Shown here: in pieces, positions 1 through 64,000 of the stretch
Position numbering within the stretch: position 1 is the first letter of the stretch
Layout of the letters: every line of letters starts with the position of its first letter
Assembly: GCA_027923505.1 (NCBI GenBank)
Contig: BROI01000023.1
Coordinates: 310,001-374,000 of the forward strand
Length of the DNA: 64,000 nucleotides
DNA from: Mayamaea pseudoterrestris
Taxonomy: Eukaryota
Direction: 5' to 3'
Program-made: the position numbers and the translations under genes
The notes under the pieces: model-generated
Seen by the model: only the letters and a program-made list of their open reading frames with translations
Told to the model about the DNA's origin: nothing
Database searches by the model: none

Positions 1-433
1 TGTGAGCCGATCGAGCAAGCTGCCGCCGTTTTGTGATTGAAAATGCGCGTCTGGGACAGGTCGGAAACCGGTCCGTTTCTTTTGTCGGTCGTGTTCGTCG
101 TCCGTTTCTCGAGAGGTGCGGTCGAGTGCGTGGGACTCAACCACTCCCAACTTATCATCTTGATCCAATAGATGATACAGTGATTGATTGTCGTGTTCAT
201 ATATGTCTTTGATGCAGAGATACTCATCTTGTTGGCAAGAAAAAGCTGATTAAAATAATGATCGCAGCGATCTTCTCCATGGTCGACGCTTGCATTACCG
301 ACAAACTTTCAGTACCGCTACGATGACGTTGCGACATTTCCCGTTGCTTTCATCTCGTCCGCGCGGCCATGATGGGTGGCACTCCGCATCCTCTCAGCCA
401 ATTCCTACTATCATAAGTCAAACAACAATAAGT

Positions 434-1255
434 ATGATGTATCTGCTATCCCTTCTATTGCTGTTGGCGACTACTATTCAGCATGTCTCTGCCGCAGCTT
501 ACAATAGCTACCAGTATGACCTCACAGTTCCGCAATTCACGCCGGATGGTCGCTTGCTGCAAGTCGAGTATGCAAGCGCCGCAGCCGATCATTCGTCTCC
601 ACTAGTCATTGCTCGCTTGAATGATGACATGATTGTATTAATGAGCTCAAAATCCGATAACAAGGTTCAGGAGCGTCTCATCATTCTTCCAGAATCGGAC
701 ACAGTCGTTGCCATTTCTGGAATCCTTGCCGACAGCTTGGCGCTCCTACAAACGGCGCAAAAGGAATCGTTGAATCATCGGCGCATGCATGGAAACTCAT
801 TGACGGCGACGCAAATAGCCAATGTCGTTTCCAGCGCCTGTCAGAGTCATGCGTTTGGAGGCGGCTTGCGATGCTACGGATCAACCTTGGTGGTTTGTGG
901 CTGTCAAAGCGACTCTCTTGTCATACTTCAATCAGATCCTTCCGGAGCGCTGCAAGACTTGACGCGACTAAATAAACAGACGACTGTGATTGGAGGGGCA
1001 GCTTATCGAGGAGGATTGGGCATCGTCGTTCAACGAACGTTGGATACGGCAGCCGAACTTGGCGGCTACAAGGATGCAACACCTTTTCAACGCATTGCCA
1101 AGATTATATCCATACTCCAGCAAGAGCATGTCAAGTCATCGAAAAATGCCGAGACGGATGACTTGGTGTTTGAGGTGGCTCTAGTCTCTCGTACAAGAGG
1201 CGCCTACAAGTTGTCGACGGACCAAGTCGAAAAGCTACAATCGTCGTTGTTATGA
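434..1255 (+). CDS. 20S proteasome alpha-type subunit with an N-terminal signal peptide (probable periplastid-compartment isoform)
   Basis: Alpha-subunit N-terminal signature YDLTVPQFTPDGRLLQVEYA, plus SGILAD, GGLRCYGSTL and DPSG motifs. It is preceded by hydrophobic MMYLLSLLLLLATTIQHVSA. First ATG is at 434; the ORF track starts at an upstream TTG. Confidence 0.85.
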   Translation: MMYLLSLLLLLATTIQHVSAAAYNSYQYDLTVPQFTPDGRLLQVEYASAAADHSSPLVIARLNDDMIVLMSSKSDNKVQERLIILPESDTVVAISGILADSLALLQTAQKESLNHRRMHGNSLTATQIANVVSSACQSHAFGGGLRCYGSTLVVCGCQSDSLVILQSDPSGALQDLTRLNKQTTVIGGAAYRGGLGIVVQRTLDTAAELGGYKDATPFQRIAKIISILQQEHVKSSKNAETDDLVFEVALVSRTRGAYKLSTDQVEKLQSSLL

Positions 1256-1690
1256 ATGATGAACTTAAATGTTGATGGACGTTGCTTCATATGATTCGGT
1301 TAGGTTTCTGCACTGCTTGGAGGCTTCATTCTCTGCGCCATTTGTCCATTCTCCACAATCCGACATCCAAAGAGCGACGATGACACGGCAACTGACCATG
1401 AAAGTCGTGCTACCGGTAGAGGTTTCTCCGCGGAAGATGTTTCACTAACAATGGAAGATGGTGGGACTCAAGATGCATAACATATACTGTATAAAGTAGC
1501 AAGCATGTACACGTTAATCTGTAGAAGGTTACTGGTGATCATTGTCGTCTGCGTTGGGCCGTCGCATCGCCGTCGCAACAACGACGAGCATTGGGTTTTC
1601 AAACGGGTCATTAGTGGTCAATTCAGCCAATCAGAGTAATGAATTTGGTTGGGCCCATTTTCACAGAAAGTGGCGTACTCTTTGTACCAC

Positions 1691-1784
1691 AGTGCCAATA
1701 ACTTTGAAAATCAAAGTTTTTGGCACTACTGTTTGGTCGATAGTGCCAATAACTGTGAAATAACTCCAAGTTATTGGCAGTACT
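1691..1784. repeat. Palindromic repeat family A, cluster 1 (two imperfect palindromes)
   Basis: AGTGCCAATAACTTTGA-AAA-TCAAAGTTTTTGGCACT at 1691-1727 and AGTGCCAATAACT-GTGAAATAACTCCA-AGTTATTGGCAGTACT at 1742-1784. The same motif recurs near 12.6 kb and 51.9 kb. Confidence 0.9.
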
Positions 1785-1910
1785 CATTAAGCCACAGTAA
1801 AACGTGAACCGGAACGACACTTTGTGCGTCAGTCGGCAGCGGTCGATCCATCCATCGTTTTCGTCGCGTGCGTTTCTGGATCACCACCATGAGTATAAAG
1901 AACACAAAGA

Positions 1911-4900
1911 TTGGATGCAATGGTCGGATTCAAGCGAGCGAGGACGTTAATAGGCCTGTTTCTGGCAGGATGGACGGTAAACGCGGCGAAAGGCTTTTGT
2001 TCTTGCTCAATACATCGAGCGCGAGCTCCAACCGGTCTGAGCGCCATTTCGGATGAAAGCTTGTCGTTTTCGCGTCGTAACGCAGCGTTAATCGCCTCTT
2101 CAACGACATGTTCTCGTCGACAAGCTCTAGCAGGAGTAGCAATAACATCAGCTGCGACTGCCGCTTTCTTTGGATCCGAGTCAGCTTCCGCCGGCACTCC
2201 GAAACTTGATTCATCGGGCAACCTCTTTGCTCCCAAGTCGGAAATGCTTCGCGGAGGATCGGAAAGTACACGCGGAATCCCAATCAAGCGGGAGAAGCGG
2301 CTACAAGCTGGCGAGACTCTTCAAACTGTCTACAACACACGCTTCATTGCCTATCTTTCGCGCTTCCTCCTCAACTTTGATCCATCGGCTCGCGCCTGGT
2401 GGGTCAAGCAAGGATTCGGCGATGGATGGGATGAGTTGTCGTTGCAAGAGACTGATCAAGCGGAACGGGTTTTCTCAGAGTTTGCCGAAAGTGTGGAGAT
2501 TGGATTGGCAAACTACTTTGTCGGTCCATACGGCTCCTACGGTTCCGTATCTGCTGCAGTCGCTGGTGTGTCGGCCGCGGCTGCCATTCCATCCAAACGA
2601 CCAGCGAAACAAAAAGGAATCGTCGATAGCTTGCTTCGGAAAGGAGCGACAATGAAGAAAAGCACAACTGCTCCAACAGACGGGTGGGAACTATCCAAGC
2701 AGGGCGTGCTTAACCTATACGCATTGCTCAAGGCACGTTACACAACTGTCACAGCAAAGAAGCAGCTGGCTGTCTTGTTTTCGTTCATTACTCCTCCACT
2801 GCAACCCACTATTGAGATTGCGGCGCTACTTGGAGAAGCAGACAACGCGACAATCAGCAAGATCGACGTGGTTCGTCCAGTGGTTGCCAATGAAGCGGAG
2901 TCGAGGACGAGTAGTCGACGCGGCGGTGGATATTCATTGGAAGACATTCCGCTGCTAACAATTAATTGCCCTCCAGCACTGGGTGACGACTATGCATGCG
3001 CGGAACTAATACCTATTATGAAAGTGACGTCTCGTGTTTTGAAAATAAAGGTGGTTGATGGCGGTGCTGGATACGATTCGCCTCCGTTTGTGAGTGTATC
3101 GCAAAGTGGCATCTCACGCCTTTGCCAAGCGACGGCGCTTTTGGACCGGAATGGATCCATTGAGAGCATTCTAGTACTGGATCCAGGATATGGATATGGT
3201 GGTCGTAACAATGTTCCGCCTATTGTTACCATTGAAGCGCCGCGTGGTAAGCGAGTTGGTCGACGAGCCAAGGCAGTTGCAGAACTGGAGTTTGGAATTG
3301 CCGGTGCCAAACTGTATCGTGGCGGAAATGGATACGTTCAAACAGAGCCGCCAAAGATTCAAGTGACACCGCCAGTGACTGACCCAGATTGGTTTATAGC
3401 CGTGCAAGAGCAACCAGAAATGAGGATGGTTCCATTCGAGCAGACGGAGTTTCTACGTGTCAAGGTGTCGGAAATGCGATCGGCCGACGGCAATACCGTG
3501 TTCTCCATTGCAGGGAACCCCGACCGAAGGCCAGTGGATGATAATTTATTGGAAAGACTTACGAGAGATCCGTTGGAGATGCTACCTTCCTCCGTGCGTC
3601 CGCAGCGGATACGGAATACACTTACCGAAGCGGAGTTTTATTCGATCCCTGCATTAGAGAAAGTACCACAGTTTGTCGCCGTCATGGAAGAAAGATATAG
3701 AGCGTATGATCCAGTGTTCGGGGGTGTTGGTGTTGGCCCTGTACAAATCGGGGCGACGCAGCTGAGTGCCAGCGAGTATGCTCGTTTAGCCTTGAGCGGA
3801 GCCGTATGCACTGTAATTGTCAGGACCGTTTTAAATCCTCTCGAGTTGATCAAAACCAAGCAGCAGCTTGTGAACGACGATGAACTCTTTGAGCATGCGC
3901 GTGCACGAAAGGCCAAGTCAACTGACAATACCGGAATAGAAGCAAGAACAATTGATGCTGCTGCACCCACTGACGCATTGAGCGATAGATCCTCAGGTAA
4001 CGATGGCTTAGGCAGCATTAGACAGCAAACAATGGTTGCTGTGCGAGAAGAAACACAGACGGCAACGGTTGTCAAGCAACCAGAAACAAAAATTGGAACG
4101 ATTGATCTCGTAATGAGTTTGATTGAGCTGCGTGGCCCGCTTGCTTTGTTTCAGAGTGCCGATATTACCTTCCTTGCATCGATTGCGTTTGGGTCGTTTG
4201 GTTTCGGCGCGACAGAGCTATTCCGTCGGTCGTTCACCGCCTTCTTTTTCACAGAAGGTGACTCTGGTGGTGGATCCGAATTAATTCTGCTTCTCGCTGC
4301 TGGCATTGCTACTGTCGTCACTGCTGCGGTTGCGTCTCCATTCGAGTTGCTTCGCGTTCGCAGTATGGGACAACTGGAGCCGCAAAAATGGACTCGAGTT
4401 TTGAAAGAATTTATAGAAAAGGGTTCTGATGAAGATGGTACAAGCGGCGATGCAGATCTTGACTTTACGAAACTGAAACCGCGCGATTTGCTGCCGTTGT
4501 GGGCTGGATTTAATCCGACATTGTCGCGCGAGCTTCCATTCGCTATTGCCAAGTTCTTGACGTTTGATGTTCTTGCCTCTACCATTATCAACTTTTTGAA
4601 CTCGCAGCTAGGTCAAGGTGCAATTCCTGTGCAGGTTGGTGTTGGCCCCATTGGTTTGGGTATTTCAGCATTGTCTGGTGCAGTGGCTGGTGTAGCGGGA
4701 GCTATTGTTTCCCACCCTGCCGATTTGATTTTAACAAAGACGTCAAGCGGCGGCAAGCCTAAGCAGAAAGCAGTGAATGGCGAAAGCATTGACGCTGCCC
4801 GCGATTCCAAAGATTGGAAAGGTGTCGTCAAGGAACTAGTAGGTCGGGATGGAGGAGTAGCAAATCTATTCATTGGCCTTGGAGCTCGATCAACATTCTT

Positions 4901-5036
4901 TTTCCTGGTTATTGGGTTGCAATTTTTTCTGTATGACTACGTGAAAAATTTGTTTCAGGTTGGAAGCGAAGATTTAAATCTGGTTCTCGACGTTTTCTTT
5001 GCCGTGCGTGCCGGATTGGTGACTCCTACCAACTAA
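1911..5036 (+). CDS. Mitochondrial-carrier-family (SLC25, phosphate-carrier-like) protein with plastid/thylakoid-type presequence and a long N-terminal region containing GxGY repeats
   Basis: Three Px[DE]xx[KR]-type signatures (PLELIKTK, PFELLRVR, degenerate PADLILTK). RELPFAIAKF and AIVSHPAD resemble phosphate carriers. The N-terminus has a hydrophobic signal, then RRQAL plus a hydrophobic stretch ending ASA. The start may be the second Met at 1920. Confidence 0.8.
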   Translation: MDAMVGFKRARTLIGLFLAGWTVNAAKGFCSCSIHRARAPTGLSAISDESLSFSRRNAALIASSTTCSRRQALAGVAITSAATAAFFGSESASAGTPKLDSSGNLFAPKSEMLRGGSESTRGIPIKREKRLQAGETLQTVYNTRFIAYLSRFLLNFDPSARAWWVKQGFGDGWDELSLQETDQAERVFSEFAESVEIGLANYFVGPYGSYGSVSAAVAGVSAAAAIPSKRPAKQKGIVDSLLRKGATMKKSTTAPTDGWELSKQGVLNLYALLKARYTTVTAKKQLAVLFSFITPPLQPTIEIAALLGEADNATISKIDVVRPVVANEAESRTSSRRGGGYSLEDIPLLTINCPPALGDDYACAELIPIMKVTSRVLKIKVVDGGAGYDSPPFVSVSQSGISRLCQATALLDRNGSIESILVLDPGYGYGGRNNVPPIVTIEAPRGKRVGRRAKAVAELEFGIAGAKLYRGGNGYVQTEPPKIQVTPPVTDPDWFIAVQEQPEMRMVPFEQTEFLRVKVSEMRSADGNTVFSIAGNPDRRPVDDNLLERLTRDPLEMLPSSVRPQRIRNTLTEAEFYSIPALEKVPQFVAVMEERYRAYDPVFGGVGVGPVQIGATQLSASEYARLALSGAVCTVIVRTVLNPLELIKTKQQLVNDDELFEHARARKAKSTDNTGIEARTIDAAAPTDALSDRSSGNDGLGSIRQQTMVAVREETQTATVVKQPETKIGTIDLVMSLIELRGPLALFQSADITFLASIAFGSFGFGATELFRRSFTAFFFTEGDSGGGSELILLLAAGIATVVTAAVASPFELLRVRSMGQLEPQKWTRVLKEFIEKGSDEDGTSGDADLDFTKLKPRDLLPLWAGFNPTLSRELPFAIAKFLTFDVLASTIINFLNSQLGQGAIPVQVGVGPIGLGISALSGAVAGVAGAIVSHPADLILTKTSSGGKPKQKAVNGESIDAARDSKDWKGVVKELVGRDGGVANLFIGLGARSTFFFLVIGLQFFLYDYVKNLFQVGSEDLNLVLDVFFAVRAGLVTPTN

Positions 5037-5241
5037 TTTAACTTGCACAAAAGACAACGCACTCTGCGTTGTAAACATAGTGACAATAAAACACAATCAT
5101 TATGTACAAAACGGTAGTCTATGAAGCCTTTTTGCTATACTGGCAATTTACATTACTTTACTTTAAAATGTAGCCTTCATAGCAGCAAAAAAACTTGTCT
5201 TAATCGCATTCTGCGTCTCCCATTCACTTGCGACAAAGCGT

Positions 5242-6849
5242 TTACAAGTCTCGAGGCCCCATGCTCTCCTCTTCGTCGTCATCCGTTTCCAAGTCTTTTG
5301 CCATGGAGTCCATGTCCAACCCATAGGATCCTGCGTACGGCAGCTCACCGTGTCCAACTGCAGTTGACGCGTACCCATCCAAACTGTATCCGTAACTCTC
5401 CATGGAGCTGACACTGGCAGCGTCATTAAATTGGTTCAAGCTATTATTGCGACGGACCGGAAGGCTGCCCGTGTTGGTGCTCGTATTATTGTTTGTGGCT
5501 GGACTACTCGCCGATGCAAAGGCTGCATTACCACTTCCACTTCGATAGTATTGTGACAATGATGTAGAAACGTCAATATTATCAGCGCTCGTAGTGTTTG
5601 CTTCTGGGTGATTGTATGGAATGCGCCGGCCGTACCCACCAATTTCGGAAATGGGAGGGTCCGCCAAGCCGATAACATTCTTGCTGTTGTTACTCGTCGC
5701 GGCGGCGCTCGTCTTTTTCGCTGCTTGCTCCGCCGACAAGTTTGATTCAGCAGAAGTGCTTGGATCGCGTCGCCCCTTGCGTCGCCCACTACCTACTCCT
5801 CCACCCGCCAAGTAAGTTTCGCGGTGTCGCCGATCATATCGCCAAGCCCAAAGGACTGCCAGTAGCAGAAACAAGAATGCAATGACTGCAACACCAACAG
5901 CAATGTAAATAATCATGGTCAATTGTCCATTGTCGTCCGTCGATGACGTATCACTAGAGCCTCCATTGCCAGTGGCATCATTTCCAGCAACCGTATAGGC
6001 TGAAACGTCAACGACAGCCTTGCCCAAACCAACGACTGCACTCTGCTGAAGCAGCATTAGCAATCCCGACTGGTTGCGCATGGTTCCTTGCTGCACGTAC
6101 ATAATGACATCATCTGGTACTGCCATTTGCGTGGCGTTCTTGCTGAAAAAGGCCGCGCCCTTGAGTTCGACTGTCAGCAACGATGAACCAGTGCTAGTTG
6201 TTGCGTTACTTGATGGCGATTCCGTTTGCTCCACTGGGACAGCGTCATCGTCTCCTGTTACATTTTGTTTTTGCAATAGTCGCGGCGCTGCTTGCAGCTG
6301 ACGCTGTTGATTCAGTCGGCCTTGGCGAAGCTGTAGTCGCGTAACGATTGCTGCGTTGTCCTTTTGTTGCGGCTGCTTTTGCAGCAATCGCTGCCCATTG
6401 CTTCCGTCGCTGCTACTGCTACTGGACGGCGGATTGCGCTGAATCAAAATGACGGCATCAAACTGCGCGTAATTGATTGCTGCTGAAGTGGCTGCTTCTG
6501 GTTCCTTGCTCGTTTCGTCTCGATTGTTGTTCGCATCGCCTTTCGTTTTCTCCACTTGCTGATATCCCAATGCTTCCAGCTGCGACCGAAACGAGTCATT
6601 CATCCATTCACTGACAACATCTGAAACGTCATACGAGAGAGACTGCAAGTCGCCTTGAGCGTCCGCCACCCGAGCGACTTGAACGTCAAAATCCATGAGA
6701 TTCACAAGGTCGATATAGTCGGGGTTGCCTGCAGCGGCGGCAGCACCATTGGGAGCACTAGTCGACGACGAGTCTTGCTGCAGCTTGCGACTGCGACGAC
6801 GATTGCCGATTGGCGTCATGTATGACTGGCGGCGAAAGTAGTTGAGCAT
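5242..6849 (-). CDS. Hypothetical single-pass membrane protein
   Basis: Long ORF with one strong transmembrane segment (IIYIAVGVAVIAFLFLLLAVLWAW) followed by basic residues and an S/N-rich tail. First ATG is at 6849; the 5' end is uncertain. Confidence 0.7.
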   Translation of the reverse strand: MLNYFRRQSYMTPIGNRRRSRKLQQDSSSTSAPNGAAAAAGNPDYIDLVNLMDFDVQVARVADAQGDLQSLSYDVSDVVSEWMNDSFRSQLEALGYQQVEKTKGDANNNRDETSKEPEAATSAAINYAQFDAVILIQRNPPSSSSSSDGSNGQRLLQKQPQQKDNAAIVTRLQLRQGRLNQQRQLQAAPRLLQKQNVTGDDDAVPVEQTESPSSNATTSTGSSLLTVELKGAAFFSKNATQMAVPDDVIMYVQQGTMRNQSGLLMLLQQSAVVGLGKAVVDVSAYTVAGNDATGNGGSSDTSSTDDNGQLTMIIYIAVGVAVIAFLFLLLAVLWAWRYDRRHRETYLAGGGVGSGRRKGRRDPSTSAESNLSAEQAAKKTSAAATSNNSKNVIGLADPPISEIGGYGRRIPYNHPEANTTSADNIDVSTSLSQYYRSGSGNAAFASASSPATNNNTSTNTGSLPVRRNNSLNQFNDAASVSSMESYGYSLDGYASTAVGHGELPYAGSYGLDMDSMAKDLETDDDEEESMGPRDL

Positions 6850-7256
6850 GTTTGAGAAGCGCGTCTGGTTTGATTCGTGGAGTGTGACAATGAGGTGCAG
6901 CGCGGAAGTAGGCGTTCGGCGGATGATGCAGATGAATGGAGTCGAGCAAGGCTGATTCAAATTCAAGAAGTTTTATTGTCTAATGCAATAAATGACTTGC
7001 TAATCAATCGCCTCGTCTGGGGCAGTTACTAGAACCAGCGAAAGACGACGGACGATGAGATGCCTCTTCCTTCACTCGAGGTTTTGGTCAGTGGTGCGCG
7101 CAACAGACACAAAAACGGCAGAAATTTCGGGCGCGGACCAATCAACGGAAAGACTGAGTAACCGTGTGACGTAGTCTGATTCACGCTGCGACATGTCGTC
7201 GAACCGCGCCGTCCCGCGTAACCCTCCACCCATCACAATTGCACCTTTCCACGACC

Positions 7257-8002
7257 ATGAGCAACCGCCGTAGCAACGACCATAGTCAACGAAGTACAAG
7301 TCGCAGTCACAGTCATTATGAAGACGAAGACTACCAAAAGGAGAGCTTTAGACGTGATTCGCGTGTAGAGCCGGAATCACGACGAGGATACAGCCGTCGT
7401 GATGCGTCATCATCTCGATTGGACCACAACAGCAGCGATGAACATTACAGTCAATCTTCCACTCGCCGCAATCACGACAATACCGAGTCTGTTTCAAATG
7501 TAGCTGCTGATTCAGAGAACAGAAAGAAGCTGCAGGCGGAGGAAGAGGAGCGACGTGCTCGAATGAAGCGACTCCGAGAGGAAATTGACGAAGAGGAACA
7601 AGGCGCGGCAGGCGGAGCTTCGTCGAAACGAACTAGAAGACCAAATGACGACAATGACAATGACGAGGACGAGTCGGATGATTATCCGGAGCTTCAAATG
7701 CAAAAACTCTTGGGCTTTTCCGGTTTTGAGTCAACCAAAAACACCAAAGTGGAGGACAATCACACGACGAGTGCAGCGGGTGCGGCGCAAAAGCACAAGG
7801 CCCGCAAGTATCGGCAGTACATGAATCGAAAGGTATGTGCATCGGTAGATTTTGCTTTAAATGCATGTGTTTGGATTGGCTTTCGCAAAGAATTGCATGA
7901 TGCAGATCCGATACTTTTTTGTTTGGCTCCACAAAAGCTTACAGTTTATTGCTTCATGTATCGCAGGGAGGATTCAATCGACCTTTGGATAAGATGGACT
8001 AG
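7257..8002 (+). CDS. SNRNP27: U4/U6.U5 tri-snRNP 27 kDa protein (DUF1777); join(7257..7832,7967..8002)
   Basis: RS/RD-rich N-terminus, then MQKLLGFSGFESTK...RKYRQYMNRK. Splicing at AAG|GTATGT...CGCAG|GGA restores the conserved ending GGFNRPLDKMD*. Confidence 0.92.
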
Positions 8003-8646
8003 AATATTAACTTTGTTTCGTTGTATTATGTGTTTATGGTTTACTCGTCAGCGGTTGGATCGCAGCAAGGCTGAAGGTGGCCCTGGAGCCATGCTTGAAC
8101 CTGCTCTATTTCAGCTGTGCACAGTCTACTGTGGGACCAGCCAGTCATTCTATCATGTAGAACATACTCGTACTCTACAATGGTGCTGGCACCATCCTTG
8201 TGGGATTCGGGTGAATAGATGGCGTACAGTATGCGCGTTTGAAAGTCATGGCTGCAGCTTGCTGGGACTGGTGAGAAGTGCGTTGCAGTCTACTGAGGGA
8301 CCAACTTGGCATTTAGCAAATACATTGGCACCTTTCTTGTGCGATTGGGGTGGATATGTGGCATGGAGTGCAAAGAAACAATTAAGTGTAGACGACGCAA
8401 CCACTATTACTCGCACCGGTAGTAACGTTCCGAATCTGTCCAAGCGAGAACTTGCCGCGAAACGGCCATGGCGCGTCTTGACTTTCGCAATTCGGCAGGT
8501 CCGCGGGAACTAAGGACACTGTCCACCTTTCATTTCCCTGTAGTGCAGTGGAGTATCTGATGATTTAAAGCTCAAAGCAACAATCAGCAATCAGCAACGC
8601 AGCCATTTTTAACCTTTTTCGTCCTCGCTCCGTGGCGCAAACCATC

Positions 8647-10563
8647 ATGCTCATCATTGTTCTTTTCATTATTCGCCTCCTCTGTCGAGAAGTTCAAGAC
8701 GCGAATACTCAACCCGCATATCGGCTTGCAAAAGCTCCATCAATCCGGCCATGGCTTGGGACGAGTCGTTGTCCTTTGCACCAATCATCACGGATCATTG
8801 ACAATGACAAACGCAATGTCAAGACAAATCATGTTACACCAGCTACTGCGCCAGCGGTACGTCCCACGAAACTAGATCAACCAACTCTAATTCATGGAGC
8901 TATTGTTGTCAAGACAGTGTCAGTTGCATCCGCGATTCCGCCGTCGACAACGGTTGATGAGAAGCCTTGTGTTGAAGAAAGGCTCCGTCGCTTCCGAACA
9001 TTCACTTTGCCGACCAAACAGCTTGGCAATCTTACTCTTAAAAGTCAGAGTAATGTCTCGACTAACCGTCCAGTCGATTGGGCTGCCTTGGATCCGTTTA
9101 TTGCAAATGCATCCGCAAGTCGGGACGAGCAATCCGCGACGGTTCACGAACATGCGACAAACTTCGCATCTTCTACTTCAGTTTATGACGATCAACAGCT
9201 ATACAACAATCACGGCATCCCTAGTGTCACTATGGATTCTGTTGATAAGCTTTCGGTCAGCGTCCCAGGTAAACTTATTCCGCCATTGTCGGCCCACGAC
9301 GAGGCACCAATGGGACATCAACACAAAGCGCTTGACAGTGACGGCGAGTCCGCAGATGGAACCTTGGCGTCGGAAAGATTTGTATCTGATATAAAACTTC
9401 TGGCAATTGATGAACCGGTACTTGTTGATGCACTAGTTTCGGAGCATGCTAGTGTGATATCTGACGCCATTTCTCGGTGCACCACGGAAGATTGCATTGA
9501 TGAGTTGTTGTTACAAATCCTGGAGCATGTCGTCAAGAAACGCCGACAACTCCGCTTGAGCCTAAAACACAAAATTCGGACTAATGATCTATTGCCGGAG
9601 AATCATCAAGAATTGGGCGACAAAGATTCGGAATTGTGGTCAATGGGAAATGACCAATTCAAGCTGCGAGCGGAGCGGCGCAGCGATCATGCAGCTCATC
9701 AAGACGAGAGATCGAGCACAAGTACCTTGCTTGATGACGTTCGTCTATCAGTTAATGAAACCTCTAATGCGAGTGTTGTTGGACACGCCGCAATGCTTGC
9801 CGCTGGCGACCCTGCACGCGGAGAGCGGTGTTGCTACGGATCCTACGAGGGTGACAAAACATGTGCGCATTCCTTCCCAGATCACTTGGATGACAAAATT
9901 TGCAACAGTGCCAATAATCCACCCGTCGAGCCCATGTTTCTTGACAAACGTCGGGCGATGGAAAGTACCAATCTACAGCCAACGTCCCTGGAGTCGTCTT
10001 CGCTAATAGTCAACGACGAATTCAACGGCGAGATATCCTTTGGGACTAAACTTAAGCTTGATGAAACTTCTTCAATGCGATGTGAGAATGCGTGTCGGCC
10101 CGACACGAAAGTCATGTCGAGTGGCAAAATGGTCATGCTCATTCTTATTGTTTCGGCTTACTGTGCGTTGATCTTTTTTGGTTGGGAAATCCAGTGCACA
10201 GCGGCACGGCTAACCAGTTTCCTTAGATTTCTCGTTGCCCTTCGACTTTTCGTGTTCAAGTTTGTAGCGAGTCTACTCGGCTTTGATCAGGGCAGGGTTA
10301 AGAGGGGCTTTGATTTCGACGAAGGTGATTACACGGAAGAGGAGCTTGCATGGATATGTGCTGACGGCGGCGCCGCTCGCCAAGCTTCATTGGACGAGCA
10401 ACAATTCAAGACTGACAGAGCGACTGACGAAGACCACATTCTCGGGACTGCATCGCAAACCTGTGCAAGCAGACCAACAAGTATTGGTGCAGCCAAGCTT
10501 GCACATTTTCGAGCATGTAAAGAGCACGACAGAATGGTAGAGGCTTCGCGACGTTCAGGTTGA
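8647..10563 (+). CDS. Hypothetical protein with an N-terminal hydrophobic segment and two C-terminal transmembrane segments
   Basis: Uninterrupted ORF of about 640 aa with no recognised domain. Confidence 0.6.
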   Translation: MLIIVLFIIRLLCREVQDANTQPAYRLAKAPSIRPWLGTSRCPLHQSSRIIDNDKRNVKTNHVTPATAPAVRPTKLDQPTLIHGAIVVKTVSVASAIPPSTTVDEKPCVEERLRRFRTFTLPTKQLGNLTLKSQSNVSTNRPVDWAALDPFIANASASRDEQSATVHEHATNFASSTSVYDDQQLYNNHGIPSVTMDSVDKLSVSVPGKLIPPLSAHDEAPMGHQHKALDSDGESADGTLASERFVSDIKLLAIDEPVLVDALVSEHASVISDAISRCTTEDCIDELLLQILEHVVKKRRQLRLSLKHKIRTNDLLPENHQELGDKDSELWSMGNDQFKLRAERRSDHAAHQDERSSTSTLLDDVRLSVNETSNASVVGHAAMLAAGDPARGERCCYGSYEGDKTCAHSFPDHLDDKICNSANNPPVEPMFLDKRRAMESTNLQPTSLESSSLIVNDEFNGEISFGTKLKLDETSSMRCENACRPDTKVMSSGKMVMLILIVSAYCALIFFGWEIQCTAARLTSFLRFLVALRLFVFKFVASLLGFDQGRVKRGFDFDEGDYTEEELAWICADGGAARQASLDEQQFKTDRATDEDHILGTASQTCASRPTSIGAAKLAHFRACKEHDRMVEASRRSG

Positions 10564-10741
10564 AAGTCATTTGGATAGGGCAACGGATGAATTGTGAGAG
10601 CCTGCGATTTATTCGATACGATATTAAAGCTGCCTTACAGGCCTTGATTTGCTCGGCGGCATCTTGAGGCGTGCACACCAACATGTGCCTTAGTCATAAA
10701 ATTAAAACAAGGATTACTGGTGCATGTCTTCGTCAGGTTAC

Positions 10742-12451
10742 CTACTGATAGACACTGGTTGCATTGCCGTTTACATAGTTGCCACTGAGCTGCTCCTTGC
10801 CGTATATTCCTTCCTCGTCATCTTCATCCTCTTCCGGCTCTTGAATGATTTGCGCCAGCGACTGAAGCCAGTCGTCGGCGCCGTCATCTTTGTCCAGGTA
10901 GCTCTTCATGGCATCCTCTGCCACGGCTTTGCGATCAATAGGTGCGACGTCCTGGGTGTCCGCAACTGAACGCCTGGTGGTATTCGAGTCACTTGTGCGT
11001 CTCCGCTCAAATCGAATTGGCCTATCGCTCGAAGTCGAATACAAGGTGGCTTGAGGAGCAGAGATAATGCCCGATTGTTCGTCGTCAGACGGATCATTAC
11101 CGGTCGGGGAGCTTTCGGCGCTGTTGCTTCCAGCTTCAGTGCTTTCCTTTGGCAATCCAATGACAGCTGCAGCTCCAAGAACACCGAGGACACCCGCCGA
11201 AGCAAGTATCGTCTGCGGAGTTGCCTTCCATTGATCTTGTTGTCGTTGCTCATGTATTTGGCGCTGCAAGGCGGCCTTGGCCACTTGCTTGCGCTCATTC
11301 GTTACTCGCTGCAATTCCTGCTGCTTATTAAATTCCGTTTCGATAGCCACTCGCTCCGCTTCATTGCGCTGATCCTTGCGATTAACTACATTTCCAGCTC
11401 GCAATTGCTGAAGTGTTTGCTGACCATGTTCCAATGTTGCCTTGTATTCGAGCGCATATGCACTGTTCGGATCGCGCCTGGCCGCAAATAGTTCGAGTGT
11501 GCGTTCCATGGTTACATCTACTCGAACCTCACCAGGCTTGTATTCCAAAACGTGGCAATCATTGTATGGTATACCAGCCATCATGGCTGAAAGAAGGGCC
11601 GGAGTCGTTCCATCGCGAAAGACAATCAAGATGGTGTCCCCACTGTAGAGCGACTCTAGCACCGACAGTTCCTGTCTCAGCCTGACTGCTTGATCCGCCA
11701 GTGTTTCCGACGGCGTTCCATCCTCGTTTGGTGGCGGCGGTTTTCCATCTTGTCCATGCGGGCCAGCTTCCTTTTGGTCCATGGCAATGATTGCGTCCGC
11801 CGTGTCGGATTGCTTGGTCATGTCCCACAATCCGATCGCTCGTGGATCCAAAAATGTATATTCTGGCATGATTCGATCGCGGCCAAGTTTTAATTGACTA
11901 GCAACAAGATTGGCAGTGTCCATGCTGGAGGCAGCCAAGGAATGAACGATCAAAGTCGGTAGCAGTGATTGCGTAGACGACTCGACGTTTGCATTCGCAA
12001 TGAGCAACTCCTGGCAAGCCTCCAAGACTTGCTCCTGTCCAAGTAGACTCAGTGCATCGTCGTTGCGGTTCGTGAGGAAGAGTGGATTGGTGGATAAAAT
12101 GTCTTGAGATTCCATCATGCTCGTTCCGCTGCGCAGAAAATGATATGTATTGTGCAGTGACCCAGGCTTGCATGGAAACATGACGAGTCCACGAGCAAGA
12201 GCTGGAGCAACAGTCTGTTGCTGAGGCAAGTACAGTGACGAAACTATTGCAAGGGAAGTAATAAAGAAAAGCCGTCGTCGTTTACATGATGCAGGAATGT
12301 TTTCGTCGTCACTCGAACATGCCATTAAGGAGTCCCGATCATTTGCGTTGCTGTTGTCAATGGTGTTTCGTCTCCTCGAAATTGTCACGCTACTCTGGAA
12401 TGCTATTGCAAAATCCACCAGTACAACTAGTAGAAGATAGCTTGCCTTCAT
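10742..12451 (-). CDS. Plastid (probably thylakoid) histidine-phosphatase / phosphoglycerate-mutase-like protein
   Basis: Signal peptide ending AIA-F, then RRR plus a hydrophobic segment ending ALA. The domain ARGL..FP...LHNTYHFLRSG...PEYTFLDPRAIGLWD...LESLYSGDTILIV resembles plant chloroplast PGM-like proteins. There is a C-terminal coiled coil and transmembrane segment. Confidence 0.7.
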   Translation of the reverse strand: MKASYLLLVVLVDFAIAFQSSVTISRRRNTIDNSNANDRDSLMACSSDDENIPASCKRRRLFFITSLAIVSSLYLPQQQTVAPALARGLVMFPCKPGSLHNTYHFLRSGTSMMESQDILSTNPLFLTNRNDDALSLLGQEQVLEACQELLIANANVESSTQSLLPTLIVHSLAASSMDTANLVASQLKLGRDRIMPEYTFLDPRAIGLWDMTKQSDTADAIIAMDQKEAGPHGQDGKPPPPNEDGTPSETLADQAVRLRQELSVLESLYSGDTILIVFRDGTTPALLSAMMAGIPYNDCHVLEYKPGEVRVDVTMERTLELFAARRDPNSAYALEYKATLEHGQQTLQQLRAGNVVNRKDQRNEAERVAIETEFNKQQELQRVTNERKQVAKAALQRQIHEQRQQDQWKATPQTILASAGVLGVLGAAAVIGLPKESTEAGSNSAESSPTGNDPSDDEQSGIISAPQATLYSTSSDRPIRFERRRTSDSNTTRRSVADTQDVAPIDRKAVAEDAMKSYLDKDDGADDWLQSLAQIIQEPEEDEDDEEGIYGKEQLSGNYVNGNATSVYQ

Positions 12452-12550
12452 GCTGGCACAGACACATCAATCAGACGCATTTAAATTGCCATGGTGATGA
12501 TGGGCAGAAGGATTCCGAAAGATCGACATATCGTATACCGGTACGATCCC

Positions 12551-12667
12551 AAAATCAAAGTTTTTGGCACTACACTCTACATCACAGTGCCAATAACTTT
12601 GAAAATCAAAGTTTTTGGCAGTACTCTCGGACTCTCAGTACTCGAAAATCAAAGTTTTTGGCACTAC
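12551..12667. repeat. Palindromic repeat family A, cluster 2 (half-site, full palindrome, half-site)
   Basis: AAAATCAAAGTTTTTGGCA occurs at 12551, 12602 and 12645. The full AGTGCCAATAACTTTGAAAATCAAAGTTTTTGGCA begins at 12586. The cluster lies in a divergent promoter. Confidence 0.9.
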
Positions 12668-12837
12668 TCTCTAGAGGACAGTGCAAGTAAATTGGCTGGC
12701 GCGCACTCGCATCCGCGACTCGCTTGTGACGCGCCGGAAACGGATCGCTAGCGCCGTCACTTTCATTTCGCTTCGCTCCGTGGAACATTTATATCCAAAC
12801 GAAGGAACCATCGCTCGTTTGATTCCATCAGCATAAC

Positions 12838-13386
12838 ATGCCGAAACGACGCAGCAGCAACAATGACAATGAAAGTAGAAGCAAGAACCAGCGTCGCAAA
12901 AAGACTGACAAGGATTCTCGACTAGCACCGGCGGAACATGCAGCAGCACTCGAGGATGAAGAATACGAGATTGAATCCATTCTTGATGTTCGCCTCAAGC
13001 ATGGCCGCCAAGAGTTTTTGATTCAATGGAAGGATTATCCGCCGTCATGCAATTCATGGGAGCCGCGAGCTCATCTGAACAAGGCGGCCTTGCGCAAGTT
13101 TGACGCCAAGCAGAACGACGAGGCAGAATTCAAGCAATCGCAGCAGCAGGAGGAAGAATTGGAGTGCTGCATTTGCTTTGAAGTCTTAAAGGAGCACGAC
13201 AAGGCCAAGATTGATCCATGCAGTCACCAGGATTTTTGCTTTAACTGCATTGTCACGTGGAGCAAAACCAACAAGACATGTCCATTGTGCATGACAGTCG
13301 TCACGCAAGTATTCCGTTGCAACCCTATCGTAGCAAAGACCAAGCGAGAGCGAAAGAAGGTTCTCAACAGTATCAAGATCAAGTAG
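12838..13386 (+). CDS. Small chromodomain plus C3HC4 RING-finger protein
   Basis: Chromodomain EYEIESILDVR...FLIQWKDY...NSWEPRAHL; RING CCIC...PCSH..FCFNC...CPLC; basic NLS-like N-terminus. Confidence 0.88.
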   Translation: MPKRRSSNNDNESRSKNQRRKKTDKDSRLAPAEHAAALEDEEYEIESILDVRLKHGRQEFLIQWKDYPPSCNSWEPRAHLNKAALRKFDAKQNDEAEFKQSQQQEEELECCICFEVLKEHDKAKIDPCSHQDFCFNCIVTWSKTNKTCPLCMTVVTQVFRCNPIVAKTKRERKKVLNSIKIK

Positions 13387-13700
13387 CGCAATGGTTCTAT
13401 GGTTTTGCCGGCGAGTTTTTGCTTCTGGAATCAAGGGACGTGGAAGACGATTGGATGCACGGTTGCACGTCAATATACGAATATAGTCGGCAGGTCGACT
13501 ATAATGCTTTTATTCTTCACTCTTGACACAATTATGCAATTTACAACTTGGACGATATGACGGTCAACGTTAGGTTACTTGTATATTGTGATAACCTTCA
13601 TCATTTTATATTTTATGATCCACTCATTGTACTCTATACAACGTAGTTCCTGATAAGCGCTGAAAGATGATTACAATCACCCTTCTTTTCCATAAACAGA

Positions 13701-16136
13701 CTAACGCGTCACCCGCATCGAAGCCAACACGTCTGGAGGCAGCTGCCCTGCCATGGACTGCCGCTTAATAAGGTCTTGGTAGCGGGTGCATCGCGACATC
13801 AACTCACCATGATTACCAATGTCAACGATACTATGATCGTCTACCACGACAATTTGCTGCGCCCGTTGAATAGTGGAAAGGCGATGAGCCACAATCAGAA
13901 CGGTTCGTCCAACGACAGCCTTGTCAATAGCTTCCTGTACGAGGTGCTCCGACTAACGAGCAAAGCAAGCGATGAATAATGTGAGCGACACAAAGGCATG
14001 TTACGACATGAAATGACACGCAAGCGATTAGTTCACTCACCTCTGAATCCAACTGATGCGAAAAGAGTGCAAGTAACAAAGGGGTGAGTTTGACACGTCG
14101 ACGATACAGTACCACATATCGCTGCCATAAACCTACCGCACTAGTCGCCTCATCCAGCAACAAAATTCGGGGATTGACCAGCAAGGCGCGGGCGATTGCC
14201 AATCTTTGCTTTTGACCTCTGTCGTCAATGACAACAATGGAAAGGATAAGCGAAACTTACTTAACGGAGAAATGTGCGCAATCATCCATAGCACTTGTAC
14301 TTACCCGCTCAGCTTGACGCCTCGTTCGCCAACCAGCGTTTCAAATCGTTCGGGGAATGATTCGATAAACTCGTATGCGTTGGCCATTCGACAGACATCC
14401 TCAAGCTCCTTGTCGGTAACACTACGGTCGACTCCATATGTAATGTTTTCTCGACAAGTCAATCCAAATAGCGTCGGCTCCTGCTGGACAAATCCCATGG
14501 ACGAGCGCAGCCACTTCAAGTCGTAGCTACGAATGTCACGTCCGTCAATGCGAATGGATCCAGAATTAACATCGTAAAAGCGCTGCAACAAAGCCACTAC
14601 TGTACTCTTTCCTGTCCCGCTGCTGCCAACCAAGGCGGCTGTTGTATTTGCCGGAATGGTCAGCGAGAAATTTCGCAGCACTGGCGCCGTTGGACGTGAC
14701 GGATAAGAAAAAGTAACATTTTCAAATTCGACCAGTCCATGCATGCTTTCTGGCTTTACTGGCATGAGCGGGACCTCAACGTCAATCGCGGGCGTATCCA
14801 ACTCTGGGCCAGTGTCGCCGCTACAGTCCTTGCCACCGCCTGGCATGAGCATCTTGTCCGACTCTTTTGGAATCTCTGGAGTTCTCTCCAGCAAGTAAAA
14901 AATGCGTCCACTAGCACCTTGCGCTTCAATCAATTGCTGTATATACCGACTCGTCTGTCCCAACGAACCTCCAATCTGAAAAATGTAGCTCTGAAAAGCT
15001 GTCAACGCTCCAAGCGTAATTTGACCCGTCGCCACTTGCTTGAAACCAAACCAAAGCGACAAGTACAAGCTTCCAAAACCAAAACCGAAAATGAGTGTAT
15101 AAAAACCACTTGCGACAATGCTTTTGAAAAAGCCCACACTATATGTTGTCGGCTGCAACTTGTGCCGCACTGGCCACCAGTACTTGTACATGGCTGGATT
15201 GCCAATGTACGTTTGGTAGCGTGTGCGCTCCCGATCTTCCGCGGCAAAGGACTGCACCGTCCGCATAGCCCCAAGCGCCTCGGTGCTATGCGTCTGCGCC
15301 AATCCAAGTACGTCTTGGTATTGCTTGGAGAGACGGCCCATGAGCTTGCCGAATGGCATGGCCAAGCAAAAAATGATGAAAATGAATCCAAGCGTCACTC
15401 CAGCGAGCGACGGCGATATCCAAAACATTAGCGCGAGTGAAACAATTGCCTTGACGACACCAACGACGCATTCCGGAACACTCAAGCTGGTTGCTTGCTG
15501 CAACAGTGTTGTGTCGGACGACAGTCGACTCACTAATTCCCCAGTCTTGTGCGCATCAAAAAAGGCAATGTCCTGTGACAATATGCACGAATACAATTGG
15601 TTTCTGAGCCGCGCCACGACGCGCTCCCCAACGGCATTCATAATGCTGGTTCGCAGAAAGGACGCGACTACACCAGAAAAATGCAAGATCAAGACAAGTC
15701 CCATGACTCGATTAATTTGAGCCATGGTGTTTGTGAGTGCCGGATCAACCAGGAAATTGTATGCTTGCGCAAGAAGCAATGGTGTAATGAGCGTCAATGC
15801 TTCGGCGGCAACCATGAGGATCAAAGCGACAAATAGCATGGGAAACTCAGGACGAGCCAAGTAAAGAATCTTGGAGAGTGGAGGCAACGGAGTCTTGTCG
15901 GAAACGGCTGCTGGAGTCCCTTCCATTTCCTTTTCTGGAGTCGACGAAGATGAATGAGTCGATGCCGCTTTGATTGATTCATCCGAAGGAGCATTGATAT
16001 CGTCATGACCGGACGTGTCAACTGGCGATTCAATGTCTTGATTGCTCTCATTGTCTAGCTTCTTCGCGGCAGGCAATGCATCATTGTATTCTTGTTCAAT
16101 GGTAGTCGCATCTGTCGAGGAAGTTTCATTCATCAT
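13701..16136 (-). CDS. ABCB-family half transporter; complement(join(13701..13952,14041..14052,14137..14218,14305..16136))
   Basis: TMD with [14 protein letters not shown] and Walker A GSSGTGKS. The signature LSG|GQKQR, Walker B/D-loop [14 protein letters not shown] and H-loop AHRLST are all restored by three GT-AG introns. Confidence 0.93.
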
Positions 16137-17331
16137 GGCGGCGGCAATAGTTGCAGCAGCAACAATCAACACTATTGCGTCGCGTCCAGTTCAAAACAAT
16201 TCAGTAGACGTGTGAGTGCAGTTGCGAGCAAGTACAGTATAATAGTACCGTTAGCGTGCTTGCGATGGTTTGTAGTCGGAAGGATGAGCAATGAATGTGT
16301 CAGTCGGGCGAAGGCGAGAATCGACAGGAAGCATGATGAAACGTCGCATCGGTTCACGTTGTAACCAGTGCGACTCGATTTGGCGATACGTACGACTGAT
16401 TACTGTACTGCACCTTTACTGCTCAGGCTCCAAGTGGCTGCCGTTATTCATATAGTGTGCTACGCCTGTCACTAACTTACATGAACATTGATAGCAATAT
16501 AGCAAGCTTTCTCGTAAAGGTCAGGGGAACGCCAAAATACCCGCCAGGAATCAATCGTGGTGCCTCGTGTAGTTTTTGCAGCTTGAACGAGAGTCCCACG
16601 CTAAAGTGACAGCTTTACGAGCAAGATTTTGCAGGCTGCCAACCAACAGATCGATGAGCTCTTGTGCTTGCCGCGTGTTGTAATAATGCGGCGAAAGACT
16701 GGCAAAAGACGGCGGTACCGGTGAATGATCTTTGCACACTCGTTTGTTAGCATAGGTGCCCGCTTTAACGGGACGATACGTTTGGTCGTGCCGTTTTCCA
16801 TCTGCCTGATTGTAAATTCGTCTGCGTGTAGCTCTACATGTTTGGCAAAACGACTGATACGTCACATAGCTCATCGTGGGCTTTCGCTGGACGCTGAAGA
16901 GGCCACCCTAGCAATTTTCTCTTGGAGACGATCGACAAGTTTTGACGCTTCTTGGTCGTGTACGTTTCCGCGTCAACAAGCATGCGGTAAGACGGTCCTG
17001 GTGAGTTTCGTCAGACTCGGCGTTTTCTCTGGGCAGAAAGGGACTGGCCGTTTTGCCCAGACTCCAATTTCCCCCAACTCTCGAGCTGCATTTTAATTTT
17101 CCCATCCGGTCACATGAATTGTCTGCGCGTCCACCAGACACTCGCAACATTCGTCGCCCTACCTTTGGGTCTCATTGGGGGCGACTCTGGCGGTTTATCA
17201 GCAGTCCGGATTGTTGATGCGCAAACCGATAGGAATAGTCACACCGGTACACCGGAGTCGCGCTCCGACAAACGTAGGCGGCTGCCGACGTGCATGGCAA
17301 AACGAAAACGCACACACCACACAAAGTCACC

Positions 17332-19689
17332 ATGGCCTCGACGGAACCTCCTCCCCCTGCGGCTGCTCCGGAAGGGAACGAGTACTCGTCGGTGGCGTTG
17401 AATGCCCGAGAATTGGAATGGGCCATCAATTCGCCTGAACTAGTGGCGGAACACAAGAAGATCAATGGTCCCATCGTTCGAACAAGGTGAGTGTCTCAAG
17501 TCTCAACACGAGAGCTATAGTATTGAGAATTTATAATGCCGTCGAATCGACTACATCTTACATCTTTTAATATTCACGCTCCCATTGTGTCCATTGACCT
17601 TTAGGTAAGTTTTAAGGGAGACAAGATTTCTATGAGCGATCTTGTTTTCCATGTCATTCACTATTCACTCACTGATTGCTGCGCACTCACTCATTACTTC
17701 TCGCTCTTCCCTGTCATCATTTCATTTTGACGCAGATTCCCTCCCGAACCAAATGGTTTCTTACACGTCGGGCATGCCAAGAGCATGAACATGAACTTTT
17801 CACTAGCCTTTGACAAGCTTGGTGTACCGCTTGAACATCGTCGGACCATTTTTCGCTACGACGACACCAATCCAGATGCAGAATCGCCTGAGTACATTGA
17901 CTCGCTTCGCCGGGACGTTGAATACCTTGGATGGACTCCGGAAAGGACTACCTACTCGAGTGACAACTTTCAGCAGCTACATGACTTTGCTGTGCAACTA
18001 ATTCGCACTGGACATGCCTACGTTTGCGACATGACCAAGGCAGAAATGGAGGTGCAGCGCGAATTGGCCATGCGACGAGCCAATGCAAGAAACTCGGGCA
18101 AGGATCCAGACCTTGAACATCCCATTCTAGATTCAAATATCTTACCTGGCCGCAATCGAAATACCAGCGTTCAACGCAACTTGGATTTGTTTGAACGCAT
18201 GCGTCTTGGTTGCTTTGACGAGGGCACGTACACCTTGCGACTAAAGATGGACTTTGAAGCGGCTAATCCAAACATGTACGACTTGGTCGCCTACCGCATC
18301 CGATACACGACTCATCCGCATGCGGGCGATGGCTGGTGCATTTATCCCAATTACGACTTTACGCATGGAATTTGCGATTCGCTCGAGCACATTGACTATA
18401 GTATATGCACCTTGGAATTCGAGTCGAGGCGTGAACCGTACTTTTGGATTTTGCATGTACTCAACTTGTTTCGCCCCAAGGTTTACGAAATGAGTCGACT
18501 CAACTTGCAGTACACGGTCTTGTCCAAGCGCCGGTTGCTCAAGTTGGTAGACGCCAAGCATGTACGAGGATGGGACGATCCTCGCATGCCAACCATTTCC
18601 GGTATGCGGCGACGTGGCTATACAAAGGAAATTATCAACTCATTCTGCAACGACGTGGGAGCGACGCGAGCGAGCAATGTCGTCGAAATGACCAAGCTTA
18701 GTCAAACGGCACGATTGCACTTGGCAATTTCTTGCCCTCGCGCCATGGCGGCGTTGGATCCAATTAAGGTTGTGATCACCAATCATTCGGAGGTTGCCGG
18801 TGGCACAGACACGAGTCTGCGTGTATTCACAGTTGCAAATAGTCCGACGGATGATACCATGGGGTCACATACCATCGAGTTGACGGAAACAATCTACATT
18901 GATGCGAGTGACTTTCGCCTGAAAGATTCGCCGCAATACTATGGACTCGCTCCAAACAAGGCGGTTGGAATCAAGTACCATGGAGGCAACTTGTGCTGCA
19001 ACGATGTCAAGCTTGACGACAGTGGCAAGGTTGTGGAGCTGGTTTGCCACTTGGACGTGGCCGCAGATCGCGTAAAGCCAAAGTCATACATTTCGTGGGT
19101 ACCAAATAACAGCATCAAGGCGGAGGTTCGTCTATACGACAATCTGTTTTCTGTTCCAGAACCATCAGATCTTTGGGAGGATGAGCTTAATCCAGCGTCG
19201 GAAGTCGTTTACGAGAATGCTTTGGTGGATCCGTTTGTTCGACAGTTGATGGCTGGCTGCAAGGTCGACAAGTGGAGGTCCAATACGGCTTTGCAGTTTG
19301 AGCGTCTTGGTTATTTTGTTGTTGATTACGATACAACGTATAACTCTGAAGTGAACGACGGCAAGCTCGTCTTTAATTGCACCGTCAGCTTGAAGGAGGA
19401 GGTCGCCAAGAAGAAGCTTAATGCTGACGAGGAAGCCAAGCTCGAGGCTCGACGCAATCAGGCGCATAAGGATTTGGAAGCCAAGGAGATTCGCATGAAA
19501 ATTGCTCCGGCTGATTTCTTTCGCTTGGCTGAGGAGTTCAAGGGGCGCTTTGGCAAGTACGACGAATCGGGCATGCCGACGCATGACATTGACGGTACGG
19601 AACTGACCAAGAGTATGCTGAAGAAGCTAGAAAAAGAGAAGCAAAAGCACATTAAGCAACTAAGCAAGTGGAACCAGGGCGAGAAGTAG
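17332..19689 (+). CDS. QARS: Glutaminyl-tRNA synthetase; join(17332..17486,17736..19689)
   Basis: Splicing restores VRTR|FPPEPNGFLHVGHAK (HIGH motif). Also RYDDTNP, WCIYPNYDFTH, SICTLEF, LSKR, GWDDPRMPT and QFERLGYF. Confidence 0.96.
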
Positions 19690-19818
19690 TGGTAGACGTG
19701 TTGAAGTCAGTATAGTTGAATAGCCATTTAATGGTGTTCTTTACTCGTCCTTTGCTAACTGTTTCTGCATTTGTACACTAATTTTACAAGGCCATGCTCT
19801 TGCCATAGATGTAGCGTG

Positions 19819-22179
19819 TCATGTTTGGAAAGATTCTTCGTACAACGCAATCTGTGCTCCTCCCTTTATGCACTGCCGCAGTCGGGCGGCGCATCGGTCA
19901 CCAACAACCACTCGCACCTGCTCCATGAGAGATGAAGGCCCACAAGCAAACACTCCAGGCTGCCGCGCATCATCAAGAATGTTGAGGAACGAATGAAGTG
20001 ACGGTCGACCGAGAATCTCCTCGAGCGAAACAGATGGCTCGCCGGCGGTTGTTACTCGCATCACTGCATCAACATTGTCCGTAACATCGCTTACAACCTC
20101 CGACCCCATCTTGCTCAACTCCAATGACTCATCCGCTGAAGTACTCACTGACGTCCACTCTGCAGATGCAGCAGATGGATCGTCGTCCAGTGAAAGTCGT
20201 TGCCCAACGAAATTAGCAGCGACTGCTACGGCCAATGCGAGAACGACGACCAAAACGGGCGCCCAAAATCGAGTTATAATCGCGTCGTCGCTCTGCACAT
20301 TCGTGTAGAAAGACCAGATACATATTAGTCCCAAGCCCGCTATAACTGTAAATGCTGTGAAAGGCAGAACATTATGCCGATGGCGAGTCGCGGACACGGG
20401 AGTAAACTGTAATGGTGTAAATGGAACGCCACCAGAGGCGAGTTCAAGCGGAGCCCGTTCAATGATGTCTCCGTCGCCATTACTGGCTCTTGAATCGTCT
20501 TGTGGATTTTCCACGTCCGAAAAGGAACTTTGGACGAGCTTCAAAGCGTTGCCTGCGCTGACGTTGACGGCGCGGGTGTGGTGGATAACAATTCGGATCG
20601 TCAAGTAGTGGCAGGCAGGCAAGTCTTGCAAATGTTCCCAATATTCCCTCGTGACGTGATCGATTAAACTAGCATCACGACACATCCAATGCAGTACGAT
20701 TTGTCGCAAGGGAAATCTCCTTCTTTTTGAGCTGGACACAACATATTGCAACCGATATAGGAGCGAAAGGTAGGAGGTGATGCCAATGCCACCAGCCACA
20801 ATTACAATGCTATCATGCCTCAGCGCTTGTGCGACACGATTGTCCGACCCAAAGAAACCGTCCAAGTGCAGAATTGGCTTGGCTGACGTCCGAAGATGGT
20901 TGGCAAGGCTCAATGTGAACGGCCCAACGACGCGAAAGATGACTCGTAGTTGATTGTCGACGTTTGGAACGATATTGACGCTGAACGGGTGTGCTTTAGT
21001 TGAAACTTCAGGAATTGCCAGTCGAACATATTGACCCGCCCGATACTGTGCCATGGCAGAGTCCGATGCTTCCACCGTCAAGCTGACACATGATCTACGT
21101 TGCATATTTTCTTCGCCGGGTATGGTATGCACCGATAGTATTTTGACGCCCGGTTGTTGCCTTCGTCGCCACTGCGATTCGACTAGGACTGGAAAGGAAC
21201 TCGCCACGTATAACAAGAGCCCGCCTGCCATGTACAGAATGGCCCGATTGTAGTGCAAAATGATCATGATTAACACCAATGGACCCGCCAGAATGTGGAT
21301 CTTGTAGAAGATTGAGTAAAATCGTCTCCTAATAGTGTTGCAGCTCGAGACGAAAATCACCACCAATCCAACTCCAGCTATCGCACCCGTCAAGTTGCGA
21401 AACAAGTGGTAGCAGGTGCAGTCTGTCTCTGGATTGCGACACGTTGGCATAAATTCAGAGTCACTCCGCATGGTCCAACAGGGAGCGGGTGGCACTAAGA
21501 GTGTCGTCCAATCCTCCCCAAGCAACGTCCATTTCCATCGCATCATGTGCATGCCTCCATGAAGTAAGGAGCACAGCATGACGCAACGGCCGATCCAAAT
21601 GTGCAGTTGAATAGCGCATGCTGGATTCCAATGCATCAGTCGCAGTATTGCCGACCCTCTTGCGACTGGAACCATGAGGAAACAAGACGCAATCAAGGCC
21701 GCCATGCCTTGTGCGTTGGCCGCGTCCATGAGTCGTTCATTCAAATCGCTCCAGTCGATTCCTTGTAAATGTCGATATGTCGAGCAAAGAGCATATGAAA
21801 AACATGGGATAATGATGATTAACGATGCTTTGGTGTAATTCACGTCGCCGCCAGATAGTAGCCGCTGTTGACAGGGAAGCCGGCGAAGAATTTGACTCGT
21901 GCGAGTGATTGATGATCGCTGCTGCACCTCGGGTGCTCTTGTAGCGATGAGATAAATTACGCATGCTGCCAGTAGCATTGGAGCAGCCAGGACAATGATT
22001 GGAATGCCTCCCTTGGTGTCTGAGAATGACAGCCGAGATGCTAATTGTGTATACCAAGCCTTGCCCGAAGCAGTCGCACCTATCGTCGCCCAGATGAGCG
22101 ACCAAAGTAAGCAGATTGCCGCGAATATTCTAGCAAATGAGATCGTCACTGACGAAGACGCAGTCATGATGCTGTCCAT
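19819..22179 (-). CDS. Ferric reductase / NADPH-oxidase-family transmembrane flavocytochrome
   Basis: Paired heme histidines (LHIWIGR...LLHG; IHIL...ILHY), FAD motif HPFS, NADPH motif VAGGIGIT, and C-terminal CGP...EESF. Confidence 0.92.
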   Translation of the reverse strand: MDSIMTASSSVTISFARIFAAICLLWSLIWATIGATASGKAWYTQLASRLSFSDTKGGIPIIVLAAPMLLAACVIYLIATRAPEVQQRSSITRTSQILRRLPCQQRLLSGGDVNYTKASLIIIIPCFSYALCSTYRHLQGIDWSDLNERLMDAANAQGMAALIASCFLMVPVARGSAILRLMHWNPACAIQLHIWIGRCVMLCSLLHGGMHMMRWKWTLLGEDWTTLLVPPAPCWTMRSDSEFMPTCRNPETDCTCYHLFRNLTGAIAGVGLVVIFVSSCNTIRRRFYSIFYKIHILAGPLVLIMIILHYNRAILYMAGGLLLYVASSFPVLVESQWRRRQQPGVKILSVHTIPGEENMQRRSCVSLTVEASDSAMAQYRAGQYVRLAIPEVSTKAHPFSVNIVPNVDNQLRVIFRVVGPFTLSLANHLRTSAKPILHLDGFFGSDNRVAQALRHDSIVIVAGGIGITSYLSLLYRLQYVVSSSKRRRFPLRQIVLHWMCRDASLIDHVTREYWEHLQDLPACHYLTIRIVIHHTRAVNVSAGNALKLVQSSFSDVENPQDDSRASNGDGDIIERAPLELASGGVPFTPLQFTPVSATRHRHNVLPFTAFTVIAGLGLICIWSFYTNVQSDDAIITRFWAPVLVVVLALAVAVAANFVGQRLSLDDDPSAASAEWTSVSTSADESLELSKMGSEVVSDVTDNVDAVMRVTTAGEPSVSLEEILGRPSLHSFLNILDDARQPGVFACGPSSLMEQVRVVVGDRCAARLRQCIKGGAQIALYEESFQT

Positions 22180-23331
22180 TGCTAATGTAGCAATCTATAG
22201 CTTGCATAGGAACATGGAAGCGCAAGTGGGATGTGTGATGGCCATGATGGTGCTTGTAATCGCTTGTCCTTCGGTGATTGGCTGCATGCTCAGCACGCGA
22301 CGAGCACGGGCCTGTTTCGAAACAGCTAAAACGAGTTTCATTACTCATTTATATGTTTTAATGGTGTCATTTGTGGACAGCGTTCGCGTGGCACGACTGC
22401 GGCGACGAGTCGAAACATGCATCTATCGGGTGAGCGATTGCAATGAAAGCAATGGCTGCATTGACAAAGGAGTTGTGATATCATGTTTGTCGCAGTTTTA
22501 AGCAACAGAAGTAATGCTCAATCCGCCATGACACAAAAACACCAAGCAACTGATGGAGCAGCAATGCAAGCTTGACAACATGACGCTGCCTTTCGACGAG
22601 CACTTGACAAAACATAAGAAAATTGAATGCATCGGTCCACACAAGTACGAGACCCTGATGCAGCATGATGCAGCAGGCCGGTTCAATCTGCCCCGAGATG
22701 TTGCATGTACAATTCAAGCCATGCATTACCCATCGGGTTGATGCGCGTGACGACTGAGTCAGTGGCGTCCACAAAGATGGTCGCTAGCATTGACGGAAGG
22801 TATTGACGAGCTCTGAAGTGGCGTTAGTTACGTCGAGCACCTTGACAGTTTCGCCGTGGTTGACGATGGGTGGAATGAGGATCTGGATCCGGATCCTGGA
22901 TCGTGCAGCAATGGAGCAATGAGCCTTATGCTCACGGCCATTTCTGTATACGGCCACTCCAGGTGAACCTTCGTATAAACGCCGCAGTTTAGTATGGAAA
23001 CGTCGCCCTCCTTCACGGTGGTTGCTTACTTGCTATTCGTTACTTATGCTTCAACTGCGATTTGAATTAAAATTGTCGGGTGGTTAACGGTGATATACTA
23101 AAGAACTTTAGCCCAATGATAGCAGTATCAATCAACTGGATACAAAGCTCAAGTGTTCCTTGGAGCAGTAGAGCTTTTAAGGAGGAATAACTGATTGATT
23201 GGTTTGGAACGAATAGCTAATTTTGAGCATCGCGGTCGTGTTTCGACGCGGCGCGCGCCTCGACGATCGACCATGACAGAATTCCGTCGTAGCGGAAAGC
23301 TCACCAAGAAGCGATTACAAACTCTCATACA

Positions 23332-24933
23332 ATGAACAATCATTGCTCTGCTCACGAGATCCCCAATGTCCCGAACGTGTTCATTGACGCATTTCGCGGA
23401 CAATATCTGAACAAAACGGCCGACCCTCAATCCACGTTCATTCTGACGCATTACCATGGCGATCATTACGGAAGTCTTCCCCGCGACGAAAGCTACGTCG
23501 GACCAGCCTTGATACATTGTACTCCGATTACGGCTCGACTGCTGAAAAAGATTCATAAGGTTCCGGAAGCTTTTGTCGTCGAGCATGAGTACGGCGAAAC
23601 GTGGACGACAGCAGCCACATTGCTTGACAATCCTTCCTCTGCACCAGTCAAGATCACCTTCTACGACGCCAATCACTGTCCTGGAGCAGCCATTGTCATT
23701 TTTGAACTAGCTAACGAGTCTGTTCATGTTCATACTGGAGACTTTCGATACCATGAGCGCATGCAAACGTATTCCAGATTGCGACAAGCTGCCTTGGCGA
23801 ACCGCATTGAAAGCATTTTACTCGATACAACCTATGCGCATCCGAAACATACCTTTGACGCTCAAGACATTGTCGTTGAATCTATTGCGGCGCATGTCAA
23901 GCAGCATTTGGACGGCGAAACGTTAATATTGCTGGAATGCTATAATATTGGCAAGGAAAAGATTCTCTGGGCGACGGTGAATGCATGCCAGCAATCCATT
24001 CATGTTTCGGAACGCAAATGGAATCTGCTAGAGTGCTTGACGGATGGAAGTAGCGAAGATGATTTTCGCGACGAACACAAGCATTGTCAAGTCATTCGCA
24101 TGTGCACGCGCGATCCTACACAAACTGACATTCACATCGTTCCAATGTCCACCTCTGGCGAAATGTGGCCATTCTTTCAGCCAAACTACGAAAAGATTGC
24201 CAAATATGTGGAACATCAGACGCATAAAACATATTCAAAGGTTGTATCCTTCGTTCCCACTGGATGGGCGGAAGCGACCAACTGGAACAAGAAGCATGCG
24301 TCCACCAAAATGGTCCGACGCGGATTAAACATTCAAATTCATCTCGTGGCATACTCGGAGCACTCGTCGTATTCTGAACTGCAGGAACTTGTCAAGTTTA
24401 CCAAGCCAATGCGAGTCGTTGCGACTGTTTACAAGGACGAACACGACAAACGCAACATTGAGAAGCGTTTTCAGGTGGATCGGACGAGAGCCAAGAAGCG
24501 ATTCCTCGAGCAAATGTCGGCTCGACCACTGCAAAGGAAAGCACCATCTTCATCGGAAACGTTAACGAATCTTGACCGAGATAGTTTGATGTTGTCTTCG
24601 CCCGTCGCAAAGCATTGCCAAGTCATTGTAATTGACGACGAAACCAAGTGCTCCATTCCGGATGATAGTTGCGACGACGGCAAGCTCGTCCAATTGGTTG
24701 CCATGGGCTTTTCGATAGAAGAGTCACGGCGAGCGCTGGTGTCGACACGTCAAGAAATAGAAGCCGCAATCAACATTTTACTACAAAAGGCACCGACAAT
24801 ACGGACCGCAATGTCGCCGCCATTCACAAAAGCGAAGAACAGTAGTCCGAATTCCGAACCATCCAGTTCCAAATCATTCGCCTCAACGCAGCCGTCGAAG
24901 CTAACTGCTTATTTCAAGAAAAGGGAGAAGTGA
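23332..24933 (+). CDS. SNM1/PSO2-type DNA cross-link repair nuclease (metallo-beta-lactamase plus beta-CASP) with a C-terminal UBA domain
   Basis: LTHYHGDHY, DANHCPGA, HTGDFR, LDTTY, YNIGKEK, PTGW and YSEHSSYSEL motifs; UBA-like LVAMGFSIEESRRAL...AAINILL. Confidence 0.92.
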   Translation: MNNHCSAHEIPNVPNVFIDAFRGQYLNKTADPQSTFILTHYHGDHYGSLPRDESYVGPALIHCTPITARLLKKIHKVPEAFVVEHEYGETWTTAATLLDNPSSAPVKITFYDANHCPGAAIVIFELANESVHVHTGDFRYHERMQTYSRLRQAALANRIESILLDTTYAHPKHTFDAQDIVVESIAAHVKQHLDGETLILLECYNIGKEKILWATVNACQQSIHVSERKWNLLECLTDGSSEDDFRDEHKHCQVIRMCTRDPTQTDIHIVPMSTSGEMWPFFQPNYEKIAKYVEHQTHKTYSKVVSFVPTGWAEATNWNKKHASTKMVRRGLNIQIHLVAYSEHSSYSELQELVKFTKPMRVVATVYKDEHDKRNIEKRFQVDRTRAKKRFLEQMSARPLQRKAPSSSETLTNLDRDSLMLSSPVAKHCQVIVIDDETKCSIPDDSCDDGKLVQLVAMGFSIEESRRALVSTRQEIEAAINILLQKAPTIRTAMSPPFTKAKNSSPNSEPSSSKSFASTQPSKLTAYFKKREK

Positions 24934-25341
24934 CGGTAATTTATTGTTCCTTGTTTATGTTGCGTCGCATGTAGCAACAAGTTTGACGCATCTACCCGAG
25001 CTTACCAAATGGCACAACGAATTTACAAGTACACACGTATTTACACTGGCACGATATCGATATTGGGTACAAGTAATAAGAAAGGAACGTCACGGGCACG
25101 GATCTTGAAGTAATTAATTGATTGACTAATTACACCGAGCATCTGCAACCGGTATACCGGTACCTATGTGTCACGGAAAGGCTATGCAGTAGTTCATTAC
25201 GTATTACGTTTCTTCACCTGCACCAGTTCTTGTAGCAATGGCGACGCTAGAGCGCAAACTGCATGCAAACATTATGTATTGCAATGATGCTGACCGCTAG
25301 CTAGCAGAACTCCCGGTAAAATCGCCCATCAGCATGTCTAC

Positions 25342-27354
25342 TCATCGTTGCCTATCTCTTCGCCGCTTACTTGCTGGAGCACCTGTACGTTTCAGCTGGG
25401 CAATGAGACGTTGCTTGCGTGCTTCTCTGCCACCTATTCCAGTACCCACTCGCTTTGAAGCCGGTTCATAAGGATTGGATGATGCACTTTTCTTGACAGC
25501 CATGCGTATCTCCATTCCAAACATTTCAAACGTATCTTGAAAGTGACGAGTCAAGTGGCGTAAGTAGCTGTCAGGCAATGTTGCCGTATTACAAAAGAGC
25601 AAGAACGTAGGTGGTCGCCCCTTGGTTTGCATGACATACTTGATGCGCGCCTCTCGGCCAGACACTCGTGGAGGAGGCACTGCTTCAAGAACGTCTGCAA
25701 GCCAGCGATTTAGTCGACCAGTAGAAATTGTTTGCTCCCAGCGTTCACGCGCACGAAATACAACGGGAACAAGATCTTGAACACATTCTCCAGTCAGCGA
25801 GCTCATTGCAACAATGGGAGTCTTCCGAAGCATTGGAAATCGCGCTTCAAGCTGATCGCGCACACCCTTTTCAAAATCAGACTTGTCATAGCCTTGCTCT
25901 AGTATGAGATCCATCTTGTTTGCGGCAACGACGAGTGATCGTCCTTCCTTTAAAACGGCATCTGCAATGGCCAACTCCTGTCGATGCAGCAACCTCGAGT
26001 CAGCGTCAATCACCAAGACTGCCACATCGGCAACCTTCATGGCGCGCATGGCATCATCCACTGCCATGTCTTCAATCTCATCTCCATGTTCTCGTCGAGA
26101 ACGTTTTCGAATACCTGCCGTGTCAACAATTTGAACTGGACGACCCTGCCACGTCCATTCAACGGCAATGGCGTCGCGCGTCAAACCAGCCATGGACCCG
26201 ACAATGACTCGCTCTTCCTGTAACATTGCATTGACAAGAGTTGACTTTCCAACATTTTGGCGGCCAAGAATGGCAAGTTGCAGTGGCTTCTCTTGATGTT
26301 GATGGTCCACTAATGCAATGGCATTGTCACTGTCCATCATGCTAGACTCCAATCGTTGTCGCTTTTGACTTGTCATTTCTTCAATAATAACTGCAATATC
26401 AACCATTCCTTCCCCGTGTTGAGCAGATATTGGTAAGGGTTCGCCAAAGCCTACTCGCGTGGCTTCATGCAAGTGATCCAAAATGGGCGAGTCGTCATCG
26501 TTCCATCTCATACCCTCCAGCTTGTTGGCCAGCAAGACCACCTTGCGATTGCTATCATTTGTATCATGATTTGCATCATGTTTGTTGCCTTGACTGTTGG
26601 AAACCTTTCGAAGCCATCGCACTGTTTCCAAAAGATCCGTCGTGACGCCGACTCTTGCGTCAAACATGAGAAACACGAGCTCGGCCTGCCTTGCCGCGGC
26701 AAGCGTTTGCTTCATCATGTCAGCAATCAGCTCTTGTGCCGCCCGCTTGTGGCTCTGCATTGTTGACAGTGAGACTGATGTTGACGACGATGATGACAAA
26801 GCCGCCATGGATACGGAAACATCCAATCGATCACCATCAACGCCAGCCGTGTCGAGCAATCGAAAGTAAGTGCCTCCAATCCGTCCAATACACTCGCGTC
26901 GATCTCTGGTTGTTCCTGGAACTTGACTCACAATGGCGCCACCAGCAGTGCTAGTGGACGTTGCCGTTCCTTGGAGTCGACCGGTTCGTCGCTTGGTCAC
27001 CTTCTTGTCGGAGGATAGTTTGTAGACCTTGTTGATTCGCTTGTCCAAGAGTCGATTGAACAGCGTGCTCTTTCCCGCGTTTGGTGGTCCCAGCAAGGCT
27101 ACTGTAATGAGTGACGGGTCTCGTTGAATGGATGATGTAGTAGCTAACGACGACGATGCGCTGCTAGAAACGTATCGTTCCACGATGCCATCGTTCCATC
27201 CTGCGGCAGCAGCAACGGACACCCAGTTGGGTGCGATGCGACGGCAGCAGCAGCTCTGACACAATTTACCCCATGATTTAGCAGCAATGGAGTTCATCAA
27301 GCATTCCGAGGAGTTGCAGTCAAATTGAGATGGAGTAAATTGAACGGCCGCCAT
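25342..27354 (-). CDS. der: Organellar ribosome-biogenesis GTPase Der/EngA (two tandem G domains plus KH-like tail)
   Basis: GPPNAGKSTLFN, PGTTRD, DTAG, NKLE in domain 1; GRQNVGKSTL, GLTRD, DTAGIRK, NKMD in domain 2; then PPTF. The ORF-track N-terminus comes from the adjacent repeat, so the start is placed at MAAVQF. Confidence 0.93.
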   Translation of the reverse strand: MAAVQFTPSQFDCNSSECLMNSIAAKSWGKLCQSCCCRRIAPNWVSVAAAAGWNDGIVERYVSSSASSSLATTSSIQRDPSLITVALLGPPNAGKSTLFNRLLDKRINKVYKLSSDKKVTKRRTGRLQGTATSTSTAGGAIVSQVPGTTRDRRECIGRIGGTYFRLLDTAGVDGDRLDVSVSMAALSSSSSTSVSLSTMQSHKRAAQELIADMMKQTLAAARQAELVFLMFDARVGVTTDLLETVRWLRKVSNSQGNKHDANHDTNDSNRKVVLLANKLEGMRWNDDDSPILDHLHEATRVGFGEPLPISAQHGEGMVDIAVIIEEMTSQKRQRLESSMMDSDNAIALVDHQHQEKPLQLAILGRQNVGKSTLVNAMLQEERVIVGSMAGLTRDAIAVEWTWQGRPVQIVDTAGIRKRSRREHGDEIEDMAVDDAMRAMKVADVAVLVIDADSRLLHRQELAIADAVLKEGRSLVVAANKMDLILEQGYDKSDFEKGVRDQLEARFPMLRKTPIVAMSSLTGECVQDLVPVVFRARERWEQTISTGRLNRWLADVLEAVPPPRVSGREARIKYVMQTKGRPPTFLLFCNTATLPDSYLRHLTRHFQDTFEMFGMEIRMAVKKSASSNPYEPASKRVGTGIGGREARKQRLIAQLKRTGAPASKRRRDRQR

Positions 27355-27387
27355 GGTCGAACGCGACAACTCGCAGCGGCATTCGGG

Positions 27388-27653
27388 AGGCAATAGTATA
27401 AAACGAGTGCCAGTGAAAACTGCGTCATAAAGGCGTAAGTAGGAAACGAGTGCCAGTGAAAACTGCGTCATAAAGACAATTGTGGGAAACGAGTGCCAGT
27501 GAAAAACGAGTCATGAGGCCTTAGTATGAAACAAATGCCAGTGAAAACTGCGTCATAAGGCAATAATATGAAATGAGTGCCAGTGAAAACTGCGTCATAA
27601 AGGCTTAAGTAGGAAACGAGTGCCAGTGAAAACTGCGTCATAAAGGCAATAGT
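27388..27653. repeat. Tandem repeat family B, array 1 (six 42-43-bp units)
   Basis: Core consensus AAACGAGTGCCAGTGAAAACTGCGTCATAA starts at 27401, 27444, 27487, 27529, 27571 and 27614. The array starts and ends with AGGCAATAGT. Confidence 0.95.
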
Positions 27654-28095
27654 GTGACATCGCTGAGCGATGCGCACTGCCTCATGTTGGGAGCAGAAAA
27701 TGAGTACGACAGCCTTACTGTTAATTTCCTGCAAAGGCTCGGCGTATGTTTTTGCTACTTTTAATGCCTTCGTTTGTCGCTTTTTGTCGCCATGATGGTT
27801 ACACAGTATGCTTGTCGACTCGAAACGTGAAGGCGCTCGTCTTCCGCCGTATCTTTGCACCAATTCTTGCCGAGCAGGCATTATGCTTAACCATTCCGGC
27901 GCACCGTGATGTTTGGAAGTGCTCACGCTCACGTTGAAACAGGTAGCGAATGGATGATGCCAATTTAATACCCATTCATTGCTTTGCGTCCCTCGAGCAA
28001 CGCAAACGCTGCAGGGCATCGCCGTCGCGAGGCAGATAGGAAAGCATCTTTGCTCCGTCGTCGTGCATTCTTGCATCAAAAGCATTCCAGATCCA

Positions 28096-29199
28096 ATGTT
28101 GAATAGCGTTAGCTACTGGGACGACCGCTATCGGCAGACTGCGGAGCAGTAAGTTGATTCTCGATTCTTGATGCCATGCAGGAGATTTTGTGTTTTGACG
28201 CTGCGCCTCAAGCCTCAACGACATGACTCACTCATGCACCATTGTCTCTCATACAACGTACATACCGGTAGACCTCCCTACGACTGGTATTTAGGGTACT
28301 CGAGCCTTCGTCATTTGCTCAATCCCATTCATTTCTCGGCTCTTTCCTCGGGCAAGATTTTGGATGGTGCCTTGCTCCAGCCTACTGCGCCACCGTCGCT
28401 ATTAACCTTTCCGTCGCGCGAGAATTGCCGGACGCTGATTCTGGGATGCGGCAATTCAGTGCTTGGAGAGCAGATGCAGCGCGATGGTTGGACCGGCCCG
28501 ATTGTAAACGGTAGGCGAAAAACATGCGAGAGTGTATGGCTCGACACGGCTTGCCTAACACGTTTCATTCCCAGTCGACTTTTCAAACGTTGTTATTGAA
28601 CAATTAAAGAACACTTACAATGATGCGTTCTACCTTACATTTGAGACGAACCAACGTATTCGTCCGCAGCCAATGTCGTTTGTCTGTGCAGATGTCACGG
28701 AACCATTGGAATTTGACGATGGATCGTTTGACTTGATTGTCTGCAAGGCAACGCTGGACGCAGTTCTTTGCGGACCTGGATACAAGGCGACGGCAACGCG
28801 CATGATTCAAGAAGTGGCTCGCTTGTTGGCACCCGAGCATGGAGTCTTCTTCTTGGTGACGAATGGAAAGTCGGACGATCGTATCGAATACTTGGAACAC
28901 AAGACGCGGATTGACCATTACTGGGAGAGCGTTTTTTGTCATTGTATTCCGGGCACCCGAGTGGGAGGGACACGGTGAGTGCTCAATATAAATGATTGGC
29001 ACTTGTACTGCGCTGTTTTTATTCCTGAACGCAACCAATTTGCTTGCATTGTAGAGGCCATGATTACTACGCGTATGTATGCCGTCGTCGGGCTGGTGAA
29101 AGTCCAATCGCCAATACACTGTCTGAAAATGGACCAGATTGCTTTGCAAGTTCGCTGGAAGCTGTAGACGAGGATCAAGAGAATCGAGTGGAAATGTAG
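28096..29199 (+). CDS. EEF1AKMT4/METTL13-like class I SAM-dependent methyltransferase; approx. join(28096..28148,28272..28510,28575..28974,29055..29199)
   Basis: YWDDRY, YDWY, ILGCGNS, VDFS, ADV, FDLIVCKATLDA and terminal YYAYVC are joined in frame by three GT-AG introns. The 5' start is uncertain. Confidence 0.85.
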
Positions 29200-29708
29200 A
29201 AGTTGGAAAGCTTCTAGCGGCCTCATGGTCGTTTGTCAAAAGTGTGGACCTATGAGCGCCCTTTTCTCACGAGTCTCAAGACAAGAGGGTGAAATAAAAG
29301 TAATCTATAGCAAGACTGCTACTTATCTGTATCTTGTCTAATAGGTTACTGTATGACTGCATCTGCTGGTACATTCGATAATGATGGTAGCTCGAGTGAT
29401 GGGATATGAGTGTGAAACCGATACGACAAGCCTTGGCTGACGCTCATTTTTTCGAAAATTCGCCTCCACCAAAGCCATTCGTTTTCTGGCGGGATCTCGC
29501 TCGTTACAGCTAACCAATAGAGGTTATAACAGATTGAATAGCGTCTCTATGCACTGCGAAATAGTATTGTCCTCTTGAACATCGTTTGTCGAACACTGAC
29601 GAAAATTGGCCATCAATTTTCCCTCATTGGAGCTGAGCGACATTTCCCTCCGATCGCCGCACTCTTGCCTATTTTGCCTGCAACTGAAAGATAAGCAGAC
29701 TCAACGGA

Positions 29709-30067
29709 ATGGCTGAAACTGCTGATCTTTCTAATAAGAAGGATGAAGGGCTGGTAGATTCTGTTTTGATCGGAGGATTGAACCACAGTTCACCAGCGCT
29801 TTCGCAGCAACATGAGCCACTGTCGCCGACATCGCCACCTTCAAAAGAATTGGAAGACTTGATTGTTTCCGTCTATAAGAATAACGACGATGAAACCAAT
29901 TCAGAAACCATGGTATGGAAAGAAAAGATGTCCGCCGAAGACAAGCTATTGTGGGAGGAGGCGGTTGAAGCTATTGTCCATGGCGGCTTGATGGTGGCTG
30001 CGCAACGATCTTTTAACACGCTACTAGTACAAAAGCAAGCCGACGAAGAAGCTAGCAAAAGCTCTAC

Positions 30068-30108
<41 letters not shown>

Positions 30109-31421
30109 CTAAAGAGAAGAGTCTGCCTGGTCGTAACAACAACGGAAGTGGTACAGCAGGCCGAAAAGATAAACCTAAACGCGAGAATCGAAATCGTAAT
30201 AGAGAACGAGACAATTCGCGCCGATGGCCCCGAGATGCACATGATGAACATTCATATCACTCTCGCGGCCATTCGCCTTCACATTCTGGCCGATACGGAC
30301 GTCCGCCTCCGCAGTATGATTATCATTACGGACATCATCAACTACATCAGGAGCCGTCGCATCACTTCCGACACGACGGTCCACCTCCAATGAACTATCA
30401 TGATCGACAGCCGTATGACGACCGACGCAATTATGCGCATCTAGAGCACAACAGACGATACGATGACAAACACTACAATCATCGACAAAACCCTTCTCCT
30501 CCACCTTATCTTGACGAGAGATGGACAAGAGCTCGCGATGACGACCGCCATGAACGTCGGCGACGGGACGAGCCTCGTGAAACTGTGAGAGACAGACGCC
30601 GATCAAAGTCACCGGAAAGTGTACCACAGCCTGCGAATTTATCTTCCGTTGACAAGTTCCAAAAACTTGAGAAGCCATTGACAGAGTTGTTGCCAGTTAG
30701 AGGAAAGTGTCAAAGTCCTGCTCGAGCTAACAGTGTTGCTGATGACGGCGACGACCGACGACGAGGCAGTCGATATAGGCGCTCCAAGTCATCGGAGAGA
30801 AGATCAAGATCGCCTTCTGATCGGGACCACCGGCGCAGGCGTCGTCATGCTCGCCGAGAGGACGACGCATCAGAGGAAAGCTTTCAGAAAGGCAATGGCG
30901 ACCTTGGCGCCACTACCCAGCCAAACACGGAAGAGCCAGCGCAAGAAGCACCAGCTAATCATCGGAAAGCTGACGAAACGAGTAGGCACCGCAAGTCGAA
31001 ACGAAAGAAACATAAATCACGACGCGGTCGTAGCAGCAGCACTGAAAGTGACCGACGCGGCCGCCACCGCCACTCTTCGCGATCACGTCGGAGCCACAGA
31101 CACCGACGCAGCAGCAGAGACAGTAACTCTGATCAAAGCAGCAGTGAGGATTCTCGTTCTTCGCGTGGTGATCGACATCGATCACGAAGGCGTCGACATC
31201 GCAGTGATTCGTCAAGCGAAGAAGGAGACGGAGGAAGACACTCGGATCGAAAGCGTCGGCACAAGTCGTCACGTAAGAAGCGTAGGAAGGATCGTGGCAA
31301 GGAGAGCGACGGACATCGCGATATAGATTCTTCTTCTCAGGCTTCTGCTAATTATAAGGGCAACGGAAATAGTATGGCACCCACACATGATGAAGTCGTA
31401 CCGACTGGCAGCGAGTCATAG
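29709..31421 (+). CDS. Arg/Ser/His-rich low-complexity protein (probably nuclear)
   Basis: 570-aa ORF with RS/RD/RH-rich tracts and polyQ. No folded domain was recognised. Confidence 0.7.
30069..30107 (+). repeat. (CAG)13 coding microsatellite
   Basis: Perfect CAG run encoding Q13. Confidence 0.95.
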
Positions 31422-31565
31422 TTTTCATCCTAAATTGAATCAAATCACTCATAGAATGACATGACTAAAAGCCACTTGAATTATAAACACAAAACAACGT
31501 TTACATTATAGTTAAGAGTGAGCTCGCGAATGATAACTATCTTCGCACCACAATGACGCGCCTTC

Positions 31566-33272
31566 CTACTTGCTTAAGTACTTTGAAGCCATCATGGACA
31601 GTCGACCATCCAACTTGAGCAAAGACGGAAATATTTCAACACGCTCCTCCAGTAAATTTTGCAAAGGCTGCAAGTGCGCCAAACTTTTAACCTTATTCGT
31701 TAGCAGCAGTGTCGACAACCAAGTGCACATGTGATCCGCTCTTCCCGGCTTCATGGCCAAGCGCGTTGTTAATGCTGCCAGCAACATGGCTGCTTGCTCA
31801 GATGACAGTGCCAGACACGACTCCTCAATCACCTGTTTGTCGCGGACGAGCAAGGCAAGCTCCAACATTGGATCGTCGCCCGACTGGAGTGCCTGCTGCA
31901 ACAATTGGCTCAATGATTCGGTTGTTGCTCGCTTTGAATCGAAAGCTGGTTTGCCGTCCTTGCCATCATTATCATAAGCTTCCTCATCGGCAGACTCATC
32001 GTCCAGTGCCTGCTGTAAAAGAGCAAGCCGTTCCGCCACGGTTGGACCGTCGTCATCGTTGTCCTCGGCACCGTTTGCGTCGACGTCCATGCCGTCGTTA
32101 TTCTCATCCAGCTTGAACTTTTTCGCAGCAATGTCTGATACACCACGAGCTTCTCCTCCCTTTTGTCCCGGGCCTAAAATGCTTGGTTGCGGCTTGCGCT
32201 TTGAGCCGGACTTGGTCGTCTCATCATTAGCAGAAGCGTCTAAATCTGATTTCCATTCCAGATCCCAATCCATTGGTGTTTTGATACTCTCGGCAATAAT
32301 TTGGTCAACAGGGCGGGTCAAAACCCGAAATTCGTTCCTATCTTGATGCTTCGTAACAGCAACGAGTTGATCCGATCCCATACAGAGTGACCAATTGTGA
32401 TCATCGGCAGGGGTGCTTATCTTGCACAAAAGCCTCAAGGAAGCTCGATCTGGGTCAATAGCATACAAGCCACGTGAATAATTAAATAAGCAGGTCGCTC
32501 CATCATCAGAATCACTATCCAACGCAATCATTTGAACAGCAGAGTGAGGCGCTGAATCTCCTTCTGGCAAGTCCATCGTTCGATTCGAACCAGTCTGCAG
32601 GTTCATCACCAGCAATCGACCGTTGGATATGGTAACTCCAATGTTTTCCGCAACTGCAAGACCCGCAAAATCACCCAAGTCTTCATACTTTTGCAGCCGA
32701 CTCCCCGTATCGCTCGCCACTAGCTTTACCGCATCATTGCTGCGGACCAAAACGGACCCAAGAGCAGGTGCCACTTGCCGACAAAGCTTGCCCACCTTGA
32801 TTTTGCGAATCAACTTTTGCGTAGTCGTGTCATACAAGTGAACTTGACACTTTTTGGACGACTCGGGCGTTTGTACGAGTAGCAGTAATTGATGTTCCTC
32901 TGAAGCCGGAGCGGCATGCACAAAGGTTTGGTTTTGTTCGGCCACCATGGAGAACGCCACGACGCCTCGCGTCACATCCCAAATCACCAACTCACGACGC
33001 GTCAACAAGCAGAGCGTCGAGTCATTGACAAAAAAGAGGGCTTGAACGTCTTGCTGCTGCGACGATGCATCTTGCTTTTGTCGGTGCGTCAGCGTCATTA
33101 ACAGATTGGAATTTTGCTGCTGCTTTCCAGTGGTCGTTTGAAGTAGCAAGACCCGAAGACTGCCTCCGTTATCAATGCTGCTTGGATCCAGCACTGCCAC
33201 GACGGACTGCGAGGACGGAGTAAGAGCGGTCCAAAGCATGCTGCTGCTAGTACTTGGAGGAGACATGACCAT
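31566..33272 (-). CDS. Utp5/WDR43-like protein (degenerate WD40 region plus C-terminal Utp12 domain)
   Basis: LVIWDVTRG beta-propeller-like N-terminus. The C-terminal SLSQLLQQALQSGDDPMLE...LLKLDGRLSM matches the Utp12/Dip2 domain. Confidence 0.8.
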   Translation of the reverse strand: MVMSPPSTSSSMLWTALTPSSQSVVAVLDPSSIDNGGSLRVLLLQTTTGKQQQNSNLLMTLTHRQKQDASSQQQDVQALFFVNDSTLCLLTRRELVIWDVTRGVVAFSMVAEQNQTFVHAAPASEEHQLLLLVQTPESSKKCQVHLYDTTTQKLIRKIKVGKLCRQVAPALGSVLVRSNDAVKLVASDTGSRLQKYEDLGDFAGLAVAENIGVTISNGRLLVMNLQTGSNRTMDLPEGDSAPHSAVQMIALDSDSDDGATCLFNYSRGLYAIDPDRASLRLLCKISTPADDHNWSLCMGSDQLVAVTKHQDRNEFRVLTRPVDQIIAESIKTPMDWDLEWKSDLDASANDETTKSGSKRKPQPSILGPGQKGGEARGVSDIAAKKFKLDENNDGMDVDANGAEDNDDDGPTVAERLALLQQALDDESADEEAYDNDGKDGKPAFDSKRATTESLSQLLQQALQSGDDPMLELALLVRDKQVIEESCLALSSEQAAMLLAALTTRLAMKPGRADHMCTWLSTLLLTNKVKSLAHLQPLQNLLEERVEIFPSLLKLDGRLSMMASKYLSK

Positions 33273-33350
33273 GGTGGTGTTACAATGAATGAAACGAAAG
33301 ATCGAAAATAATGTTGTGCGAAATGGATGGCTCGAGGCACTGTCCTGAGC

Positions 33351-33724
33351 AGGCAATAGTATGAAACAAGTGCCAGTGAAAACGAAGCCTAAGGGGTTAT
33401 GTAAGAAACGAGTGCCAGTGAAAACGAAGCCAAAGGGTTAAGTATAAAACGGGTGCCAGTGAAAACGAAGCCAGAAGGGGTTATGTACAAAACGAGTGCC
33501 AGTGAAGCCGAAGCCGATGGATCATTGGGGTTATGTATAACATTGATTCCAATGGAAACGACTCCTAAGGCTTATGTATGAAACGGGTGCCAGTGAAAAC
33601 GAAGCCCAAGGGGTTATGTACGAAACAAGTGCCAGTGAAAACGAAGCCTAAGGGGTTATGTATGAAACGAGTGCCAGTGAAAACGAAGCCTAAAGGGGTT
33701 ATGTACGAAACGAGTGCCAGTGAA
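33351..33724. repeat. Tandem repeat family B, array 2 (eight ~42-bp units plus one degenerate unit)
   Basis: Core AAACRRGTGCCAGTGAA(AACGAAGCC) at 33364, 33406, 33447, 33490, 33581, 33623, 33665 and 33708. It begins with the same AGGCAATAGTAT as array 1. Confidence 0.95.
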
Positions 33725-33864
33725 GATTCCGTCTCGCAGACAATTGTCACGCCGTCGTTCTTCGATCGCCGCAACATCTTCTCTCTTCATTACTCTCTTG
33801 TTTGAATGCTCTGATGCTGATGGAAGCACTAGAGTAGACTCACTGTTTACAACGAGAGAACAAT

Positions 33865-35243
33865 ATGAGGGACTCGATGACGCTGCAAGTTCGTCTTCTG
33901 GCTTTGCTTTTTGCGATGAAGGCATTGCAAGTCAACGCCTTCCTTCCAAGTGAACGACCATCGTTTCGACAGGCTTCACTCGACCGTTCAAATACGAAAC
34001 AATTTAAAGATAAGCCTAGTATACACTGCTCGTCGGTCGTTTGTGGAATTGCTCGCCGCGATGTCATTACGACAGCAGGCAGTGGATCAGTATTCGCAGC
34101 CCTTCTCGCTTCGTCGTCTTCATCGGCACTTGCGGCTTCCATCAGGACGAACAACGGCAACAACAATCACATTCTCGTTGATTCTCCCATGGTTCGACTC
34201 AAACTTCCACAAGCAGGACTTGGTAGAGAGTATGTTGCCGTCAAGCTAACACTACAGGGCAAGGGACCCTTTGATTTCATGGTGGACACTGGCTTGACAA
34301 CGGAACTCATTACTCCACACTTACAGCAGTCTCTTGGCATTTCGAAAGGAAGAAACACGATCCAAGGTCTTGCAGCGGGCGGGCAAACTATTCAGCAACA
34401 GCTTGTCGAACTAAAGGGCGCCGCACTCTGCAGTGAATCTTGTCGCGAGTCTGATTTGCTCAGACTACCAACGTTACATGCAGTAGTTACTGACTTTCCG
34501 CAGGAACATATTGATCCACGACATGATCCAGTGGAAGGAATGCTTGGCATGGAGCTACTGAGCTTGTTTGACGTTGATTTCGACTTTCCGAACAATCGCA
34601 TTCGATTTTGTAAACCAGGAACGGCGGCGAGAGCGGCGAATGCAAAGGGTGCGAAACTTGTGGAAATACCAGCGGTACGTATCGATGCTTTATTGAGAAA
34701 GCTTACGGCATGGTACTTACAATGGTTATGTTATTGCAGGTCGTCATAAATGAAACTGGTTTGATAGGTATTCGCGTCACAATTCAAGGTGCCACGCAAC
34801 CTATTCTTGGTTTCTTGGATTGCGGATCATCCTTTTCGTGCGTCAATTGGGCGTCGGCACCCTATTTAAATATTCCACCGAAGACGGATAAACGGTACCA
34901 AAGTATAGACAAGTATATTCAAGCAGTTGGCGTTGATGGCCGCATGCTGAAACTACCACTGGTGCGCAAGCAAGTTACATTTGCTGGTAATCCAAAAGTT
35001 GATGGGGCGGGTAGGCCCACGGGTTTCGAACCACCATCATCGTCGTTCAAGCCTTGGCAAGCGGTCGACCTTGGTGTCGGCGACGTTCCAGCCTTTGCGA
35101 GCATTCTCGGCGATGGAATACATCCGTTCGATGGACCTGCAGCACTGATAGGACTCGACATTCTATCGCAGCGACGTGTGATTTTTGAAGCAGGCAGCAG
35201 TCCAAATTCGAGAGCGAGACGAGTTTATGTTAGTGCGGCGTAA
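33865..35243 (+). CDS. Plastid-targeted two-domain retropepsin-like aspartyl protease; join(33865..34674,34740..35243)
   Basis: Signal ending VNA-F and an RR motif. Domain 1 has FMVDTGL...GMLGMELL and domain 2 has FLDCGSS...LIGLDIL. A 65-bp GT-AG intron joins them. The start may be the second Met at 33877. Confidence 0.85.
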
Positions 35244-35406
35244 AGAATGAGAATGTAGCGCACGTCAGCAATCGACTGATAAAGTAGCAATTTCTCTCGC
35301 AAACAAGAGGCTACTGACTTTACACTAAAGAACTTATTCAAGAGCACAGCTAGCACCAGCTAAAATAAGCCTGTGTAATCTTGCGTTGTAATTATTTTAT
35401 TTACTT

Positions 35407-37050
35407 TTAAGTTATTGTTATGCGTACGTGTGTGCGTCTAGCTTTTGCAGCAGCTTTGATGCGCGAGTCCATGCTAGCAGCAACTGGCGTGCTGCGTTTA
35501 CTTTTGCTGGCCTTGCGTATTGAGTTGTCCGACTTGGAAGCAGCAGTGGGCGTGCTGGTCTGGTTCATTTTGGCCTCGTGAAAGCGACTGTCCGTGTTGG
35601 CGGCGACCGGCGTGCCGGGCTTGTTTTGGTTGGCCTTCCGGAAACGATTTAAACGCTGCTGGCGACTTCGTTGCAAGTATCCGGATCTGGCCCATTCCGG
35701 AATGGATGCCGAGTAACCAGTGGTTGGACTCGCGAGCTGCTCGTAACCTTGAGGAGTGGTTTTTGGGGAAGGAGAGCTGAGAATTTCGTTCGGTTGGGGT
35801 GGCTCAAAGACGAGCACCGGATCGTTGGCCATATTCTTCTCGTTGGTTTTTGCGCCGAGACTGTTGGTATCAACTTCGGACTTTTCTTCAGAGTCGGACG
35901 ACGAAACCTTGACGCGCGACCTCAACTTGGCATGCATGTTATCAACTCGTTTCTGTTCCGAGCCTAACTTGCTTATCAGCGCATCGTATCTCTCACCAGG
36001 CGTACTACCCGCACTACTCGCCCTTGCCTCCTTGTTCAATTTAAGGCCGGGGATACGAAAACGACTATGAAGGCGGGGCGATGCTTCCAAACCGTCGTGT
36101 TCTAGCAAGCCATCCGATGATACGCTTGTTCGCTTGTTGGGCGCAAGGAGGCAAACGATATCTTCCTCGCCATTTTCTTTGTCTTTTTGAAGATTGTCAT
36201 CAATCGCAAGCTCCCACGTGGAGGGCTCGTCAAACGAAGCGGTTGCGGATTCCGTAACTAGATGCGCCTCCTTTATCTGACAAGATGGGGTGACAGCTTC
36301 GGTGTGGAATGACCGAGAACTGACCGGTTTGTTGCACGATGGCGGCTTGGTGTCACTGTCTTTGCTATAGTAGTCATCCGGATTGGTAATAATGGTGAGA
36401 GCGGGTCGAACATTTGTGCGTTTAGGTGTTGGTGGAGCTGAATTCATTGGCAACTCTATCGCATCTGCTGCAATTGCAATAGTCGCATCAGTGGTTTCCG
36501 CGATTGTTGTCTCCTCTAGTTCGCCCTCCACTGCTTCACTAAAGCTTTTACTTGGTTCTTTTTCGACTAGTTTTGGTTCCGGTACCGCCATCGATGGAGC
36601 CGCAACAATGGATCGTTCGGCAATATTGGTCAGCGCCAACTCCTCCTTGTTGCAACCGTTCCGTGTCATCGACTGCTCCAAGGCATGATTCTCATCCATT
36701 CTCTTGTTCAGTTCAAACAAAGAATCGAAATCGAACGTTTTTGCTGGACCAAGCAAACTAAAATCGTAGGAAAGTTGTAATGCAGATTCGCGGCGGACAG
36801 AGTCGCTGGACGGATCAAGCCGTTCGTCCGTGTCAATATCGTCGCGAACGTTAAAGAAGAAGGGGACATTCGGACTCCTTGGCGGACTGTCGAGCAAAAA
36901 GTCTGTGTTAATTTCTGGATCAAAGGAGGCCGACGGTGATAGATTGTAGTCGGAATGTTTTGGCGTTAGCAAGGGATGATGCTGATCCGGCTGAGGTGCA
37001 AAGATTCTCGCGAGCCCTGGAGTTTGGCGGACTGCTTTCGTTAAACCCAT
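35407..37050 (-). CDS. Hypothetical low-complexity protein (acidic N-terminal half, basic C-terminus)
   Basis: ORF of about 547 aa from the first ATG, with a short internal repeat TPVAAxxDSR. Confidence 0.6.
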   Translation of the reverse strand: MGLTKAVRQTPGLARIFAPQPDQHHPLLTPKHSDYNLSPSASFDPEINTDFLLDSPPRSPNVPFFFNVRDDIDTDERLDPSSDSVRRESALQLSYDFSLLGPAKTFDFDSLFELNKRMDENHALEQSMTRNGCNKEELALTNIAERSIVAAPSMAVPEPKLVEKEPSKSFSEAVEGELEETTIAETTDATIAIAADAIELPMNSAPPTPKRTNVRPALTIITNPDDYYSKDSDTKPPSCNKPVSSRSFHTEAVTPSCQIKEAHLVTESATASFDEPSTWELAIDDNLQKDKENGEEDIVCLLAPNKRTSVSSDGLLEHDGLEASPRLHSRFRIPGLKLNKEARASSAGSTPGERYDALISKLGSEQKRVDNMHAKLRSRVKVSSSDSEEKSEVDTNSLGAKTNEKNMANDPVLVFEPPQPNEILSSPSPKTTPQGYEQLASPTTGYSASIPEWARSGYLQRSRQQRLNRFRKANQNKPGTPVAANTDSRFHEAKMNQTSTPTAASKSDNSIRKASKSKRSTPVAASMDSRIKAAAKARRTHVRITIT

Positions 37051-38446
37051 GTTCAAGGCGAGGAGATTGCTGATGATTGCTTTATCGAATTGAGCGTGTG
37101 TATGTCTTGTCGGCCGTTCCAAGGAAGATGATGTGTGTGTGAGCGAGAAGGTAGACAAGATTCGAGCAGTTTCTTCGACGTGTCCATCGCCTTTCGGCGA
37201 GAAACGTGAGTAACCGACTTGCCGCCCGGCGCGAAGCTAGCCGAAGTGATGCTACGACACAAAAAAGCCAATCAGATTCAAGCCAGCATGATTGCGACCA
37301 TGAGAATCTTGCGCTCGCCTCACAAGTCAACAAGCGTTTCAACCATTACCTCTATTAGAGCTTTAGTCGACTGGCATTGTCACACACAGATCAATACCAT
37401 ATGTAAGCAGTACAAGGTGACACAGGCATGCGTCGTCACCAATGGATCTGCATTTTGCGTCATCAATTTCGAACATCAATCGCCCCATCGACTGCATAGA
37501 AAGCAAGATCGTTCGTCAATATCTTTCCTACCGCGATCCGTTGCTGCAAAAGCGTATATTGATTTTGTTGGTTTTGTACAATGGAATATCATTGACGACT
37601 CTAGCGAGCGAATTGCAATGTATACATGTCGCGATTCGGCAAGCGACTCGAGAGACTCGAGACTCGAGTTGACCATCGCACATCGCACCCTGGATCAAGG
37701 TTAACCGACAAGAAATGTCGGGTACGTTCAGTGTCACGTGATCCGTTCATATATAAGTCAATGGCTCGTCTCTCTGTTAATATTAACGCGACATGCTGCC
37801 TGAGAGACACGGAATCGCCTCGTTACTCATGCCTTTTTTTAAGTACAGTATGCACGACCTCGGCGCCCTATTGCTTGCTCTGATTGCCTGTAAACTCCAC
37901 TTTTAGATTTCCTGACTGGCAGGCTTAACCAACTGGAACAACCATTTACTAGCAGCTTTTGAACTGGGTCCGTCTTAGACCTGTTCTTTGGGACGATGGA
38001 CATTCTTTTACATGACGTGATCGGAGTTTTTCTGTTGGTTCTTTGCACATTCTCGAAACATGACCGGAGCTTTGATATGATCGTTTTATCCGAAGGAACG
38101 CTTTCTATTAATACCATTAATACCATTTGTTTTTGGAAAGAGATTGATCTATGTAAATTGCGACTTTGCAGAGTGCTCGGAGCGGACATGGCCTCGCGCA
38201 GGTTGGCGACACGAGCCTTTCAAGTCGCGATGTCGTCGAGCGAGCGAGAGTTGAGGTTTCTAATGCATTAAATAATAGAGTGAAGGGTAGCGAACATTGA
38301 GGCGAGTACAGTCGTCTACGTGACGCTTGGCTTGTAATGGTGCAGTATGATGACGAACATTGCAAGTGCGACACGGTAGCTCTGTCAGGCATTGCTCACT
38401 AAACAACATTAGAAATCAATTGTTAACTTGAATGTTTCTTTAAATA

Positions 38447-39343
38447 TTATTTGCAACCATTGGTTCCGCCAAACTCCTTGACGACTCGAATCATGTCGTC
38501 AAAGTCAGTCACAAACCAATCGGCCAGAGCCTTGACGGGTTCACGCACAACGACGCCTCCAAACCCCACAAACGCCTTGGCCGGCGGCTTGGCTTGAGCA
38601 TCCGTCGCTCCATCTCCTACCATGACTGCCGTATGGTAGTTGTTGGCTTGCAGTATGCTTTGTACAGCCTTTGGCTTGCCCATGTCGCGCGAGGTTGGTT
38701 CGTTGCGATCAAAGTCTTGGTAAGCGCCGTTGGAGTCGAAAATCAGAGTATTTGCGACAATGTTTGCTTTTGAAATGTTCAGTACTTGAGCGACTGGTTC
38801 AATCATGAGTCGAAAGCCCCCGCTGACTAAATAGACGGCCTTGTCTGCATGTTGCAGTGTTTGAATGAGTTCTGCGACTCCAGAAGAAAGCTGCAATGGA
38901 TGAGCCTGTAGACAGTCTTGAATTTGCTGGTGACTCGGCCGCAAAAGCTCCAGACGAGCCTGCAGAGCATCCTGGAACTTCATGCCGCCTTCCATGGCTT
39001 GCTTGGTCAAAGCTGCTACTTGCTCGCCATAGCCGAGATGATCGGCCAAGACGTCAATGCCTTCCTCCTGAATGACGGTCGAGTCGACGTCAAAACAAAC
39101 GCAATCGGCAGTCGCTAAGGCATACATGGCGCTAGCAACGTCATTTCCAGTGAATTGATTACTATTTGACGACATGATTTGATAGATTTCTTCGGCCGTT
39201 TTGGCCGACATGCCGAGTGGAGTGGTGCGCGTCACCATGGAGCGGCGCGAATTTCGCACTAGCTTGAGACTTTGAGTCGAACATCTAACCAAACTACTCG
39301 ATTGATGGTTGAGCAGAGCTGCTCGCACCAGGGAGGTCCTCAT
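38447..39343 (-). CDS. PSPH: Phosphoserine phosphatase (HAD family) with an organellar, probably mitochondrial, presequence
   Basis: CFDVDSTVIQEEGID, AMEGG, LVSGGF and MVGDGATD...PPA motifs; R/S-rich N-terminus. Confidence 0.95.
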   Translation of the reverse strand: MRTSLVRAALLNHQSSSLVRCSTQSLKLVRNSRRSMVTRTTPLGMSAKTAEEIYQIMSSNSNQFTGNDVASAMYALATADCVCFDVDSTVIQEEGIDVLADHLGYGEQVAALTKQAMEGGMKFQDALQARLELLRPSHQQIQDCLQAHPLQLSSGVAELIQTLQHADKAVYLVSGGFRLMIEPVAQVLNISKANIVANTLIFDSNGAYQDFDRNEPTSRDMGKPKAVQSILQANNYHTAVMVGDGATDAQAKPPAKAFVGFGGVVVREPVKALADWFVTDFDDMIRVVKEFGGTNGCK

Positions 39344-39859
39344 GGTCAAGCTTGTCTGTGCTCGTCGAAATATCGGATGGAAGATGATGATGTGCGGTGG
39401 CGAAGCAAAACATAATCATGAATACAATGTTCACAGTTCAAGTTGAAGTTGAATTCAAGGTTATGATTGGCTCGCAATACGTATCTAGAGGTGCAGATTA
39501 CTCATACAACCACGTCATAGTTTCCTCCTCCGCACGACTTAACTTTGCCCCTCGTTTTGATCACGCCGTCGTTTATCAAACAAAATGCACTTCATGACGA
39601 AGGCGAAGCTTCCTAATCATTGCGATAATATTGATTCACAGGATCTCGTACCTGCTTGCTGAAAGCTGTCAATATAGTTGACTTGCATCGGCGACAAAGA
39701 GGTTTTGAAACGTTCGTTTGCGGCTCGATCAAGTCGAGAGGTGATAAATTGCGTCGGCCGGAGGGAAAGAGCCTCACCCATCTGCCGATCAAATCGACAA
39801 CAATCCACTGGCGCTGGAGGAATCACTCACAAACACCTTTGTACAATTACCAATCTCGC

Positions 39860-41187
39860 ATGTCGCATGATCCAAGAGCGTATCATGACGGTAATGCTAA
39901 ACGTCAATGGCCTAACGTAGCGTACCCAACCTCGATTCATTCTGATTTTGATGCCGCACCTTATCGTCCAGTCGATTCGCACAGTTCCGCTACCGGTGGC
40001 GGATACGGCGGCTCCAGTGGACATTACCATGGACTATATTCTCGACAAGATGATAGGGAAATGGTGCAAAGTACCTACACGCACCAACATCCTACTGCAT
40101 ATGGAGGGCAGCATTACTATTCCAATCCACCGCATATCCAAAGTCAATGGGCATTCCACAATACGGGAGCAGCAGTGCCGACCATTTTCGAATCATCATT
40201 TCCCAACATCAACTCCGCTCCTTGCTACACGAGCACTACATCGGCAAGCATTGCTAGACTCGAACCTTGCAACGGCTTCTCAACCGTCCGTGAGCCTCGA
40301 CACTTTGAGGCGGACGAACATTCAGGCTCAACATCCACCGAAGCCTCCAAACACATACGAAGCACCAAGCGCAGAGCATCAGCGACAGGCAAACGTTTTG
40401 CCTGGACAGACTGTTTGCACCGGAGCTTTGTCAATGCCATCTTTACGACTGGCTTGAAACAGTGAGTGGGTCCGCGCGATGAGTGTTTATCTTTTAGCTT
40501 CTTTAACTCACTCTTTCCCCTTTACATACTACTAGCTCACTACCAGTGGAGCTAATTCAGTCAAAGCACTTTACATCTCTGAGACATAAAGTCTGTCCCG
40601 ATGACGTTCAAGCTACGTTACAAAAGTACCGGGCGCACGAAGCAGATGTACAAAGCCTTCTGCAAGCAGCGGAAGGCGCCTACAGGACGAAACGAATACG
40701 AATGAGCGAGCAAGCTCTTTCAATCAAATCTAGCGGCGACGTCGATTCGCTGAACGCGGATACACAAACAGCTCATGGCGCGACGCATTGCCATCTGACC
40801 CTACTCGCCTTGACGGAGGACGAAGAAAAATCTTCACTGGGGCTGTCACTAGGCAGCCTCATGGAACTTCTCAAGACACTGGAGGCTAAACTTATCATAC
40901 AAAGAGCTGCTACCAAGGTGCAAACCTCGAACGATTGCGAATCATCTTCATCGAAAAACGAGAGCGCTTTTATTTCCAGCGAGGCCAATGCACAAGGGCC
41001 AATGAACGCGCCCTCAGCACCGGCTCCGTCGCAATCTTCCATCAACGGGCCTGCAAAAGGCTCGCCGCAGTTGGCGAATGTACCACCAATGCCACGAAAA
41101 GGATCAATATCAGAGATTGAGTCCTTTGGCGTCGCCAGTCTGGTAGAAGGTATGCAGAACGATGAACCTTTGTTTAGCTATTTATAA
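39860..41187 (+). CDS. GARP/SHAQKYF-type Myb plus coiled-coil transcription factor, paralog 1; join(39860..40461,40536..41187)
   Basis: KRFAWTDCLHRSFVNAIFTTGLK, a phase-2 intron, helix 3 VQATLQKYR, LTEDEEKSSLGLSLGSLMELLKTLEAKLIIQR, and terminal DEPLFSYL. Confidence 0.85.
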
Positions 41188-41741
41188 ACTTTATAATTGG
41201 TTTCGCTTTGAGCTAGCGGTATGAAGGGCAATGAAGCTGGTAAGCCTCATTCTGTATACTAAAACAGATAGGAGTCGATACTAATATGAAAGAGAATGAT
41301 GTAAACGTAGATGATGAGTATGTACCATCGTCATAAGCGCGAGACTGCGACAGCAGGGCGCATGCGGAAAAGATCCGTTGCACGATCGATGACGTCAGTT
41401 GTGAGTTGCAGGTTCTTCTTGCAACGTGGTTCCCGATCTCTTGACTCCAGATTCGAAAACCTCCAGCAGCACTTCACACGCGTGCCCTTCTGTGCCCCGG
41501 CATTTGAGACGAATTGCGCATCGCCATCGTGAGTCGATTTATTATCCTTTGCAGCCTCCATAATCGTACCGCCTACCCATACTGCTCAAGCCCCGACTAA
41601 CACGGTCAATCTAGTTCCGCAGTTTGAAGGTAGATACATGATACATGGAAGTTGAAATTTGACAGATTCATCCGTTCGGTCCACTGAATCTTCCCTTAGC
41701 TTGGCGAATCAACCTCAAACGAGTCCGAGCGTCCGAGCAAC

Positions 41742-43059
41742 ATGTCAGGCTATCAAGCTGGCGACAATAGAGGTGACTGGCCTGCCGATGCATATTCATC
41801 CTCGTATCAAACTTTTGAAAGCATGGCGCATATGACTGACGCCTACGGATACACCTATACAATGAACCCTCGCGGAGGGTATCCAGGAGAATGGGCTGCA
41901 CCACACCAATCGTATCTAAACCACGTCCATGAAAGCAATGCCTTCGGGCAGCAGCAATACAACCAGGCAGGTGCTGGGTGGATGCCATACTATTTGGGTC
42001 GTTCGAATCCGGCCATTTACGAAACTGCGTACGACGACGTGACTCCACAAGGCTATGGGTCATACATGGTGGAAGAACAGCAAGGAAATGCCAGTATAAC
42101 AATCAAAGCCAGGTTAAAAGTATCCGACACCAGTGATCAAATTAGCTCCGTGTCAACCAGTGGCTCGATTTCTATAATGAGAAAGAAGCGGCGTAAAGTG
42201 GGAGCTCGCTTCGCGTGGACAGACCCGCTGCATCGCGATTTCGTTATAGCCATTTTTTCGATGGGTCTGAAAAGGTAAGAACGTGATAGTATCTACTCTT
42301 GCGAGGCTTGCCCGTTCTGGTTTGCTAATGGTCTTTTTCACGACCACCTTCAGCGCGTCACCTGAGGAGCTTGTTCACTCGATTCGCCATCAAACGAATA
42401 GCAAGCTGATAGCAACCGATTCTGTCAAAAATGTTTTGGAGATGTATAAAGATGCATTGCCATCTACGAAGACAAAGCTAGCGACTACACTCGACGCTAA
42501 GACGGATGCAACTGGGAAACGCAAGCTGTCCGATGATCCAGGCGACGAAACAAGTACTTCCCACAGTGCCTGCGCCTCCATGACAAGGCCTGTCAAGACT
42601 CACATCTATCTAGACCTACCAAACCTAACCGAAAATGAAGCAATGTCGAGCTTGGGAGCATCGCTCGGCAACCTTGTCCGCCTGTTGAAATCGTTAGAGA
42701 ACAAGCTTGTCGTGCAACGACGAGAATGTGAATCCGCCGCAGTGAAGCATACTATTACGGTGGCGACGCCGGCGGTGTCACAATTGTCACATGAGTTGAC
42801 TACAGCGGTTGTAAAATTCGACGTTTGCCGCTCAGCAAACGAAGTTGCGGTTTCAAAAGCTGGGCAACAGTTGCCGACTACAATTCATGATGGGGACTTA
42901 CCAAATCGATTCGCGTATCCTTCTCTAGCACCAGCCAGTCGCATGCCTGACAACAGCAGGAATCAAATGCGCCCCGAAAAAGATGCGATAGTGGACGTGG
43001 GTCTAATTGACGGCCGTATGGACGATGAACGAATGTTTAGCTACCTCAAAAGCTTGTAG
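41742..43059 (+). CDS. GARP-type Myb plus coiled-coil transcription factor, paralog 2; join(41742..42274,42354..43059)
   Basis: RFAWTDPLHRDFVIAIFSMGLK, the same intron position, VKNVLEMYK, LTENEAMSSLGASLGNL...LVVQR, and terminal DERMFSYLKSL. Confidence 0.85.
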
Positions 43060-43548
43060 GGAAAACACCGCGAAGGCCTCCTCGTTTCTGATACGTCTCG
43101 TAAATACAATCTGCTAGCTGTAATGTTGTTGCATGTTGTTCGTCGCTTTCCATCTTCTTGGCATAAAATATACAAGTAGGGAAACTGTGGCTTCATTTCC
43201 ACTACGTCCATAGTTATATGTCCCACCGCGCGCCCATCGTGTTCTGCGTGGCTTCCCGTTGGCGCTTGAGCAAGGCCTTCGACGCTTCAACCAACGAGAT
43301 TCATACACCGAATCATGTCGACTATCTTGCCTAATGATGTCATGCACCTCGTCAAACTATATGCAAGTATAAAAACATCGTTTTTGGGCATCACATCCCG
43401 GTAGAATTGCTTTGGCTAGGCTCTTTATTTTGTAAGCAAATTTGGATTGATATCTGTACCCGTCCCCACCCGAACCTGTTGAGGTCGCAAGATGCCCAGA
43501 GATTCTCCGGATCAAGCCCAAAAGCCACAAACCATTTCCCGGTAGATA

Positions 43549-44987
43549 ATGTCAGAGCTTCCTGATGGCTATCCCCGGGTGAGTAGCCGTGACACGAAGC
43601 AAGTAGTTCAAAATCCCGCCGCAGTCAGCTACCCTAGTGATGCACCGGAGACTCCTCCAGTGCACGGCTTCGAAACCCATCCAATGAGTTCAAACTATCG
43701 CGACTGTTTAGAATTAGAGCGGAAAACGGCATCCTTTACAGAAGTGCCTCGCTTCTCGCAACAAAATAGCCATCATTTTGGTCACAAGCAGCATCCATGG
43801 GTCAATCCGTTCGTTCGTTTACCAATGCAACATCCGCCGATGTCCGCAGGGCATGCAGACTCTAGTGGCTATGCCCTAAGCTATCCATTGACCAACCATT
43901 CGACTGCAAGGAAGCGACATCGAAACGAGCAATTCTTGTCAGAAAACGCAGCGGCGGCCCGATACGACGCGTCAGAGGAGAAGAATAGGCAAAGGTCGAA
44001 GAGATTTAACTGGTCGGATGATCTGCATCGCGACTTTGTTAGTGCTGTATTTATAACAGGTCTTAACATGTAAGTCAAGCGTGTCATCTGTAAAATTTGT
44101 GCCGTTAACTCGCTTTCTCACTATCGAATCGTCATTGTCTTTGCAACAGCGCAACTTCTGGCCAGCTTCAAGAGGACATGAATGCCGAAATTCCTCAAGC
44201 ACCATTCAAAAGCATTAAGCACTACCTGTCCAAGTATAAAACTGAGCAAGAAGTCATTCGAAAGACGCAATTGAGCTTTGCCTCGCCTTCGACGAACGAG
44301 ACGCCTCACAACCGAGCCAAAGCCATCGCTGAGCGCGACAGTCATACTCGGCGTACCTCTGACTCGGGAGTAGAGCAAGTGGGCATACCTGCCTCGAAGC
44401 AGTCGTCAAGAGATATTGAACGAAAGGATGAAAAAGAGCTTATCGTGCCAGCACTCACCAATGACGAAGCTAACTCGCACCTTGGAACGTCGTTAGGCTA
44501 CTTGATTGGTATTCTCAAGTCTTTGGACGAGCAACTGACACGACAGCGCGCTAGGAGTACTAGCAAACACCAGAGTGCCGGTTTAGCACCTCGCCCGACT
44601 AACTTTGGAATTTCCTCGACAGGAATGCATGACTACACACGAGTCTTCTTTGCCGACCTTACTACAGAACTGGGCAGCGACTCTCCGTTTTTTGTCGCAT
44701 TGGATGTCACAGTCAATGAGGACGCTTCATCACCACCAAAAAACGATTTGCCTTTTTCTCGTCCTACTAAACAACCGACTCAGGTTCAAGAGTCGTGTCT
44801 GTCCGACTGCATGGGCAGAATTGACGATGACCATTTAGTGGACGAAAAGCTCTTTGACTTCCTGAGGACCTTACAGCTGCCTAAAAGAGAGGCGGAGATT
44901 TACACTTCGCTGACTATTTTTACGACCTCGACACCGCAAAATATTCCAATAATAAAAATTAACATCGCAAAAAGGCTTAACCTTTAA
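43549..44987 (+). CDS. GARP-type Myb plus coiled-coil transcription factor, paralog 3 (C-terminally extended); join(43549..44069,44150..44987)
   Basis: KRFNWSDDLHRDFVSAVFITGLN, the same intron, IKHYLSKYK, LTNDEANSHLGTSLGYLIGILKSLDEQLTRQR, and DEKLFDFL followed by a read-through tail. Confidence 0.83.
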
Positions 44988-45853
44988 CCTTAAGTTGGCT
45001 AAAATTGCCAATTATAATTGAATTGGGAGTGATCAACCGCTCGAGGATTGCAGTTTTAATTGGACGGCTTGGAGACTGCCAATCGGATTGCAATAAATTG
45101 TTTCCAGGGTATGCTGACACGGTAGGCAAAAACTTGCGTACAGTAGCACACGGGTCATATGTTTATACTACTTATACTACCAGTTGTGCTTCCCAGATTC
45201 CAGTGTCCATTGCCGGAATAACAGGCGAGGGCGGTCACAGTCCAGTTGCAAGTTGAAGTAGAGCGTCATAATTTTACTCAAATTGCGCGGGAAAAGTGTC
45301 ATTGCACCTCGTGTTCCCATGCGACGTGCACGAGCAGCTTTCTTCTCCTTCCTATCTGCGCATTTTGAACTTCTATCGACCGACTCGATCAGCAGCCCAT
45401 CGGCGAAGTGCGGCTCTCATTAGCCGCTACTGTCTTCAAGAGCAGTATTGGAGCTGCATTGTTACTTTGCAATACGAAGTGTTAAAACGAGCGAATAGCT
45501 AAACAATCCCAGCGCTTGTCGCCAACTCGTCACCGCGTTGTTCAACTAGGTACGAGGCTGTTTTGAAAATGCCGATATTTTACGAGCAATACGAGTATCC
45601 GCTGTCAGAAGAAGCACAAGACATGAAAATCCCCACAAAGCAAATAACAGGATTTATCGCTCAATTAGGCATCTGATCCCAGAGCCGCCAAAAGAATTGC
45701 CAATATTTTGAGCGCCAATAAATTGTTTCCAGGGTATGCTCACGAGTACTCATCAATCATCATGCGCCAACACACCTACCACGCCCTGCTCCTTCCGTTG
45801 CAACATCCGATCCGAATGGCAACTTTTACACTGCGCAACAATAATCGTACTGC

Positions 45854-46709
45854 ATGGCTGGCGGACCATCGATAGCTTCTGGCTTGTCTGATCAACAGTA
45901 TGCATATCCAAGTTACACGCAAAGCATGTACCTGAACCAGCCAGAGAGTTACGGAAGAATCCCAACCGTTGCCGAGACAATGACTCTTGGTACAGAAGAA
46001 AGTTATTATATGACAGATCGCCGGAAAAACGCAACATATTACCAATATGACCAAGAAATGATGAGTTGTCATAATAATCCACCGTTGTTGGTATCGGACG
46101 ATCGATCTGGCCCAACATCGAGAGGAGTGTTGCAGTTGCGACAGCCGACGCGTAATCCACAGAAGCGATTCGTGTGGACTGACGCACTACATGGGCACTT
46201 CGTCCATTCGATCTTTAACATCGGTTTAAAAACGAACGTTTTTGATTGTGCGATGCCAGTCGCTCAAGCAATTCTCTGTGGAATCTCACACCATTCACAC
46301 ATGGTTCCCCTGACACCGTGTCTTGCCAGAAGAGCTCCAGCAGCGTTTATGCGGGTTGACCAACGATAGGTGCGTGGTAGCAACTGAATGCTTGCAGCGC
46401 ATCCTGAGCGAGTATAAAAAGATCGAGCCTGCCATGAAAAGGACATTGCGAGTAGCCCGCCACATCGTTAGTCGGGCCATCAAGAAACAAATGCCAAACG
46501 AACAAGCGCTTGGAGCGCGAAAGAAGCACAACACACGACTAAAGACGAAGTATTACTTTCTTACTTTGCCGACGCTGAACAAGGTTAAACTCGCATCGCC
46601 AATTGGGAAATCTCTCGCTGCGCTAATTGATTTACTCCAGATACTCGAATGGCGAGTGGTAGCCCAAAGAACAAGCATGACCTTGACGGACAATCCTGCA
46701 AGGCGCTAA
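45854..46709 (+). pseudogene. GARP-type Myb plus coiled-coil paralog 4, probable pseudogene
   Basis: KRFVWTDALHGHFVHSIFNIGLK and LTLPTLNKVKLASPIGKSLAAL...VVAQR are in different frames. The homologous intron (46234..46318) reads GA...CG instead of GT...AG, and the ORF stops before the family C-terminal motif. Confidence 0.8.
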
Positions 46710-47852
46710 CCAAAAGCGAACCCAAACTGTCGCTGGAAGCACCATAGGTTACGACCTACATCACAAAGTATCGCCATTGATCTTGCTGCAAGGCCGGAAA
46801 CAGCCACAATAGTCGATAGCTGTATCTGAAAAAGAAATAGAATAGTAAAGGTAGCTAATAATACTTGACGTTAGCAAGGCGAAGTGGGTCTCGATCGTAT
46901 ATGGCCCGAATTACTCCACCCCTTAATCGCGACAAATATCTAAAACTACGTCCATCTATGAAGCGCTGTACATGATGATGACAATATAAAACGAACGCTG
47001 CCATGCCCGATACGAACAAGCCAGACTATACTCAATTTAAACAGATTACCAGTGGTATAATATTACGATACCACCAAATGGCGTGTGACAAGGAGTCAAG
47101 CAAGGCGTCGACACGCTAATTTGCAAGATTCATATTCAAGAAGCATGTGGACCACAGATTCCGGGGCGTATATGAAGTATGCTGGTTCCATGCGCGCCGG
47201 TCCAGCTTTGCACAAGTGCAAAGCTCCTTTTTTGCACAAAATGCGTCATTCAAGATGCTGCTTATGGACCAATGAGACATTTTCGGAAATAAAAGTAACA
47301 ACGAGTCCGCGGACGGCGTCGATGAAGCCGTGGGAAGGATAATGAAGCCAAGCTCGAATATTGCCCGGCTTCATTGCGATCCTTTTGTCATGTTAACACC
47401 GTCGGCAAGCCGCCGATGAATCTCAACTGAATCTTCCGCGCTTAAAGAGACCTTTATACTCGCCCACTGCAACATCAGCGGACATATGGCAGTTCGAATG
47501 AAGTTACAGCAGCCGATCCTGAGATAGTCGTGTCATTGCCAGAGAAAGCGAGACGAATCTTCATCGCCTTTTGACTGAAACAAAGATTCTTCTGTTCCCT
47601 GACTTGTTGAAGCGAAGCCCGAAGTACTGAAAACGCAGCGCCAAGTGTCAACTAAAGCTTGATTGAAGGTGCCATTGAACCGCAATACAGTTAAATCGCA
47701 TAATGTCCGATGTTGCAAATGGCGTCAAGAAGGAGTTTCCAGACGAGGAAAAGCGTAAGCGATGGCAAACGGAAACTGTACGATCAACGCTGAGCCACTC
47801 GGCGGCAAACGTAAGCACGCTTAGTTCGAGTGCCGCATCCGTTTATTGTGCA

Positions 47853-49172
47853 ATGAATCAGCAACAGCGGCAGCAACATCAGTTTGTAGGACCCCATTCA
47901 CCGCAAGACTTGTATTCGTACCAGAGAGGGCCTTTGCATCCTGATCCATACTACGCAGCCGACGTTGCGCACCATCAATGGGCCGCCAGCACCATGGGAC
48001 TGAGCATTCCGCCAATCCCCGAAGGCGTCTACACGGACATGAGTGGTGGGGGCTTTCCTCCGACGCAAACGTTGCTGATTCGCAAGCGGCGGAGGGCATC
48101 CTCCGACGTTGACTATACAGAGCCATCCTCGGACAATGACGAGCAAACTAGCTCTCTTTCCACGGCTGCCCCGCCTCCAAAGAGCCGACGGAAGAAAAGA
48201 GCGGCTTCAGCTAGCAAGCGGACAGGCAAACGCTTCGCCTGGCCGGATGACTTGCATCGGGATTTTGTCACGGCCATTTTCGCAACGGGGCTCAAGCAGT
48301 AAGTCAATCATGCAGAAGTGGGCAAGGTGTAATCGTACAAGTATTTTGCATTTTAAATTGCCAGCCACTCATCGTCTCTCCTTTGCCTTTCCGTCCTCTT
48401 CAGCGCATCCCCAGGTCAATTGGCCGACATCATGTCCATGAAGACATCAGCCGTGTCGACGGAAGCCGTCAAGAGCTACTTGGTCAAGTACCGAGGCAAG
48501 CAGGCCGATGCACGAAACTCTTTCATGAGCTCCTACGAGGCGGGTCAGCTGGCGGCCGCAGCAGGCAAGCCTACCAGTAGCCAGAGCGATTCTACAAGGC
48601 AAAATGACTCCACCCGTCATGGCAGTAGTGCCTCGTCTACCGACGATGAAAGAACACCTTCCCAAACCATTTCCAAGGAGCAACATGGCATGCTTTCTCT
48701 TCCGAAGCTCACTGAAGATGAAGCCGGTTCGCACTTGGGAGCGTCTCTGGGCTATCTCATGGGTCTCTTGGCTACATTGGAGCAGCAGCTCGTTGCCCAA
48801 CGAGCTGCTACGCAACTCAGCTCCTTTCGAACCGCTAAGAGCAAGTCAGTGGGAGCAACCATGGCGCACATGCATTCGGTCCGCGAGCATGTTCGTCAAG
48901 TAACAGGAGGTGCAGCGGGAGCTGCCACAGTGGTTACTGCGCCATCGACGGTAGCCACGGAAGCAACCAACAGCACAGCAGAGTACCACGAGCAATATCA
49001 AGATCATGATCTATCATCCGAAATAACTACACATCCACCCGAGTCGCCTACGAACCTTCGTAACAAGCTAATGATGCAGCGGCATGGATCGATTGACATT
49101 AGCAGCTTTGACGGGTTGGAACATGACGACGATGACGGAGAAAACATTTTCAGCTTTCTCAACAGTATCTAG
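47853..49172 (+). CDS. GARP-type Myb plus coiled-coil transcription factor, paralog 5 (closest to the canonical consensus); join(47853..48298,48404..49172)
   Basis: KRFAWPDDLHRDFVTAIFATGLK|HASP...VKSYLVKYR, LPKLTEDEAGSHLGASLGYLMGLLATLEQQLVAQR, and terminal ENIFSFLNSI. Confidence 0.88.
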
Positions 49173-49713
49173 ATGTGTGAAAGGGATACATGCATTATAC
49201 CGGATGGCGTTAAACATACTATTAACCTATTATTTTCTACTCTGTCACTGGAAACCAAAGTGGAGAGGCATTCTGGCTTGGATATCTTCCTAATTCGTCC
49301 CTCCTTCATTAGTGACAATATTGGCTTCTCTGCCGTAATATACAGTCGATCACAAACCTTTCGTCCCCTTGTATAAAGTTTGTATCGATGCGATGAACAC
49401 GACGCCTCTCATTCCTTGCGTCGGGACACTACCGTACCGTACCTCCAGCGCATAATGATGGATAGCTAAACAACCTTAAGCCAGTGCGACATTTATGGTA
49501 TGCGTGACGCATTCGTTTCGTTCTGGCCCGCCATGGCAAAATGTGGCAACGATTCTCCCAAACCATTCGATAAACTAAAATTGTAATATGCACACTTGCA
49601 GCTTGACAGAGCCAAGCTCTATGTGATCTGGTTGAACCAATATCAGGAGCTGACTGAACTGGCTGTTCGCTTCTTCTATCTCGCCGCAAGCGCCATCGAC
49701 TGCTCCGAAGAAA

Positions 49714-50580
49714 ATGCGGCGACATGGCTCATTTTTCTTGCTGACAGTTTGGTATTTGACGATGCGGCTCGACCCATGCATGGGTTTAATGCCAAGAAAG
49801 ACTGTAAGAAGATTGATAGTGAATCAGCCAGCAATTGATAATTCAAATGACGATTCGTATCATGAAGTAGAAGTTGCTTCGGGAACGACTGGGCGATTCC
49901 ATTTCCAATCTGATTGTCGAAAGCAACGTGAAGAATTGCCGCTTCTTTCATCAGCAAGACGACACTTCGTTCTCCAGCTGCTATATGCCTCGCTGTTACC
50001 ACAAGTTTCTTTTGCGAGAGAGCCGATTCAGCTCGAGTATTGCCTCGTGTCACTTTTGCGAGCACTCGGCATGTTTCGTGCCATTGCCACGGAGCTTGGC
50101 AACACATCCAATGGTTCCTTCAAGCTGAATACATATCTGGAGGCCAGAGCTGGAGCCAAGGCGCTGCTAACGGGCAAGCTTGGAGGTGGTGGTACCATTA
50201 CAAAGCGAGTATACGCCCTCTCGTCCCTTCGGTTTGTTGAATGCTTGGCCACTTTACAGCAGCAGTACAAGGATTTGCCTATACTGGCTTCGTCATCACC
50301 TACCAGCACAAGGAGTGCACCTACTGCTGACATTACGCGCGACCTTGTCGAAGCCATTGCCGAATTGGTCGAGTTCGACGGTCTTGACTCATTGACGGAT
50401 CCATCCCCTCGATCAGCACTGACTCTTGCCCAATACACGGACCAAAAGGCAGTGTTTGTTCGACGATGCTTGGTTGAAAAGGTCCTGCCCTTGGGTGAAC
50501 GTATATTGCAGTACTATAAGGATATGCCGGCGATGGAAACGGCGAAACGATACATGCAGCAATACTATGCCGACGAATAG
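49714..50580 (+). CDS. Hypothetical protein, probably plastid/thylakoid-lumen targeted
   Basis: N-terminal hydrophobic signal, then ARRHFVLQLL...SFA (Tat-like), then a helical domain containing LVEFDGLD...DPSPRS. Confidence 0.65.
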   Translation: MRRHGSFFLLTVWYLTMRLDPCMGLMPRKTVRRLIVNQPAIDNSNDDSYHEVEVASGTTGRFHFQSDCRKQREELPLLSSARRHFVLQLLYASLLPQVSFAREPIQLEYCLVSLLRALGMFRAIATELGNTSNGSFKLNTYLEARAGAKALLTGKLGGGGTITKRVYALSSLRFVECLATLQQQYKDLPILASSSPTSTRSAPTADITRDLVEAIAELVEFDGLDSLTDPSPRSALTLAQYTDQKAVFVRRCLVEKVLPLGERILQYYKDMPAMETAKRYMQQYYADE

Positions 50581-51834
50581 AATGGGAGTGGCGTCGTCCA
50601 GTGACAGGAGACTGATCAATTTACATTGCAAGCTTAACGAACATCATGTACACTAAGAGATTGACAAACTTTCGACTGTTTCTGTTGTCGGCAATGGTGT
50701 CAACAAACGTCGGCACGTTTCGGGGAAGTTTGCGACTTTTAGCAGTGAAACTACCGGTAGACACTACCCTTTCCTGCCGGGCACAGCAGCAAAGGCCATT
50801 CTACTAAATTAAAGTTGTTGATGGCGAAATGTACTGGGAAGGATGCAAATGGGGAAGGATACAAATAAATGGACATGGCGATCATGTACAACAACATTGA
50901 TTGGACGACGATTCGATCCGTTCTGTTTCAGCAACTATTGGCCGAGTATTGGTAGGCCATTGCGACGCATTATGCAACCGCACTTCCTTTTCCGATTCAA
51001 ATAAGGAAAATAGACAAGGCCACTCGGCTAGATTAGCAACGAATGCTTCATGGCCGTCGCCGCATATCGTACATCTCTTAACAACCGCCCAGGACGGCGT
51101 TCATGCTGGAAACTCTACAGAAAAGTAGTTTCAATACACGAGAATAGTAACTTATACAAAGGATAAAGTTGACTTATAGTAAACAGCAAAACGCGGTCTT
51201 CGGCGTTGACGACCTGTCTTCGCATGTACACAATGAAAAAATGGCAGACGCTGATTTTCTACTCCATGGAATTGATAAAAATGTAACGCTGTGGATGAGT
51301 TCTCTATGCTCAACGACGACTACTGCATGACATTTGTTTATAGACAGAGTCGTTGAAAGCCAGCAACCAGCAATGGCGGGCGAGAATTGCGTGAACGTGT
51401 AAAGGAACTCTTTGCTCTCGATTGGCGACGCTTTCGTTTGTGCGGGGAAAACTTTGGAATCGCGAACTCTTTGGTGTTATGCATCATTCGAAGTGCAGCA
51501 GCCGAGCACTTGATGTTGAATTCATTGCTGTGTTTGATCTTGGTCGGCTAAATGATCGACAACTCGGGTATTCCATTACTACGCGAGTACGAGTGCAGGC
51601 ACCGATACAAGCACAAGCAGGCCTGGTTGATGCTCGCTTCCACGGATTTCGCCACCAATGTCGTCAAGCAGCCTAAAGTAGTTGCCATGGCGGGGTTACC
51701 TATGGATGGGACTCGTTACGGAGTAAGGGAGATAGTGCCAGCATGATGGCTCGGCGCCTCGTTCACATTCGCGATGTTGCGTGGCCGAGTCATAGGCGGT
51801 CGTGCCAAAACCGTCACTATCGACTAGACAGTAC

Positions 51835-51950
51835 GCCAATAACTTTGAAATATTTCACAGTTATTGGCACTGTGAGACAAACAGTAAACTTTGAAAATCA
51901 AAGTTATTGGTCACTGTCGTTTAAAGAGTAGTCCAAAAACTTTGAAAAAA
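51835..51950. repeat. Palindromic repeat family A, cluster 3 (one full and two degenerate copies)
   Basis: GCCAATAACTTTGAAATATTTCACAGTTATTGGCACTG, then AACTTTGAAAATCAAAGTTATTGG, then CCAAAAACTTTGAAAA. TATTTCACAGTTATTGGCACT is the exact reverse complement of 1742-1762. Confidence 0.88.
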
Positions 51951-53600
51951 GGCCCAAGCAGATACATTGGTATGATTGGCTGCGTCGTACGTCATCTGAT
52001 GACCTTGCGTGACTGACACGAGCCAGCTTTCCTTTCCACCATGAGGATTGCTCGATGATGACCTTATCATTCCAACCCAGTCCTACATGTATGATCATAT
52101 GATTGCACGACATCATGATGAGCAAGAATGCGTCTCGTCAGCATGGTTGATTCATCGTGAGACGCAGCGACACAAAGGACTACTGGTGATCGGTGTTCGC
52201 GCATCTCGTCAGTCGGCATGCTACGCACCGACAGAAACGTCGACCCATCAGCATGAAACAACCAATTTATCTCTCACATATTACTATGCATACAGCTACG
52301 ATGAGATGGATGGATCATAAAGTAACTGATGTCCCTATCATGTTACGTGTCGCGGAGAAGCGGGAAGCGAAGGCCCGAGTAAACAAGAGCCAAATTTCTT
52401 CAAGCGGAAAACGAATGCGAGGGGCGTAGTGAGCATTATTAAGATGATGTAACTTGGCAACCGCGCTCTGACGAAATGTTACTGGCTGTCAGACTCTGGT
52501 TGACTAGTTGAGCTTGACATCGACATTGGAATAATTGGTTTGATTATTGGGCCAAGCCACAAAAGCACGACGACACATATTTGCATAAGCCAGACAAAAC
52601 TGTCATCCTGCGTAAAGCGCTAGAACTATTGACGCACGAACTCAATGCTGTGTTCGGTGATGATTGCCGAAACGAAACCTTGCTCTGGCTTGGCGAACAC
52701 CGACGTTCTGCAATACCCTTGGTGCAATTTCGCTCGTTGTATTGTTTCGACGGCCGCACTCGCCTTGCCGCTGCCATCCAATCGTGGATCAGAACTGAAT
52801 TAATGACCGCCACTTGCTGTCTTGAAGCAAGTCAGTTGACTGCATGCGGTACCGCTGGTGACAAGTCATCTTCGAGCACTGATTGCCCCTGCCGCCAGAT
52901 GTATGGCCCTTTCCATGCACAACTGACATTCACTCGCTCGGAAAGCATGGTTTGACTAACCCTGCATGAACTTATAACTTTGAAAAGTGTTGCAACTCTA
53001 TAGGTCTCGCTTTTGGTGACGACGCGCGTCCAATCCTCGCACGCGCAAGCGCTTGATCCGCTGTGCGACTGCTCGCCAACAAGTTAACAACGGTGCGTTG
53101 CATATGCTACAAATGGCTGACTGTGCTTTCATGCCTATCGACGCCGTTGCTATGTCGAACGACGCGGTGGAGCGCGCCAGGGCATTCACAACATCATTGC
53201 GCATTGGTGCAAGAGCAGGCACATGCAAACGACGATATATCTAGACGTAAACTAGTCTTTTATTTGTGCCCCACTAGCAAATATATTCGCTTCTGAAGCG
53301 CCTTCACTTCCCTTCTGGTCGTAACAATACGAGTAGTGCAAGACAGCGTATGTTAGCAGCGTCGCCGCATGCGACAGAATATCGAGTCGCACCAGTAATC
53401 GTTTTCATTCGCGCGATGAATCGGCTTCACCCAAAAGTGCGCGCAACGCTTGCCGAAAACTCGGAAAATTCGCGAGTCGCGTTAACTCTCACTCAGTTGA
53501 CTGCACTGGTGCTGCTGCTTCCGTCCCCAGTCGTAGTCCTGTGCACGGTACTCTTGGTGAAGTCGTCACTCTCATCTGTCGCTAGCATTCATAATTAACC

Positions 53601-55399
53601 ATGATGCGACCGCAACGCCGATGGAGCCCCAGCAAGGCGACGAATGGAACAGCAGGCGGCAGTTCGACTGACTTATTGACGGTTGGCGCAGCTTGCGACG
53701 ACAGTCCGACAAGTACCATAGTCGCTTCTTCCTCCTTTACAAATGTCAATCTCAGTCATAATCATAACAATGGTTCGCCAGTCATGAAGCAACGACGACG
53801 GAAGCAAGACTCTCGAATTTACTCGTTCCGACGAATTTCCTTCTTGGCGTCGCGCTTCAAACTGCTACTGACCATGGCAGTACGGCTTGGCGCTGCTTGT
53901 TTACTACTCTCGTATCTGAGACCCTTGCTGCATTACTCGCAGGAGCAAAGAGCGACGGCAAATGTTTCCTCGTCTGTCTTGACGAGTGATGGAGACGAAG
54001 AAGGAAATGGAAACGGCGACGGCATTTTTTCTACAGAACAACATGATCAGTTCTTACAATATTCATCCAATCTACCTACCTGCAATGCAATTTCACCTGA
54101 ACAAGTCTCATATACATTGGTGACGCAGTGCAGCGAGGATCGACTTTGGATGATGGAGCATCACTGCAAACGGTGGAGTGTGACTGCGGCTAGCACGACT
54201 CACGATTCACCTTCACCTATTAGTTTGGTCGTTTACACCAACATGACGATTGACGACGCGAAACGAAAGCTTTCCGACAGATACCATTGTCCGGTAGATG
54301 CTGGATTGACGGTCCAAGTACTGCCAATGGTATATAAAGACGCCGATTATCCTGTCAATATTCTCCGCAACATGGCCTTTGCAGCCGTGGCTACAACGCA
54401 TGCAGCCTACGTTGATATTGACTTTTGGACATCGACGGATCTCCATGACATTCTCATGACTCCCGTGGTGCAACACAAGCTGGCGCAGTCGCATCAGCAT
54501 GCGCTGGTGCTGCCGGCCTTTCAGCTGCATCGACAATGTCACGCTTGGCAGGCTTGTCCGCGCAAGACTATTCCACTCATGCCCAAAACCAAAAATGACA
54601 TGATTCCATTTCTATTGAACAAAACAATCACGGCCTTTGATCCAACCAATTTTGGTGGCCATGGAAGTACGCGCTACGTGGAATGGGTCGATCAGGCGGC
54701 CGACGAACTGCTCCCCATTGAGTGCGTCAAGTCGAACCGTTATGAACCCTATCTGGTAGTGAGAGTGTGCAACGAGCTTCCACCATTGCAGGTAAGAAAG
54801 AGCATGTGTATCATTGCTGTTCTATGTGTGCTTGTTTGTTTGGCCGACTTTGAAATGACAACTCACGCACCACAACTTTCGTCCCACTGCCCATGCTCCG
54901 TCTTCCATCGCATTCCTTCGCTCTGCTACACATTCATACACAGCCTAGTCTTTTTGGATATGGGAAGAACAAAATGACCTGGATCATGCAGTTGCGAAGG
55001 GTCGGTTACACCTTTGATCAATTGGGCGAAGCCTTTGTCACACACTACCCGCACATGGACTCGAAGGCGCGCTTGATCTGGAACGGCGGTCCGCGAGGGG
55101 CTCATTTGCAGAAACCAGCAGACGAGAATTCTTTCCAAACGTATCAGCGAGGAAGGACGGATCAAACTTTTGTCAAGTTTCGTTCATGGCTGGAAACGCT
55201 GCCCGACCGCACCAAAGTGTTTAGGTGCGAGGAGCACTTGGACGATGACGCGAGGCTTTGGGTGGCACACAGTGACAAGCAAAAGGTCAAGGAGATGAAC
55301 ATAAGAAAGGTTGCGATTGCTGATCGAACTCGAGACGAAAGTGACGGTTCGGAAGATGATGAATCGTCATCCGACTCAGCGGATGCGGCAGAGAGCTAG
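53601..55399 (+). CDS. Glycosyltransferase family 49 (LARGE/B4GAT1-like) type II membrane protein; join(53601..54791,54944..55399)
   Basis: N-terminal transmembrane segment; TLVTQCSEDR, YPVNILRN, DID, ALVLPAF and YEPY motifs. GYGKNK is restored after the CAG|GTAAG...CAG intron. Confidence 0.9.
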
Positions 55400-55904
55400 C
55401 ATTTAGCCGTCTCTGCTATACCATACAGTACATGACACATATTCGTGGCTCCGTATATTAGCACTGTATTTCTATGCAAACGCAAAGTAATGTTTTCTTC
55501 GTAAATGCTACTCTGATTGATTGGATGGCAACATATAGAATCCGTGTCAATAATTGGCCCGCGACAAACGAATTGAATCCAGAACAACACTTTGTGTCTG
55601 CACAGTGATCTCCATTTTTAACCTGTGTATATCAAATGTACGTCACGTCCGCCCTTTTCTGTTTAAAAAAGAGCGGTTTGCCACCAATCGATCTTGATGC
55701 AGGAACCAAACGGCGTGACACAACTTCATATGGCTGCAAAAGCGGCTTCTGTATGATCGACTAGTAAAGGCAATTTGTCTTCTTTAACAAATAGCGTACG
55801 ACGTTAGTCTATCAGGTGATCTCGAGCAATATCTTTTTCAATGCGTTCATTGCTTGGCGTTCGACACACTCGAGCACTCCTCATTCTCGCATTCCAATTT
55901 ACTG

Positions 55905-57668
55905 TTAATGCTCCCACTCCATCGTTGTCGGCAGATCGGGTACAGCTCCGAACCGAGACAATGGCCAGAGTCGCAGGATTGGCCGACCAACAATGTCACT
56001 GAAAGGCAACGTGCCCCATACGCGACTGTCGATGGAAACGGAAGCGCAATCGCCCAGCACAACGACTTGATTTGGCGGAACAATGAGTGGATTGACGCCG
56101 TCGTGTGGTTCAATGTATCGCTCAATCAGTCGCAAAGGTTCCGCGACGCAAAGGTCGCGACGATCTTTGGTGACATCCTTTCCATTCACTGACACACTTC
56201 CACTTTTAGTGACTGTCAAAACATCACCCGACTCGGCAGCGACCCGCTTGACAAACAAGTCGCGATCACTAAGAGACCGTCCAGCCGATTGCGCAATGAT
56301 TTCCTGTAACTTGGCGGGCGGATGAAACAAGACGACGCTATCAGGGCGGTGATTGTATTGGGGTAGTATTCGTGGCGTGATCTTGTCAACCAGCAAAACA
56401 TCGCCGACTTGGAGAGTTGGATCCATGGAAAGACTGGGAATGACAAAGAGACTGACGGCTTGCGATATAACAAACGCCGCCACCAATCCAGTAACTGCCG
56501 TAAATAGCGAACCAATGGCCGAGACGGCATTGTACATGGCTGGTGTATAAAGCTTGGGAATGTCTCTTTCGTTAATTTGAATTGGCCATTGTCGCTCCAG
56601 CTCTTGGACGAGTGGGTAGATTGGTTTAAGCTCGTAATTTGCTCCGGGTCGACTTTGGAACAGGTCAGCATCTGTTTGCGGATCGGAAATGCGCATGATG
56701 CGATACTCGACGCCAGGATATGCTCCCTGCTGGAACATCTTTTGTCGCTGCGACAACTTTTGGAGAATTGGAACAACGATACGTCCAACGTGAACGTCAC
56801 GATTGTGCTGATTGGCGGCTGCAGGGTCTTTAATCATTCGAATGTCGTCAAAGTTTAGCCAATCAATGGGGCTACTCTTGGACTGCTCTCGTACGGCGTC
56901 ACTTGTTTTATTTGGTGGGCATTCATGTACGGTAATTCCCATTTGAAGCTGCAATGGAGCATTTCCGTCAGAGCCTCCAGCAAATGTTTGCAATAGCTTG
57001 GTCTGCAGCAAGTGCGCTCCAAAATCGTTGGCCCGACCCTCGGCCAGCTTGGAATGTTCGAGACTAACAAAACGCATCCCCGACCTCCATTCAATGTCAA
57101 ATTTGGGACCGTCTATTTGGTTTCCTTTTAGTCGCAAGCAAAATGTAGCGTCGACAGAATCATTTGTCGAGTCTGGCAAGTACTGAAGGAAGATTCCGGC
57201 GCGTTCCTCCACCTGCTTGGCAAAAAGTGGAAGAATGCGATAGGACATGCCGAAACCATCAGTATTCTTTTTCTTGTTGTGGCATGTGGAAGTCGAGTGA
57301 CTGTCACTGATAAAGCCGCGTGGATAGAGCTTGATGCGAAACCTGCTTTGCGCCATTCCATTCGATTCCACCTTCAAAACTTTGCTCTCCACAAAGTCAC
57401 CAGGTCGGAGTAGCAAGAGATCATTGCAAGATGGAAACAATAGAGTAGCATTCAGATGAACTGTTGCAGGCCTAGCGAGAGGAACATTAAGATTTGAAGC
57501 TGTTAAACCTTCCTCGTGATTTTTAACGAAAGCGGATGTTGGCCAAATTGATTCTTGCACCGTACAGCGACTTGATGGCGTCATAAAAGCAGCAGCGATG
57601 AAACCATATGATGAGAAAACAAGAAACAAAGATATTATTGTTCGTGATGATTGACAGTGAGTGGACAT
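55905..57668 (-). CDS. Plastid type I signal peptidase (S26, thylakoidal-processing-peptidase-like) with a long N-terminal extra domain
   Basis: IPSLSMDPTL..GD (catalytic Ser), FVKRV (catalytic Lys) and GD....S.DSR.WG motifs. The signal peptide ends AAA-F. Confidence 0.9.
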   Translation of the reverse strand: MSTHCQSSRTIISLFLVFSSYGFIAAAFMTPSSRCTVQESIWPTSAFVKNHEEGLTASNLNVPLARPATVHLNATLLFPSCNDLLLLRPGDFVESKVLKVESNGMAQSRFRIKLYPRGFISDSHSTSTCHNKKKNTDGFGMSYRILPLFAKQVEERAGIFLQYLPDSTNDSVDATFCLRLKGNQIDGPKFDIEWRSGMRFVSLEHSKLAEGRANDFGAHLLQTKLLQTFAGGSDGNAPLQLQMGITVHECPPNKTSDAVREQSKSSPIDWLNFDDIRMIKDPAAANQHNRDVHVGRIVVPILQKLSQRQKMFQQGAYPGVEYRIMRISDPQTDADLFQSRPGANYELKPIYPLVQELERQWPIQINERDIPKLYTPAMYNAVSAIGSLFTAVTGLVAAFVISQAVSLFVIPSLSMDPTLQVGDVLLVDKITPRILPQYNHRPDSVVLFHPPAKLQEIIAQSAGRSLSDRDLFVKRVAAESGDVLTVTKSGSVSVNGKDVTKDRRDLCVAEPLRLIERYIEPHDGVNPLIVPPNQVVVLGDCASVSIDSRVWGTLPFSDIVGRPILRLWPLSRFGAVPDLPTTMEWEH

Positions 57669-58168
57669 AATCTTTAGCGTCAGTTGCACACTCGTTTCGA
57701 AGCGAACGATTGGTTGCTTGCCGGACAGGATATAGATTCAAATCGTTGTGTCAAAGTCAAAAAGTCAGCCACCATCAAAACATCATCATCATCTTGTCAA
57801 ATCACAATGATAAAGTATAGAACTGAATTGGCTGTTGGAGGGTCGAGAAGGTTTGGTTGCTTCGTGCTTCACCGCGCATGCCGAAAGAAAAGGTGAGTCA
57901 TGCAGCCATTGGCAGATATGATATGTCGCACCGTTTTTATGGCTCATAAACGGCTGCCACGAATATTGACAATGTCATTTCAGAACATTTGATCGTGTCA
58001 GGTCGCATTTTCAAGCCATTTCTGTACTGTGAAAAAGAAAGTACCGACGCACTACCTCGCGTCGCTGACGACGACGGGAACCGCAAAGGGCTCCGTCACA
58101 AGATCCTTGGAAGTTCGACGGCCCTCTCATATTCACTTCAAAAGCTGCAAAAAGGACTTAAAGTGGCC

Positions 58169-59419
58169 ATGGCGACAGCTCGATGCCTTTTAAAGGCAGC
58201 AGTGCTGCTCTCTATCTGCTTAGAGCATGGTGCAGCCTTCTCGACTCGATCGCTGGAGTTTCAGATGCAGCAGAAGCAGCAGCATCGGCATTTGACTCGA
58301 CAAAGTGTGATCTTCCGATCTCTTCCTCGCTCTTCTCTCGAAAGCCAAACGGAACTATCCGTTTCCATACAACAACAAGAAGCAGCAACGTCTGCTGCTG
58401 AACCAATCTTCTTAATCGAAGAACTTGATGTTGCTCAGCCGCCAAAGACCGAGCAAATTACTGTCGGAGCAACTGACAGCAAGAGCATCAAGAAACCTCC
58501 GTTTCCAATCGTTGTCTGGCGATTCACTCGACCTCATACTCTTATTGGATCGGCACTGGCCATTCCTGCCCTTCATTTGTTGGCGGCTCCTTCACTATCC
58601 GTCTTGGCACAGTCATCATTTTGGTCTTCGACACTGTTTTGTGTTGTTCCGTCCCTACTCATGAACTTGTACATTACCGGACTCAATCAAATTACCGACG
58701 TTGAGATTGACAAAATCAACAAGCCCAACTTACCAATTGCCGCTGGCATTCTATCCAAGAAGGACGCTACAATCATTGTCATAACCAGTCTCATTGCGTC
58801 ACTTTCCATGGGCATGCTGCCTGGTTCATCCCAAGGTTTGCGCGTTGCACTCTGGGGATCGGCCATCCTTGGCACCATGTATTCGCTTCCACCATTCCGC
58901 CTCAAGAGATTTCCCCTTTGGGCCGCCTTTTGCATTGTGGCTGTTCGTGGGACCATTATCAACGCGTCGTTCTATGCGCATGCCAAGCAGCTTGGTGTCA
59001 TGGCATGCTTGAAGCAAGATCCTGCTTGTTTACTGTCGAGTCTCTTTTACTGCGTCTTTGGAGTGGTGATTGCCTTGATGAAGGACGTTCCCGATGTGGC
59101 GGGCGATGTCCGTTCCAACGTGCGAACCTTTTCCGTCCGTCTTGGACAAAAGCGAATCTTTCAAGTCGGCAAGAACATATTGATTGGACTCTTTGGAGCC
59201 TTTGCTGGTGGCTTTGTCCGAGGCGCAGTCAATGCCCCAACAACGGCACTGACTGTCTGTCGAAGCATCATGGGAGCATCATGCGTCGCCGCCATGGTTT
59301 CCGTGCAAGGAGCTGCTCGAAACGTGGATCCAATGGACAGCAAGCAAGTGTACAAATACTACATGCACCTGTGGAAGTGGTTCTACCTGAGCTACTTGTC
59401 ACTGCCGTTTGCGCGATAA
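58169..59419 (+). CDS. Homogentisate prenyltransferase (UbiA family; phytyltransferase VTE2/HPT-like, HST not excluded), plastid targeted
   Basis: FTRPHTLIGS, NLYITGLNQITDVEIDKINKP, YSLPPFRLKRFP and KDVPDVAGD motifs; presequence ending GAA-F. Confidence 0.92.
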   Translation: MATARCLLKAAVLLSICLEHGAAFSTRSLEFQMQQKQQHRHLTRQSVIFRSLPRSSLESQTELSVSIQQQEAATSAAEPIFLIEELDVAQPPKTEQITVGATDSKSIKKPPFPIVVWRFTRPHTLIGSALAIPALHLLAAPSLSVLAQSSFWSSTLFCVVPSLLMNLYITGLNQITDVEIDKINKPNLPIAAGILSKKDATIIVITSLIASLSMGMLPGSSQGLRVALWGSAILGTMYSLPPFRLKRFPLWAAFCIVAVRGTIINASFYAHAKQLGVMACLKQDPACLLSSLFYCVFGVVIALMKDVPDVAGDVRSNVRTFSVRLGQKRIFQVGKNILIGLFGAFAGGFVRGAVNAPTTALTVCRSIMGASCVAAMVSVQGAARNVDPMDSKQVYKYYMHLWKWFYLSYLSLPFAR

Positions 59420-59630
59420 CCTCAGCGATCATATACGTTTTATGGTATATAGTTGTGCTTGTCTTTATATGATGTATGATTTGTACCGGCTTGATGGTTG
59501 TCGATGCGATGAATATAGTTGGGAACAAAAGCAACCCAAAAGTCGATCGAAGAATTTGGAGCCGTTAAGTACCGGAGCGATATCAAATGAAAATGCGCGC
59601 CATCGGCGCCGCACAATCTCGTTCCATGCC

Positions 59631-60740
59631 ATGACCATGGCATCTACTGCTAGCTGCACTTTTCGTTGCCTCATCGGTCCATCTCGACTACGAGCTGCTT
59701 CGAGTGCTACAATAAATAGTCGAAACTTTGGGTTCGGAACAAATTGGCCGCAGACGTCCAAGCGAAAGAAGAATGCGAACAAGAATGCGACACAAAAGGC
59801 AGGCAAGAGGCGCGAGCCTTCTTCGCCTCAGCCTCGTTCAACGACTAAGTTTGACAAAGCGCACATTCCTCCGGCATGTTTGCTGGCAACTGCGTCTCCG
59901 TATGCATACATTGCTCGATCCGCCGCTGTCCAAAATGATTTGGATCCGAAACAAATATACGCTCACGTTTCGACGGATCCGTTGATGCAAGCCAATGGAC
60001 GTCACTTTTGCTACCACGATGAACAAACAAATGCTTCCGTAACTACAAACGACGATACTACATTATTGATAAATGAAGTTGCCTTTCTCGGTCGATCCAA
60101 TGTTGGAAAGTCTAGTCTCATTAACGCAGTCATGCAAAAGAAACTGGCGAGGACCAGCAAGCGACCTGGCCGCACGCAGCAGGCTCACTACTTTGCGCTA
60201 CAAGACATGATAAACGCCACAAAAAGTCAAGGCGATGCACGAATTCAGCAAAAACCTCGTATACATGGTCACCTTGTTGATTTGCCAGGCTATGGCTACG
60301 CCGTCGGTCCAGACGCGGCAGTGGACGCTTGGCAAGACGACACGCAAAACTTGCTTCTGGCGCGGCGCGACTCGCACCACTTGCGTCGCGTCTATTTGCT
60401 GGTCGACGCTCGTCACGGCTGTTTGACGTTTGATTTTTCCATCATGCGGTGGCTCGACGAAGCTGGTATATCTTACTCCATTGTCTTGACCAAGGCGGAT
60501 GCCGTCACGCTGCCAATGCGCGTCAAATGGGTCAACCAAATCTGCATGAGATATGAACACTTGGTTGGATCAGCTTCGGAGGAGGAGCGACTTGACGATG
60601 ATGCGTGTCGCATGCATCCCATTGTTCACCTGACGAGTGCCAATAGTGAACTTGGTTTACTGGAATTGAAACTGAGCATTCAGGAGGAGTTTCTTGGTGG
60701 CTGCAACGATGATGAACATGGCAAGTGGTTAGTATCATAA
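59631..60740 (+). CDS. engB: EngB/YihA/YsxC-family GTPase, organellar
   Basis: EVAFLGRSNVGKSSLIN, SKRPGRT, LVDLPGYGYA, LVDARHG, TKAD and TSA motifs. Confidence 0.93.
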   Translation: MTMASTASCTFRCLIGPSRLRAASSATINSRNFGFGTNWPQTSKRKKNANKNATQKAGKRREPSSPQPRSTTKFDKAHIPPACLLATASPYAYIARSAAVQNDLDPKQIYAHVSTDPLMQANGRHFCYHDEQTNASVTTNDDTTLLINEVAFLGRSNVGKSSLINAVMQKKLARTSKRPGRTQQAHYFALQDMINATKSQGDARIQQKPRIHGHLVDLPGYGYAVGPDAAVDAWQDDTQNLLLARRDSHHLRRVYLLVDARHGCLTFDFSIMRWLDEAGISYSIVLTKADAVTLPMRVKWVNQICMRYEHLVGSASEEERLDDDACRMHPIVHLTSANSELGLLELKLSIQEEFLGGCNDDEHGKWLVS

Positions 60741-61169
60741 AAGCTCCTTTGGAATTGGATCTATTCATGCTCGTGTTTACTGTATGGGACGAGTCTTATA
60801 TTGGCTCGTAATATTATACGTTGCAGCGCTAGACGACTGCGTGGAGCGTTGAAGCGAGAGTGTGACAGCTGTCAGTCTGACCGGCACTCGAAGTGACAGA
60901 AATTCTTCCGTCCGCGAGAATGGAGCTCACCGCTCACCCATGATGGGGCTTCTACTTTGCTTGTCGCTACGGTGTGTCGCGACCGGTAGTATTGACTTTC
61001 ACGGCCATTTGAAGTCATCGTGTTGACGCGGCTGCCGAATCTGAATCACTTATTCTATTGGCTGCCATTTATTTCGTTTGCCGTCATTCATCGATCTTGT
61101 CGGCATCGCGCATCGCAGCATCAACCAAGAACATCCTATCTTCCATTCTAGCCCATATCAACAGCTACA

Positions 61170-61874
61170 ATGAGAGTTCATGTTCCATTATACAATCTCC
61201 TGCTTTCGATCACAACATTGGTCTACGTCGATCGTGTCGTTGAGCTAGTCACGTCCATTCAAAAGCGAGGCAAACTTTCCATTCTGCAGTCACGCAAGTT
61301 GATCCACTTGGCAGCAACATCAACAGTCATTGGATGGCCGTTCTTTGACGAGTCGCACTGGACGTGGCGATTAGCAGGTCTCACGTGCGGTTTATACAGC
61401 GTCAAGTTGCTCCTGCATGGACTTGGATTGGTGAAACCAACGGACGCAAACTTTTTTCGCACCATGAAAAGGCAGGGTCAACCATCGGAACTGCTACAGG
61501 GTCCCCTGCTGTTTGCTGGCATTATATTCTTGGTATGCAACTATGAATTCAAAACAGAACTCGGGACGTATCTGATTGCTGCCATGGGGATTGGAGACGG
61601 ACTTGCTCCGCTTGTGGGAACCTTGTTTCCTTGGAGACCTTATCCATCGTTTGATGGCGAACGCAAGACTCTCTCGGGCTCTCTGGCCATGCTGACGAGC
61701 ACTTTGGTTGGTATCCTGCTGATGAACCGCTTGCTGGGGGCGCCGTCTCGTTTTGAAATTGGATCCGCTGTTCAAGTAGCCTTGGTGGCGACGCTGGCAG
61801 AAGCTGCTTCCGGAGCATGGGACAATCTTGCCATTCCAATGGCCATTGTTGCTTATACGAAGATTATGTCGTAG
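61170..61874 (+). CDS. Phytol/farnesol kinase-like CTP-dependent polyprenol kinase (VTE5/FOLK family)
   Basis: SRKLIHL, RQGQPSELLQGPL, GDGLAPLVG, KTLSGS and DNLAIP motifs in a multi-pass membrane protein. Confidence 0.88.
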   Translation: MRVHVPLYNLLLSITTLVYVDRVVELVTSIQKRGKLSILQSRKLIHLAATSTVIGWPFFDESHWTWRLAGLTCGLYSVKLLLHGLGLVKPTDANFFRTMKRQGQPSELLQGPLLFAGIIFLVCNYEFKTELGTYLIAAMGIGDGLAPLVGTLFPWRPYPSFDGERKTLSGSLAMLTSTLVGILLMNRLLGAPSRFEIGSAVQVALVATLAEAASGAWDNLAIPMAIVAYTKIMS

Positions 61875-62269
61875 CAACAGCAGCAAACGAGTCGTTTGTC
61901 GCGACCAAGTAAAACGACTGATATCATTGTGGTGGACGGTGGACGAGCCAGGCCTTGATTCATTAGCGACGATGGTCATCTGCAACGATACCATAGATGG
62001 GACCATGTCAACTGTCTCTACGCTATTGATATACTTGACTATTCAACCATACTTGATAACAACTATTGGTAGCTTGTTTACAAGTCTATAATTGTCATTT
62101 GCTACGGTAGTCCGATACCTACTCGCCGGTTCAACATGAATGAGTTGACGGTAGATATTAGCAAAGGCCAGCCATGATTGATCTACCGGTAGTTGCGCCG
62201 TATCAAGATAGTGCGCTGCCACGCAACATGATGTCAACTTGTTCTCGGCCATCTATAATGTATATACTC

Positions 62270-63982
62270 TTACTTGCGTTTCGAAAAGCCAAGGTTCGGA
62301 TCGTCCCAAAAGCTTCCATTGGGACGACTCGCAGCAACACTTTCGAGACGGCGCTTGCTGGAGTTGGCGACGCATGTTTTGCCGCTGGTCGAGGCCTTGC
62401 GTTTCTTAGTAGGCGACGAGGGTGCCTTGGCCGTCATCTTTGACTCCTGTGAAAGCTGGGAATTCTTATAGAGGCCCGTTGGCGTTACAACCAACGTGGA
62501 CGATGAAGGGTGCTTGCCATTCTTGTCATTCAACGGACTAGCGCCATCATTTGTCGAAGAGCGCCGGATCTTGACGACAATATCGAGAGGATTGGGGTGC
62601 GGGGGCGACGATTTCCTCGAAGACAGTGAAGGTGACTTGACTTCGTGACGTTTCTCCTTTCGTCCGGAGCCGACGCACTTATCTGGCTCGTTTGCCTTAA
62701 TCTTGGAGCGCAATGTGGAAGTGCCCCTCGGATTGGATGCAAGTGCATGGGCGTTAGCATGGTGCTGCATGACTATATCACGAAGCATATTAGCCGTCGG
62801 AGCACTGAGACGCGAAAGGACCGACTGTATGAGGTCAGCTTTGGTAGCTTTAAACTTATCGCGCGCCTCCCGAGCTGTCTGCAATACATCCCCGCCAACC
62901 TTTTTGATTCTGCCAATTAGTTCGTTGCCGACATTGGTGATATGTGCAGCCTTGGCATCCAGCAACTTGTCGTGCGTTTTGAACTTGGACTCGGATGCAG
63001 ACATTTTGGAATCAAAAGCACTCGCCATGTTCGTCTCCAACGCCTGCGCTTTCTTGTCTAATGCACTTGCCACTGTTTCCTCCTTTTGCGCCAGCTTGGA
63101 CTCAGCTTCGGCAGCCATGTTTTCGAAAGCGTGTTCTTTTTCCGTCATCTTGCTTTCTAAAGCGCGTCCCTCCTTGGCCAGCGCGTCCTTCAACTGCTCC
63201 TTGGTTTCCAACATTTCGCGCAATACCGACTCCAAGGCGGATTTCGTCTTTTCGTCAACAGCGTCGAAGATTTCCTTGGTAAACTGTGCAATTTGGCTGC
63301 TATCAATGGTACCCTGCGAATGAGTTTGATTGTTGTTGTTGCATCCGCTCAACATGGATTGGAGCGTACTCATTGGACCAGCATTCGATAGCAACGTGGT
63401 ATTTCCAGTCGCGTTGGTGTTCCGGGTTCGGTCTTGCACGCTGTTATCTGGCGCGGACATGGAGGAATGGTGCGTCTGCTGAGTTTGGGTGGGCATGAAG
63501 GATTCGTTGGCGACGGACGGCTGGCTTGAATGATGCATCATTGAAGCTGATGCACCGGAGAAAACGGAAGACGGCTGGTTTGGTTGATGATGGGAATGCA
63601 TCGTAAATTCATAGTTCATAAACTGGTGCTCGGCTGGCTTCTCGTTCTGCATGAATGGTGGCTTGTAGTTTGGACCGACGGAGGAATGCTCGAGCGGCAA
63701 GAAAGATAGATTCATCGCTGCATTACCAAACGCAGCATTACGAGCGCTTCCGTAGTAGTTCCGGCTTCCAGTCACAAACGGCGGCGCCATGGACAAGGGA
63801 GGAACAGGTGGAGGCCCTTGGCGTCGTGAAACGGCGGCGCTGACTTGACTTGTGGCGGCGAATCCAGTGCGATTCATATTTCCGTGCAGCTTGGACGATC
63901 GTCCATCTCCAGCAAATTGGTTCAAAGTGGAAGCATGGCCTGGAATATACGGTTGAGAGAATATTGAGTTAATGGCTACCAT
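62270..63982 (-). CDS. Hypothetical protein with a central amphipathic coiled coil and a basic C-terminus
   Basis: 570-aa ORF with an N/Q/S-rich N-terminus, an A/E/K-rich helical centre and an NLS-like tail. Confidence 0.65.
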   Translation of the reverse strand: MVAINSIFSQPYIPGHASTLNQFAGDGRSSKLHGNMNRTGFAATSQVSAAVSRRQGPPPVPPLSMAPPFVTGSRNYYGSARNAAFGNAAMNLSFLPLEHSSVGPNYKPPFMQNEKPAEHQFMNYEFTMHSHHQPNQPSSVFSGASASMMHHSSQPSVANESFMPTQTQQTHHSSMSAPDNSVQDRTRNTNATGNTTLLSNAGPMSTLQSMLSGCNNNNQTHSQGTIDSSQIAQFTKEIFDAVDEKTKSALESVLREMLETKEQLKDALAKEGRALESKMTEKEHAFENMAAEAESKLAQKEETVASALDKKAQALETNMASAFDSKMSASESKFKTHDKLLDAKAAHITNVGNELIGRIKKVGGDVLQTAREARDKFKATKADLIQSVLSRLSAPTANMLRDIVMQHHANAHALASNPRGTSTLRSKIKANEPDKCVGSGRKEKRHEVKSPSLSSRKSSPPHPNPLDIVVKIRRSSTNDGASPLNDKNGKHPSSSTLVVTPTGLYKNSQLSQESKMTAKAPSSPTKKRKASTSGKTCVANSSKRRLESVAASRPNGSFWDDPNLGFSKRK

Positions 63983-64000
63983 TGTCTAGCAGGCGTCGCG

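Follow-up and report, generated by a model that had tools for sequence, protein, structure and literature searches.

The DNA analysed here is a 64-kb stretch of the 30.6-Mb genome assembly of the pennate diatom Mayamaea pseudoterrestris (hereafter, the window), and the gene at its focus, on the plus strand, encodes a cytosolic-type glutaminyl-tRNA synthetase (GlnRS) carrying the Pfam domains tRNA-synt_1c, tRNA-synt_1c_C and tRNA-synt_1c_C2. The gene has a single intron. Exon 1 (17332–17486, plus strand) opens with the ATG at 17332 and, read from the DNA, closes with CGA ACA AG, that is, with the end of VRT followed by the AG of an arginine codon. Exon 2 (17736–19689, plus strand), delimited by its open reading frame and the Pfam matches, starts with A TTC CCT CCC GAA CCA AAT GG (FPPEPNG...) and runs to the stop codon. 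Joined together, the two exons comprise 702 codons plus the stop, and the product is 100% identical to the 702-aa NCBI protein MPSEU_000941100 (P0001). The intron between them (17487–17735, plus strand) is 249 nt long, lies in phase 2, extends from GTGAGT to ACGCAG (3′ end TTTTGACGCAG), and is absent as a whole from the mature RNA.

Contigs assembled from four public sequencing runs contain the GlnRS stretch. Two of these runs, X1 and X2, come from one sample and retain the intron; X1 has the character of genomic DNA, and the assembly may derive from it. The runs X3 and X4 represent two further samples of the same single study and are RNA-like by their behaviour, none of the four runs being on record as RNA. 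Their contigs (~2.1 kb each, beginning at 17320 and 17315, respectively) join 17486 to 17736 and leave out exactly 249 nt with GT..AG ends. No sequence from inside the intron is present in these mature-type contigs, as is the case for introns with a zero-length exon, and no half-spliced contig was found in either RNA-like run, assembled contigs being unable to reveal rare intermediates. These results indicate that the GlnRS intron is real and completely removed, with borders confirmed by the RNA-like contigs. The first-pass annotation of the window had placed the intron at 17487–17735 on the grounds that these borders restore VRTR|FPPEPNG, and its coordinates agree with both the 702-aa protein and the observed junction.

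A gene for an ABC-B transporter lies 3.3 kb away on the minus strand. ORF joining, together with Pfam and PDB alignments, placed its introns at 14304–14219 (86 nt), 14136–14053 (84 nt) and 14040–13953 (88 nt). The 84- and 88-nt introns flank a microexon of 12 nt (14052–14041, minus strand), which encodes the LDSE of the conserved ...DEATSA|LDSE|SEHLVQ...; exon 2 aligns to residues 510–536 of PDB 8zpx_B and the last exon from residue 541, leaving exactly four residues between them, with 4f4c_A and 9oe1_A giving the same gap. Thus, introns that nearly abut one another are processed here. The 84-nt intron is itself an open frame, and its length is divisible by three. Elsewhere in the window, a gene for an EngA/Der-like GTPase (minus strand) has a tandem repeat of 43-nt units (27388–27654; 6.2 copies, ~80% match) at the 5′ end of its long ORF. 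Every unit includes TTATGACGCAG, a sequence that resembles the 3′ end of an intron, and a seeming TATGACGCAG acceptor at 27463 was excluded from the intron set as part of this repeat.

An acceptor-like element abuts a donor consensus within the GlnRS intron

Inside the GlnRS intron, the DNA reads CCATTGACCTTTAG|GTAAGT at the junction 17604/17605. The 3′ splice-site-like element TTGACCTTTAG (17594–17604, plus strand) comprises a branch-like TTGAC at 17594–17598 and an AG at 17603–17604, and the 5′ splice site GTAAGT (17605–17610, plus strand) follows this AG directly, forming the only AGGTAAGT in the window. The earlier description of an internal AG|GTAAGT preceded by a branch-like TTGAC and pyrimidines was thereby reproduced in sequence and in position. 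In sequence, TCCCATTGTGTCCATTGACCTTTAG|GTAAGT shows the arrangement by which ratchet points or zero-length exons are defined, a 3′ splice site (pyrimidine tract and AG) directly abutting a 5′ splice-site consensus. The internal acceptor, a TAG with few consecutive pyrimidines, appears weaker than the CT-rich acceptor at the end of the same intron. For the internal donor GTAAGT, the predicted probability of being unpaired is 0.58 versus a shuffle mean of 0.32, above 98% of 200 shuffles; the predicted accessibility of the other three splice signals of the intron is unremarkable compared with shuffles.

We assessed how often such a junction would arise by chance. Counting both strands, AGGTAAGT occurs once in the 64 kb, with ~2 occurrences expected from base composition. 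The GlnRS intron is T-rich and G-poor, and among 40,000 dinucleotide-preserving shuffles of its sequence, AGGTAAGT appeared in a fraction of 0.00047, AGGTRAGT in 0.00135, the loosest pattern AGGTRNGT in 0.0038 and the extended pattern YTNAY-N(2-25)-YAG|GTRAGT in 0.00042, all of these being figures for a site picked after the fact out of a very large scan. The fractions fall by about one-third when both halves are required to be at least 58 nt long. The 11 candidate introns of the window total 1212 nt and contain a single further internal AGGT, AGGTCGCA, which makes a poor donor. For the GlnRS intron and for the 64-kb window, a chance occurrence of the internal AG|GTAAGT is therefore unlikely; the site stands out less once the whole genome is considered. 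According to the available text of the source, M. pseudoterrestris has 11,017 genes with a ratio of mono- to multi-exon genes of 1.04 and a median of two exons in the multi-exon genes (PMC12159174). With about half of the genes being single-exon and the others having a median of two exons, we infer ~1 Mb of intron sequence, and therefore, on the shuffle rates above, a rough estimate of 2–5 AG|GTRAGT sites per genome expected by chance.

Both halves resemble the other candidate introns of the window

The internal junction divides the intron into sub-intron 1 (17487–17604, plus strand; 118 nt) and sub-intron 2 (17605–17735, plus strand; 131 nt). Sub-intron 1 has the donor AAG|GTGAGT, the 3′ end TCCCATTGTGTCCATTGACCTTTAG, a pyrimidine fraction of 0.73 at positions −25 to −4 and a GC content of 0.39, and sub-intron 2 has the donor TAG|GTAAGT, a CT-rich body, the 3′ end CATCATTTCATTTTGACGCAG, a pyrimidine fraction of 0.68 and a GC content of 0.41, as against a GC content of 0.49 for the window. 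Each half begins with a consensus donor and ends in a pyrimidine-rich stretch with a YAG; the homology-backed ABC introns, against which both were compared, show pyrimidine fractions of 0.64–0.73 over the same positions. The two donors also represent the two commonest donor types among the candidate introns of the window, albeit a small set. The other candidate introns, obtained by ORF joining, are 58–152 nt long with a median of 86 nt; homology backing is available for only the three ABC-gene introns, and RNA-like backing for only the GlnRS intron. Both GlnRS halves fall inside this length range, and the statement of the first-pass annotation that the internal site yields two normal-sized introns of 118 and 131 nt is exact. 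It had further described the whole intron as about twice the length of the others, given as 64–152 bp. The intron is indeed longer, and "twice" did not hold: at 249 nt, it is ~1.6 times the longest candidate and ~2.9 times the 86-nt median, and the range itself extends from 58 to 152 nt.

The two GlnRS acceptors share a TTGAC a few bases before the AG. More generally, TGAC or TGAT separated by 3–5 nt from the terminal AG ends the whole GlnRS intron, ABC intron 1 and the introns of two related GlnRS loci described below (L017 and L004), a pattern that may point to an unusually short distance from branch to acceptor in these diatoms. Over their final 21 nt, the GlnRS intron (17715–17735) and the L017 intron (413–433) are identical at 19 of 21 positions (CAYCATTTCMTTTTGACGCAG; shuffle fraction 0.0015). 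Because L004 and ABC intron 1 carry a looser version of the same pattern, we attribute this match to a branch/acceptor signal that is common to these introns and under strong constraint, not to homology.

Several further features of the two halves were noted. Sub-intron 2 contains, at 17666–17701, an 18-nt direct repeat with two CACTCAC copies complementary to the first donor GTGAGTG. Occlusion of this first donor by the CACTCAC repeats is not supported, as the donor is predicted to be no less accessible than in shuffles. Within sub-intron 1, a 22-codon ATG frame (17536–17604) stops exactly on the TAG of the internal acceptor, a coincidence that is probably meaningless. An alternative coding first exon in sub-intron 1 was discarded, since the frame that would join at 17604 contains no ATG after its stop at 17534–17536.

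Related loci place the intron in a single lineage

To place the intron in its history, we used 80 metagenome loci encoding relatives of GlnRS, 49 of which are diatom-like or related eukaryote-like and cover the N-terminal region. Several of these 49 are near-duplicates of one another, and 23 lie on contigs of at least 4 kb and are presumably genomic rather than transcript-derived. An intron at the Mayamaea position was found in none of the 49, and ...RTRFPPEPNG... is unbroken in all of them. Comparison with these relatives thus marks the GlnRS intron as lineage-specific. Because the coding sequence is continuous across all of these loci, the loss of a microexon at this site was rejected as an explanation; in the first-pass annotation, too, no coding microexon fitted the intron.

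Three of the related loci carry an intron of their own close by: L037 (190–297; 108 nt) at 16 nt upstream of the Mayamaea position, L004 (2914–2998; 85 nt) at 8 nt downstream, and L017 (325–433; 109 nt) at 25 nt downstream. These introns are of single size (85–109 nt), and the other 46 of the 49 loci, with the window not counted, have none in that region. Diatom GlnRS introns accordingly occupy four positions within 41 nt in four lineages (the window, L004, L017 and L037) around the region of RTRFPPEPNGYLH, the HIGH motif, a pattern that suggests repeated independent gain or intron shifting. The closest relative of the protein, a JGI metagenome protein of 634 aa with 86% identity (P0002), begins at MNMNF just past the HIGH motif, which hints at the start that a prokaryote-style gene caller would choose if an intron or a contig end lay upstream.

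We also searched for traces of how the double structure arose. Local alignments of half 1 with half 2, or of either half with either exon, did not score above shuffles (p 0.10 to 0.88), and an origin of the halves by duplication of an AGGT-containing segment is not supported by these scores. Copies of the GlnRS halves were found neither elsewhere in the 64 kb nor in the 80 related loci; the one match was of 18 nt, extended to 21 nt by local alignment, and lay at the 3′ end of the L017 intron. The intron also lacks terminal inverted repeats. Within this range of sequence, nothing favours a mobile-element origin, for instance from an introner or introner-like element, which would be expected to have many similar copies in the genome, with terminal repeats or target-site duplications. 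The tandem intron gain that the first-pass annotation had raised as a possibility would agree with a lineage-specific intron but draws no support from the comparisons of the halves or from the search for copies. An Rfam search of the intron (E up to 10) returned only sR17 on the minus strand, at 18.3 bits against a gathering score of 36, together with one weak match, and the z-score of the fold is only −2.3; on these results, an intronic snoRNA, a U1 gene or another RNA was dismissed.

Discussion

The first-pass annotation had described abutting AG|GT sites as defining recursive splicing in long animal introns. The confinement to long animal introns needs correcting, as such sites also occur in a 336-nt intron of Schizosaccharomyces pombe and a 375-nt intron of Cryptococcus neoformans. 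In the latter, the BOT1 intron consists of 210 + 165 nt around a zero-nucleotide exon, and the available text of the report describes measured junctions, branches and spliceosome-bound intermediates for both halves (Burke et al., 10.1101/224170). The GlnRS intron resembles BOT1 as described there: the organism has short introns, the gene is essential, and what is annotated as one intron exceeds the usual length a few times over, with a near-midpoint 3′ splice site abutting a 5′ splice site and full excision as the only form visible in poly(A) RNA. Unlike the fungal BOT1 intron with its measured intermediates, the GlnRS intron belongs to a diatom and is known from its sequence and final junction alone. 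The S. pombe case, SPNCRNA.445, is a snoRNA host gene, the zero-length exon of which is reported, in the portion of the paper available, to be conserved across Schizosaccharomyces (Chen et al., 10.1101/226894). It likewise shows an internal 3′ splice site adjoining a 5′ splice site within an intron of a few hundred nucleotides, with complete removal confirmed; in contrast, GlnRS is protein-coding, no snoRNA was found in its intron, and no orthologous intron is present among the 49 loci. As far as the available text of these two reports extends, both fungal cases were found by spliceosome profiling, and ordinary RNA-seq or RT-PCR showed full excision alone (10.1101/224170, 10.1101/226894).

Two other systems invite comparison, again on the available portions of the sources. 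Ratchet points of Drosophila (10.1101/006163, PMC8605326) share the juxtaposed acceptor and donor and the regeneration of a 5′ splice site after the first step, which for GlnRS is proposed here. They differ in occurring within introns of great length, for which removal in steps answers a size problem that an intron of 249 nt does not have. Fungal complex intervening sequences and stwintrons can be excised by one reaction or by two in succession, and new functional splice sites may arise within an existing intron (PMC7138796, PMC8469720, PMC12403724); the GlnRS intron, too, could potentially be excised by one reaction or by two consecutive ones. A stwintron is defined by an inner intron lodged in the donor, branch element or acceptor of an outer intron, such as between nucleotides G1 and T2 of its donor, so that the outer signal forms only once the inner intron has been excised (PMC7138796, PMC8469720, PMC12403724). 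By contrast, GTGAGT (17487), TTTAG (17604), GTAAGT (17605) and CAG (17735) are all intact in the GlnRS DNA and merely abut. We therefore rejected classification of the GlnRS intron as a stwintron, as no splice signal is interrupted. A full-text search of one literature library found no description of recursive splicing in diatoms, and the word "intron" is absent from the text of the M. pseudoterrestris genome paper (PMC9724779).

The explanation that we favour, with a confidence just short of even, is that the GlnRS intron is a composite: ordinary units of 118 and 131 nt placed head to tail around a zero-length exon (TTTAG|GTAAGT), with the internal sites used in a real share of transcripts beside one-step removal. 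We put use of the internal sites, taken by itself, at about even; this use, the order of the steps and the origin of the arrangement are what we infer from the DNA and the final junction. Internal-site use appears to be the likeliest account because both halves fall within the usual length range of the organism and a perfect U1 site lies 131 nt upstream of a strong acceptor. Excision could follow three routes. In one, the first donor would be joined to the internal acceptor, removing half 1 and regenerating AAG|GTAAGT, whose donor would next be joined to the terminal acceptor. In another, half 2 would leave first, by joining of the internal donor to the terminal acceptor, and the remaining TTTAG|A would then be joined to the first donor. 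In the third, the first donor and the terminal acceptor would be joined directly, and the whole intron would leave in a single step. Since all three routes yield the same mRNA, the arrangement would be fail-safe and the protein unaltered. An internal donor on its own would be expected to produce an mRNA with a premature stop in an essential gene, retention of half 1 giving an immediate in-frame TGA at 17488–17490; it would probably be harmless only when paired with a working acceptor, as is found here. The ABC microexon and the zero-length exons of the 375-nt and 336-nt fungal introns make two-step removal more plausible, and plausible is how we grade it.

Nearly as much weight goes to the simpler alternative, which we regard as a serious possibility somewhat below even: an ordinary single intron removed in one step, whose internal AG|GTAAGT arose by chance, has no activity and is tolerated as a weak decoy. 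Full-length excision is the sole product observed in the RNA-like contigs, although contigs cannot show rare forms, and 249 nt is well within the range of one-step removal. The weaker appearance of the internal acceptor and the handful of AG|GTRAGT sites that a genome should contain by chance, on our rough estimate and for a site picked after the fact, tell in the same direction. Consistent with an inert motif, neither the alignments nor the search for copies in the window gave a sign of separate origins of the two halves, and the searches of the intron revealed neither a structured RNA nor another function. What the single-intron account leaves poorly explained is the improbability of the motif per intron in the shuffles, its pyrimidine-rich, branch-like upstream context and the two typical intron lengths that it yields; moreover, a perfect, predicted-accessible U1 site so near a strong acceptor would be expected to compete.

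Two further alternatives carry far less weight. The internal pair might serve regulated or noisy alternative splicing, such that a retained half would introduce a premature stop and lead to decay of the message (AS-NMD control of the GlnRS level). The in-frame TGA on retention of sub-intron 1 would fit this, and S. pombe is reported, in the available part of the source, to use AS-NMD for a splicing factor gene (10.1101/226894); but no such control is known for GlnRS and, as weak evidence, neither RNA-like run contains a partly spliced contig, and we consider the idea improbable. Still less credible is that the double structure is the scar of a tandem duplication, whether the copied unit was an exon segment containing AGGT or the intron as such, given half-to-half and half-to-exon alignments no better than those of shuffled sequence.

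For the origin of the composite that we favour, one broader proposal, which we hold to be unlikely, is that diatoms, as in the two fungi examined by spliceosome profiling, resolve introns exceeding their preferred length via zero-length exons and that the GlnRS intron was formed when a second intron was gained at the AG|GT junction of a recently gained first one. The 5′ junction of an intron would be the best proto-splice site, and gain would hence occur exactly there. On this view, introns of double length would show an excess of AG|GTRAGT at their midpoints genome-wide, and diatom GlnRS, where the four intron positions of four lineages fall within 41 nt, would be an active hot spot for the gain of introns.

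Should the internal site prove inert, it would simply be one of the few chance donor-like motifs expected in the introns of a genome. If it is used, the GlnRS intron would be the first instance of zero-length-exon (recursive) splicing reported in a diatom or in any stramenopile. Together with the two fungal cases, it would argue that stepwise removal is not only a solution for giant animal introns, and such removal may instead be a general consequence of intron-definition splicing where the preferred length range is narrow. The lineage-specific intron and the compact, sequenced genome of M. pseudoterrestris (PMC9724779) would lend the locus value as a clean, protein-neutral model for the birth of splice sites or introns inside or beside a recently gained intron.
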